Shown: in pieces, positions 1-64,000 of the stretch | Layout of the letters: each line of letters begins with the position of its first letter | Position numbering within the stretch: the first letter of the stretch is position 1 | Source of the DNA: Octopus vulgaris | Taxonomy: Eukaryota | Direction: 5' to 3' | Length of the DNA: 64,000 bases | Assembly (NCBI GenBank): GCA_951406725.2 | Contig: OX597836.1 | Location: forward strand, 11,904,001-11,968,000 | Made by a program: the position numbers and the translations under genes | Notes under the pieces: model-generated | The model's input: the letters and a program-made list of their open reading frames with translations, nothing else | Told to the model about the DNA's origin: nothing | Databases searched by the model: none

Positions 1-991
1 ACATATATACATACATACATACATACACACACATATATACATACATACATACATACACATACATACATACATGCATACAAACATACATACATACATACAC
101 ACATACATACATAGATACATGCATGCATACATACATACATACATACATACATACATGCATACATACATACATACATGCATGCATACATACATACATACAT
201 ACATACATACATACATACATACATACATACATACATACATGCATGCATACATACATACATACATACATACATACATACATACATACATGCATGCATACAT
301 ACATACATACATACATACATACATACATACATACATACATGCATGCATACATACATACATACATACATACATACATACATACATACATACATACATACAT
401 ACATACATACATACATACATACATACATACATACATACATACATACATACATACATACATACATACATACATACATACATACATAGATACATGCATGCAT
501 ACATACATACATACATACATACATACATACATACATACATGCATGCATACATACATACATACATACATACATACATACATACATACATACATACATACAT
601 ACATACATACATACATACATACATACGTATATACATACATACATACATACATACATACATACATACATACATACATACATACATACATACATACATACAT
701 ACATACATACATACATACATACATACATACATACATACATACATACATACATACATACATACATACATACATACATACATACATACATACATACATACAT
801 ACATACATACATACATACATACATACATACATACATACATACATACATACATACATACATACATACATACATACATACATACATACATACATACATACAT
901 ACATACATACATACATACATACATACATACATACATACATACATACATACGTATATACATACATACATACATACATACATACATACATACA

Positions 992-1023
<32 letters not shown>

Positions 1024-1490
1024 CATACATACATACATACATACATACATACATACATACATACATACATACATACATACATACATACATACATACATAC
1101 ATACATACATACGTATATACATACATACATACATACATACATACATACATACATACATACATACATACATACATACATACATACATACATACATACATAC
1201 ATACATACATACATACATACATACATACATACATACATACATACATACATACATACATACATACATACATACATACATACATACATACATACATACATAC
1301 ATACATACATACATACATACATACATACATACATACATACATACATACATACATACATACATACATACATACATACATACATACATACATACATACATAC
1401 ATACATACATACATACATACATACATACATACATACATACATACATACATACATACATACATACATACATACATACATACATTCATACAT
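1..1490. repeat. (CATA)n microsatellite, ~1.5 kb
   Basis: Near-perfect ACAT tandem with rare GCAT/CGTA variants; source of the HTYI ORFs. Confidence 0.99.
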
Positions 1491-1598
1491 ACAATAATAG
1501 CCTGTTGTTGACGTTGAAATTCCAGTGAAGGAGCCTTGGATCTAGGTTAGAAACCGGATCTTTCTCCACTGGCATGAAATCTTGAAACAAAACTAAAT
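1491..1598 (+). mobile_element. Short interspersed repeat embedded in (CATA)n, probable 3' terminus of a non-LTR element
   Basis: TGAAATTCCA..GATCTAGGTTAGAAACC is shared with 56320-56360, which also abuts (CATA)n. Confidence 0.55.
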
Positions 1599-2227
1599 GA
1601 CATGCATCCACACATACACACATGCACACGCACACATACATACATACATACATACATGCATACATACATACATACACACATACATACATACATACATACA
1701 TACATACATACACACATACATACATACATACATACATACATACATAAACACATACATACATACATACATGCATACATGCATACATACATACATACATACA
1801 TACATACATACACACATACATATATACATACATACATACATATACACATACATACATACACACATTCATACATACATACATACATACATACAGACATACA
1901 TACATACATTCATGCACACATACATACATACACACATACATACATTCATTCATACATACATTCATACATGCATACATACATACATACATGCATGCATGCA
2001 TACATACATACATACATACATACATAAATACACACATACACACATACATACATACATACATACATACATACATACACACACACACATACATACATACATA
2101 CATACATACATACATACATACATACACACACACACATACATACATACATACACACATACATACATACATACATACATACATACATACATACATACATACA
2201 TACATACATACATACATGCATACATAC
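1599..2227. repeat. Degenerate (CATA)n/(CA)n microsatellite
   Basis: Direct reading. Confidence 0.97.
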
Positions 2228-2892
2228 GTTGGATGGAGAGATGTATCGATAAGATACATAAGAAAATATGACCTATTTTCCTTCTTTTATTTTCCTTCTT
2301 TTATATTTCTTTTTCTTTTTTTCTTATTTCTTTCCATTCCAAAATATTACAATATAACCGTAAAATCGAGTTCCGGAAATATACAGCAGAAAAGAAAGAA
2401 AAAAATGGCCTTCCAGTTGCTTTATTTCTACGTTTAATTGACTGCCAAGATACATTACTGCACTTTTAACAAAGATGAATAGTGATTCTAAATAGACTTG
2501 AAATCAAAGGGAATCTTCGTGATTTCTTCACGAAATAAAATTCCTATTTCCTGACAGATCTATGATCTAAGACTGCGCTTCTTTTTCGTCACGAAGAACA
2601 TTGCATCCTACCAGGCCAACCGACTTCGTTCGCCATTGCTTCGTTGCCCGATAAGCTTAAACTTGATGGACTGCATGGCTGCTTGTCTGACGGACTGAAA
2701 CTGCGAAACGCGTCAGAAATGTGTTTCACCTGAAGGTTTCAGAACAGCAATAACAACAACAACAGCAATAACAACAACAACAGCAAGAACAAGATACGAA
2801 CAACAACAACAATAACAATAAGAGGCAACCGCGATTTCTCAATTTGAATGAATTATTTTCGTTTGTCGAAGAAGATTTTGTCAGTACATATA

Positions 2893-3299
2893 CTCTTTTA
2901 CTCTTTTACTTGTTTCAGTCATTTGACTGCGGCCATGCTGGAGCACCGCCTTTAATCGAGCAACTCGACCCCGGGACTTATTCTTTTGTAAGCCCAGTAC
3001 TTATTCTATCGGTTTCGTTTTGCCGAACCGCTAAGTAACGGGGACATAAACACAACAGCATCGGTTGTCAAGCAATGCTAGGGGGACAAACACAGACACA
3101 CAAACACACACACGCATATATATATATACATATATACGACGGGCTTCTTTCAGTTTCCGTCTACCAAATCCACTCACAAGGCTTTGGTCGGCCCGAGGCT
3201 ATAGTAGAAGACACTTGCCCAAGGTGACACGCAGTGGGACTGAACCCGGAACCATGTGGCTGGTAGACAAGCTACTTACCACACAGCCACTCCTGCGCC
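2893..3299 (-). mobile_element. tRNA-derived SINE family A (CORE-like), full length
   Basis: Minus strand: GGCGCAGGAGTGGCTGTGTGG head, B-box-like GGTTCAGTCCC, CCTTGGGCAAGT core, internal (TA)/(TG) tract, (GTAAAAGA)n tail; many copies in window. Confidence 0.92.
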
Positions 3300-3492
3300 T
3301 ATAAATACCTGTTTTGAAAATATCTGAACCCAGTTGTAAAATACAAAGAACAGAAAGAAGATGAAGGTTTCAGAAGTAGGAGAAGAGGAATCATTGAAGA
3401 GGAAGGACTGAAGAAGAAAAAGAAGGTGAAGGAGAATCGAAGAAGAATTTGTATCAATTCGTTAAATAATTGTCAGAAAAACGCTGTAAGGT

Positions 3493-3599
3493 CTTCTTCT
3501 TCTTCTTCTTCTTCATCTTCTTCTTCTTCTTCTTCTTCTTCTTCTTCTTCTTCTTCTTCTTCTTCTTCTTCTTCTTCTTCTTCTTCTTCTTCTTCTTCT
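3493..3599. repeat. (TCT)n microsatellite
   Basis: Direct reading. Confidence 0.97.
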
Positions 3600-3610
3600 A
3601 TAATTATTAG

Positions 3611-3761
3611 TACTTATTCTATCGGTCTCTTTTGCTGAACCGATAAATTACAGGGACGTAAACACACCAGCATCGGTTGTCAAGCGAATTTGGGGGAGGG
3701 GCAATTACAGACACACAAACACACACACACACACACACACACAATACACACACACACACAC

Positions 3762-3844
<83 letters not shown>

Positions 3845-4046
3845 AATGTATATATATATATATATATACATACATATATATAGGACAGGCTTCTTTTCAG
3901 TTTCCGTTTAACAAATCCACTCACAAGTCTTTGGTCGGCCCGAGACTATAGCAGAAAACACTTGCCCAAGATGCCACACAGTGGGACTGAACCCGGAACC
4001 ATGTGGCTGGTAAGCAAGCTACTTACCACACAGCCACTCCTACCCC
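3611..4046 (-). mobile_element. SINE family A, 3' tail missing, internal (TA)n expanded
   Basis: Aligns by eye to 2893-3299. Confidence 0.88.
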
Positions 4047-4990
4047 TTTCTCTCTCTCTTTCTCTCTCAAATCACTCACAAAAACAGCTCAGTATCATGA
4101 CGGACACATTTTTCTTTTGACCGAACCCTAGTTACAAACCGAAAGTAATCTATTTTGTAGGAACGAGACCAATTTATTTCCAAGAAATCTTCAGGATTTG
4201 CGCAGATGACGGCAAGTAAACAAATTTCGAAGACATACAACGATGACCTTTCGACAATTTTCTAAGTGACGAAAAAAGAGAAAATCTTGACAGCCCATAC
4301 ACAAAATCTTTGAAATGGCGTTTCGCTCTTTTCAATACCTTTTTGTACATTAATATAAACAACGGCCGTATAACAACTTGATCGATTTTATTGATTTTTA
4401 GTGCAAGAGGTTAACAATGTTATCGAGTTCAGATGAGATTAATTTCTGGGAAAGAGTTGATTGACATCTCTCACACTCAATCTCTACCTTATACGCAGAC
4501 AGATGAAAAAAAAATCACTATATTTCAGCATCTCTGTTCTGGCGGCTCTTCAGTAAACGATTAGATGAGGAAGAGAGAGAGGGAGTGACTGAGAGAGAGG
4601 GAGTGACTGAGAGAGAGGGAGTGACTGAGAGAGAGAGAGGAGGTGACTGAGAGTGAGAGGGAGAGAAAGAGAGAGCCTTTTATTGATTATTCGAATTCAT
4701 AGAAACTGCAGACCCATCTCTCGTTAATAACATATTCTTTAAAAAAAAAATGAAGGGAAGACGACATTGAATAATAAAGTCGTTGGTACATTATTTTTGG
4801 AGGGAGAAAATTACAGGGTGGATGCAGATGGAACTTCTTTGATAAGAAAGTCTATTCCAAGAATAATTCTTATTATAAAGAACTTTCATGGATTTGAACA
4901 GCAATAACAACACGAACAAAACTGGGAACAGTTTTTACATGTGTCGGCCACACATATACGGATCAAAAAAATAAAACTTTGGTTATCTTT

Positions 4991-5022
4991 GCACTGAAGA
5001 AGGACTTTATCCGAAACGTTGA
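4991..5022 (+). ncRNA. Minimal hammerhead-like motif, helix I degraded
   Basis: CTGAAGA-A-GGA-cttta-TCC-GAAA-CG-TT. Confidence 0.45.
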
Positions 5023-5131
5023 ATACTTCTCTAAACCTTGCGCCAGTCTGCCGAGCAGTAAACAAGCAAGGAACAACAATACGGCTGTCATTATCTTTTC
5101 TTTTACATGATTCAGTCATTGGACTGCAGCC

Positions 5132-5603
5132 AGGGTTAGCGTTAGGGTTAGGTCTAGGGTTAGGGTTAGAGTTAGAGTTAGAGTTAGGGTTAGGGTTAGT
5201 GTTAGGGTTAGGGTTAGAGTTAGGGTTAGGGTTAGGCTTAGGGGTAGGGTTAGGGTTAGCGTTAAGGTTAGGGTTAGGGTTAGGGTCAGGTTTAGCCTTA
5301 GCGTTAGGGTTAGGTTTAGGGTTAGGGTTAGGGATGGCGTTAGGATTAGGGTTAGGGTTAGGGTTAGGGTTAGCGTTAGGGTTAGGGTTAGAGTTAGGGT
5401 TTAGGGTTAGGGATAGGGTTAGGGTTAGCGTTAGGGTTAGGGTTAGGATTAGCGTTAGGGTTAGCGTTAGGGTTAGGGTTAGGGTAAGCGTTAGGGTTAG
5501 GGTTAGAGTTAGGGTTAGGGTTAGGGTTAGGGTTAGGGTTAGCGTTAGGGTTAGGGTTAGGGTTAGCGTTAGGGTTAGTGTTAGGGTTAGGGATAGGGTT
5601 AGC
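5132..5603 (+). repeat. Interstitial telomeric-type (TTAGGG)n array, degenerate
   Basis: ~75 hexamers: TTAGGG with TTAGCG/TTAGAG/ATAGGG variants. Confidence 0.95.
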
Positions 5604-5605
5604 GC

Positions 5606-5625
5606 CTCATCATTATCATTATTAA

Positions 5626-5671
<46 letters not shown>

Positions 5672-5735
5672 GTTGTCATTATTATTTTTATTATTATCAT
5701 TATCATTATTATTATTATTGTTATTGTTATCGTTA

Positions 5736-5833
<98 letters not shown>
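5606..5833. repeat. (TTA)n microsatellite
   Basis: Direct reading. Confidence 0.97.
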
Positions 5834-5834
<1 letters not shown>

Positions 5835-6381
5835 GCAAAAACCTAGCTTCAAAATTAATTACTAGCTGGCTAGCTCGCAGGCTGGCTGGTTCGATGATTT
5901 GGCTTATCAAGGTCATGTCCCATTGGAGATTGTTGCCCGCAGAATAAAACGTAAACAAGATCAGTAACGACACCTATACATGTATGTATGTATGTATGTA
6001 TGTATGTATGTATGTATGTATGTATGTATGTATGTATGTATGTATGTATGTATGTATGTATGTATGTACGTGCGTAGGTATATCTGACAAGTAAAATGAT
6101 GTCAAAAGCAAAGTTGACCTTATAACGAAACAACGTAGGACAGTTGCAACCTAGAAAGGGGATACAGTTACATTTAAGTGAAATAATACAAAAGTACATT
6201 TTAAGCCCACAATTTCAGAAGCGCGCTGAACTGCCGAAATATTGAAGAATAGAATACAGTTTGTTTTTTGTCTTTTGTCTATATACTTTATTTTTTTTTA
6301 CCTGTTTTCAGTCATTACACTGTGGTCATGATGGGGCACCGCCTTGCGGGATATTTTAGTCGGACAAATGAAACCTAGTAC

Positions 6382-6425
<44 letters not shown>

Positions 6426-6429
6426 GTTG

Positions 6430-6473
<44 letters not shown>

Positions 6474-6567
6474 GTTGTTGTTATTATTATTATTATTATC
6501 ATTATTATTATTATTATTATTATTATCATTATTATTATTATTATTATTATTGTTATTGTTATTGTTG

Positions 6568-6661
<94 letters not shown>

Positions 6662-6669
6662 CATTATTA

Positions 6670-6724
<55 letters not shown>
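6382..6724. repeat. (TTA)n tract, tail or target of the adjacent Dong/R4 3' end
   Basis: Direct reading; abuts LINE 3' UTR. Confidence 0.9.
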
Positions 6725-6726
<2 letters not shown>

Positions 6727-7063
6727 GTTTAACTGTTGCTTTATATTTGTAGAAGTTGACTCAAGTCTCACCCAGAGACCTCAAGAGACAACAGGTTTGA
6801 AGTCCGTGTTGTTGTTATGCCTAGTGTGCCATATATTTGGTTTTGTAGTTAGTGTTGTACTAGTGAATGTCTAAAAAAAAACATACCATAATTATGTTTG
6901 TTTTAAAACTTGAGATTACATAGAAAGTATTTTGTAGGATATGAGCAGTTCCATGAGAACTATTTTTGAATTTCTGCCATTTTGGGGTTTCATCTGAGTT
7001 AGGTAGCAATCAGCCCTTTTGCTATCATTCCCAGGGCACCTATGACAACAGGTATTGTTTTAG
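6725..7063 (-). mobile_element. Dong/R4-clade (RLE) LINE 3' end: ORF C-terminus plus 3' UTR
   Basis: Minus strand reads KTIPVVIGALGMIAKG...IQKIVLM.TAHIL (frameshifted), a typical R4/Dong C-terminus, followed by UTR and (TAA)n. Confidence 0.8.
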
Positions 7064-7065
7064 TA

Positions 7066-7165
<100 letters not shown>

Positions 7166-7577
7166 TCATTAAGGCAGTGGGCTGCATTTCTTCCTTTGTT
7201 TTTCCTTTTTTCTCTGCTTTCAATACTCCCTCGTTCCTAAATGTCACTAGCAAGGTTTCCTTACTGTGGACTAGGTATCTCATTAAGCTCTCGAGTTCGA
7301 TACGCACGCAGTCCTCCACATTTATCACTCCTCTTCTTCCATTTGCTCTCTCTTCATGTATAAGCGATCAGTGTCCGTACGTATATGATGGGCGCCACGC
7401 ATCGTTAGAAGCTTTCTTGACTTCCCGTCCATCTCCTTTAGTTCCTCCTCTGTCCACTTATGGATTCCAGCGCCGTACCGAACTACTGCGACTGCGCGAG
7501 AGTTTATTACCGAAATTATGTTATAGAAGGGATTATCGTTCACTAGATAACAATGGCACTCTTCTTTTAATTTTGAC

Positions 7578-7658
<81 letters not shown>

Positions 7659-7675
7659 TAATAATAATAATAGTG

Positions 7676-7742
<67 letters not shown>

Positions 7743-7762
7743 CAATAATAATAATAATAATG

Positions 7763-7826
<64 letters not shown>

Positions 7827-8160
7827 CAATAATAATAATAATAATGATAATAATAATAATAATTTATCTTTGAATCCAGTATTTTTCTCATTCCCCGCAG
7901 GTACTGCCTTATTGTCTTTTCTTTCATGTCACTGTTTGATTCCATCTGCTTCAAGTATTTCCAGGTATTTATAACTAGATCGTGGTTAAATTGTCTTCAT
8001 CATTTCACTACTTGGCAACCATATGCCTTCTGTTTTGAAAAGCTTTCCTCATCTCATCCCCATCGTAGCACACTTTGAGAGTTCAGACTCCATCTTAATA
8101 TCATTGGAGAAAATTCGCACATACTGGACTAGGTTGTCCAGTTCTGCCTCAGATTTTTCC

Positions 8161-8442
8161 AAATATTGTTATATTTCGGAATGGTCATTTTGCCAGTTTA
8201 GCCAATAAAACACACGCACTATATATTTGGTGTTATTTTGCTTCAGTGTTATTTATTTTTTATTTTTTACATTAATCTTAATCTTATTTCGGCCAGAGTT
8301 CTTTCGTCACACTCCTGTGACCGCATCAGTGGTCCTTTGCGTGTGTTTTTATTGACTAAACTGGAGAAATGACCATTCCGAAATACAACAATATCTGTTT
8401 CAACACACGACTCCACATCAAAAATCTTGCACAAAAAATACT
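8161..8442 (-). mobile_element. 282-bp Penelope-like insertion with internal inverted repeat and hammerhead-like motif
   Basis: 8-bp TSD ATTTTTCC (8153-8160 and 8443-8450); inverted repeat 8161-8218 vs 8338-8396; motif at 8291-8335. Confidence 0.7.
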
Positions 8443-9337
8443 ATTTTTCCGAATAGTTTCAAATCTTCCATGAGTAACAAGTGGTTCAGTTTTCTCCTAC
8501 CACTTCCCACATCATACCCCAACTTTGTTTTCTCAGGGGGGGGGGATCATTCCCAGCACGAAGACCATTGGAGACACACTGTCCCCCTGGAAGATACCTC
8601 TCTTGATTTTCACCTTTCCGAAATATAACAATATATGTTTCAACACACGACTTCACATCAAAAATCTTGCACAACAAATACTATTTTTCCGAATAGTTTC
8701 AGGTCTTCCATGAGTAACAAGTGGTTCAGTTTTCTCCTATCACTTCCCACATCATACCCCAACTTTGTTTTCTCAGGGGGGATCATTCCCAGCACGAAGA
8801 CCATTGGAGACACACTGCCCCCCTGGAAGATACCTCTCTTGATTTTCACCTTTCCGAAATAAAACAATATCTATTTCAACACACGACTTCACATCAAAAA
8901 TCTTACACAACAAACATATTTTTCCGAATAGTTTCAGGTCTTCCATGAGTAACATGTGGTTCAGTTTTCTCCTACCACTTCCCACATCATACCGCAACTT
9001 TGTTTTCTCAGAGGGGAGGGGATCATTTCAAGTACGAAGACCATTGGAGACACACTGTCCCCCTTGAAGATACCTCTTATGATTTTCACCTTTCCGAAAT
9101 ACAACAATATCTGTTTCAACACACGACTTCACATCAAAAATCTTGCACAACAAATATATTTTTCCGAATAGTTTCAGGTCTTCCATGAGTAACAAGTGGT
9201 TCAGTTTTCTCCTACCACTTCCCACATCATACCCCAACTTTGTTTTCTCAGGGGGGGGGGATCATTCCCAGCACGAAGACCATTGGAGACACACTGCCCC
9301 CCCGCGGAAGATACCTCCCTTGATTTTTCACCTTTCC
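8376..9337. repeat. Tandem repeat, 4 x ~239 bp, chimeric unit
   Basis: TTCCGAAATA starts at 8376, 8616, 8852 and 9092; LINE sequence resumes after 9337. Confidence 0.93.
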
Positions 9338-9874
9338 TAAAATCTGCTTCCCTGCTGTCAATTCTGTTCTCCATCATTTCATGCTATTCCATAAAAGGCT
9401 TCTCATATTTTCTGCTACTCCATACATTTCCATTGTTTTATTATCCAGCTGTGTGGTATCGTATCGTTATCGTATGCTTTACAATAGCCAACCCATGCCG
9501 TGCTCAGGTTTGCGTGTCTTCTCTTGCAGTTCCTGATAATTAGATTTATCAATTAAGAGCTGATCCTTCGATGCCCACCTCCTCTTTCAGCATCTTTTCT
9601 GTCCAATAGATAGCAGCCCACTGTTTTCCAGGTATCTACACAGTTCACCGGTCAATGCACCTGACATTAGTTTCCACATTAGCGGATATTATTGTTGTTG
9701 TTGTTGTTGTTGTTTTACTGAAAGCAAGTAAAAGGATAAAGACAAAAGACAAACTGTATTCTACCTATCTACCTACCTAATTATCTACCTAATTATCTAT
9801 CTATCTATCTATATATTTAATTATCTGTCCACATATGCAAGCTTCTTACTACACAACTAGGCCTGCGCCTATAT

Positions 9875-9961
<87 letters not shown>

Positions 9962-9963
<2 letters not shown>

Positions 9964-10131
9964 AGTTTGTTTTTTTATTCTCTCTCTGTAAATTTTTTCG
10001 TGTTCGTTTCTGTTGAAGAACGTTGGCTCGAAACGTAAAAGACATTCTAACTTTCCCGAGTGTCAAAATAATACACCTGCTTGTTGTTTATAAGCCTGTC
10101 TTCGTCTTTTGTTTTTCTGTAAATTTTAACT
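9962..10131 (+). mobile_element. Short hammerhead-bearing element ending in (TA)n (PLE pLTR-like)
   Basis: CTGTTGA-A-GAAC-gttg-GCTC-GAAA-CG-TA at 10010-10037; homologous to 46033-46235. Confidence 0.65.
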
Positions 10132-10149
10132 ATATATATATATATATAC

Positions 10150-10277
10150 ACTTAGCAGTTCGGCAAAAGAGACCGATAGAATAAGTACTAGGCTTATAAA
10201 GAATAAGTCTTGGGGTTGATTTGCTCGACTAAAAGGCGGTGCTCACAGCACGGCCACAGTCAAATGACTGAAACAAA
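10150..10277 (+). mobile_element. SINE family A 3' fragment
   Basis: CTTAGCAGTTCGGCAAAAGAGACCG...CAAATGACTGAAAC. Confidence 0.85.
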
Positions 10278-10320
10278 TTTTTAAAAAATACATACACATG
10301 TATATATATGTAATATATTA

Positions 10321-11242
10321 ATAAATAAAATAAAACATATGCATATACATAAACATATGTACGTACCTACCTCCACATGTACATATACACGCATATATGA
10401 GTACAGAACACCAAAAAGGACGTCGAACACAATGAGAAGCGAAAACATAGACACAAACCAAAGGAACTGGACATTTATTAAAAACAGCAACAAAAAATAG
10501 AATACAGGACAATTAACACAAGGAAAAACCCCTTCTTCAGTCGCTAAAGCTTTCATCTACTCTACGTTTCGAAGGATAAAAGCGAGACGTATCTTCGACA
10601 AGAAAACTTTCCTTCCTGCGAAAAGCAGAGATCTTTTCGCAGAGGGGTAAAAAATAGTAACAACAGGACAGTAACGACAGTGCAAATAGTAAACAGTATA
10701 AGACAGGACAAGGAAAACAAGATAAGAAGGGCTGTTGACGCCGAACGAAAAAAAATATTGCAAACGCAGAATTTTTTATGGACGACGAGCGGAGGAAAAA
10801 GAGTGTCGTCCATTACCTTGAAAGAGCCAGGCGAGAGAGACAGCAGCGGAAGTGACGTCGCGGGTGAACGACGGGAAGGCGGAAGTCACGTTGCGGGTGA
10901 ACGACGGGAAGGGGGGAAGGAGGAGCAAGAGAAAGGGAGAGGAGAAGGGGAATGGCTGCGAGGAAACCATGAAGAATGGAGAGGGGGAGAGAGAGAGTGA
11001 AGAATGAGAGAGAGGAAGAGACAGGTTAAGTAGAGGAAAAGGAAAACAAGGAATGAAGGCTGAGAAAGGGATGGGACAGAAAGGTTAAGAGTGCGCGTGA
11101 GAGTTAATATCAAGAACAAAAACTTGATATAAAGAACAATCTTAATTAAGGGGGTGCGTGCGTTTCATCATATAATATATATTAATATATAAAATAAAAC
11201 ATATGCATATATATAAACATATATGTACGTACCTACCTCTAC

Positions 11243-11246
<4 letters not shown>
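10321..11246. mobile_element. Unclassified ~870-bp interspersed element with ~60-bp direct terminal repeat
   Basis: Homologous to 36885-37570 and, reverse-complemented, to 63490-63636; 10327-10380 recurs at 11191-11246. Confidence 0.7.
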
Positions 11247-11301
<55 letters not shown>

Positions 11302-11306
11302 GTATG

Positions 11307-11346
<40 letters not shown>

Positions 11347-11698
11347 TATGTATATATACATATGTGTGAGTGTGTATAAGTTGTTAGACGACGTAGATTA
11401 TTTAAGAGAATTAAAATTGTTCTACACGGCAGGAAAGAATTGGAAGTCGACGAATCTGTCCCGGAGACAGCAATAACAACATCAACACGAACATCAAACG
11501 TTTACTGACGTGTTTAGTCTAAAGTTATTTCTGGATTCGGTTAAATCAGTCGCTTTTTGTTTCAGATTTGATGTTTATCAACTCCATATATCTTTTGCAA
11601 AATTTTGCATACAACTAACTTGTCAGAGAGTCGTCGTCAGTTGTGGCTTGCTCGCCTGTTTGTTTGTTTTATGTTTTGGTTTTTGTTTTTGCTGTTGC

Positions 11699-11699
<1 letters not shown>

Positions 11700-11784
<85 letters not shown>

Positions 11785-11837
11785 CATTGTTATTATCATT
11801 ATTATTATCATTATTATTATTATTATTATCATCATCA

Positions 11838-11902
<65 letters not shown>

Positions 11903-11997
11903 GTTGTCGTTATTATCATTATTATTATTATTATTATGTGTAGTAGTAGTAGTAGTTGTAGTACTGGTGGCATTGGTGTTTTTGTTTTTGCTGTTGC

Positions 11998-12075
<78 letters not shown>

Positions 12076-12095
12076 GTTATTATTATTATTATTAC

Positions 12096-12158
<63 letters not shown>

Positions 12159-12184
12159 TATTATTATTATCATTATTATTATTA

Positions 12185-12249
<65 letters not shown>

Positions 12250-12528
12250 TTTGGTTTTTGTTTTCTTGACAGAAGAAGCCCTGCAGTGTATCGCTTTATG
12301 TTTAAAAGTGAAAAGCACGTACTGGCATATCCGTCCGTCTAGCCGTCCGTCAGAGGCGGCCCCCCACCCCCACCCGGCTCCTCAACAACAATAGAAAGAT
12401 GTCTACGACGATAAGGAATACTTTTGAATATCTTCGTGAAGAAAAAGACGGAAATCTTTCCATCTTTTCATCGAAAATTTCTAATAGATGTTGTTTCTGT
12501 TATTGTTATGCTATTATTATCAATATTA

Positions 12529-12584
<56 letters not shown>

Positions 12585-12629
12585 GTTATTATTATTATTG
12601 TTGTTGTTATCATTATTATTATTATTATC

Positions 12630-12667
<38 letters not shown>

Positions 12668-12836
12668 CATTATTATTATTATCATTATCATTATTATTAT
12701 CATTATTATTATCATTATTATCATTATTATTATTATTATTATTATTATGTGTAGTAGTAGTAGTGGTGGTGGTGGTGGTGGTGGTGGTGGTGGTGGTGTG
12801 GTGGTGGTGGTGGTGGTGGTGGTGGTGGTGGTGGTA

Positions 12837-12892
<56 letters not shown>

Positions 12893-12938
12893 GGTGGTGG
12901 TGGTAGTGGTGATGGTAGTCGTCGTCGTCGTCGTCGTC

Positions 12939-12980
<42 letters not shown>

Positions 12981-12981
12981 A
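11700..12981. repeat. Compound (TTA)n/(GTG)n/(GTA)n microsatellite cluster
   Basis: Direct reading. Confidence 0.93.
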
Positions 12982-13232
12982 GTAGTTTTATATTAAAGCA
13001 GTTTGTCTGAGTCAATTCCTGACTATGTATGCTTTGCAGGCGACATTAATCATTTCAGAACTGATAAACTTTCAATGGCAGTTTAAGCGGTTTACTTACG
13101 TTTATATGTACGTATGTATGTATGTATGTATGTATGTATGTATGTATGTATGTGTGTGTGTGTATGTATGTATGTGTGTATGTATGTATGTATGTATGTA
13201 TGTATGTATGTATGTATGTATGTGTGTGCGTG

Positions 13233-13265
<33 letters not shown>

Positions 13266-13343
13266 TATATAAACACACTCTCATTCACACACAAGCACAT
13301 ATATATATGTATATATGAATAAATAAATACACTCATCTATTTA

Positions 13344-13397
<54 letters not shown>

Positions 13398-13406
13398 TAC
13401 ATATAC

Positions 13407-13465
<59 letters not shown>

Positions 13466-13705
13466 TGTGTGTTCATGTTATATGGCGTTGTTGGTTACAG
13501 GTTACCAAACCAGTTACTAACTGGTTCATTATATACCGACGACAAAATTGACACGGAACTGTCTGTAACCCGCTGCAGAACAAATATTGCAAGAGACTTA
13601 ATCCTAGGGAGACTGGTTTTCTAGTATTGTCGGTGATGTTAACGTCTTTTGCCGATATACACTGGGGAAGAATATGCACTTATGTGCACGCATGCACACA
13701 TGCAT

Positions 13706-14103
13706 TGTTGGCATCCTTTTGTCTCGGGAGACAATGGAGTTGCGCATAAACTAACCCAGTCTGGTTTTTACGTTTCATGTCCTCTCCAGTTTCCTCTCCA
13801 GTTTTGCGCAGGCCTGGGCTAGATGTAAGAAAATCCTGGGTAGCACAATCGTCAGGATTCCTCTCTCGACCTTGCTGACGTAGTCCAAAGGAGTGTAGAG
13901 CATTACGTTTGGCACCAGCTTGGTTGCAGGAGCCTCCGGAAGAGTGTCGAGTCGAACACTAAACCACCTACGAGGCGCCACTCCGGACTTCTTTGAAGGT
14001 TGTCTCCTTTCTGTAACCCTGAATAGGGGCCAATACCGGATACTGTCAGCCGGAACCAGATGAGCACGGGACTCGTGTCAGGCAGGGTCGTCACTCCCTG
14101 AAG
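13706..14103 (-). mobile_element. Non-autonomous RTE-derived (bipartite) retroelement
   Basis: Minus strand has CTCCTGCAACCAAGCTGGTGCCAAACGTA (RTE 5'UTR-like, from recall) and ends TCCATTGTCTCCCGAGACAAAAGGATGCCAAC (RTE-like 3' end); no RT. Confidence 0.6.
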
Positions 14104-15395
14104 TAGTGAAGAAAATCGCTACCCATTACCTAGATACATGCATACATACATATTTACGTGAGCATTTGTAAGAGAGAAATATGCAATAGAATACATTTGC
14201 GTAACTATATATATGTATACATGCATATGTATGCATGTATATATATATGTGTGTGTCTCTGTGTGTGTGTGTCTCTGTGTGTGTGTGTCTCTGTGTGTGT
14301 GTGTCTCTGTGTGTGTGTGTCTGTGTGTGTGTGTGTGTGTGTATGTGTGTGTGTGTATGTGTGTGTGTGTGTGTGTATGTGTGTGTTATTCAAATCTGCA
14401 TTCCCGTAATTTTCGTGGACTTTAAAATGTCTGACCGTTCAGACGCTGTGTATCTACGTGGCAAGGCAGCCATTAGTTAGCTGTTATTGACTTATATAGT
14501 GAGAGCGTTCGTATTAGTCTGTGTCACATTCTAAAGTTAGTATTCAGACTACAACCAGACGACTGCTTCTAAATAAATATTGTAAGGTCTGTTTTGCATT
14601 GATGACTGTCTGCTTATGGGGAGGGGGGAGATTCACACAATAGATCAAAGTCGTCTCACTCGTTTTCTTTAGAAATTTCCAAAAAAAAATTCGAGTATAC
14701 TTCAGTAAGAATTATAAAACCGCACTATTAACTAATGCCTTAAAGTAAGCAAATAGTGAGCTCCGTTGGTGACAGTAGTATGAAAGTTTAGTGGTTTTTT
14801 AAGGAAACAAGGAGTGGTTTTTGAAGGATACAAAGATGGTAGATACGAATTTCGAGTTTGTAGGGATTTTCTTTTCGAATACGTTCCATTTTATGTTCAT
14901 TTCTTCAGTTGTAAAGTCTCTATATAAATAAAGTGTCATCTACGTAACAGGGAAAGAATATGGTTGCCGGTTAAAACTTCCTTTAAAGGTGTTGGCTGTT
15001 TGTCCCGTACAATTTCTCGACAAAAGAAGAGCGTATGAGCCTACAAACCGTTACTTTCGAATGGCAGAATACTTTTAGTGGATTTATTTCAACAGTTGCA
15101 GGTGGGTACTTTGGACAGAAGATGCACTGATGTATGTTTTTTTTTTTCTTTTTCTTGTGGCCTGCAGTGTTGAAAGCGATGTTGTCTAGACATAAATAAT
15201 TAAGCTGAACATTATGGATATTATACCTGTCTCTAAGTAATACAGACTTCATACCACCTCTTACACAAACTAACTTACACAGGAAAAATACAGTAGACAA
15301 ACATAATTCTTCATATCGTCTCTTGTATCAACGTGTTGTGGAGTGTGTAACATTCAAAATGTCCTTCTCATTCTTTAAGATAGTTCTCAGTGATA

Positions 15396-15574
15396 GGCGC
15401 AGGAGTGGCTGTGTGGTAAGTAGCTTGCTAACCAACCACATGGTTCCGGGTTCAGTCCCACTACGTGGCATCTTGGGCAAGTGTCTTCTGCTATAGCCCC
15501 GGGCCGACCAATGCCTTGTGAGTGGGTGGATTTGGTAGACGGAAACTGAAAGAAGCCTGTCGTATATTGACCTG

Positions 15575-15622
<48 letters not shown>

Positions 15623-15839
15623 TTGTGTGTCTGTGTTTGTGTGTCTGTGTTTGTCCCCCTAGCATGGCTTGACAACCGATGCTGGTGTGTTTACGTCCCC
15701 GTCACTTAGCGGTTCGGCAAAAGAGACCGATTGAATAAGTACTGGGCTTACAAAGAATAAATCGACTAAAGGCGGTGCTCCAGCATGGCCGCAGTCAAAT
15801 GACTGAAACGAGTAAAAGAGTAAAAAAGAGAGTAAAGAG
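15396..15839 (+). mobile_element. SINE family A, near full length
   Basis: Head GGCGCAGGAGTGG through GAGTAAAA tail. Confidence 0.92.
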
Positions 15840-16361
15840 TATATGAGAGTACGGAGAGGCGAGCGGCTCGGGAATTGAACTCCCGATCGCAAGGCCATGT
15901 GTTCGATACACGGGCCGACTAATTGTACGTTGTGTCCTTAATGAAAGACACTTTATTTCAAGTTATCCCAGCTCTCTCATATAAAGACAATCATTAGCAG
16001 TAAAGGGAAGATAACTATGGAACAGACTAACGTCATGTACCGGGAAGAGCCTTAAATGCTTGTTCGTTCAACACGATAAAATCAGAATTTATCCCCGGTC
16101 TAATGAACCGAAAATCTTCTAGAGATGGACTTCAACATTTTAGTGATATGTGAGAGAGAGCTGTCTCCTTCTTCTCCTAACACCGAACATTTCACACAGA
16201 GATGCCTCGTCTAAGTTAAGTTTCCGAACGCAAATCTAAAAATATCGACAGGAGTAAAATAGATCTCGATTCAAATTCGACAGCATTGTGTTGTAAACAT
16301 AGTAATGTAATTCTTCGACAATGCCGGAATTTTTATTTCCAAATACTTTCGACATACCTTT

Positions 16362-16452
<91 letters not shown>

Positions 16453-16539
16453 TCTGTGTCTGTGTCTGTGTAACTATACGTGTGCGCGTGTTTAAGAGAC
16501 AAAGAGAGGAGACCAAGAGTTACACAGATATAAAGCATA

Positions 16540-16920
16540 TATCTATCTATATCCATCCATCCATCCATCCATCATCTATCTATCTATCTATCTATGTATC
16601 TACCTATCTACCTGTCTGTCTGTCTATCTTTCCATTTCTCTATCTATCTATCTATCTAAATCTATTTTTATATTTATCTATCTATATCTACCTATCTATC
16701 TATATCTATATCTATATCTATCTATCTATTTATATATCTATCTATCTATCTAAATCTGTTTTTCTATTTATCTATCTATATCTACCTATCTATCTATATC
16801 TATATCTATCTATCTATTTATATATCTGTCTATCAATCTCTCTATATAAATCTATTTTTCTATTTATCTATCTATACCTACCTATCTATATCTATATCTA
16901 ACTATCTATTTATCTATCTA
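16540..16920. repeat. Degenerate (TATC)n tract
   Basis: Direct reading. Confidence 0.9.
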
Positions 16921-16934
16921 ACTGTATATATATA

Positions 16935-17100
16935 ACCACATGTGAATCGTTGGCGATTTTTTTCCTCCGTCTTCCCTTCTATTGGACTTTCCTCTGTTTT
17001 CGAAGAAGAGCGTCTGCTCGAAACGTTAAGCCATCTTTCTTTCCTTCCCTGAGCGTCTGCTAATACTTTGAATGTACCATGCCGTCGTGTTGGGCTTTTG
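16935..17100 (+). mobile_element. Short hammerhead-bearing element (PLE pLTR-like)
   Basis: GTTT-TCGAAGA-A-GAGC-gtct-GCTC-GAAA-CG-TT-AAGC at 16996-17031; homologous to 63381-63485. Confidence 0.65.
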
Positions 17101-17103
17101 TGC

Positions 17104-17369
17104 TTGAACTCAGATCGTAACGGCAGACGAAATACCTATTTCTTTATTACCCACAAGGGGCTAAACACAGAGGGAACAAACATGGACAGACATAGGTATT
17201 AAGTCGATTATATCGACCCCAGTGCGTAACTGGTACTTAATTTATCGACCCCGGAAGGATGAACGGCAAAGTCGACCTCGGTGGAATTTGAACTCAGAAC
17301 GTAACGGCAGACGACATACCGCTAAGCATTTCGCCCGGCGTGCTAACGTTTCTGCCAGCTCGCCGCCTT
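17104..17369 (-). mobile_element. SINE family C (Meta/MESC-like central domain) plus start of a second unit
   Basis: AAGGCGGCGAGCTGGCAGAA head, GTTCAAATTCC B-box-like, GGTCGACTTTGCC.TTCATCC domain. Confidence 0.88.
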
Positions 17370-17529
17370 ATATATTGGTTTGTATTGCACGAAACAGCGA
17401 GGTTTCTTTCTCTAACATTTCACATGTTCAACCAATACGAGTGAATTGTGTGAAAAACAAAATAGGAATTTTGAAAGATATAACTAGTTTTTAAAACGTT
17501 GAATGGTTACAGGGATCCGCCAGAATAAA

Positions 17530-17852
17530 GGAGCACTCCGTCGGTTGCGACGACGAGGGTCCCGGCTTATACGATCAACGGAACAGCTTGCTCGTGAAAT
17601 TAACGTGCAAGTGACTGAGCAATCCACAGGCATGTGTACCCCTAACGTAGTTCTCAGGGAGTTCAGCATGACACAGAGTGTGAGAAGGCTGACCCTTTGA
17701 AATACAGGTACTACTCATTTTTGCCAGCTGAGTGGACTGGAGCAACGTGAAATAAAGTGTCTTGCTCAAGGACACAACGCGTCGCCGGGAATCGAACTCA
17801 CGCCCTTGCAATCGTGAGCCGAATACCCCTAACCACTAAGCCACGCGCCTTC
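17530..17852 (-). mobile_element. tRNA-derived SINE: variant head and body with family B 3' tail
   Basis: A box TGGCTTAGTGG, B box GTTCGATTCCC; tail ...GCAACCGACGGAGTGCTCC shared with 32568-32956. Confidence 0.88.
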
Positions 17853-17949
17853 AGTTCGCTAGAATAAAATAGTAATGAAAGAGGCCCATGGATAAGAAGC
17901 AAAAAATAGTTGAGAACCCCTGCTGTAGTTGAAGACATTTGCCCAAGGT

Positions 17950-18584
17950 GTCACGCGGTGGGACTGAACCTGGTATCTATGTGGTTGGGAAGCAAAAGTC
18001 GAAGTGGTCACGAGTGGAACCTTTTGCTCGCAAGTGTACTGAGTCATGCAGTGGGATTGAACCTGGTATCTTTGTGGTTGGGAAGCAACAGACGAAGTGG
18101 TCACGAGTGGAACCTTTTGCTCGCAAATGTACTAAGTCACGCAGTGGGATTGAATCTGGTATCTTTGACGAAGTGGTCACGGGTGGAACCTTTTGCTCGC
18201 AAATGTACTGAGTCACACAGTGGGATTGAACCTGGTATCTTTGTGGTTGGGAAGCAACAGACGAAGTGGTCACGGGTGGAACCTTTTGCTCGCAAATGTA
18301 CTGAGTCACGCAGTGGGACTGAACCTGGTGTCTATGTGGTTGGGAAGCAACAGACGAAGTGGTCACGAGTGGAACCTTTTGCTCGCAAATGTACTGAGTC
18401 ACACAGTGGGATTGAACCTGGTATCTTTGTGGTTGGGAAGCAACAGACGAAGTGGTCACGGGTGGAACCTTTTGCTCGCAAATGTACTGAGTCACACAGT
18501 GGGATTGAACCTGGTATCTTTGTGGTTGGGAAGCAACAGACGAAGTGGTCACGAGTGGAACCTTTTGCTCGCAAGTCTACTGAA
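17950..18584. repeat. Minisatellite, ~7 x 93 bp, half derived from SINE A head
   Basis: Unit GTCACGCAGTGGGA(C/T)TGAACCTGG...GCTCGCAAATGTACTGA; one unit shortened by a deletion. Confidence 0.93.
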
Positions 18585-19167
18585 TCAAGAAGTCTTGCAC
18601 ACCATCACCACCACCACCATCAATCACTACCACCATCAATCACCACCTCTACCAACACCACCACCATCACCACCACCGCCGCCGCCTCCGCCGCACCTAT
18701 GACCAGTAAAGAAATGTTCCTATCTCGTCATTTGGAAACGCTTCTTACAAGTTATGTCTGCTGCGGCGGCATCGCCAAATATTTGGAATATTTTCTACAC
18801 CGGGAGTAAATATATTTCTGTGGTTCTTTGCGGTTCTTTGAAAATATTTCTATATATCAGCAATATTTTGTAAGTCCATCGACGGTGTTTGTATATACAT
18901 AACATCGATAAGGAACAAGTAAGATGGAAGACGTATATAAATATATAAAATAAATAAATATATACAATACAGCTACATTGATATGTTAATAAAGTACGTC
19001 CCGCGAGTGGTGATGAAACTGAGAAGACACGCTGGTGTAAACATCTATAGAGATAAATGTGTTTGGTCGTGTGCAGAATAATAGGTGAGTGAGTATATAG
19101 GCGTGTGTGTATCTGTGTGTGTGTGTGTGTGTATGTGTGTGTGTGTGTGCGTGTGCGTACAAATATA

Positions 19168-19215
<48 letters not shown>

Positions 19216-19386
19216 TATATATATTAATGCATATATATATATAAATATATATATGTATACACATGTGTATATATACATGTACATATATGTATATATATAT
19301 ATATATATATATTTTACAATATATGTGCGCGTGTGTTTGTATGTATATGTGTGCGTGCGTGAGTATGTATGTATACGTATCTCTCC

Positions 19387-19439
<53 letters not shown>

Positions 19440-19562
19440 CATATATATATATATACATATATATATGTATATATATATATGTATATATATACATATATAA
19501 ATATACATATATATATGTATATATATACATATATATATACATATATATATATATATGTATAC

Positions 19563-19597
<35 letters not shown>

Positions 19598-20836
19598 TAT
19601 ATACATGTATATGTACATATATATATATAAGTATATGTACGTATATACGTACATATACATATGTATATTTATAAGTATACATACACACACATAAAGACCT
19701 AAACATGTGTACATAAGTAGATATATGTGTGTGTGTATGTGTGTATATGCATATGTGTGTGTGAATATATCTATGTATGCGTGTGTTTGCGTGTGTGTGC
19801 GTGTATGTGCGTGCCAGTGTTTATGTCTTAGCACTAAAGAGCTAAAGTGTACAATACAAACTCTGGTGGAATAATCTCTTTTACACACACGCATACTCCC
19901 ACAAAACATACAGCACCCCCTTCGTATAGCTTGTGAAGCATCTTACGTCATCTGATAACGTTCTTTTGCACTGTGCATTGCATCAGGTGCTATTACATCG
20001 TTCCACGCCCACTTTGGTGCAGTGGAAAATGAAGCCGAAACGATTGTTGTGCTAATAAATGCTTCTAGTTACACTCCGTCTTACGTATTTTATCATTTAG
20101 AAATATACCCTACGTGCATCTCGGAATTCCGGACGTAGATCCAACGACAAACGCACAGCATCGCTGATGACGCCAGGTACCCATAAGTGGGGAACGTGCT
20201 CTGCACCTCTCTGGGACTTAGCCTGAAACAAGGTTTCGATACTGCATTTAACGCTTGCTTTCTAAACCTTAATTCTTTAATTCTAAATTTGACTTTGTAT
20301 AAATATATAGGGAGAGAGAGAGAGAGTGGGAGGGAGAGGTGGAAGAGAGGAGCAGTAACTTATACATGAATCTGATATATACGCATACATGTGTGTAGCA
20401 AATGCACGCACACATACTCATATGTGTGTGTCTGAGAATGTGAGTAATGTTTGTAAAAAGAGAAAGGAAAAAGATTGTAGGGTAAAGGAAATAGGTTTCA
20501 TGAAGGCTCATAGTTAGTTCTTGTTTACAGCCAGGTTTTTCACGTAAACCTGTCTGTTTTTTTTTTTTTGTCTACACCCGCTGAAGAGGCGAGTAAGCTT
20601 CGAAAACATCATGATACCCCGGAATGTAACTTTAACCGTATATACAAGCGCAAGTTCGAAATCAATACTATTCGTTGATTTATTTCATATAGACATTGGT
20701 CATAGTCCTCAAATAACCTCTAATCTGTTTGTTGACCATCCCCAGGGAACAACATCGCTTGTGTGTGTATCGCCATTTTCGGCTGTTTGCAGTCGCTGTC
20801 AGTATGTATGCATACAATTGTTGACACAGCGACATA

Positions 20837-20958
<122 letters not shown>

Positions 20959-21534
20959 TATATACATACATATATATATATATATACATATATATATACA
21001 CATACATATATTTATAAATATGTATGTATGTATATGTATATATATATATGTGTGTGTGTGTGTGTTAGTGGTGATGGCGGTGGTGGTAGCTGTGGTGATA
21101 ATGGTGATGGTGGTGATGATGGCGGTGGTGGGCACACGCACTCACAGGTATATATATTTCTTATTTTATTATTTTTCTTTATTACTTTCTTCTCCTTATT
21201 CTCTCTATTTCCTCTTTTTCTTCCTTCCCTGTTTCTTTATTCCTCTCTTCCTGCTTTCGATTTGACCCTACTAATACACTCCCCAGTTTTAGGTCACTTT
21301 AATAAAACCCTCAATTCAATAACACTGTGTATAAACTCTATACTTGGAATGACCAATTTTAAATACTATTAGATTTTACTGATAAGGTATTGGAATCCTA
21401 TATGTATACCATTCTGCCTTAAAAAAATTCAATATCCCTACATATCTCACATCTATTTTCTTTTCTTTCCTCCACCTCACTCTCTATTTTATATCTTCTC
21501 TAAATTAACTATTCCTTAACCATCCTCTCACACC

Positions 21535-21582
21535 GTCTCAGATGAAGGGATATAATAAATATCCTCGAAACAGCTGTAAGAC
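21535..21582 (+). ncRNA. Type I hammerhead-like motif, near canonical
   Basis: GTCT-CAGATGA-A-GGGATAT-aataa-ATATCCT-C-GAAA-CAGCTG-TA-AGAC; helix I GTCT/AGAC; palindromic ACAGCTGT. Confidence 0.7.
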
Positions 21583-21665
21583 CTTCTATCTATAAATGTT
21601 CTAAGATTTACACAGCCTTGTTTCTTTATCTCATTACAAAAAAAAATGTACATATATATATATAT

Positions 21666-21698
<33 letters not shown>

Positions 21699-21701
21699 TA
21701 C

Positions 21702-21769
<68 letters not shown>

Positions 21770-21771
<2 letters not shown>

Positions 21772-21934
21772 GACAGGCCTCTTTCGGTCTCCGTCTATCT
21801 AATTCACACGCACGGGTTTGGTTGACCCTGGGTTATAGTAGAATAAACTTTCACAAGATTCCACGAAGTGGGACTGAACTCAAGACCACACGGTTCAGAA
21901 GCAAACCTCTTAACTACACATCCAGGCTTCCACC
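21770..21934 (-). mobile_element. Diverged SINE family A 5' half
   Basis: GTGGGACTGAAC and TCCGTCTA motifs in order. Confidence 0.7.
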
Positions 21935-22029
21935 TTTATTTATTTATTTATTTATTTATTTATTCATTTATTCATTTTGATTATTCATTCCTAAGCTATT
22001 CCAATTTCTGATCTTAAGTAATCACTCAA

Positions 22030-22091
<62 letters not shown>

Positions 22092-22163
22092 GCGTAAGTA
22101 CGTTGCCCCATCATAGCAGCAGCCTCACGGCTGAAACACATATGAGTATTTAGGAATACGTAC

Positions 22164-22338
<175 letters not shown>

Positions 22339-22467
22339 CGTATATATATATATATACATATATAAATACACATATATGTATTTATAAATATGTATGTATG
22401 TATGAATGTATAGATAGATAGATATGCATGCATCCATATATGCATGCATCCATATATGCATGCATGC

Positions 22468-22513
<46 letters not shown>

Positions 22514-22841
22514 ATTTCCTAAATAAGATATGATTACGAAATTACATAATATCATTATTCAGTCACAATTTTGATATAACGTAAAATATTTGACGTAAAT
22601 ATCATTAGTAAATTGATATCGTTCTCATAACGCCTATCAGTATCACAGGAAATCCAGTGACATGTAAAGTGTAAGCTCTCTCTAATGAGATTTCAGCATT
22701 AGTTTCTTTCGCTGAATATCGTCAGACTTAACTATCGTATGAATGAACGTCAATAGAAGACAAATTTATTTAATCCTTAAACATTTCATGTCTCGTTCAC
22801 TGAATGGTAAGACACCAGATGGAAAGCTGTGAAGCTCATTA

Positions 22842-23925
<1,084 letters not shown>

Positions 23926-24239
23926 AAAGGAAATTATATAACAACTCGGATCAAAATCAAACTCTTTGTTATAAAAAAAAAGAAAAACCTTAACAGAACG
24001 AGATTAAAAGCTTCTTTCACAGATTTTAAAGGATAAGTCACAAAATGACTGACACAAAGCGGGGGAACGAATATGGTTGTCTTAAACAAATCCTTAGCAG
24101 CAGGCATTCCGGGGCCATATTACATAAGGGATCACAAACTAATTCCTGGTGATTGGCAGAGAATTCAAAGAATGGAATTATGCAATAGTCTGAATTATAA
24201 GCAATAGACATGATTTCTTCTTATCAGATATTTATCTTT

Positions 24240-24500
24240 ATCTTTCGATTCCTTTATATCATTCGACTGCGGCCATGCTGGGGCACCGCATTGAAGTATT
24301 TTTTAGTTGGAGGAATCGATGCCAGTACTTTTCATTCTTTTTTTTCTCTTTTTTCTTTTATTTAGTATTATTATTATTATTTTTAGGGTTTGAGTTTGTT
24401 CACTTATTCGATCGGTCGCTTTTTGTCGAACTGCCAAGTCACAGAGACGAAAAGACACCCTGACGCTGGAGTGTTGGGGGACAAACATAAGCAGACAAAA
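24240..24500 (-). mobile_element. Diverged SINE family A 3' half
   Basis: GACTGCGGCCATGCTGGGGCACCGC...GGGGACAAACA. Confidence 0.7.
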
Positions 24501-24726
24501 CACACATACATACACACACGCAGAGGCACGCACATATACATACATACATGCATGCATGCATGCATACATGCATACATACATGCATGCATGCATGCATGCA
24601 TACATGCATACATACATATAAACATGCATACATACATGCATGCATGCATAACACATACATACATGCATGCATGCATACATACATGCATGCATACATATAT
24701 ACATACATACACACATACATACATAC

Positions 24727-24757
<31 letters not shown>

Positions 24758-24767
24758 TACATACATA

Positions 24768-24992
24768 CACACAACTTTCTCTCACTCTTACTTCCTGTTT
24801 CTGTTGTACCTGTATTTCAAAGGGGTGAGCCTTATCACTCTCTGTGTCACGCTGAATATCCCCGAGAACTACGTTAAGGGTACACGTGTCTGTGGAGTGC
24901 TCAGCCACTTACACGTTAATTTCACGAGCAGGCTGTTCCGTTGATTCGGATCAACCGGAACCCTCGTCATCGTAACCGACGGAGTGCTTCCA
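24768..24992 (+). mobile_element. SINE family B 3' half
   Basis: Matches 32733-32953. Confidence 0.9.
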
Positions 24993-25049
24993 ACAACCTT
25001 CTTCAGGCGCTTGAGTTTGGGGAAGTGTGGGAAGATGAATGGAGGACAT

Positions 25050-25382
25050 GTAGGAAGATGAAGCGTCGCTGTCACTAGTGATCAATCCAAACACCATGAT
25101 GCTGACTGGATGTTTGATTTTTATCACTCTCGGTACAGGTCCTCAGATTGCCACCCGAACACTCTGAAATGTTCGAATTGGAGTTTCCGGCACGAATGCC
25201 AAGCAGTACAGCATGTCCTTCCCATATTTCTGGCATTGTGAATTGCGTTATGATGATGCTGTTTTTCTCACAGACGGTGCCCAACTGACCCTACTATACT
25301 GTGTGGTCGACAAAATTAAAAGCAAACAATGCGCATGCGCAAAATTAAAAATATAATGTGGCAATTTATCCATCGCACCCTG
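25050..25382 (-). mobile_element. Tc1/mariner left end with transposase N-terminus fragment
   Basis: TA|CAGGGTGCGATGGATAAATTG TIR on minus strand, then MPEIW..HAVLLGIRAG.SN.NISEC.G.NLRT (HTH-like). Confidence 0.78.
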
Positions 25383-25419
25383 TATGCATATACATATATA
25401 TATATATAACATAAATAAC

Positions 25420-25916
25420 TTAGATCAGTTTCGACCAAAGATTGGTTCAGGCCATGTCTAACTTAATAGGCACCAACTGATAGCATTAGCTAAATCCTTT
25501 TTAAGTTTAAGTCAAGTTTTTGGTATTATGGTCCATTCGAGTAGGGATCTCTTGTTGAATGAGCTGTATTCCGGTATAAGTGGCTTATCTGGTGTTCCTT
25601 GAAGAAATTTGCTGAGATTCTGTTTAAAGGTGATGGGATCCTTTTCCTCTTTGATCTGTTTCAGTACAATGTTAAATGGGGCAGGGCCTGTTGAGGAAAA
25701 GAAATTGAGTTACAGTGAATTTATATGTTGTGATCCTGAATTGGGTAAGGGACGTATAGCTCCTGGTCCTAGCCTTGAGTGACTTCTGAAATTAATGTTG
25801 AGGCCGTTTGGGCAATGATGGTGGTATATTCTCCACATCATGCAAATGATGTATCACTCACAGTAGCGATGGAGAAAATAGAGTTTCAATGCTTTAAGGC
25901 GGTCCCAGTAATCGAG
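25420..25916 (-). pseudogene. CR1-clade LINE ORF2 C-terminus and 3' end, 5'-truncated
   Basis: Hand translation LDYWDRLKALKLY...YIICMMWRI...GPAPFNIV.KQIKEEKDPITFKQNLSKFLQ.TPDKP...NKRSLLEW*, with 2 internal stops. Confidence 0.85.
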
Positions 25917-25919
25917 ATC

Positions 25920-26192
25920 GGTCTAGTCCGGACTGGACTTGATCGGACTGGACTAGACCGGACTGGATAAGACCGGACTGGATAAGACCGGACTGAACTA
26001 GGCCGGACTGGACTAGACCGGACTGGACTAGACCGGACTGGACTAAACCGGACTGGATAAGACTGGAGTGGACTAGACCGGACTGGACAAGTCCGGACTG
26101 GACTAGACCGGACTGGACTAGACTGGACTGGACTAAACCGGACTGGACTAGACCGGAGTGGACTAGTCTGCACTGGATTGAACTGGACTGGA
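25920..26192. repeat. (GGACT)-based 15-mer minisatellite GGACTGGACTAGACC
   Basis: Direct reading, ~18 units. Confidence 0.95.
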
Positions 26193-26595
26193 TAATCTGT
26201 TCCCTTCAAATTATGCATAGGAGAGTTTATTCAATATTGTTGCAACTGAGAAATATGTATGAATATACAGGTTTTACTGAAGTCTCAGGGAAATACTACG
26301 TAGAAGGAATTTTGTGAGAAAATGTCAGACTTGAGGGATGAACATAAAAATAGATAGATTGGTGAACGGGTGGATGGGTGGATAGACGGATGGATGGATG
26401 GATGGATGGGGGAAAGGGTGGATGGATGAATGGACGGATGGATGGGTGGATGGGTGGATTTTGAACGCATTTCTGAGCTGTCAAGGGAATATGTACGAGG
26501 ATTTTTCTGACAGCGGGTAGACAGACAGACAAACAGGCAGACAAGCAAATCTTGAATTCTCCGGTGGCTACAACAATTAACATTGTTGTTTAACT

Positions 26596-27033
<438 letters not shown>

Positions 27034-27677
27034 AAGCGTTCTGGAAGAAGAGAGGTGTGGAAATTAGCCCATTAGTAAAGCTGTGGAATCTTTAAGCCTG
27101 GAGGTCTTTTCACTTCTCATATTTTTAAAAGTGTCCGCCATTTTACCTTCTCTCCAGCAATTTGCAACTAATTTTCTAATTTTGTTTTTAAGGACATGTA
27201 TTTATGTGTGTGTGTGCATGATTGTGTGTGTGTATGTGCGTGTGTGTGTTTATTGTGTGTGTCTCTGTGTGTATGTGTGGTGGTGTGTGCGTTTGTGTGA
27301 GTGTGTATATGAGTGTGTGAATGTGTCTATGTGGGTGTATGTGAGTGTGTGCGTATGTGCATGTATGTATGTTTATGTGTGCGTGTGTGTATGTGTGCGT
27401 TAGTGTGTGTATGTGTGTGTATATGTGTGTGGGAATGTGTTTATGTGTGTGTATGTGATCGTGTGCGTATGAGTGTGTGCGTATGTGTGTGCATAGTATA
27501 AATCTATGTGTATATGTGTGTATGCATACATGCATGTATATGTATGTATGTATATGTGTGCGTATGTACGTCAATGCATAATATATATCTATATATATAA
27601 ATGTGTGTGCGGTGTATGTGGGGTGTATCTGTATGTGTATGTTGTCTATACATATGTAAGTGTGTATATGTGTATAT

Positions 27678-27734
<57 letters not shown>

Positions 27735-28083
27735 ATATATATTTGTATGCACATATATTTGCATGTGTAGATATATATTTGTGTGTGTATGCATATATAT
27801 ATATATATATTTATCTGTGTATGCTTATGTATATATGTACGTATGTATATATGCAAGTGTGTCTAAATGAATGCATTTGTGTGTGTGACAGACTGCGTAT
27901 ATAACCATACATACTTATATACATACACTCGAACACGGAGAACTTTACATATGTGCACGTACCCATACATATTGAACCCATCTACCTCCCTCCCCGCCTC
28001 TCTCTCTCACACATACAGACACACACCCACATACACACACACATGTATATATATATATATATATACACATATGTGTATGGTTT

Positions 28084-28127
<44 letters not shown>

Positions 28128-28191
28128 CCTACATGCTTAAATGCATATACAAATATACATGTGCGTGGGTGTATGTGAGTGTGTGTGTATC

Positions 28192-28292
<101 letters not shown>

Positions 28293-28360
28293 TCTCACAC
28301 ATGCATAGACACAATCAATAACCACATCGTCATAATTGATTAGAAGTTGGCACGGAAAAG

Positions 28361-28478
<118 letters not shown>

Positions 28479-28488
28479 GTATATATAT

Positions 28489-28519
<31 letters not shown>

Positions 28520-29196
28520 GACAGACAGACAGACAGATAGATTGATAGATAGATAGAGGTATATAGACATATAAATATGTATGTATGTGTACGTATATGA
28601 TTACGTCTATCTATATATATTTCTCTGTATGAATATATCTGCATATATGCAAGCATGTAGAGTGTGTGCATGTGTATATAAATGTACGAGTGACAGCTGG
28701 GTGAAAAATAATACTAGGAAAATATAAATGTGATTTTTCAGACTACGTATAGTGCCGCAAGTACAATAGATCGGAATTACATCACATCTCAGATATCTAC
28801 TATCAAAATAATAACAAGTGAAAAAATACATAGAATAGATTTTAAAATTTACAATAAGATGAAAATAGGACCTAGGATAGAGCTGTATGAGAAATAGCTT
28901 TTCGGATTAAGCATGTAAGGCAAACGAGTTTTGTAATATATACGCGTATGTGCGTATATGTATGTGAATATATAAATCAAATAGGCCGTCTTGCATCACC
29001 CACAATATATACCCCTACACACACGTTGTTCGCCCATATATATAAACCGCCGCGCACATACATTGTACCTCTACACACACTGCATGCTAACATAAAGCTT
29101 CCCACGACCTTAACCAATACACGAAGAAAACAGACTAACGAACACAGTTATATATGCCTACACCCATGGAAAAAAAGTTATACATAGAACACGACT

Positions 29197-29581
29197 GGGA
29201 TGGAAGCACTCCGTCGGTTACGACGACGTGGGTTCCGGTTGATCCGATCAACGGAACAGCCTGCTCGTGAAATTAACGTGTAAGTGGCTGAGCACTCCAC
29301 AGACACGTGTACCCTTAACGTAGTTCTCGGGGATATTCAGCGTGACACAGAGAGTGACAAGGCCGGCCCTTTGAAATACAGGTACAACAGAAACAGGAAA
29401 TAAGAGTGAGAGAAAGTTGTGGTGAAAGAGTACAGCAGGGATCACTACCATCCCTGCCGGAGCCTCGTGGAGCTTTAGGTGTTTTCGCTCAATAAACCTC
29501 ACAACGCCCGGTCTGGGAATCGAAACCGCGATCCTACGACCGCGAGTCCGCTGCCCTAACCACTGGGCCATTGCGCCTCCC
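29197..29581 (-). mobile_element. tRNA-derived SINE family B, full length with TSD
   Basis: Head GGAGGCGCAATGGCCCAGTGG, B box GTTTCGATTCCC; TSD AGAACA(C/T)GACT at 29186-29196 and 29582-29592. Confidence 0.93.
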
Positions 29582-29985
29582 AGAACATGACTACACATAT
29601 CACACACCCTATGCCTTCAGAAGCACCACGCCTACTAACGCACACATTTCCCTCAAACACATCAAGATAACTCTTACCAGCTGTACAGAGAGTCCAACCA
29701 AGGGACATAACTCTTAACTTAATCCCCTGCTCATTTTATTTTTAACATCTTTTTCACAGCAACCGCAAACCGGATGCATCCATTCACCCCCGACAATAGA
29801 GAGCAGTCGCCATATTACTTTCCATATCGGCTAACTCTGATGCGCGTAGGTTCATATAATCGTTATATAACTCCGTTATATTTCAAGCGCGAAACCGATT
29901 GATAAGATCCACCGCGATGGATATATGATACTGTACATTTCGGATAATATATCCGCTCTATACGACTGCATACATATATATATAT

Positions 29986-30080
<95 letters not shown>

Positions 30081-30104
30081 TGTATGTATGTATGTATGTA
30101 TTCT

Positions 30105-30333
30105 TTTATTCTTCTGCGTGTTTGAGTCATTTGACTGTGGCCATGTTGGAGCACCGCATTTAAGTGGAATAAATCGACCCTCAGGACGTATTCTTCGTAA
30201 GCCTGCTACTTATTATATCGGTCTCTTTTGCCGAACCGCTAAGTAACTTTAGTGCAAGACAGTTGTCTGAGATGCCAACAGTGGAATTGAACCTAGGAAG
30301 CAAACTACTTACCACAGAATCACACCTGCGCCT
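30105..30333 (-). mobile_element. Internally deleted SINE family A
   Basis: Tail and head motifs juxtaposed. Confidence 0.7.
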
Positions 30334-30721
30334 ATAGCCTAAGCTTTTGTTATTAATCATGAAACAGTGAATAACGTATTCGAGATGTGGATTGAAGAAG
30401 GGCGTTGCTGTGCGAAGTATACATCTGAGAGGCTGCCAAAAGTTTCTGAAAGAACAAAGAAGGTAGCTAAAAGGAAGTTATTAGACATCGACGTACAAAT
30501 ATTAGGGAGGTTGAAATTCTGTCGATATGTCGCTATATCGTATAAGAACACTTTTGAAGGTCTTTGGATATGAATGAAGAATTGCAAAAAAACACGAAGC
30601 AATTTTCAACAAACATTATAATCAAAAGGTTCATCTGAACGAAATATTTCTGCAAGAAGAAACATGACATTCGGCCGACAATAAATGTTCAAATTCAAGG
30701 AAAACATATCTGTGTGGCACA

Positions 30722-30878
<157 letters not shown>

Positions 30879-31162
30879 GTATATACATATAGTCGTTATT
30901 CTATCAAATATATACATTTTATTTATTATTTTGCACATTACTTAATCATTGTTATATGTTTTATCTTATATTTAATATTTCTATAAGATGTAATTTTTCT
31001 AAATGGTATAATTTTTAATTTTCATTATTGAATTGATAAAAGTTTTTTTTTTCTAATTTATATATATATTATATTTGGCGAAATTTGATTTAGTATTTCT
31101 AAATTGAATTTTTCCCTGTAAGTTTGGAATAATATTCACTGTTATTATTATTATTGTTATTA

Positions 31163-31370
<208 letters not shown>

Positions 31371-31371
31371 C

Positions 31372-31428
<57 letters not shown>

Positions 31429-32567
31429 TGTGCATAAATATGTTTATATGTATAAATGCACACATATATATATCATGCGAATGTACGTGTCTGTGCGCGT
31501 GTGTATAAATGCATATGTATATATACGAGTATATATCATATATATGTATATATACACATATACATATTTGTGTGTGCATCTACAATATCATAAATAGATA
31601 AATATATATATATATGTGTGAGTATGTGTTTGTGTGTGTATGTAATATGTGTGTAATTGTATGTACATAAGTATGTGTGTGTAGATATACATCAATATGT
31701 ATCCACATATATAAAGGTATATATCTGTATTATGCGTATATATAAATACACACACACACACCCCAATACATGCACTTACATTGTCTCTTTGTATATCGTT
31801 TGTACGATAAATTCGTCATAACGTATTGAGTATCAGGGGACTCGGGTTTCATGCTCTCATTAGGTTATTAGTTCAAGGAAAGACAATTCTGTTATAAGTT
31901 CATTATTGACCAAGACTTAAGAGTGCGGCAATTGATATTTTATGGTGTCAAGTTCTGTACTTCACTCTTTCCGACTTGAAATCTCACCTGAGTTTCCTTT
32001 GTATTTCATCGCTTCACACTGGATATTAAATAAGATAAATAGCTGTCCCAAAATGGCGTCCGTTTATTATAGCAGTATCTTTTACAGTAACTACCGTTGT
32101 AGCTAAACAGAAATATATAAACAGAGAGAGAATAGTGCTGATTGTAAGCAAGATCTACATTACATCGGCAAATTACGTTAGCCTCTTTTACACGAGCCGA
32201 TGTTGGTGTATACGTACAAATGGGCACGCGCGAGCGTGTGTGTGCCACTGTGTATGTATTTGTGTGTGTGTGTGTGTGATGGTTTGATATAGATGAAATG
32301 GTGACCAAGATTAGGTGTGTGGTAAAAAGTCTGCTTCCCAACCACATGATTCCGGGTTCAGTCTCACTGCGTGACACCTTTCTGTATTTCTTCCTGTGTT
32401 CCTTTTTGTGCGAGAGCGTAGGGAAGAAACGTTTAAAGACTTTTTCAAGCCGTTTTTGTCCTGCTTTTCTTCGGTCAACCTATACATAACTGCACCTTCC
32501 ATTTTTTGTTGTTTTTGTACTGCTTAAAAGCACGTTTCTTTCCTGCCAAGCTTACTGTTTAAACCGT

Positions 32568-32956
32568 GGAGGTGCAATGGCCCAGTGGTTAGGGCAGCGG
32601 ACTCGCGGTCGTAGGATCGCGGTTTCGATTGCCAGACCGGGCGTTGTGAGTGTTTATTGAGCGAAAACACCTAAAAAAAGCTCCACGGGGCTCCGGCACG
32701 GGATGGTGGTGATCCCTGCTGTACTCTTTCACCCCAACTTTCTCTCACTCTTACTTCCTATTTTTGTTGTACCTGTATTTCAAGGGGCCGGCCTTGTCAC
32801 TCTCTGTGTCACGCCGAATATCCCCGAGAATTACGTTAAGGGTGCACGTGTCTGTGGAGTGCTCAGCCACTTACACGTTGATTTCACGAGCAGGCTGTTC
32901 CGTTGATTCGGATCAACCGGAACCCTCATCGTCGTAACCGACGGAGTGCTTCCATC
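32568..32956 (+). mobile_element. SINE family B, full length with TSD
   Basis: TSD ACTGTTTAAACC at 32554-32565 and 32957-32968. Confidence 0.94.
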
Positions 32957-33617
32957 ACTGTTTAAACCATGTTTGTGTTCTCCCAGTCAACAGCCTTATC
33001 ATTACTGGTACTTTAAACTCTTCGGTTGCACATTTGTTTGAATAAAATCGTTTTTCTTTGGAGTAGAAAAAAAAGTCTATCGTTATTTCTTTCTTTGCTG
33101 GTGTCTCAAATTTAGGTTAAATCAGTGTTTCTCAAAGGGGAGGCCTATGGGACGGTCGGACAAGTTTGTTTTGAGAAAATTTGGTTTAAATATTTGAAAA
33201 CTCAGCACCGTCCATTGGACGGGGTGGGAGAGGGCCTTTTGCTCGTATTTTATAAACTACACTTTACGTTTCATATTCCATATTTTCATGTGTTTATATA
33301 CTATATCATTAAATATTTCAATATTTCAGTGGTTTTATAAACGAAATAAAATAGTAACTCGTTCGGTCTTCTCCTTCTCCGCCACTATTACATTGTACCC
33401 CGTTTCCATTATTCTCTTCCACGATTTCCCATCTCGAAAGTTCCATTATATATAATCCAATATTTTTACCAGTAGCCAGTCTAGAAATACCAAAGATGAA
33501 ACAGATTAAACAGTATTGAATTTTAATCCGGAAGTATTTGTAGTTTATATTTTAATATTTATATTACTCTACTTCTCGTATCGATTTCTTTTTGCATCAT
33601 CCGGCTGTTGTTGTTGC

Positions 33618-33719
<102 letters not shown>

Positions 33720-33790
33720 CGCTTCTGTTGTTTGCACTTTGGCAAAAATAATTGCAATATTATTAAATACTAAAATAATTACTACTTACG

Positions 33791-33884
<94 letters not shown>

Positions 33885-33961
33885 AGTATATATGTATATA
33901 TGTATATATATATATATACAAATACACACATATATATACATATATACATACATTTATATGC

Positions 33962-33994
<33 letters not shown>

Positions 33995-34240
33995 CATATA
34001 TATGCATACATATACATACATACATATATATATTTATATATATTTATAAACACACATATATATATATATATTATATATATATATATATATACATTATATT
34101 CGCTTATATTCATATGCACACATATTTAAATATATCGGTATGAGTGTGTGTATATGTACGCATGTGTGTGTGTACTGTGTATGTATGTGTATATATTATA
34201 TATATCATAAATATTTATATGTATATATTATATATATATT

Positions 34241-34302
<62 letters not shown>

Positions 34303-35132
34303 GCATATCATACCTACGATATACATATAATATAATGTCTATACATATATGTACAAATGTAAAGATATATAAATATATACGTACACACGCTGTCACACAC
34401 ATGCAAGTACACATAGACGTGCTTACACGCACACATGTATATATACACCCGTATGTATGCATACACATACACACACACTCACACAATCAAACACACACAC
34501 ATACTCACACACACACACACACACTCATACACACACACACAGAGTCACACATATTCATATTCATGGTTGAATTCCAAATGCACTTTTACTACCGTTTTGA
34601 TAAAACGTTAAAACGAAATCTAATAATAAAAATATATCTGCTGTATTCAATGGCTCAGGCAGACGACTTGCAGAGTAGTTACATCGCTAGGCAAAATACT
34701 TTGAGTCTTTAGTTCCAAACCGTTCGATTCTCTGAGATCAAATCCCCATGACGGTGAATTTCGCTTCGTTTTTTTGTTATTTTTTTTTTGTTTTTTGTTT
34801 ATCAGTTCGTGTCGATGAGTAAAATACCAGATAAGTACAGGTTTCGATGTTTTTCTCTCTCTTTCTCTCTCTGTTTCTTTACGGAGAGAAGATTTCAAGA
34901 AACATCACTCACACAGTGTTCTAGAATCTTCTCCGACAACCATCACACACACACACGCACACACCGACACACACACACACAAATAAAAACCTGATATGTG
35001 ACTAGAACCGTCCAAGGACGAGACTACCTGCTCTACAGCACTGAACAGAAAAAAAACCAGGACATACAAGCACACACACACACAACATACACACACACTT
35101 ATACACGCTCAAACACACCAACGCACACACTC

Positions 35133-35181
<49 letters not shown>

Positions 35182-35320
35182 GATAATGTGTGCATATGTG
35201 TGTGTGTGTGTGTGGATGTGTGTGTGTGTGTAATATATATGCACACATATATATGCAAATATACAAAGCGTAAGAATGTATGGTATGTATATGTACTTAT
35301 ATAAATATATATACATGCAG

Positions 35321-35353
<33 letters not shown>

Positions 35354-35490
35354 CATGTAGAAAGAGGGAGAGAAAGCGCGAGAGAGAAAGAAAGGGGTAA
35401 ATAAGAGATCAATTATGTGTATATATATATATATACACACACACAAATATGAATATATACGCACACAGACAGACAATGAAATAAATTGTA

Positions 35491-35533
<43 letters not shown>

Positions 35534-35718
35534 GTATGTATACACACACACACACACATACACACATACACACACGGACATATATAATTATATATCTATA
35601 TGTCGTTCCATCTTCCAATCTTTAATAGAAGTGAAATGTGAACAAGTTCACCATTTATTGCTTCATATATATAAATATATATATATATACATTTATATAT
35701 ATATATATACATTTATAT

Positions 35719-35849
<131 letters not shown>

Positions 35850-35869
35850 TATATACATATATATATATA

Positions 35870-35972
35870 ATGTATGTATATGTGTGTGTATGTATGTATG
35901 TATGCATGTATGTATGTATGTATGTATGTATGTATGTATGTATGTATGTATGTATGTATGTATGTATGTATG

Positions 35973-36006
<34 letters not shown>

Positions 36007-36425
36007 TGCATGCATGCATGTATGTATGTATGTATGTATGTATGTATGTATGTATGTATGTATGTATGTATGTATGTACGTACGTATGTATGTATGTATG
36101 TATGCATGTATGTATGTATGTATGCATGCATGCATGTATGTATGTATGTATGCATATATGTATGTATGCATGTATGTATGTATGTATGTATGTATGTATG
36201 TATGTATGTATGTATGTATGTATGTATGTATGTATGTATGTATGTATGTATGTATGTATGTATGTATGTATGTACGTATGTATATATAAATGTATGTATG
36301 TATGTATGTATGTATGTATGTATGTATGTATGTATGTATGTATGTATGTATGTATGTATGTATGTATGTATGTATGTATGTATGTATGTATGTATGTATG
36401 TATGTATGTATGTATGTATGTATGT
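35870..36425. repeat. (TATG)n microsatellite
   Basis: Direct reading. Confidence 0.98.
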
Positions 36426-36749
36426 GTGTATTCAACCTAGATTTTAATCTCGAGTTTAAAAAACTGCGACGGAGATGTTTCAGCTATCATCTTTCCCAAT
36501 AATGAAATATATTAATCTCACCGATAAGAGAGAGAGAAAAAGAAACTCAGACATCTTTCTCGCACTCTCCCTCTTCCTCTTCCTCTTCCTCCCATTGTCT
36601 TCCCCTCTTGTCTCTATCTGTCAGTCTGCCTCTCTGCCTGTCTGTCAGTGTATAGGCCTTTTCTCTCGCCCTCTTCTCTCTTCCCCTCCTCTCTATCTTG
36701 GTATTCATATATATATATGTATATATATATGTGTATAAGTTTACATCTA

Positions 36750-36817
<68 letters not shown>

Positions 36818-36834
36818 GACATATATATAAAAAC

Positions 36835-36876
<42 letters not shown>

Positions 36877-36884
36877 TAACAAAA

Positions 36885-37570
36885 TAATAAATAAGACATG
36901 CATATATACATACGTATATGTACGTACCTACATCTATATGTATATACACATGCATATATGGGTACAGGACACCGAAAAAACGTCGAACACAATGAGAAAC
37001 GAAAACATAAAAACAAAACCAATGAAACGGACATTTTTTCAAACAACGAAAAAACAGAGTACAAGACATACAAGGAAAATTCCCCTTCTTCAGCCGCCCC
37101 TGCTTCGTCTACTCCGTGTTTTGAAGGTAAGGGCGAGACGCGACTTCGTTGAAACAGTCCTTCCCGCAAAGCTAATTAAATAAACTTTTTTGCGGCGGGG
37201 TAAAAGTGGTAACAAGAACAGGACAGTAAAAGCAAAACAAGATAGTAAAATTACAAATAAAAACAGTAAAAGACAGGACAAGGAGAATAACAGTAACAAA
37301 AACGGTAAGGGCTGTTAAGCCTGAACGAAGGAAAAATTATTTCGAACGCTAGGAGAACAACGGCTTAAGAAAGGGGCAGGAAGCCGTCTACACTTGTTGA
37401 AGGTAGTAGTCAGAAAGACAGTGGCCCTCTGGTCACATGTCAGCGACGAGAGGGGTGAGGAGGAGAAAGAGAAAGGGAGAGAAAATAGGGAAGGGTGGTA
37501 GAGAAAACCAGAAAGAATGAAGAATGAGAGAGGGAGAGGGACAGTAAGGTTAAGAGTGCGCATTATTATT
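36885..37570. mobile_element. Second copy of the 10321-11246 element
   Basis: Shared CGTCGAACACAATGAGAA, CCCCTTCTTCAG, AGACAGGACAAGGA, AAGGTTAAGAGTGCGC. Confidence 0.8.
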
Positions 37571-37934
37571 ATTAAGATAAAACTTACTTGGAAGTGGATG
37601 AGTGGCGTTGAAAAAAAAGCCGCAATAATTATGCACAAACCCAATATACTTAAATATAATTCAACGGTCCTTGGACGTTATTTAAATATGCTGATCACTG
37701 GTTGTAATTGATATTTATATACAAAGAGAGAGAGAAGAAAATTGAGAGATTTCATTAGTTGACAGCTGTTTCATAATATCTGTAGTTACATAAGTAACAA
37801 TATAAATATTGATGTGTGCGTATGTGTGCACATTGCTAATTTTTTTGCATATGTAATGTATGTATATATTGTTGTAGTTATATATGTATAAGCATTGTGT
37901 GTGTGAATGTGTGTGTGTATGTGCGTGTGTATAT

Positions 37935-38115
37935 GTGGCTTTGTGTCTGTGTTTGTCTCCTTCAACACTTCACAACCGGTGTTGCTGTGTTTACGGCCTT
38001 GCAAAAAAAGCCCAATAGAACAAGCACTGGGCATCAAAAACAAAAAGTTAAGAACTAAGGGAGATTCGTTCGATTAAAATTCTTCAAGGCGATGTCCAAA
38101 CATGGCTGCAGTCCA
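37935..38115 (+). mobile_element. Diverged SINE family A 3' half
   Basis: TGTGTCTGTGTTTGTC...CATGGCTGCAGTC. Confidence 0.65.
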
Positions 38116-38117
38116 AG

Positions 38118-38402
38118 AGAATTTCGAACCATTATTCAACATTCAGGGATAGTAAAAAACGACATAGTACAGGGCTAAGTAAATTAGTTTGGCGTCTTAA
38201 AGACAACAATATAAATTTCAAGTTAGATTGGTTCACACTGTCTGTATCCTTTCCTTTTGGTAAGGGCAGGAGATTTTGTAACATTTGCAACTCTGAACTC
38301 TTCCATATTCTCTTATCTAAGGTTCCCCTAGTAAACACACTCATAGAAAAATCATACAAATGTAAACACTGGCAGAAACATACTTTCTACTCATATAAAT
38401 GA
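38118..38402 (+). pseudogene. Penelope-like element GIY-YIG endonuclease C-terminal fragment (94 open codons, no start codon)
   Basis: Hand translation RISNHYSTFRDSKKRHSTGLSKLVWRLKDNNINFKLDW...RFCNICNSELFHIL...LVNTLIE..YKCKH...*; fits the recalled PLE pattern NH..F...ST.LSK..W.LK...W...CxxC..E...N...CxH. Confidence 0.82.
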
Positions 38403-38675
38403 TAACGATAGTCACTGTGGTTTGAACAATTAGCTTTACGTCCACCCCACTTCTATAGCGAAATTCTTTCCTAAGCCTTCGAACATTCTTTCAATCAACG
38501 TACCTTTCCCTCTCCACTTGTTTCCTACTTATTATTCCTTTAACCCTTCTCTTCCTACTATCTATCTTTGACGTCAATTCTTCTAACGTTTTTTTTTAAA
38601 AACACTCATTATCGTTTAGTTTACCATGTAGGCAGTCATCGAAATTTTTGTTTGTCTTGTTGTCGAGAGAGGCTC

Positions 38676-38768
38676 CCTTTCTTTCCTGATGAGAAGATTG
38701 CATAATGCACCCTTTATTCCTTTGGAATGAAAACATGTTGTCTTCGAAACATATGTCGAGAGTAAAGG
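38676..38768 (+). ncRNA. Canonical type I hammerhead ribozyme in PLE pseudo-LTR
   Basis: CCTTTCTTTC-CTGATGA-GAAGA..TCTTC-GAAA-CATATG-TC-GAGAG-T-AAAGG; intact core, GUC triplet, predicted cut after 38757. Confidence 0.85.
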
Positions 38769-38804
38769 AATTTTGTTAACATCTTCGTTCGACTCCATTC
38801 TTTC

Positions 38805-38861
<57 letters not shown>

Positions 38862-38964
38862 TATATATATGTATGCATGTATATATATATATATATATAT
38901 ACATATATATGCACCAATATATCTATACACATATACTTACATATATCCGTATGTATATGATATG

Positions 38965-39002
<38 letters not shown>

Positions 39003-39206
39003 ATATACACACACACCTACATAAAGTATATCTATAGTTATCTATAAATGTGTATGTGTGTGTGTGCGTGCGTGTGTGTGTGTGTATTTGTCTCCAAGCT
39101 TTTTCTGTAACACATAATATACGCCTGAAAATATGTACAATAATAGGCATATTGACAGAGTGTCTGAGTGTGTGTGTATATGCGTGTGCTGTGTGTGTGT
39201 GTGTGC

Positions 39207-39246
<40 letters not shown>

Positions 39247-39409
39247 GTGTGTGTTTATGGTGTTGCTTTTATCACTGTCTGCAAAATCGATAAATATTCT
39301 GCTAAAAATCAACTTGTCAACCTGAAACGAGCAGTTTTAGCTCTAAGCCACGCAACAACAGTAACAACAATATGAGATGTAATAATAACCGTTATAACAA
39401 TAAACAATA

Positions 39410-40038
39410 GTATAGGTAGTGGTGGTGGTGGTGGCTGTGGTGGTGGTGGTGGTAGTGGTAATAGTAGTAGTTGTGGTAGTGGTGGTAGTTGTAGTGGTAT
39501 TGGTGTTGGTCGTGGTTGTCGCAATAGTAGAATAGTAGTAGTGGTAGTTGAGGTGGTGGTGGTGGTGGTGGTGGTGGTAGTAGTAGTAGTAGTAGTCATC
39601 GTCAACATTACATCGTCACCATCACCATCATCGTCATCATCGTTATCGTCACCCTTGTCATTGTCGTCGTCGTTGCTTTAATCATCATCATCGTCATCAT
39701 CATCATCATTGACGTCATCATCATCGTTATCATCGTCATCATCGTTATCATCATCATCGTCATCGTCGTCATCGTCGTTATCATCATCATCATCATCATC
39801 GTCATCGTCGTTATCACCGTCATCATCGTTATCATCGTCATCATTGTCATCATCGTCATCATCGTCATCATCGTCATCATCATCATCATCATCATCACCA
39901 TCGCCGTCGTCACCATCACCAACGTTATCATCGCCATCAAGAACATCTTTATGAGGACTTCTTTATAAATATTTTCAATACCATCGCAGTCAGCACCATC
40001 ATCACCACAATTCTCATCAACATCATCATCATCATCAA

Positions 40039-40075
<37 letters not shown>
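39410..40075. repeat. Degenerate (GTG/GTA)n then (CAT/CGT)n trinucleotide tracts
   Basis: Direct reading. Confidence 0.9.
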
Positions 40076-40077
<2 letters not shown>

Positions 40078-40502
40078 TGTCACCTAAAACCACACATCAA
40101 CCTCACCACCACCACCACCACCATTACAACTGCCTTCAACTTTCTTCCCTTCTTCCACAATTCCCACTGCCACCACCGCAACCATTGCCAACATCGTGTC
40201 TTGAATCTCCATTGAGTGGCAGATTCATTATACTTCGGTGGGGGGTGGGGGGACTATTTCATACTTAAATACTTCATAGCAATAATAATTAAAAGTTAAT
40301 TGGACAGTCGTTGTTAATTTAATTATTTTGTAATAATACACATGATAAAAATCTTACAAAATTCCATCGACGTATACGTGCCTATCTCTATCTTACTTGG
40401 ATCTCTTCAGTGCTCTGCTGAATCTCAGATTAGTTATGATATGGATTTTTTATATATATATATATAAGAAAGATACTGAAAGAGAAGGAGAGAGAGAGAG
40501 AC

Positions 40503-40551
<49 letters not shown>

Positions 40552-40950
40552 TAGGGAGATATTGAGAAAAAGTTAAGAGGATAGTAGAGGAAGAGAGACA
40601 GCAGATAAGGCAACCCAAAAGTGTCACATAATTTCTTTTTTACTTTCACTCTCTTTCTCCTTCTTCCTCTCTCTTTCTCTTTCTGTCTGTCTCTCTCTCT
40701 CTCTGTCTCTCTCTCTCTCTCTCTCTATCAAAAGAGGTAGTCGTTAAAACAGACAGCCAGGAAAATAGATAGATAGATAGATAGATAAATAAATAGATAG
40801 ATAGATAGATACATACATACATACATACTTACATACATACTTACATACATGCATTCATACATACATACATACATACATACATACATACATACATACATAC
40901 ATACATACATACATACATACATACATACATGTTGTTATTATTATTATTAT

Positions 40951-41500
40951 TGAGCGAGTGAGAGAGCAGTGCATGCCATCAAAGTGACACTGGGGTACAG
41001 ATATACGAAGCCCAGTATACCCATCATGCCTACCTGTCTGATAAGGGTACACCAGGCACATGCATCACAACCATATGGTGATCTCATATCAAGATAAACA
41101 GCGCATGACCTTGTAGGTGGGCCCCAGTTAGAATTTTCTTCAGGTCGAGTAGCCCATCCCACTCGAAAGGTCCCTGAATAAGGGTTGTTTAAGGATGTTG
41201 AACGAAACACCCATGTTTCCAGAGGTGAATTATTCAAACCCCAAAGAATCACTCTCAACACATGGCTATGATGCTCCCCCACTACTTCTGCTCGTGATCA
41301 GAGATGCACATATCGTCAGCCACTAAGGGACATGCTCAACTGGTTAAGGTCAAACAACTGACAAGCAAATCTGTGGTATTGAGCAGAATATTTTCTGTAG
41401 CCCATCTTTTATACCAAGACAAAACAATGTACATGATAACACTTCCAATCAGTTAAGATCAGAAGCCATGAGAGCCACTGCCTGGTAATGCGTCAGGGCA
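40951..41500 (-). mobile_element. (TAA)n-embedded ~550-bp non-coding element, copy 1
   Basis: Highly similar to copies 2 and 3, flanked by TTA repeats; strand inferred. Confidence 0.85.
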
Positions 41501-41515
41501 TTATTATTATTATTA

Positions 41516-41589
41516 TTCAGTAGTTTTATTTTTATTTTTATAGCGTGCTTTCACTTCACTACCGAGCGCAGCTCTGTGTGCCTTGGGTA

Positions 41590-41590
<1 letters not shown>
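41516..41590 (-). mobile_element. Short 3'-end fragment of a (TAA)n-tailed LINE
   Basis: Minus strand CCCAAGGCAC...GCTCGG...AAAATAAAACTACTG(AAT)n. Confidence 0.45.
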
Positions 41591-41631
<41 letters not shown>

Positions 41632-41632
<1 letters not shown>

Positions 41633-42186
41633 GAGTGAGAGAGCAGTGCATGCCATCAAAGTGACACTGGGGTAAAATATACGAAGCCCAGTATACCTAT
41701 CATGACTACCCGTCTGATAAAGGTACACCAGGCACATGCATCACAACCATATGTGCGCGACATGGTGATCTCATATCAAGATAAACAGCACATGACCTTG
41801 CAGGTGGGGCCCAGTTAAAATTTTCTTCAGGTCGAGTAGCCCATCCCGCTCAAAAGGTCCCCGAATAAGGATTGTTTAAGGATGTTGAACGAAACATTCA
41901 GGTTTCCAAAGGTGAATTATTTCCAGCCCTAAAGAATCCCTCTCAACACATGGCTATGATGCTCCCCCACTACTTCTGCTCATGATCAGAGATGCACATA
42001 TCGTCAGCCACTAAGAGACATGCTCAACTGGTTAAGGTCAAACAACTGACAAGCAAATCTGTGGTATTGAGCAGAATATTTGCTGTAGCCCATCTTTTAT
42101 ACCAAGACAAAACAATGTACATGATAACACTTCCAATCAGTTAAGATCAGATGCCATGAGAACTAGTTTGGTAATGCGTCAGGGCA
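41632..42186 (-). mobile_element. (TAA)n-embedded element, copy 2
   Basis: Same termini as copy 1. Confidence 0.85.
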
Positions 42187-42238
42187 TTTACTATTATTAT
42201 TATTAACATTATTATTATTATTATTATCATCATCATCA

Positions 42239-42359
<121 letters not shown>

Positions 42360-42479
42360 CATTATTATTATTATTATTAACATTATTATTATTATTATCA
42401 TTATTATTATTATTATTATCATTATTATTATCATTATTATTATTATTATTATTGTTGTTGTTATTATTATTATTATTAT

Positions 42480-43011
42480 TGAGTGAGCGAGCAGTGCATG
42501 CCATCAAAGTGACACTGGGGTACAGATATACGAAGCCCAGTATACCCATCATGACTACCCGTCTGATAAGGGCACACCAGGCACATGCATCACAACCATA
42601 TGTGCGCGAAATGGTGATCTCATATCAAGATAAACAGCACATGACCTTGCAGGTGGAGCCCAGTTAGAATTTTCTTCAGATCGAGTAACCCATCCCGCTC
42701 AAAAGATCCCTGAATAAGGGTTGTTTAAGGACGTTGAACGAAACACCCATGTTTCCAGAGGTGAATTATTCAAACCCCAAAGAATCCTTCTCAACACATG
42801 GCTATGATGCTCCCCCACTACTTCTGCTCGTGATCAGAGATGCACATATCGTCAGCCACTAAGGGACATGCTCAACTGGTTAAGGTCAAACAACTGACAA
42901 GCAAATCTGTGGTATTGAGCAGAATATTTGCTGTAGCCCATCTTTTATACCAAGACAAAACAATGTACATGATAACACTTCCAATCAGTTAAGATCAGAA
43001 GCCATGAGAGC

Positions 43012-43013
<2 letters not shown>
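42480..43013 (-). mobile_element. (TAA)n-embedded element, copy 3, ~23 bp shorter at the right end
   Basis: Ends at GAGAGCCA|TTATTA. Confidence 0.85.
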
Positions 43014-43051
<38 letters not shown>

Positions 43052-43558
43052 GATGTTGTTGTTGTTTTTTTTATATTGTTGTTATCATTGCTGTTCTTCT
43101 CATGTTCTTCTTGTCGTTGTTATTTTAACTCTTGCTGTTGCTAATATCGTTGTTGCTGTTGTTACGGACGCCATTTTGCCGTTCATTGTTATTCTCGTCA
43201 TGTGGTTGTTGTTGTTGCTGCTGCTGCTGCTGCTGTTGTTGTTGTTGTTGTTTTTGTTGTTGTTGTTGTTGTTGTTGCTGTTGTTGCCTTGCCGTGTCGC
43301 TGTTTGATGTTCCAGTAATTTCGAAGATATGTGCTCTTTTGTCTTTGGAGTCGTATTTATTGATGTCATTGGGAGTTGGGTAGCGTTTGTTGTGGTGGTA
43401 GTGATAATGAAGAACATGGTTTTGGTAGTAGTTGTGGATGTAGTAGTGTTGGAGGTAATGTTAGCTACTGGCGATATAGTAGTTGCGGTGATGGTGGTGG
43501 CGGAGATGGAAGGTGTAGTTTTTACTTTTCACTCTTAAAGCTGCTGCTACTGCTGCTG

Positions 43559-43616
<58 letters not shown>

Positions 43617-43864
43617 CACTGCCGCTGCTGCTGTTGCAGTTATAGTTGCCTTGTTGTTACTTTTATTCTTCATATTGCATCGTCCTTCATTAACCATCAA
43701 AACCTATGTGTATAGTAAAGAAAAAAGCAAAAAAGAGCAACAACAAAAAGAGCACTCTTAAAGATCAAAGCTTCTGTTATAACACACCTTTACAGCTGCA
43801 CTGTACCGCGTGCACCTTTCTCCGGAACACATAGCACTAACACTGAAACATTACAGCTAAATTC

Positions 43865-43915
<51 letters not shown>

Positions 43916-44123
43916 ATCTCGCTCTCTCTCTCTCTCTCATTAGCCATGTGTCTACCAATCTGTCTATCCGTCTATCTATCCATCTATCTGTTTACCTATC
44001 TGTCTATCATATCTATCCATCCATCTATCTATCTATCTATCCATCTATCTATCTATCTATCTCTCTCTCTCTCTCTCTATCTATCTTCTATCTATCTATC
44101 TATCTATCCATCTATCTGTCTAC

Positions 44124-44160
<37 letters not shown>

Positions 44161-44161
44161 G

Positions 44162-44220
<59 letters not shown>

Positions 44221-44714
44221 CATCTATCCGTCTATCTGTCTATCTTTCTCTCTTTGCTTCTCTCTCTCTCTCTCTTTGCTTCTCTCTCTTTCTCTATCTT
44301 TCTCTCTTTCTTTCTCTCTCTCTCTCTCTCTCTCTCTCACTTTCTGAGAGTGTGAAAGAGATATATAAAGAGAAGTAGAGAGATAGACAGACAGAGACTG
44401 TGAGAAAGACAAAGAGAAACAGAGAAAGTGTGTGTGTGATTGTGTGTGTTTGTATGTATGCGCATGAGTGAGTGAGTGAGTGAATGAAATGAATGAATGA
44501 ATGAAAGAGAGAGAGAGAGAGAGAGAAGAAAGACGCCACCCACAAATGAGACCATATATCAATCATGTCCCTAAATTCAAACCTTGTCTCAGCCATCGAC
44601 TTCAGTCTTGGAGAAACACGGCTTTAGAAAATCGCTGACACAAGTGAAACAACCAATAAAATATTAACAGAGTAACAAACAATATCAAACAATGTGACAA
44701 AGGATGACACAGAC

Positions 44715-44779
<65 letters not shown>

Positions 44780-44880
44780 GAGACAGAGAGAGACAGAGAG
44801 AGAGAGAGAGAGGCATATATATTGTATGTTCAATAAATAATAAGTAATGCAATATGCTTGCATCATCATCTTTATCTATA

Positions 44881-45039
44881 GGCGCAGGAGTGGCTGCGTG
44901 GTAAGTAGGCGCAGGAGTACCAGTTACGCACTGAGATCGATATCATCGACTTAATCCGTTTGTCTGTCCTGGTTTGTCCCTTCTGTGTTTAGCCCCTTGT
45001 GGGCAGTAAAGAAATAGGAAACTGAAGAAGCCCGTCGTA

Positions 45040-45105
<66 letters not shown>

Positions 45106-45618
45106 TATATAAATATGTATATACGTATGTGTGTATATATGTTTGTGTGTCTGTGTTTGTCCCCCCAAAATCACTTGACAACCGATGGTGGTGTGTTTAC
45201 GTCCCCGTAACTTAGCGGTTCGGCAAAAGAGACCGATAGAATAAGAAGGCGAAGGAGTAGCTGTGTGGTAAGTAGCTTGCTTACCAGCCACATGGTTCCG
45301 GGTTCATTCCCACTGCCTGGCAAGTGTCTTCTGCTATAGCCTCGGGCCGACCAAAGCCTTGTGAGTGGATTTGGTAGAGGGAAACTGAAAGGCGGCGAGT
45401 TGGCAGAAACGTTAGCACGCCGGGCGAAATGCTTTGCGGTATTTCGTCTGCCGCTACGTTCTGAGTTCAAATTCCGCCCAGGGCGACTTTGCCCTTCATC
45501 CTTTCGGGGTCGATTGAATAAGTACCAGTTAATCCGTGCGTCTGTCCTTGTTTGTCCCCTCTGTGTGTAGCCCCTTGTGGGCAGTAAAGAAATAGGAAAC
45601 TGGAAGAAGCCCGTCGTA

Positions 45619-45671
<53 letters not shown>

Positions 45672-45915
45672 ATATATATATATATACGTATGTGTGTATA
45701 TATATGTTTGTGTGTCTGTGTTTGTCTCCCCAAAATCACTTTACAACCGATGCTGGTGTGTTTACGTCCCCCGTAACTTAGCGGTTCGGCAAAACAGACC
45801 GATAGAGTAAGTACTAAGCTTCCAGAGAATAAGTCCTGGGGTCGATTTCTTCGACTAAAGGCGGTGCTCCAGCATGGCCGCAGTCAAATGACTGAAACAA
45901 GTAAAAGAGAAAGAG
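44881..45915 (+). mobile_element. Two tandem SINE A copies, each carrying SINE C sequence at the same site
   Basis: C tail joined to GGAAACTG at ~45017 and 45595; TSD GGAAACTG at 45380 and 45595. Confidence 0.85.
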
Positions 45916-45996
45916 AAAGAGTGATACATATATGTGTTCGATGGGCGTACGTGTGTGTGTGTGTATGTATATGTGTATATATATATGTATATATAT

Positions 45997-46032
<36 letters not shown>

Positions 46033-46036
<4 letters not shown>

Positions 46037-46235
46037 AGAGTTTACGAAAAAAAACAGAAGACGAAGACGGGTGGTGTACAAAACAAACAGATGTATTAGT
46101 ATAACGCTCAGGAATAGAAAAAGTCTCTTACGTTTCGAGCCTACGCTCTTCTACAGAAAGGGACACAGAAAAAAAAACAAGGAGAGAAACAAGGAGAGAA
46201 AAAAATGTGTGTTGTGGCTAACGATCTATCGTGGC
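46033..46235 (-). mobile_element. Short hammerhead-bearing element ending in (TA)n
   Basis: Minus strand CTTT-CTGTAGA-A-GAGC-gtag-GCTC-GAAA-CG-TA-AGAG (46160-46125). Confidence 0.65.
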
Positions 46236-46236
46236 G

Positions 46237-46843
46237 ATTTCGTACAGGACATCACCAACGAGTGAAAAATACGTAAACACGCGAGTGAAAAGTACAGGAT
46301 AGAAATTTCTCCCAGGCGTTACTCATTTCAATTCGTCTTAGCCTAACGGCCCTTAATGTTTGTCTTCATTTACTCTGTACGCCCACTCTGTTGTTGTTTG
46401 TCGTATTCGAAGCTCTAACTCTCCATGACTTTTATATTTAAAAAATTTCTGGATGCTGCTATCTTATGAAGTTTACCCATGTTTTTGTTTCTTTACTACC
46501 CACAAGGGGCTAAACACAGAGGGGACAAACAAGGGCAGACAAACGGATTAAGTCGATTACATCGACCCCAGTGCGTAACTGGTACTTAATTTATCGACCC
46601 CGAAAGGATGAAAGGCAAAGTCGACCTCGGCGGAATTTGAACTCAGAACGTAACGGCAGACGAAATACAGCTACGCATTTCACCCAGCGTGCTAACGATA
46701 CTGCCAGCTCGCCGAAGCACGAAGCAGGAGTAATAAACAGTCCGGCAACTGATGTGGATTTATCTTCTTTTGGTATTTTGTCCTGTAATTATCTCTCGAG
46801 TATTTACGTATTTTTCACTCGCTGATGATGTTTTGTACAAAAT
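46237..46843. mobile_element. MITE-like element with ~68-bp imperfect TIRs
   Basis: 46237-46305 is the reverse complement of ~46774-46843; SINE C nested inside. Confidence 0.7.
46488..46714 (-). mobile_element. SINE family C monomer
   Basis: Matches 17137-17369. Confidence 0.9.
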
Positions 46844-46920
46844 GTGTATTTTAAAACTTTTATTTATAATCGAACGCCACGCAACCTTGACCTCAGTAAG
46901 TTCTTACATCTATACTCATT

Positions 46921-47148
46921 ACTCTTTACTCTTTTACTTGTTTCAGTCATTTGACTGCGGCCATGCTGAAGGACCGCCTTTAGTCGAGCAACTCGACCCA
47001 GGGACTTTTTCTTTTGTAAGCCCAGTACTTATTCTATCGGTCTCTTTTGCCGAACCGCTAAGTTACGGGGACGTAAACACACCAGCATCGGTTGTCAAGC
47101 AATGCTAGGGGGACAAACACAGACACACAAACATATACACACACATAC

Positions 47149-47213
<65 letters not shown>

Positions 47214-47378
47214 TACGACAGGCTTCTTTCAGTTTCCGTCTACCAAATCCACTCACAAGGCATTGGTCGGTCCGGGGCTATAGCAGAAGACACTTGCCCA
47301 AGCTACCACGCAGTGAGACTGAACCCGGAACCATGTGGTCGGGAAGCAAGCTACTTACCACACAGCCACTCCTGCGCC
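46921..47378 (-). mobile_element. SINE family A, full length
   Basis: Matches 2893-3299. Confidence 0.93.
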
Positions 47379-47394
47379 TATATATAATTTTTTT

Positions 47395-47655
47395 GACTGA
47401 GACCCCCTTCGGTAACGGCTGACCAGGGGATTGCACCTAGAAAGTTACCCTACCAGGCACAAGTCCGGGCAAGGTTGTTTATGGAAGACCAGCAGTCGCC
47501 CATGCATACCGGCTTCCCCTCTGCACGCCACCGATGTTATCCAAGGAAAAGGCAAAGGGGCCGATACAGCTTGGTGCCTGTGACGTCGCAACTCAATTCT
47601 ACAGCTGAGTGAACTGGAGCAACGTGAAATAAAGTGTCTTGCTCAAGAACACAAC
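47395..47655 (-). mobile_element. SINE 3' part: body shared with 17530-17852, different (RTE-like) tail
   Basis: CAGCTGAGTG.ACTGGAGCAACGTGAAATAAAGTGTCTTGCTCAAG also at 17725-17769. Confidence 0.72.
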
Positions 47656-47951
47656 ATCGACCCCAAGCGAGACGGAAGTAACAGTTTGTAGCATTCATCC
47701 CTTTCCGAAAGATATTAATAGGAGCTGCGAAGTGAAATGTCTCCTACCGAAAATCGAAGCCACATCTTGAACATGACAAAAAGTTACCCCAAGCTGTGCC
47801 GCACTCAAGTCGAACGCTTTCTATAAACATTGTAACATGAGATATATATCAACTTATGCCGGCAGAACAACGAATTTTCTCTTCTCTAAGTGGGACGGAG
47901 GTTAAACGGGGGTGAATTCGTGGGTGTCTCTACGTATATATTAATAAAGAG

Positions 47952-48000
<49 letters not shown>

Positions 48001-48106
48001 AATGAATGCACATACACATACACACACACATGTGTGTGTAGGTTTATGTGTGTGTATATATATGTGTGTGTGTGTCTGTGTGTATGTGTGTAAGTGTGTT
48101 TATATG

Positions 48107-48164
<58 letters not shown>

Positions 48165-48260
48165 TATACATATACATATACATATATATGTGTGTGTGTG
48201 TGTATGCATATATATGTATAAAGTCATGTGTAAATACATGTATATATAAGTACATGGGTA

Positions 48261-48301
<41 letters not shown>

Positions 48302-48386
48302 ATACATATATATGCATATGTATATATATATATGCATATGTATGCATATATATATGTATGTATGTTTGTATGTATACATACATACA

Positions 48387-48437
<51 letters not shown>

Positions 48438-48486
48438 CTATAGATAGATAATACACACACACACACATATACTTATACATATACAC

Positions 48487-48528
<42 letters not shown>

Positions 48529-49185
48529 CGGAGGTGGGAGAGAGGGTTTTTTTGAAACCTTGTACGCCTGTATACTAAAATATATGCCGCCCAGTATTAT
48601 AGAAATGCTTACGAATTCAGAACACCGCAGTCAGACGAGTGAAAAGCCGAGTAAAATAAATATTAGATTTACTGAATATGAATTTCGGTTTGTATCATTA
48701 AGCTGTCTGATTTATGATAAGGAAATAGTTATGAATAAAAGATTGAAAAATGGATCACTAGTTCGTCCCGTCAACGTCTCCGCGCCTCCTTTTATATGTT
48801 ACTTCCTTTCTTTCTCTCTGTATAAACCGTACGTCATTTTCCCCAGGTCTGGGTTCTCCCTCTAGTTTTTATAATATATCTATAGCAAAAAAAAAATTCA
48901 GTACTACCACATACAAAGGAAAGAATAATGATATTATTATTATTATTATTATCATTATTTATAACAATAATGATAAATCAACGCGAAATGAAAGAAAAAG
49001 AGAAAGATGATAAATTTCAAACGAAACGAAAAAATTTTAGGAAAGAAACAATATGGAGTCCGAATGAAAGAGAAGTCAAATTATGAAAAAAAATGAACAA
49101 TCTCTTGTCATAATTTGTGAGTGAGACTTCCCAGGGCTGTATATATAAATGGGGAATATAAATTTATAGACATAAAAGATATGCA

Positions 49186-49224
49186 GTAATAATAATGATG
49201 ACGATGATGATGATGATGATGATG

Positions 49225-49279
<55 letters not shown>

Positions 49280-49326
49280 TGATGATGATGATGATGATGA
49301 TAATAATAATAATGATAATGATAATA

Positions 49327-49363
<37 letters not shown>

Positions 49364-49387
49364 TAATAATAATTAATAATAATAATG

Positions 49388-49433
<46 letters not shown>

Positions 49434-49450
49434 TAATAATGATAATAATG

Positions 49451-49481
<31 letters not shown>

Positions 49482-49588
49482 TAATAATAATAATAATAAA
49501 AATAATAATAATGATAATGATAATAATAATGATAATAATGATAATAATAATAATAATAATAATAATGATAATAATAATAAAAATAATA

Positions 49589-49653
<65 letters not shown>

Positions 49654-49720
49654 AATGTTAATGATAATAATAATAATAATGATAATGATGATAATGATAA
49701 TAATAATAATAATGTTAATG

Positions 49721-49758
<38 letters not shown>

Positions 49759-49801
49759 GATAATGATAATGATAATAATGATGATAATAATAATAATAAT
49801 A

Positions 49802-49855
<54 letters not shown>

Positions 49856-49882
49856 GTAATAATTAATAATAATAATAATAAT
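49186..49882. repeat. (AAT/GAT)n microsatellite
   Basis: Direct reading. Confidence 0.97.
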
Positions 49883-50270
49883 TTTTTCATTCTTTTATTG
49901 GCCACAAGGGCTGACAAAAATCAATTATCACATAAAGGGACAAAACAGGACGAAAGGTTACAAAGGGTTTTGTCCGTTTGTGAAAAATCCGAGTAAAAAA
50001 GCAGTTTAACAACGAAAGATTATAACAATGAAAATCTCCCAATAGGGGGGAGGCGTTACGAAAGGTTCCTGGTGGAAAAAACCCATAAAAGCCAACGGGA
50101 GCCTGGTCGCGTATAGGACTGATCCGGCTATCAGCTGAATCCATAGTGAAGATTGCTGCGCCGACCTCCTTTAACCGGCAGTTTTCCTTTGCCTTGTGGC
50201 TGTAGCGAAAGTGGTGGTCTGGTGGACCCGTTTGAAAGGGCTAAGGTCAGGCACTTTCCTCTTTGGCTCA
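49883..50270 (-). mobile_element. Probable LINE 3' UTR sharing its terminus with SINE C
   Basis: Minus-strand end GTCCTGTTTTGTCCCTTTATGTG...AGCCCTTGTGGCCAATAAAAGAA. Confidence 0.55.
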
Positions 50271-50361
50271 GCAACAACAACAACAACAACAATAATAATA
50301 ATAACAACAACATCGAAAAATACCTTGGAAATGAGAACTCAGGTTTGAAATTTCCCCCAAG

Positions 50362-50405
50362 ACACCTGAAGAAGGCTGGAGGCTATATCAGCCGAAACGT
50401 TGTGT
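50362..50405 (+). ncRNA. Minimal type I hammerhead-like motif within a short repeat (~50310-50483)
   Basis: ACAC-CTGAAGA-A-GGCTG-gaggctatat-CAGCC-GAAA-CG-TT-GTGT. Confidence 0.72.
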
Positions 50406-51360
50406 GAACAACAAACAAGATGAGGAGAAATATCCGTCGAATGTAAATAATGTACATAATTCCTCATCTCTTAAATATAGAACTGGATTAATAACATAAA
50501 ATTTGATAACATTAATACAATATCTCTAAGATGAATGAGTGGGATTTCAAGCAACCGTCTTAAAAGTCCCCCAGCACAGGATAGCGGCAGAAAAACCTCC
50601 CATATTTTATACAGCTATAGGTGTGGCGCTAGTGATGTTAAACAAGCAAACTTTATACTGCCATGTAGCTGATGTTTCACTGTTTTTTAATAGTTAGCAT
50701 TTTGACTTGTATTCATGCAAATTCGACATTTGTTTTCGAAATAATTATCAAAGATACCGCAAATGAGAGGATGGTTTTGTCGCACCTGTGTATTGGATCA
50801 CAGTCCGAATTTAGAACGATAAGATTCAAGGATGAAGGGAATGAAGGCTTGTTTTATTTAAGTGGCTGACCTTTCATTTAAAGGAAAAACAAGAAAGATT
50901 TTTTTCTTTTTAAACTCTTCCCTTTCAGTATTTTAATCAGTCAGTCATATTAATTTGTTTCTCTGACGAAATGTCACGGAGAAGCATCGCTTTTAAATTA
51001 ACTTTAGCAAACAAAAGATTCTACAAGCAGGAATGAAAACTACTTTAACGTAGTTAATGTCGAACCGGCGATGGAGCACCACCATGGGGTTGCTTGATAT
51101 GCTAGTAATAACAGCGACATCTCTCTCTGTTGCGAGTGAAAGAACCTGTTTAAACGAGAATATAAAAAAAGGAGAAAGCAAAGTCTTCAGTGTGAGTATG
51201 GGGTTTGTGGGGTCGACCGCGTCCTCCGCTTCATTTTTTGTTAATCACTCATTCTCATTTAATTGTATATATTTTGTTTGTTTCTTCATGCGTTTCGTCT
51301 CATTCCATACCCTGACCCCAAATGCTTGTCTTGTCTGTCCTCGTATCGTCCCCTCTTTTT

Positions 51361-51399
51361 CTCAACGTTTCGGCTGATATACCCTCCAGCCTTCATCTG
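51361..51399 (-). ncRNA. Partial hammerhead-like motif with the same helix II as 50362-50405
   Basis: CAGATGA-A-GGCTG-gagggtatat-CAGCC-GAAA-CG-TT; helix I unpaired. Confidence 0.5.
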
Positions 51400-51828
51400 T
51401 CTGACTGGCAGGATGAAGCGGCTGACCTCCCCTGTTCGAAGGTTTATAATGGACGCAGTTTGTGTGTCAAATAGCTAGCTTGAGGCGGTGGCCTCATGGA
51501 GCTAATCAGCGACAGCTTTAGTCTTATATTTATAAGACTGCCATATTAGTATGGCGATACGAGTAACTATTAATTTCCAGTAACGCTGTCGTAATCTCCT
51601 TTAGAGAGACTTAGTAATTTTAATATTTAAAACAAGGATAATATCGATATTCAAATATCGATATTATCAAGTGGCCAGCATGGGAAAAATACCATACAAA
51701 GGTAATACTTTTTTACAACTAAAAATAAGGGTGTCTGAGAAACACCACCATGCCGAAATAGCAGTCAAATTCCTGACTCTAAAAACCACGTTAAATGTTC
51801 ATATCGATATGAACATTTAACGTGGTTT

Positions 51829-51985
51829 TGGTGCAGGCATGGCTGTGCGGTTTAAGCAGGCTCGCTTCGAAAACCACGGGGGGTCTTTGAGGCATACCTT
51901 GGGCAAGTAACTTCTCCTCTGGTCCCGAGTCGACTTATGCCTTGTTAAGGGGAATTTGATAAACGGAAACTGTGTAGAAGCCCGT
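51829..51985 (+). mobile_element. Diverged SINE family A 5' half
   Basis: GGTGCAGGCATGGCTGTG..CCTTGGGCAAGT..CGGAAACTG. Confidence 0.7.
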
Positions 51986-52058
51986 CTGGCACACGCAAAC
52001 ACATTAATATCAAAGACCACGACCATGGTATACATTCGACGCTGTCATCACCTAACAC

Positions 52059-52424
52059 TGTGGTAGTGGCAGTGGAGGTAGTAGTGGTAGTAGTGGCGGT
52101 GGTAGTGGCGGTGGTAGTGGCGGTGGATGTGATGGTGGTAGAGGTAGTAGTAGTAGTGGTGGTGGTGGTGGTGGTGGTGGTGGTGTTGGTGGTGGTGGTG
52201 GTGGCGGTGGTGTTGGTAGTAGTGGCGGTGGTATTGGTGGTGGTGTTGGTGGTGGTGTTGGTGGCGGTGATGGTGGTAGAGATAGTAGTAGTGGTGTTGG
52301 TGGTAGTAGTGGCGGTGGTGTTGGTGGTGGTGCTGATGGTGGTGTTGGTGGTGGTGTTGGTAGTGATAGTAGTAGTGGTGGTGTTGGTGGTGGTGGTGAT
52401 GCTGCTGCTGCTGCTGCTGCTGCC
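52059..52424. repeat. Degenerate (GTG/GTA)n + (GCT)n
   Basis: Direct reading. Confidence 0.92.
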
Positions 52425-52580
52425 GCTTCTCTTGTTCCCTGCTATTCTTAAACACTCTATTCCTTTATTCCTTTATTCCTTTATTCCTTTATTCTCCGCA
52501 AACATTTCCGAGCTGAAAGTCACCTCTGTGAAACAAAGCAATAAAACCCTGTTCGCTTTTTTATTCCTTTGGGAATCTGC

Positions 52581-52660
<80 letters not shown>

Positions 52661-52839
52661 AAAAATTTTTTTTAAAGAAAATGGAACAAAAAGAAAACGA
52701 AACTAAAATTTCATTAAAAGTATCTCAAGAGAATTTTCGTGTTCAGCATTTATTAAAAACACTAAAAACCTTATAAAACAAACAAAAATAATAAGGGTTT
52801 CTAATTTTGGAAGAAAACCCGGAATTTTGAGGTAAGGGG

Positions 52840-53257
52840 GAAGTTGATAACATCGACCCCAGTCCTCAACTGGTACGTTAGTTTAACTACTTCGAAGGGA
52901 TGAAAGGCAAAGTCAACCCCAGAATAGTTTGAGGTCAGAAACTCCAAGCGTAAAGAGCTGAAAGAAATTCTTATTTCTTTATTGCCCACAAGGGGCTACA
53001 CACAGAGGGGACAAACAAGGACAGACAAACGGATTAAGCTGATTACATCGACCCCAGTGCGTAACTGGTACTTAATTTATCGACCCCGAAGGATGAAAGG
53101 CAAAGTCGACCTTAGTGGAATTTGAACTCAGAACGTAAAGACTGCCGAAATACCTATTTCTTTACTACCCACAAGGGTCTAAGCACAGAGGCGACAAACA
53201 AGAACAGACAAACAGATTAAGACGATTACGTCGATCCCAGTGCGTAACTGGTACTTA
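52840..53257 (-). mobile_element. Cluster of SINE C units, including a head-to-tail pair
   Basis: Units at ~52840-52940 (diverged), 52972-53155 and 53155-53257. Confidence 0.85.
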
Positions 53258-53495
53258 TACCAGCCAGCCGAAAAATTAAGACATTGCGCTTACCACTTTT
53301 ATAATTATCTAATATTACCTAATTAGCATATAATCAGAAGACTATGGTAAAGGCATATGCTAAGTTCAAACCAGACTAAACCATTATTATATATACCTGT
53401 GTATATATATATATATATATATACACAGGTATAAATAAAATAAATTGTTCCTATGTATGGCGAGTTTTGAATCACCCTGTATGTATGTATGTATG

Positions 53496-53553
<58 letters not shown>

Positions 53554-53555
53554 AA

Positions 53556-53786
53556 CAGGGTGGCCCAAAAGTAGGTTTACAGTAATTCAACTATTTTTTT
53601 CGCATTCATATATTGACAGCTTAGATCTTAATTATATATAAAAAATATGAAACCATTATTCTATGCTAATCTACTTCATTTTCTCAAGCTGCCTTTTCAG
53701 TTTATAAGATAGAAATTTCAATGTAATAAAATATTTTAAAAGAAATTTAAAGTACGTACGTAATAACCTACTTTTGGGCCACCCTG
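53556..53786. mobile_element. 231-bp Tc1/mariner-type MITE
   Basis: Perfect 22-bp TIR CAGGGTGGCCCAAAAGTAGGTT; TA on the right flank. Confidence 0.9.
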
Positions 53787-53792
53787 TATATA

Positions 53793-53855
<63 letters not shown>

Positions 53856-53930
53856 CTAGCAGCTAAACCCGTTTCACCCGGTCTGTTTGGATGATGTGGC
53901 TGTGATCATTTTCGGTTAAGCATAATCTAT
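53856..53930 (-). mobile_element. Helitron-like 3' end
   Basis: Minus strand CCGGGTGAAACGGG GC-rich subterminal motif, then CTAG|T. Confidence 0.55.
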
Positions 53931-54262
53931 AACAGTGTTTCTCAACCTTATCATTTTCGGGTCCCCTGTTTCGATTGGAGCCTCCAGCTCTATGAAAATT
54001 TCTTGACCTCCCCCCCACGTCAGAAAACAGCTTCTAAGCAACTGGTTGTTTTAGTGGCAGAAGAAAGAGGGAAATTCCATTAGAAGAGGTTTTAATCGAT
54101 TTTCTCGGTAAGTATGGGGGCTAGGAAAAAAATACAAACTGCATTCCAATCTGTGCACCTGTCCCCACATGTGTGCCATTTTTCACGCAAATCCACCCAG
54201 CCGTTTGGCTGTGAACCTCAAGACAAGGAAGAATACAACGATTGCCCATGTCCAATTTATAT

Positions 54263-54351
<89 letters not shown>

Positions 54352-54714
54352 AGTGTTTTGGAAATTCCTTGATACAGTTATAATATTTGGAGAGAAAATT
54401 TTTTTTCTCAAAGTGTTAAGATTGGAAAAAGAACCTTTTTAGAAAGTCGAAGGGCATTAACCTTTGGGGAGAGATTTCACAAAATGTGTGTGGCTTTTGC
54501 TTTTATAGAGGCGCAAGCGCTTTCAGTTCTTAACGTTTTCAAGCGCGCAAAACGCCAAGGGAATTTACTTTTCAAATGAGGTTGGGTTGAGAGTTGGGTC
54601 AGTAATAAGATACAGCGAAGTTGACTTGGTTTTTATTACAAAAAGAAAAAAATCAAGGAGGTTTGATTGCTATAAGCATCGCCGTCTATTGAAGAAGTAG
54701 TGTGTGTGTCAGTG

Positions 54715-54793
<79 letters not shown>

Positions 54794-54794
54794 C

Positions 54795-54893
54795 TGTCTG
54801 TCTGTCTATCCCCCACCACCGCATCACAACCGCTGTCCCTGTAAATTAACGGTTCGGCAAAATGGATCGATAGAGTAAGTACCAAGCTTTACA

Positions 54894-54944
<51 letters not shown>

Positions 54945-55405
54945 CACAGGAGTGGCTGTGCGATAAGTAGCTTGCTTCCCAGCTTGGTTCCGAGTTCATT
55001 CCCACTGCGTGGCACCTTGGGCAAGTGCTTTCTACTATAGCCTCAGGCCGACCAAAGCCTTGTGAGTGGATTTGGTAGACAGAAACTCAAAGAAGCCCAT
55101 CGTATATATGTATGTATATATATGTATGTGTGTCTGTGTTTACGTCCCCGTAACTTAGCGGTTAGGTAAAAGAGACCGATAGAATAAGTACTAGGCTTAC
55201 AAAGAATAAGTCCCGAGGTCGATTTGCTCGACCAAAGGCGGTGCTCCAGCATGGCCGCAGTCAAATGACTGAAAAAAGTAAAAGAGTAAAAGAGTAAATA
55301 GCAAATAGATAAATAAAAAATACTGGGGCCGATTCATTCGAGTAAAAATTATTCAAGACGATGCTCCAACATGGCCGCGATCTAACGACTGAAACGAATA
55401 AAAGA

Positions 55406-55410
<5 letters not shown>
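54795..55410 (+). mobile_element. SINE family A (54943-55297) with flanking tail fragments
   Basis: Head-to-tail match to other A copies. Confidence 0.88.
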
Positions 55411-55491
<81 letters not shown>

Positions 55492-55931
55492 GCACACACA
55501 AAGCGCACCCACACGCAATCATACCATCAAGCAGATTTATATACGCAGACAAGCACAGCAGGGGATACTCAGATTGCGCCACAATATGTAACTCGGAACG
55601 TTTAATATCTACATCATACGATACACAATATAAAACGGGGCATAAATACAGGATGCAGGCTGGGAATACTAAGCACAGAGTTCAGATTGTGGGAGTAACC
55701 GGATGTGAAGCATAAGGATGCTGAAGTACTCCTGTGTTAGAATGAGATTTGCGTAAAGTTGTCACCAATCGCCTGACGAAACGAAGCCCGTGGAAACTTG
55801 ATCCATGAGGGAGCGTCGCATTTTGATTCTGCTTTCGAAACTTACTTACTCACACCATGAAAACAAAGACATACGCACACACAAATACGAGTGTGTATGC
55901 GTATTTATGGAAAGAATGCATAAAGCTGGTC

Positions 55932-56275
55932 ATATACATACATACACATACATACATACATACATACATACATACATACATACATACATACATACATACA
56001 TACATACATACATACATACATACATACATACATACATACATAAATATATATATATATATATATATACATATATACATAATGCACATACATAGTACATACA
56101 TACATACATACATACACACACATACATACATACATATATACATACATATACACACACACATACACACATACATACATACACACATACATACATACATACA
56201 TACACACATACATACATACATACATACATACATACATACATACATACATACATACATACTTACATACTTACATAC
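55932..56275. repeat. (CATA)n tract
   Basis: Direct reading. Confidence 0.95.
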
Positions 56276-56647
56276 GTACGTACGTGTTACGTATATACAA
56301 AAATACCCTATTGAAGTTCTTGAAATTCCAATGACGGCCTAAGATCTAGGTTAGAAACCTCATTCAGGGATAGCAAAATCCTATGATAGTCCTGGTTAGT
56401 TACCTAATAACCTTAGGAATGAGAACCCATGCTCGAAATTTTCCCCAAGACACACACACACACACCAATACATATACACACATCCATCACACACACACAC
56501 ACACACGCACACACACATTCATACGTAAAGCTGATAAAACCCCGAATGAAAGCAAGGAATAGGAGAGGGTTTAATAAATTGATATGCAGTGGTAGGGGGA
56601 TGGTTAAGTTTACATAAGCTGTCGGTCAGATCGTCAACACACCACCA

Positions 56648-56694
<47 letters not shown>

Positions 56695-57375
56695 TCTCTG
56701 CCATGACCCGATGACCCGGAAGTTGTTACTCTTCCATTTCTTTCGCAAACAGCAGTAACTTTCATCAGCTGAATACACGTCATTGATTGGTTAAAATTAC
56801 CCAAATACGACAACTTTAACACGAAATAACTTCTAAAATACAAAATTTTGCCAAAAACGTTAAGAGTAAACCGTGTTCTACGTGACACATTAAACCAATA
56901 TCCGAAGTTTCAAACTGTTTAATTAAAAACAAAATTAATTTAAAAATCTGTAATTGAGATTGAACAGATCTTGATAATAAGGGCTTAAGCACGGGTCAAT
57001 TCAACAAGTTAGATTAAAATTTATTGATAAAAATATTTAAATAGTTAAATATAAAAACCCTCAAAACCGGAAGTAGGTATTCATGTAGCGGTGAATGGCT
57101 AAAGAAAATCTAGAAATAATCTAATTTAGGGACATACCAAAGCGAAAACAGATAGAACTAAATAAGTGTTGTTTACAGTGAGTTAGGAAATAGATACAGA
57201 TTTCGTTCATATAGTACAATTAATTTGATTTAGAGGAGAAGAGCTAACGAAACAATCTAAATTAGGGCCAAACACAAAATACGATCTGGCGAATGTAAAC
57301 ATTCAGGTAAGTAGACAAAAGAAGAACTTAAAATTATTATACACATGAGATAGCCATACGTTTAGAGAGAGAGAT

Positions 57376-57452
<77 letters not shown>

Positions 57453-57533
57453 AGGGACATAGGAGAATTACAAAAGGTGTTATTTTGCTTACTAGGAAAT
57501 AAGCAAACGTACACTGTAATTATATTATGTATG

Positions 57534-57615
<82 letters not shown>

Positions 57616-57638
57616 CATATATATATATATACATACAT

Positions 57639-57725
<87 letters not shown>

Positions 57726-57821
57726 CATATATATATATATATATATATACATACATATATATATAAATATATATATATATATACATATATATAGATACAT
57801 ATATATATACATATATACATA

Positions 57822-57984
<163 letters not shown>

Positions 57985-58087
57985 GGTGGAGAAAGAGCAA
58001 ATATGGAAGTCAATAGTAAACAGTCAAGAGGAGGTAATTTATATGTGTGTGTATGTCTGTGTGTGTGTGTACATGTATATGTATGCA

Positions 58088-58300
58088 TTTGTGTGTCTGT
58101 GTTTCCCCCACCACCACCACCACCACCATCGCTTGACAACCGATGTTGGTGTGTCTACGTCCCCGTAACTTAGCGATTCGGCAAAAGAGACCGGTTAAAT
58201 AAGTACTAGGCTTGCAAAAAATAAGTCCTGGGATCGATTTGTTTGACTAAAGGAGATGCTACAGCATGACCGCAGCCAAATGACTGAAACAAGTTAAAAG
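58088..58300 (+). mobile_element. SINE family A 3' half
   Basis: GCTTGACAACCGATG...AAATGACTGAAACAAG. Confidence 0.88.
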
Positions 58301-58578
58301 CAAAATAGATACACACACACACATACACACACACATACACAAGCCACAAATAATGGTAATGACGTGTTTCTTTATTGTTGTAAATTTGACTTACAGCTGT
58401 TTCGATTAAACTTTTTAGGTTCGTTATTGTTAGGCTTACTCAATCGGCCCATTGATAGGATGAGAAAAATTGAACGACCTCAAGAATTAATCTCCTTCCG
58501 TTCTAAAGAGTTAACTCCCCTTTCGCCAAATGCTGCTTTCGTCAAAGACACTAATAACGTCTCTCCTCTCTAAGATCA

Positions 58579-59221
58579 ATGGGACTTGGAAAAAGGCTTT
58601 AACGAAAACTCTATCGTCATCAAGGCGGCGAGCTGGCAGAATCGTTAGCAAGCTGGGCGAAATGCTTAGCGGTATTTCGTCTGCCGTTACGTTCTGAGTT
58701 CAAATTCCGACCAGGTCGACTTTGCCTTTCAACCTTTCGGGGTCGATTAAATAAGTACCAGTGGGGTTGATGTGATCGACTTAATACCTATGTCTGTCCT
58801 TGTTTGTCCCCTCTATGTTTAGCCCCTTGTGGATAATAAAGAAATAGGTATTTCGTCTGCCGCTACGTTCTGAGTTCAAATTCCGACGAGGTCGACTTTG
58901 CCTTTCATCCTTTCGGGGTGGATTAAATAAGTACCAGTTACGCACTGGGGTCGATGTAATCAACTTAATCCCTTTGTTTGTCCTTGTTTGTCCCCTCTAT
59001 GTTTAGCCCCTTGTGGGCAATAAAGAAACGAAAACTCTATCGTCATCAAGGAAAGTGCTAAAGGCACCTCTCTTCATGTCATTGCGGAGAAGTTATGTTG
59101 TGATGTGGACACGGTTAGATGATTCCTTCGCCATGGAAAAAACGATCCGATTATGGGATTTCCAAGACTGCGACAGTTAGGGGTTTAAGGAATATTGGTC
59201 GCAGGTTACGTGGAAGACCTG
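58579..59221 (+). pseudogene. Decayed Tc1-like transposase N-terminus, split by SINE C
   Basis: After removing the SINE: MGLGK..NENSIVIKESAKGTSLHVIAEKLCCDVDTVR*FL..SPWKKRSDYGISKT.TVRGLRNIGRRLRGRP (HTH-like, frameshifted). Confidence 0.6.
58622..59026 (+). mobile_element. SINE family C dimer with long TSD
   Basis: AACGAAAACTCTATCGTCATC(AAGG) at 58601 and 59027. Confidence 0.92.
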
Positions 59222-59390
59222 AATGGAGAAAGCTGATTCGAAGACTGCAGATCCAAGCCATCACTGGAACTGTAAAAATCTGTAAGACTTTCCAGAAGTT
59301 TATCATTTAAGTATAGATAAGCATGTCTAGACATGCAACTGTATGCATGAGAAGGCATGTATCAAAGAAACCAGACAAATCTGAGCATAT
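59222..59390 (+). mobile_element. RLE-type LINE ORF C-terminus and 3' UTR running into (CATA)n
   Basis: KLIRRLQIQAITGTVKICKTFQKFII* resembles the R4/Dong Q....GT..I terminus. Confidence 0.55.
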
Positions 59391-59650
59391 ACATACATAA
59401 TACATACATACATACATATATACATACATACATACATACATGCATACATACACACACACACACACATACATACATACACACACACATACATACATAATAC
59501 ATACATACATACATATATACATACATACATACATACATGCATACATACACACACACATACATACATACATACATACATACATACATACATACATACATAC
59601 ATGCATACATACACACACATACATACATACACATACACACATACACACAT

Positions 59651-59681
<31 letters not shown>

Positions 59682-59768
59682 TATATACACACACACACAC
59701 ATACATACAGACAGACATGCATGCATGTATGCATGCAGACAGACAGACAGACAGACAGACAGATAGAC

Positions 59769-59835
<67 letters not shown>

Positions 59836-59836
<1 letters not shown>

Positions 59837-60125
59837 GTTTGTTCCTTCTCGAGCCATGCCTGGCTCATAAGGGCCGGTTTCCCGGTTTCCTTGGCGTATA
59901 GGTTCCCCACCTGGATGGGATGCCTGTCCGTCGCAAGTGAGCTACAAGATGCAGGAGGAAAGAGCGAGAGAAAATTGTGGCGAAAGAGTCAGCAGAAGTT
60001 CGCCATTACCTTCTGCCGGAGCCGCGTGGAGCTTAGGTGCTTCGCTCATAAACACACACATCGCCCGGTCTGAGATTCGAACCCGCGATCCCTCGACTGC
60101 TCTAACCACTAGGCCATGTGCCTCC
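59836..60125 (-). mobile_element. SINE with family B head and a different tail, within (GATA)n
   Basis: GGAGGCACATGGCCTAGTGG..GGTTCGAATC..CTAAGCTCCACG.GGCTCCGGCAG. Confidence 0.85.
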
Positions 60126-60128
60126 ACG

Positions 60129-60178
<50 letters not shown>

Positions 60179-60242
60179 CACACACATACACAGATCACCA
60201 TCATCACTACCATCACCACACACTTCGTTTTTGTTTTGGGCA

Positions 60243-60306
60243 GGCAAAGTTCTTGATGTGAGATCCTGTGTTGAAACAAACTTTGTTGTATCTCGGGAGA
60301 ACCATT
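60243..60306 (+). mobile_element. Diverged homolog of the right end of the 8161-8442 insertion
   Basis: TTGATGTG...TGTGTTGAAACA..TTGTTGTAT.TCGG matches the reverse complement of 8375-8430. Confidence 0.6.
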
Positions 60307-60544
60307 ACGCCAGCAATAACAGCGAACGCACAGGTTAAATTCCATTGTTAGCCAGTTGGTTAAATATTTAACCAACTAATCGATCGCTTGTTGAATGCGT
60401 TGGTTATACAATCAATCCGTTGTTTGTGAGTGAAAATTTTTTTCCCCGCCGTCACGACTTTTTCAATGACTTCGTGACTCCCCCTCTCGCTCGAGGGTCT
60501 CTCTCTCCCTCTCGCTCTGTCTCTTTCTCTCTCTCCCTCTCTCT

Positions 60545-60579
<35 letters not shown>

Positions 60580-61234
60580 AGGAGGGAATATTTCCGTATG
60601 TTATGAATGGAGGGAAATGCTATATTAAAGATGTGTCTATTTTTTCTATTAAAGAATTGCTTTATACAATATATATGTGTACTTTTTGTAAGCCCTTTAT
60701 GTTCAGCCTGGATCAATAACTTTCCTAAAGTCCATTAACGTTTCATTACCTCTTCAACCTCATTATCAGAATGAAATGTTAATAGCGGTGCGTTTATGAT
60801 GCGTTTTGTAGTAAGCAGCGAAGGATCATGAGATTGATGTTGCCACTAATAAAAAGAAAATCGTTGTCTGACATAAAACGAGGAAAGAAGAAGGAAATCC
60901 ATTGAAGACAGTGTTGCATAGTGTGTGCGTGTTCGAGTAGAAGAGCGTGAGAGAAAACGGAGAGAGGGAGAAAGAGAGAGGTGGAGAGAGATGGGGGAGG
61001 GGAATTGATTGAATGAGAGTATTTTTTTTATGTTCAATGAATGAATGAGGTGAAGAGAAGGGAAAGAAGCTTTTTTCTTTTCTTTTTTTCTTTTACCTGT
61101 GAACACCGTCTACGAACCGACGTAACCAGGTAACGAAAGCGTTTCACAAGCAACTTGAATGAATGAATGGATGTTGCTCTATGAATGACGGTCGTCAAAC
61201 TTGCTGCAAAGTACATAGACATACATACCTACAT

Positions 61235-61271
<37 letters not shown>

Positions 61272-61467
61272 CAGACAAGCAGACAGGCAGACAGACAGGC
61301 AGGCAGATGTCTATACATACATATATATATGGATGCGTAGTTACTTCTGGTAACTGTAATACTTAAGACTAAAAATGTGGCAGGGGTGGTAGTGGTAGTG
61401 GTAGTAGTAGAAATAGTTGTAGTTGTTATTGGTGTTGTTGTCGTGGTGGTGGTGGTGGTTATAGTAA

Positions 61468-61537
<70 letters not shown>

Positions 61538-61594
61538 GGTAGCGGTGGTGGTGGTGGTGGTGGCCGCGGCGGTGGCGGCAGCAGCGGCAGCAGC

Positions 61595-61643
<49 letters not shown>

Positions 61644-61914
61644 TTGGTAATAGTAATTGTGGTCCGTCTCATTTATCATATATTATTCATAACTGCTTTT
61701 TTTTCTTTTTCTTTTCTTTTTTTTCCCCAATGAAATCCGTTTATTTATTGTTTGTTTTTGTTTCTTTTCTCTCTTTTTCTTTTCTTTTCTTTTTTATGTT
61801 TGTTTTGACATAAACGGAATTTTATAGATTTTTTTTTCTCTCTTTTTCTTTTTACTCTATTTTTCTGCCTTTGAATTTTTTCTCAACCGACGTGGTCCTT
61901 TTATTATTTTTGTG

Positions 61915-61974
<60 letters not shown>

Positions 61975-62013
61975 TGTGTGTGCTTGTGTGTGTGTGCTTG
62001 TGTGTGTGTGTGC

Positions 62014-62056
<43 letters not shown>

Positions 62057-62102
62057 TATGTGTGTGCTTGTATGTGTGTGTGTGTGTGTGTTTGTGTGTG
62101 TT

Positions 62103-62137
<35 letters not shown>

Positions 62138-62482
62138 GTGTGCTTGTGTGTGTGTGCTTGTGTGTGTATGTGTGTGTGTGTGTGAGTGTGTGTGTGGATG
62201 TGTGGCATGACTGTATTTAAGAAGCTCCCTTCAGGCAAGTGTCTTCTATAATCAACGGGCCGACTTATTTGCCTTGCGAGTGAATTTGGTGGACGGAAAC
62301 TGTGCGGAATCTCGTCATAAGTGTGAGTATGTGTCTGTGTGGGTGGGTGCGGTGGGGGTGTTAGGCGCAGGCGTGACTGTGGCCAAGAAGCCGTCTCTGG
62401 GCAAACTGTTGTCTACAACAGCTTCGGGCCGACTTAATGCCTTGTTAATTATCTTTTTAGGCGGAAATTGTGAGGAAGCCCA

Positions 62483-62516
<34 letters not shown>

Positions 62517-62617
62517 GACGCAGGCCTCATTGTGGCTCTCTTTGCGCAAGTGTTTCCTACTAGAGCCTCTGACAGATTTAATGCCTTTAAATTTAAAATG
62601 AGGGTGAGAAATTAGAT

Positions 62618-62830
62618 ACTCTTTTACTTGTTTCAGTCATTTGACTGCGGCCATGCTGGAGCACCGCGTTTAGTCGAGCAACTCGACACCGGGACTTATT
62701 CTTTTTGTAAGCCCAGTACTTATTCTATCGGTCTCTTTTGCCGAACCGCTAAGTGACGGGGACATAAACACACCAGCATCGGTTGTCAAGCAATGCTAGG
62801 GGGACAAACACAGACACAAAAACACACACA

Positions 62831-62876
<46 letters not shown>

Positions 62877-63042
62877 TACGACGGGCTTCTTTTCAGTTTC
62901 CGTCTACCAAATCCACTCACAAGGCATTGGTCGGCCCGAGGTTATAGTAGAAGACACTTGTCCAAGGTGCCACGCAGTGGGACTGAACCCGGAACCATGT
63001 GGTTGGGAAGCAAGCTACTTACCACACAGCCACTCCTGCGCC
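62618..63042 (-). mobile_element. SINE family A, full length
   Basis: Matches 2893-3299. Confidence 0.93.
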
Positions 63043-63350
63043 TATTATTAATTTAATTAACATCGATTTCACACCAGTGGTCTAGCATATATAAAAAAAA
63101 GCTGAAGGCTCAGTAAAATTGTATTATATACATATTAGAGGGATCTACGGACATTTATGTAAGTGAAATTACGTAATATGTTAATAGTGAAGCATGTATG
63201 CGAATAATCCATATTTTTATTACTTTTTCTTTTGTCTTGCTCGATTACGTTTTGGTTGTTTTGCTAAATTTTTCTTGAGAACATTTCTTAGTGGTAAGAC
63301 CATAGCGGATCTATTCCTAGCATAAGGGTGTCCACATAGTGGTTTCTCTC

Positions 63351-63380
<30 letters not shown>

Positions 63381-63382
<2 letters not shown>

Positions 63383-63415
63383 TTCCGACGAAGAGCTCCG
63401 CTCGAAACGTTAAAC
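63381..63415 (+). ncRNA. Minimal hammerhead-like motif (U4C core)
   Basis: GTTT-CCGACGA-A-GAGC-tcc-GCTC-GAAA-CG-TT-AAAC. Confidence 0.65.
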
Positions 63416-63637
63416 CCTCTGAGCGTCCAATAATACTATATTTGTTCCACGTCCTCGCGTTGTGTTTTTTTTGTGCTTTCATGTTTGGGACAGCTGATGA
63501 AGGGGATTTTTCCTTGTGTAGTTTGTCTTGTACTCTGTTTTTTTCTTTGTAAAAAAAAGGTTCGTTCCATGCTTATTTTTACGTTTTCGTTCTCGTTGAG
63601 TTCTGCGTCTATTTGTGGTGTCCTGTACTCACGTATA

Positions 63638-64000
63638 TCTCTCTATATATAAACGGCAGTTTGTCTGTGCGTGTTTCTGTGTGTCTGTTTTCTCGTACCC
63701 TCACCCTGACCACGGCTTTCAACCGATTCTGATGAAACTTGACACACACACATAGCCCAATGTCATAATTCAAAACTAACGCAGCGAAAATTTTGAAAAG
63801 TTCCCCCAGTTCTGAAAAAATCGATAAATTCGACATGGGGTCGAGAATAAAAAAAAACAAACCACAGACTGTCTAGGGGACGCAACTCAACCTTTTTTTA
63901 CTCTCAAAAAAAAATTTACGATCATTTTTTTTCCATTTTTTTGCTATTTTTTGGCTATAACTCTCTAAAGATGCTTTATAGTTATTTCCCTTACAAACCT
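63638..64000 (+). mobile_element. Non-autonomous Helitron-like element, 5' part
   Basis: TCTATATATAAA start, TGTCTGT.. tract, AACCGATTCTGATGAAACTTG motif typical of invertebrate non-autonomous Helitrons. Confidence 0.7.

Follow-up and report, generated by a model that had tools for sequence, protein, structure and literature searches.

The window, i.e., the whole stretch of 64,000 nucleotides that was analysed (Octopus vulgaris, contig OX597836.1, positions 11,904,001 to 11,968,000 of the forward strand), contains a 5'-truncated copy of a Hydra-like Penelope-like retrotransposon (PLE). This copy lies between an older dispersed repeat and a (TA)n microsatellite, and consists of the end of an endonuclease frame followed by an untranslated region with a type I hammerhead. 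The features are the following (window coordinates; a dot stands for no strand).

37955..38116, dot: older dispersed repeat at the 5' junction, with about 5 nt (38112-38116) common to the PLE
38112..38810, +: 5'-truncated copy of a Hydra-like PLE (near-full matches elsewhere; copies go on 5')
38118..38402, +: C-terminal half of a GIY-YIG endonuclease (R 38118, H 38130, CxxC 38277-38288, E 38295, N 38334, CxH 38361-38369, stop)
38403..38810, +: 3' UTR / pseudo-LTR region, found at both ends of the tandem copies L032 and L068, i.e., also upstream of the ORF
38676..38768, +: type I hammerhead, predicted cut after C38757 (descriptor scan, covariation, folding)
38676-38685 with 38758-38768, +: helix I, 10 bp with a bulged U38763
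38686-38692 (CUGAUGA), 38746-38749 (GAAA) and the GUC ending at C38757, +: hammerhead core (descriptor scan)
38693..38745, +: extended domain II, with a helix (38693-38703 with 38735-38745), an internal loop and a terminal hairpin 38713-38731 (constrained fold)
38749..38756, +: palindromic helix III ACAUAUGU, 8 nt, suited to a two-molecule helix
38808..38810, +: 3' junction with a short TA overlap; copies of the family end at two fixed sites, and this is the first of them (+51 to +60, counted from the cut site)
38808..38978, dot: (TA)n target microsatellite, adjoining the 3' end of the element

Extent and surroundings of the window copy

The genome searched (2.8 Gb, 227 contigs) gave 3,930 candidates, 40 of which were scored; 39 of these are other near-full matches with 95-98% identity. 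All of them begin at window base 38112 (one slightly later), which shifts to 38112 the 5' end first placed at 38118. This common start is the truncation point of the window copy itself, since the other copies extend further: 29 of the 29 fetched copies carry on 5' as shared element sequence for 61 to at least 1,500 nt, where the window has foreign DNA. The older repeat that precedes it has 39 other genomic matches (68-94% identity), most of them stopping at query base 162, i.e., 38116, so that about 5 bases are shared at the joint. At the other side the family match runs to 38810 and is followed by (TA)n, as the original prediction had it. The window copy is one-armed and ends 3' at site 1; in 697 nt, 8 changes are private to it.

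No host gene was found near it in the 27 of 44 complex open frames of the window that were scanned, a search which short exons would escape; these 27 frames gave one repeat match, below cutoff. The window copy is dead, ordinary debris of a known kind of element, one copy among thousands.

Several other features of the window must be noticed. A second and compact type I hammerhead motif, belonging to an unrelated repeat, is found at 50366-50401 (+), with CUGAAGA, a 6-bp helix II, a 2-bp helix III and GUU. An older repeat at 36951-37720 (-) has a decayed hammerhead-like core with a heptamer at 37087-37093 and ends near a TA tract; related pieces (70-77% identity) lie at 10391-11125 and 63487-63638. 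Positions 5132-5602 hold 78 copies of a telomere-type hexamer beside ATT repeats. Two tandem arrays, at 8372-9341 (240-nt unit, 4.1 copies) and 17950-18587 (93-nt unit), contain no hammerhead by descriptor scan.

The endonuclease remnant and its lineage

The frame at 38118-38399 has 94 sense codons, closed by TAA at 38400-38402. The predicted pattern ST.LSK..W.LK / CxxC / CxH is present, as STGLSKLVWRLK, CNIC and CKH. From stop to stop the frame has 116 codons, extends into the flank and is without ATG. The peptide begins at the conserved, invariant catalytic Arg just past YIG, and the GIY and YIG strands are absent from the window; judged from the fold, it would thus not be a working nuclease, since GIY and YIG are both missing. 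The «hidden GIY-YIG ORF» first proposed is therefore to be kept as an endonuclease remnant of GIY-YIG type and given up as an ORF: it is a dead half-domain without GIY, YIG and ATG. It looks hidden because neither Rfam nor Pfam gives anything, i.e., Pfam has no match for the window peptide or the family fragments and whole ORFs gave weak unrelated matches only.

The organisation of the protein is seen in longer copies, which carry, directly upstream of the part equivalent to the window copy, SIYQC...FYIG, an Asn-rich spacer and a reverse transcriptase (RT) with DKT and YRDD. The domain order is thus RT, Asn/Ser-rich linker and C-terminal GIY-YIG endonuclease (EN). The whole endonuclease domain of a longer copy was modelled (pLDDT 73.9), and by structure comparison the predicted model matches I-TevI (Z 9.5, rmsd 2.4, 89 aligned), T4 EndoII (Z 8.3) and UvrC (Z 7.2), unrelated rows having Z values of 4.2 or less. 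Foldseek has no match at E<=0.001 but its best rows are nonetheless I-TevI and EndoII; the best PDB match of the sequence profile of the domain is also T4 EndoII (E 0.022).

The window peptide matches the Hydra-type protein P0004 at E 1e-11 and does not match the Neptune-like L082 (E 0.06). The assignment to a Penelope-like 3' end is confirmed, and the closest clade is Hydra, which was missing from the clades first listed. The general PLE traits are found in the lineage: pseudo-LTRs, partial tandems, inverted 5'-truncated arms and an optional tail. Truncation follows a 5' gradient, with 236 candidates for the ORF start vs. 3,930 for the 3' end. RT and EN are in a single ORF, and sister subfamilies have open frames of 899-904 aa, four of which are 97.0-99.3% alike in DNA; the lineage is young, since such frames are still open and so similar. 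Among the fetched near-full copies of the window copy's own subfamily no unbroken frame was found.

The Hydra clade is defined in Craig et al. (2021, PMC8557442) by a C-terminal EN, DKT, RWK, no CCHH, CxxC and CxH around E and N, a CxCX5C linker, hammerheads and (TA)n targets. As described there, this clade and the present lineage have in common a single ORF with RT then GIY-YIG, DKT, CxxC/CxH, no internal CCHH, (TA)n targets and a type I hammerhead with palindromic helix III near the 3' end, and an octopus member is listed in that paper. In the present proteins, (i) the EN is C-terminal, without N-terminal EN or the CxC arrangement of Naiad; (ii) DKT, the Hydra state in place of DKG, is found in the six proteins out of six that cover the region (L070, L084, L080, L104, L100 and L102); (iii) internal CCHH is absent, and CxxC and CxH flank E and N in 7 of 10, the other three being broken or mutated; (iv) a hammerhead lies near the 3' end and insertion is in (TA)n. 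The marks of Neptune, Nematis, Penelope-Poseidon and Naiad, i.e., CCHH in EN, DKG or DKA, and a CX2-5CxxC linker (Neptune, Nematis, Naiad), are not found.

Two traits differ from those of Hydra. RIRWL takes the place of RWK in the four proteins covering it; P0004 has RWK, and other local families have RWA or RWR. Above all, the CxCX5C linker, present in 9 of the 9 Hydra rows of Fig. S7 (PMC8557442), occurs in none of 10 proteins of the lineage vs. 5 of 5 from three other local Hydra-type families. In its place there is, compared with Hydra as presented in PMC8557442, an Asn/Ser-rich spacer of 149-179 aa ending in a conserved basic helix; the unit has about 3.2 kb and the ORF about 900 aa. Among 5 database proteins the CxCX5C pattern is found in 3, and in the remaining two CxC motifs are visible by eye; upon 150 database matches 82 were testable and 53 of these have a CxC motif, a count too noisy to be relied on since many of the remainder look frameshifted. 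From Hydra-1_Obim (PMC8557442) the lineage differs in protein and hammerhead, at least by eye.

The trees contain local and database homologues only. In the careful tree (14 of 21 rows, no outgroup) the linker-less proteins form one branch (100/100); the quick tree, with a Neptune-like outgroup, places the root among linker-bearing rows, where long branches meet. The simplest reading of these sequences would be a single loss of the linker motif. Since the linker motif is missing, the lineage is filed as a Hydra-like variant, likely derived from Hydra, rather than as a plain Hydra member.

Some observations concern the relatives of the lineage. Five Octopus database proteins (P0002, P0007, P0010, P0011 and P0160) are fragments of it under wrong names, i.e., myb-like, GATA zinc finger-like, dyrk1-like or uncharacterised. 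A tandem and inverted array (L071 and L072, G000:C20:23.33-23.35 Mb) has at least 8 copies of the window copy's family, 87-88% alike to L068, and its proteins are shifted to Gly, Val and Asp, as expected from A-to-G hypermutation. The genome contains at least three further Hydra-type families (L089-L099, L106-L113 and L118); these have CxCX5C linkers, and several of their frames, of 718-842 aa, are open. A Neptune-like PLE fragment (L082:683-2566, -; DKG, CX4CxxC linker, Pfam GIY-YIG and RVT_1) adjoins a Hydra-like fragment.

The hammerhead and its predicted cleavage

The canonical hammerhead that had been predicted is found: intact core, bulged 10-bp helix I, helix II of 11 positions with one U.U mismatch in a domain II of about 53 nt, and palindromic helix III. 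All the defining positions are present (C3-A9, G12-A14, A15.1-U16.1, H17 and three helices). In 20,000 random 697-mers of similar dinucleotide make-up the strict type I descriptor gave no match and the loose one 7. Rfam has no hammerhead in the window at its gathering score (0 matches) and none among the 65 matches at E<=10. Genome-wide, 2,641 matches were found with a relaxed core pattern and none with its reversed control. The window copy had been taken as the best candidate for an active ribozyme; it is no special candidate, since 46 copies share its 72-nt core identically.

Conservation of the fold was evaluated on 20 natural copies, hand-picked across subfamilies and thus related. Of 600 cells, 88% are paired vs. 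34-49% in slid controls. Both sides have changed in 30 cells, a value reached by none of 500 shuffles; counted by pairs, 10 show such double changes, and 40 shuffles upon 500 attain as many, in these related rows. Helix II has 5 of its 11 pairs altered on both sides, helix III is paired as palindrome in 100% of cells with one pair compensated in 3 of the 20, and distal helix I is poorly kept. Since pairing, covariation and palindrome are kept across subfamilies, it is likely, on these sequence comparisons, that the fold is under selection in source elements. A short hairpin within domain II (38699-38709) was rejected; it is broken in several subfamilies and the 11-position helix II is for that reason preferred.

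A long domain II is also found in two other local Hydra-type families, a third having a compact one; in File S2 (PMC8557442) loop II does not exceed 10 nt in any Hydra row. Type I, the location in the pseudo-LTR and the palindromic helix III region are shared with the metazoan PLE hammerheads of Cervera and de la Pena (2014, PMC4209133), for which dimer action and circular templates were proposed. Compared with the minimal motifs given there, the present one is larger (10-bp helix I, 11-position helix II plus internal loop and hairpin, 8-nt palindrome). It is also of the PLE type found in animal non-LTR retrozymes (bioRxiv 10.64898/2026.07.22.740005; PMC7229834) but, unlike in the retrozymes presented there, it is part of a protein-coding element and not of a tandem non-coding unit.

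Would this hammerhead, as first claimed, cut any plus-strand transcript crossing it? A fast stand-alone ribozyme of this kind, acting as regulatory element on host transcripts, would have for it the perfect core, the long helices I and II, a predicted pairing probability of 0.89-0.97 for helix I in a tight construct and the precedent of a fungal PLE hammerhead that cuts well as monomer (PMC4209133). On the contrary, in cis helix III closes just 2 bp with a predicted probability of 0.01, and the active type I fold has a predicted cost of 3.3, 4.3 and 7.2 kcal/mol in contexts of 104, 141 and 209 nt, helices I and II having disappeared from the predicted fold in the longest one. The palindrome is suited to a dimer (predicted self-duplex of -7.0 kcal/mol), and no second core of the window copy's family was found in the window by descriptor scan. 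In addition, the animal PLE hammerheads that were tested are weak or need a protein: published ones are described as weak and dimer-dependent (PMC4209133), and that of a lizard as protein-assisted, insertion in vitro working without it (PMC11167929). The 912 copies that were copied through the site and the frames scanned for a host gene also speak against it. The claim is thus unsupported, and a fast stand-alone ribozyme is improbable. The hammerhead is rather predicted to cut weakly or slowly, as dimer or helped by the protein of the element.

A related reading gives to one core two cut sites: cleavage after C38664, at a GUC lying upstream (type III), and at the GUC lying downstream (type I) would free a 93-nt RNA able to circularise. 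The type III register does exist by descriptor scan (8-bp helix I, 3-bp helix III), and the two GUC triplets lie in a directly repeated nonamer. Nevertheless, its predicted cost is 11 kcal/mol vs. 4-7 for type I, its pairing (68% of cells) is no better than in slid controls, U16.1 pairs in 9 copies of 20, the upstream site is absent in other subfamilies, and no back-joint was found in assembled contigs of runs guessed to be RNA. Energy and conservation both fail, and this type III reading was rejected as very unlikely.

In the assembled contigs of runs guessed to be RNA, which cannot show RNA ends, neither piled ends nor a back-joint were seen, a result that counts neither for nor against cleavage. 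Contig depth climbs sharply over the hammerhead, and does so too in a very large run of unknown kind. This rise fits many short 3' ends of several subfamilies and is not read as expression. A fixed-length non-autonomous unit (retrozyme or SINE-like) instead of a truncated autonomous element, to which the single start base of the top matches and this jump in coverage could point, is very improbable and is refuted for the window copy, since the shared start is its own truncation point and other copies, with scattered 5' ends, reach into the ORF beyond that point by 61 to at least 1,500 nt.

End sites, two-armed insertions and proposed mechanism

Copies end 3' at two sites past the cut position, site 1 at +51 to +60 and site 2 at about +205 to +215, i.e., about 155 nt apart. 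Ends at these sites were counted in two sets, the first 30 core matches with one duplicate locus dropped (25 of 27) and the 30 best matches (31 of 33); those running into (TA)4 or more are 19 of 27 and 29 of 33, respectively. At site 2, 768 forward-strand matches stop in (TA)5 vs. 14 that read on. The 5' ends are scattered. As for the cut site, 912 copies read through it and 3 start there with foreign flank, a count made without control at neighbouring positions and by a pattern that misses some flanks.

Twenty loci with back-to-back arms (21 pairs) were picked from the core-match and read-through lists. In each of the 17 pairs that could be scored, the two arms end at different sites, one at +49 to +69 and the other at +172 to +224, the two sites being already known before the scoring; 4 pairs were unscorable. 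About 600 nt from a two-armed insertion there is an open frame (L031:804-1346, +) which we take to resemble the last helices of a seven-transmembrane receptor.

The two end sites are the most TA-like 10-mers (8 of 10) of the 608-nt untranslated region. They are not set by base pairing alone, since 10-mers just as TA-like occur inside the ORF and since copies of a sister subfamily end at these two positions too, where their TA match is weaker. It is likely that their position is set by a protein-RNA complex, TA pairing helping. The consensus fold of the tail between the sites is weak (covariation term +1.38).

A comparable situation is Poseidon_Ac (PAc) of Anolis (Frangieh et al. 2024, PMC11167929), where RT starts at two internal sites, by which a «tail» is defined, targets are AT-rich and the template runs through the hammerhead. 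The PAc start sites are described as without homology to the target and not strand-specific. PAc is of another clade, and differs from the present lineage, where the sites are about 155 nt apart, TA-like and followed by (TA)n, and where the arms use different sites.

The window copy is thus, with high confidence, a dead 5'-truncated Hydra-like PLE insertion, which target-primed reverse transcription at a TA repeat likely produced, its pseudo-LTR hammerhead being conserved and predicted to be slow, dimeric or protein-helped. The steps would be the following: (i) the endonuclease would nick (TA)n; (ii) RT would start inside the RNA, at site 1 or site 2, aided by a few bases of TA pairing; (iii) where both DNA strands prime, each from a different site, a two-armed insertion would result; (iv) in the window copy, one arm would have begun at site 1, run for about 700 nt and joined the older repeat at a 5-nt overlap. 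Both end sites being past the cut, the template would be an RNA unbroken across the ribozyme, either uncut or made circular by re-joining. The hammerhead would be kept by selection on active source elements, where it may split tandem transcripts into units, and the window copy would merely inherit it.

For the lineage as a whole a broader proposal can be made, tentatively and with more doubt than assurance: a young, Hydra-derived octopus lineage may have exchanged the linker zinc finger, a part proposed to read microsatellites, for a helix free of Cys and yet go on hitting (TA)n, targeting being ensured by the endonuclease core and by TA pairing at two fixed RNA start sites, one per DNA strand, on a circular template provided by a long-armed, protein-assisted hammerhead. 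In the portions of the literature at hand, including PMC3088659 and PMC13282606 (on the repeats of O. vulgaris), neither the linker loss nor the window copy's family was found described; a consensus may exist in the supplements of PMC13282606, in Repbase or in Dfam.

Three things are modestly new at the level of the family: the linker Cys motif is lost but insertion in (TA)n goes on, domain II is long, and the two arms follow the one-arm-per-site rule. The linker Cys motif was linked to (TA)n targeting by Craig et al. (PMC8557442); a linker-less lineage still inserting in (TA)n is a natural control, and linker-bearing families share the same genome. Hammerheads with a domain II of 50-60 nt escape Rfam and short-loop descriptors, and would for this reason be undercounted in animal genomes. 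As for the one-arm-per-site rule, it supports, on the side of the genome, twin priming at two sites inside the RNA, and carries over to another clade what came from a single in vitro PLE study.
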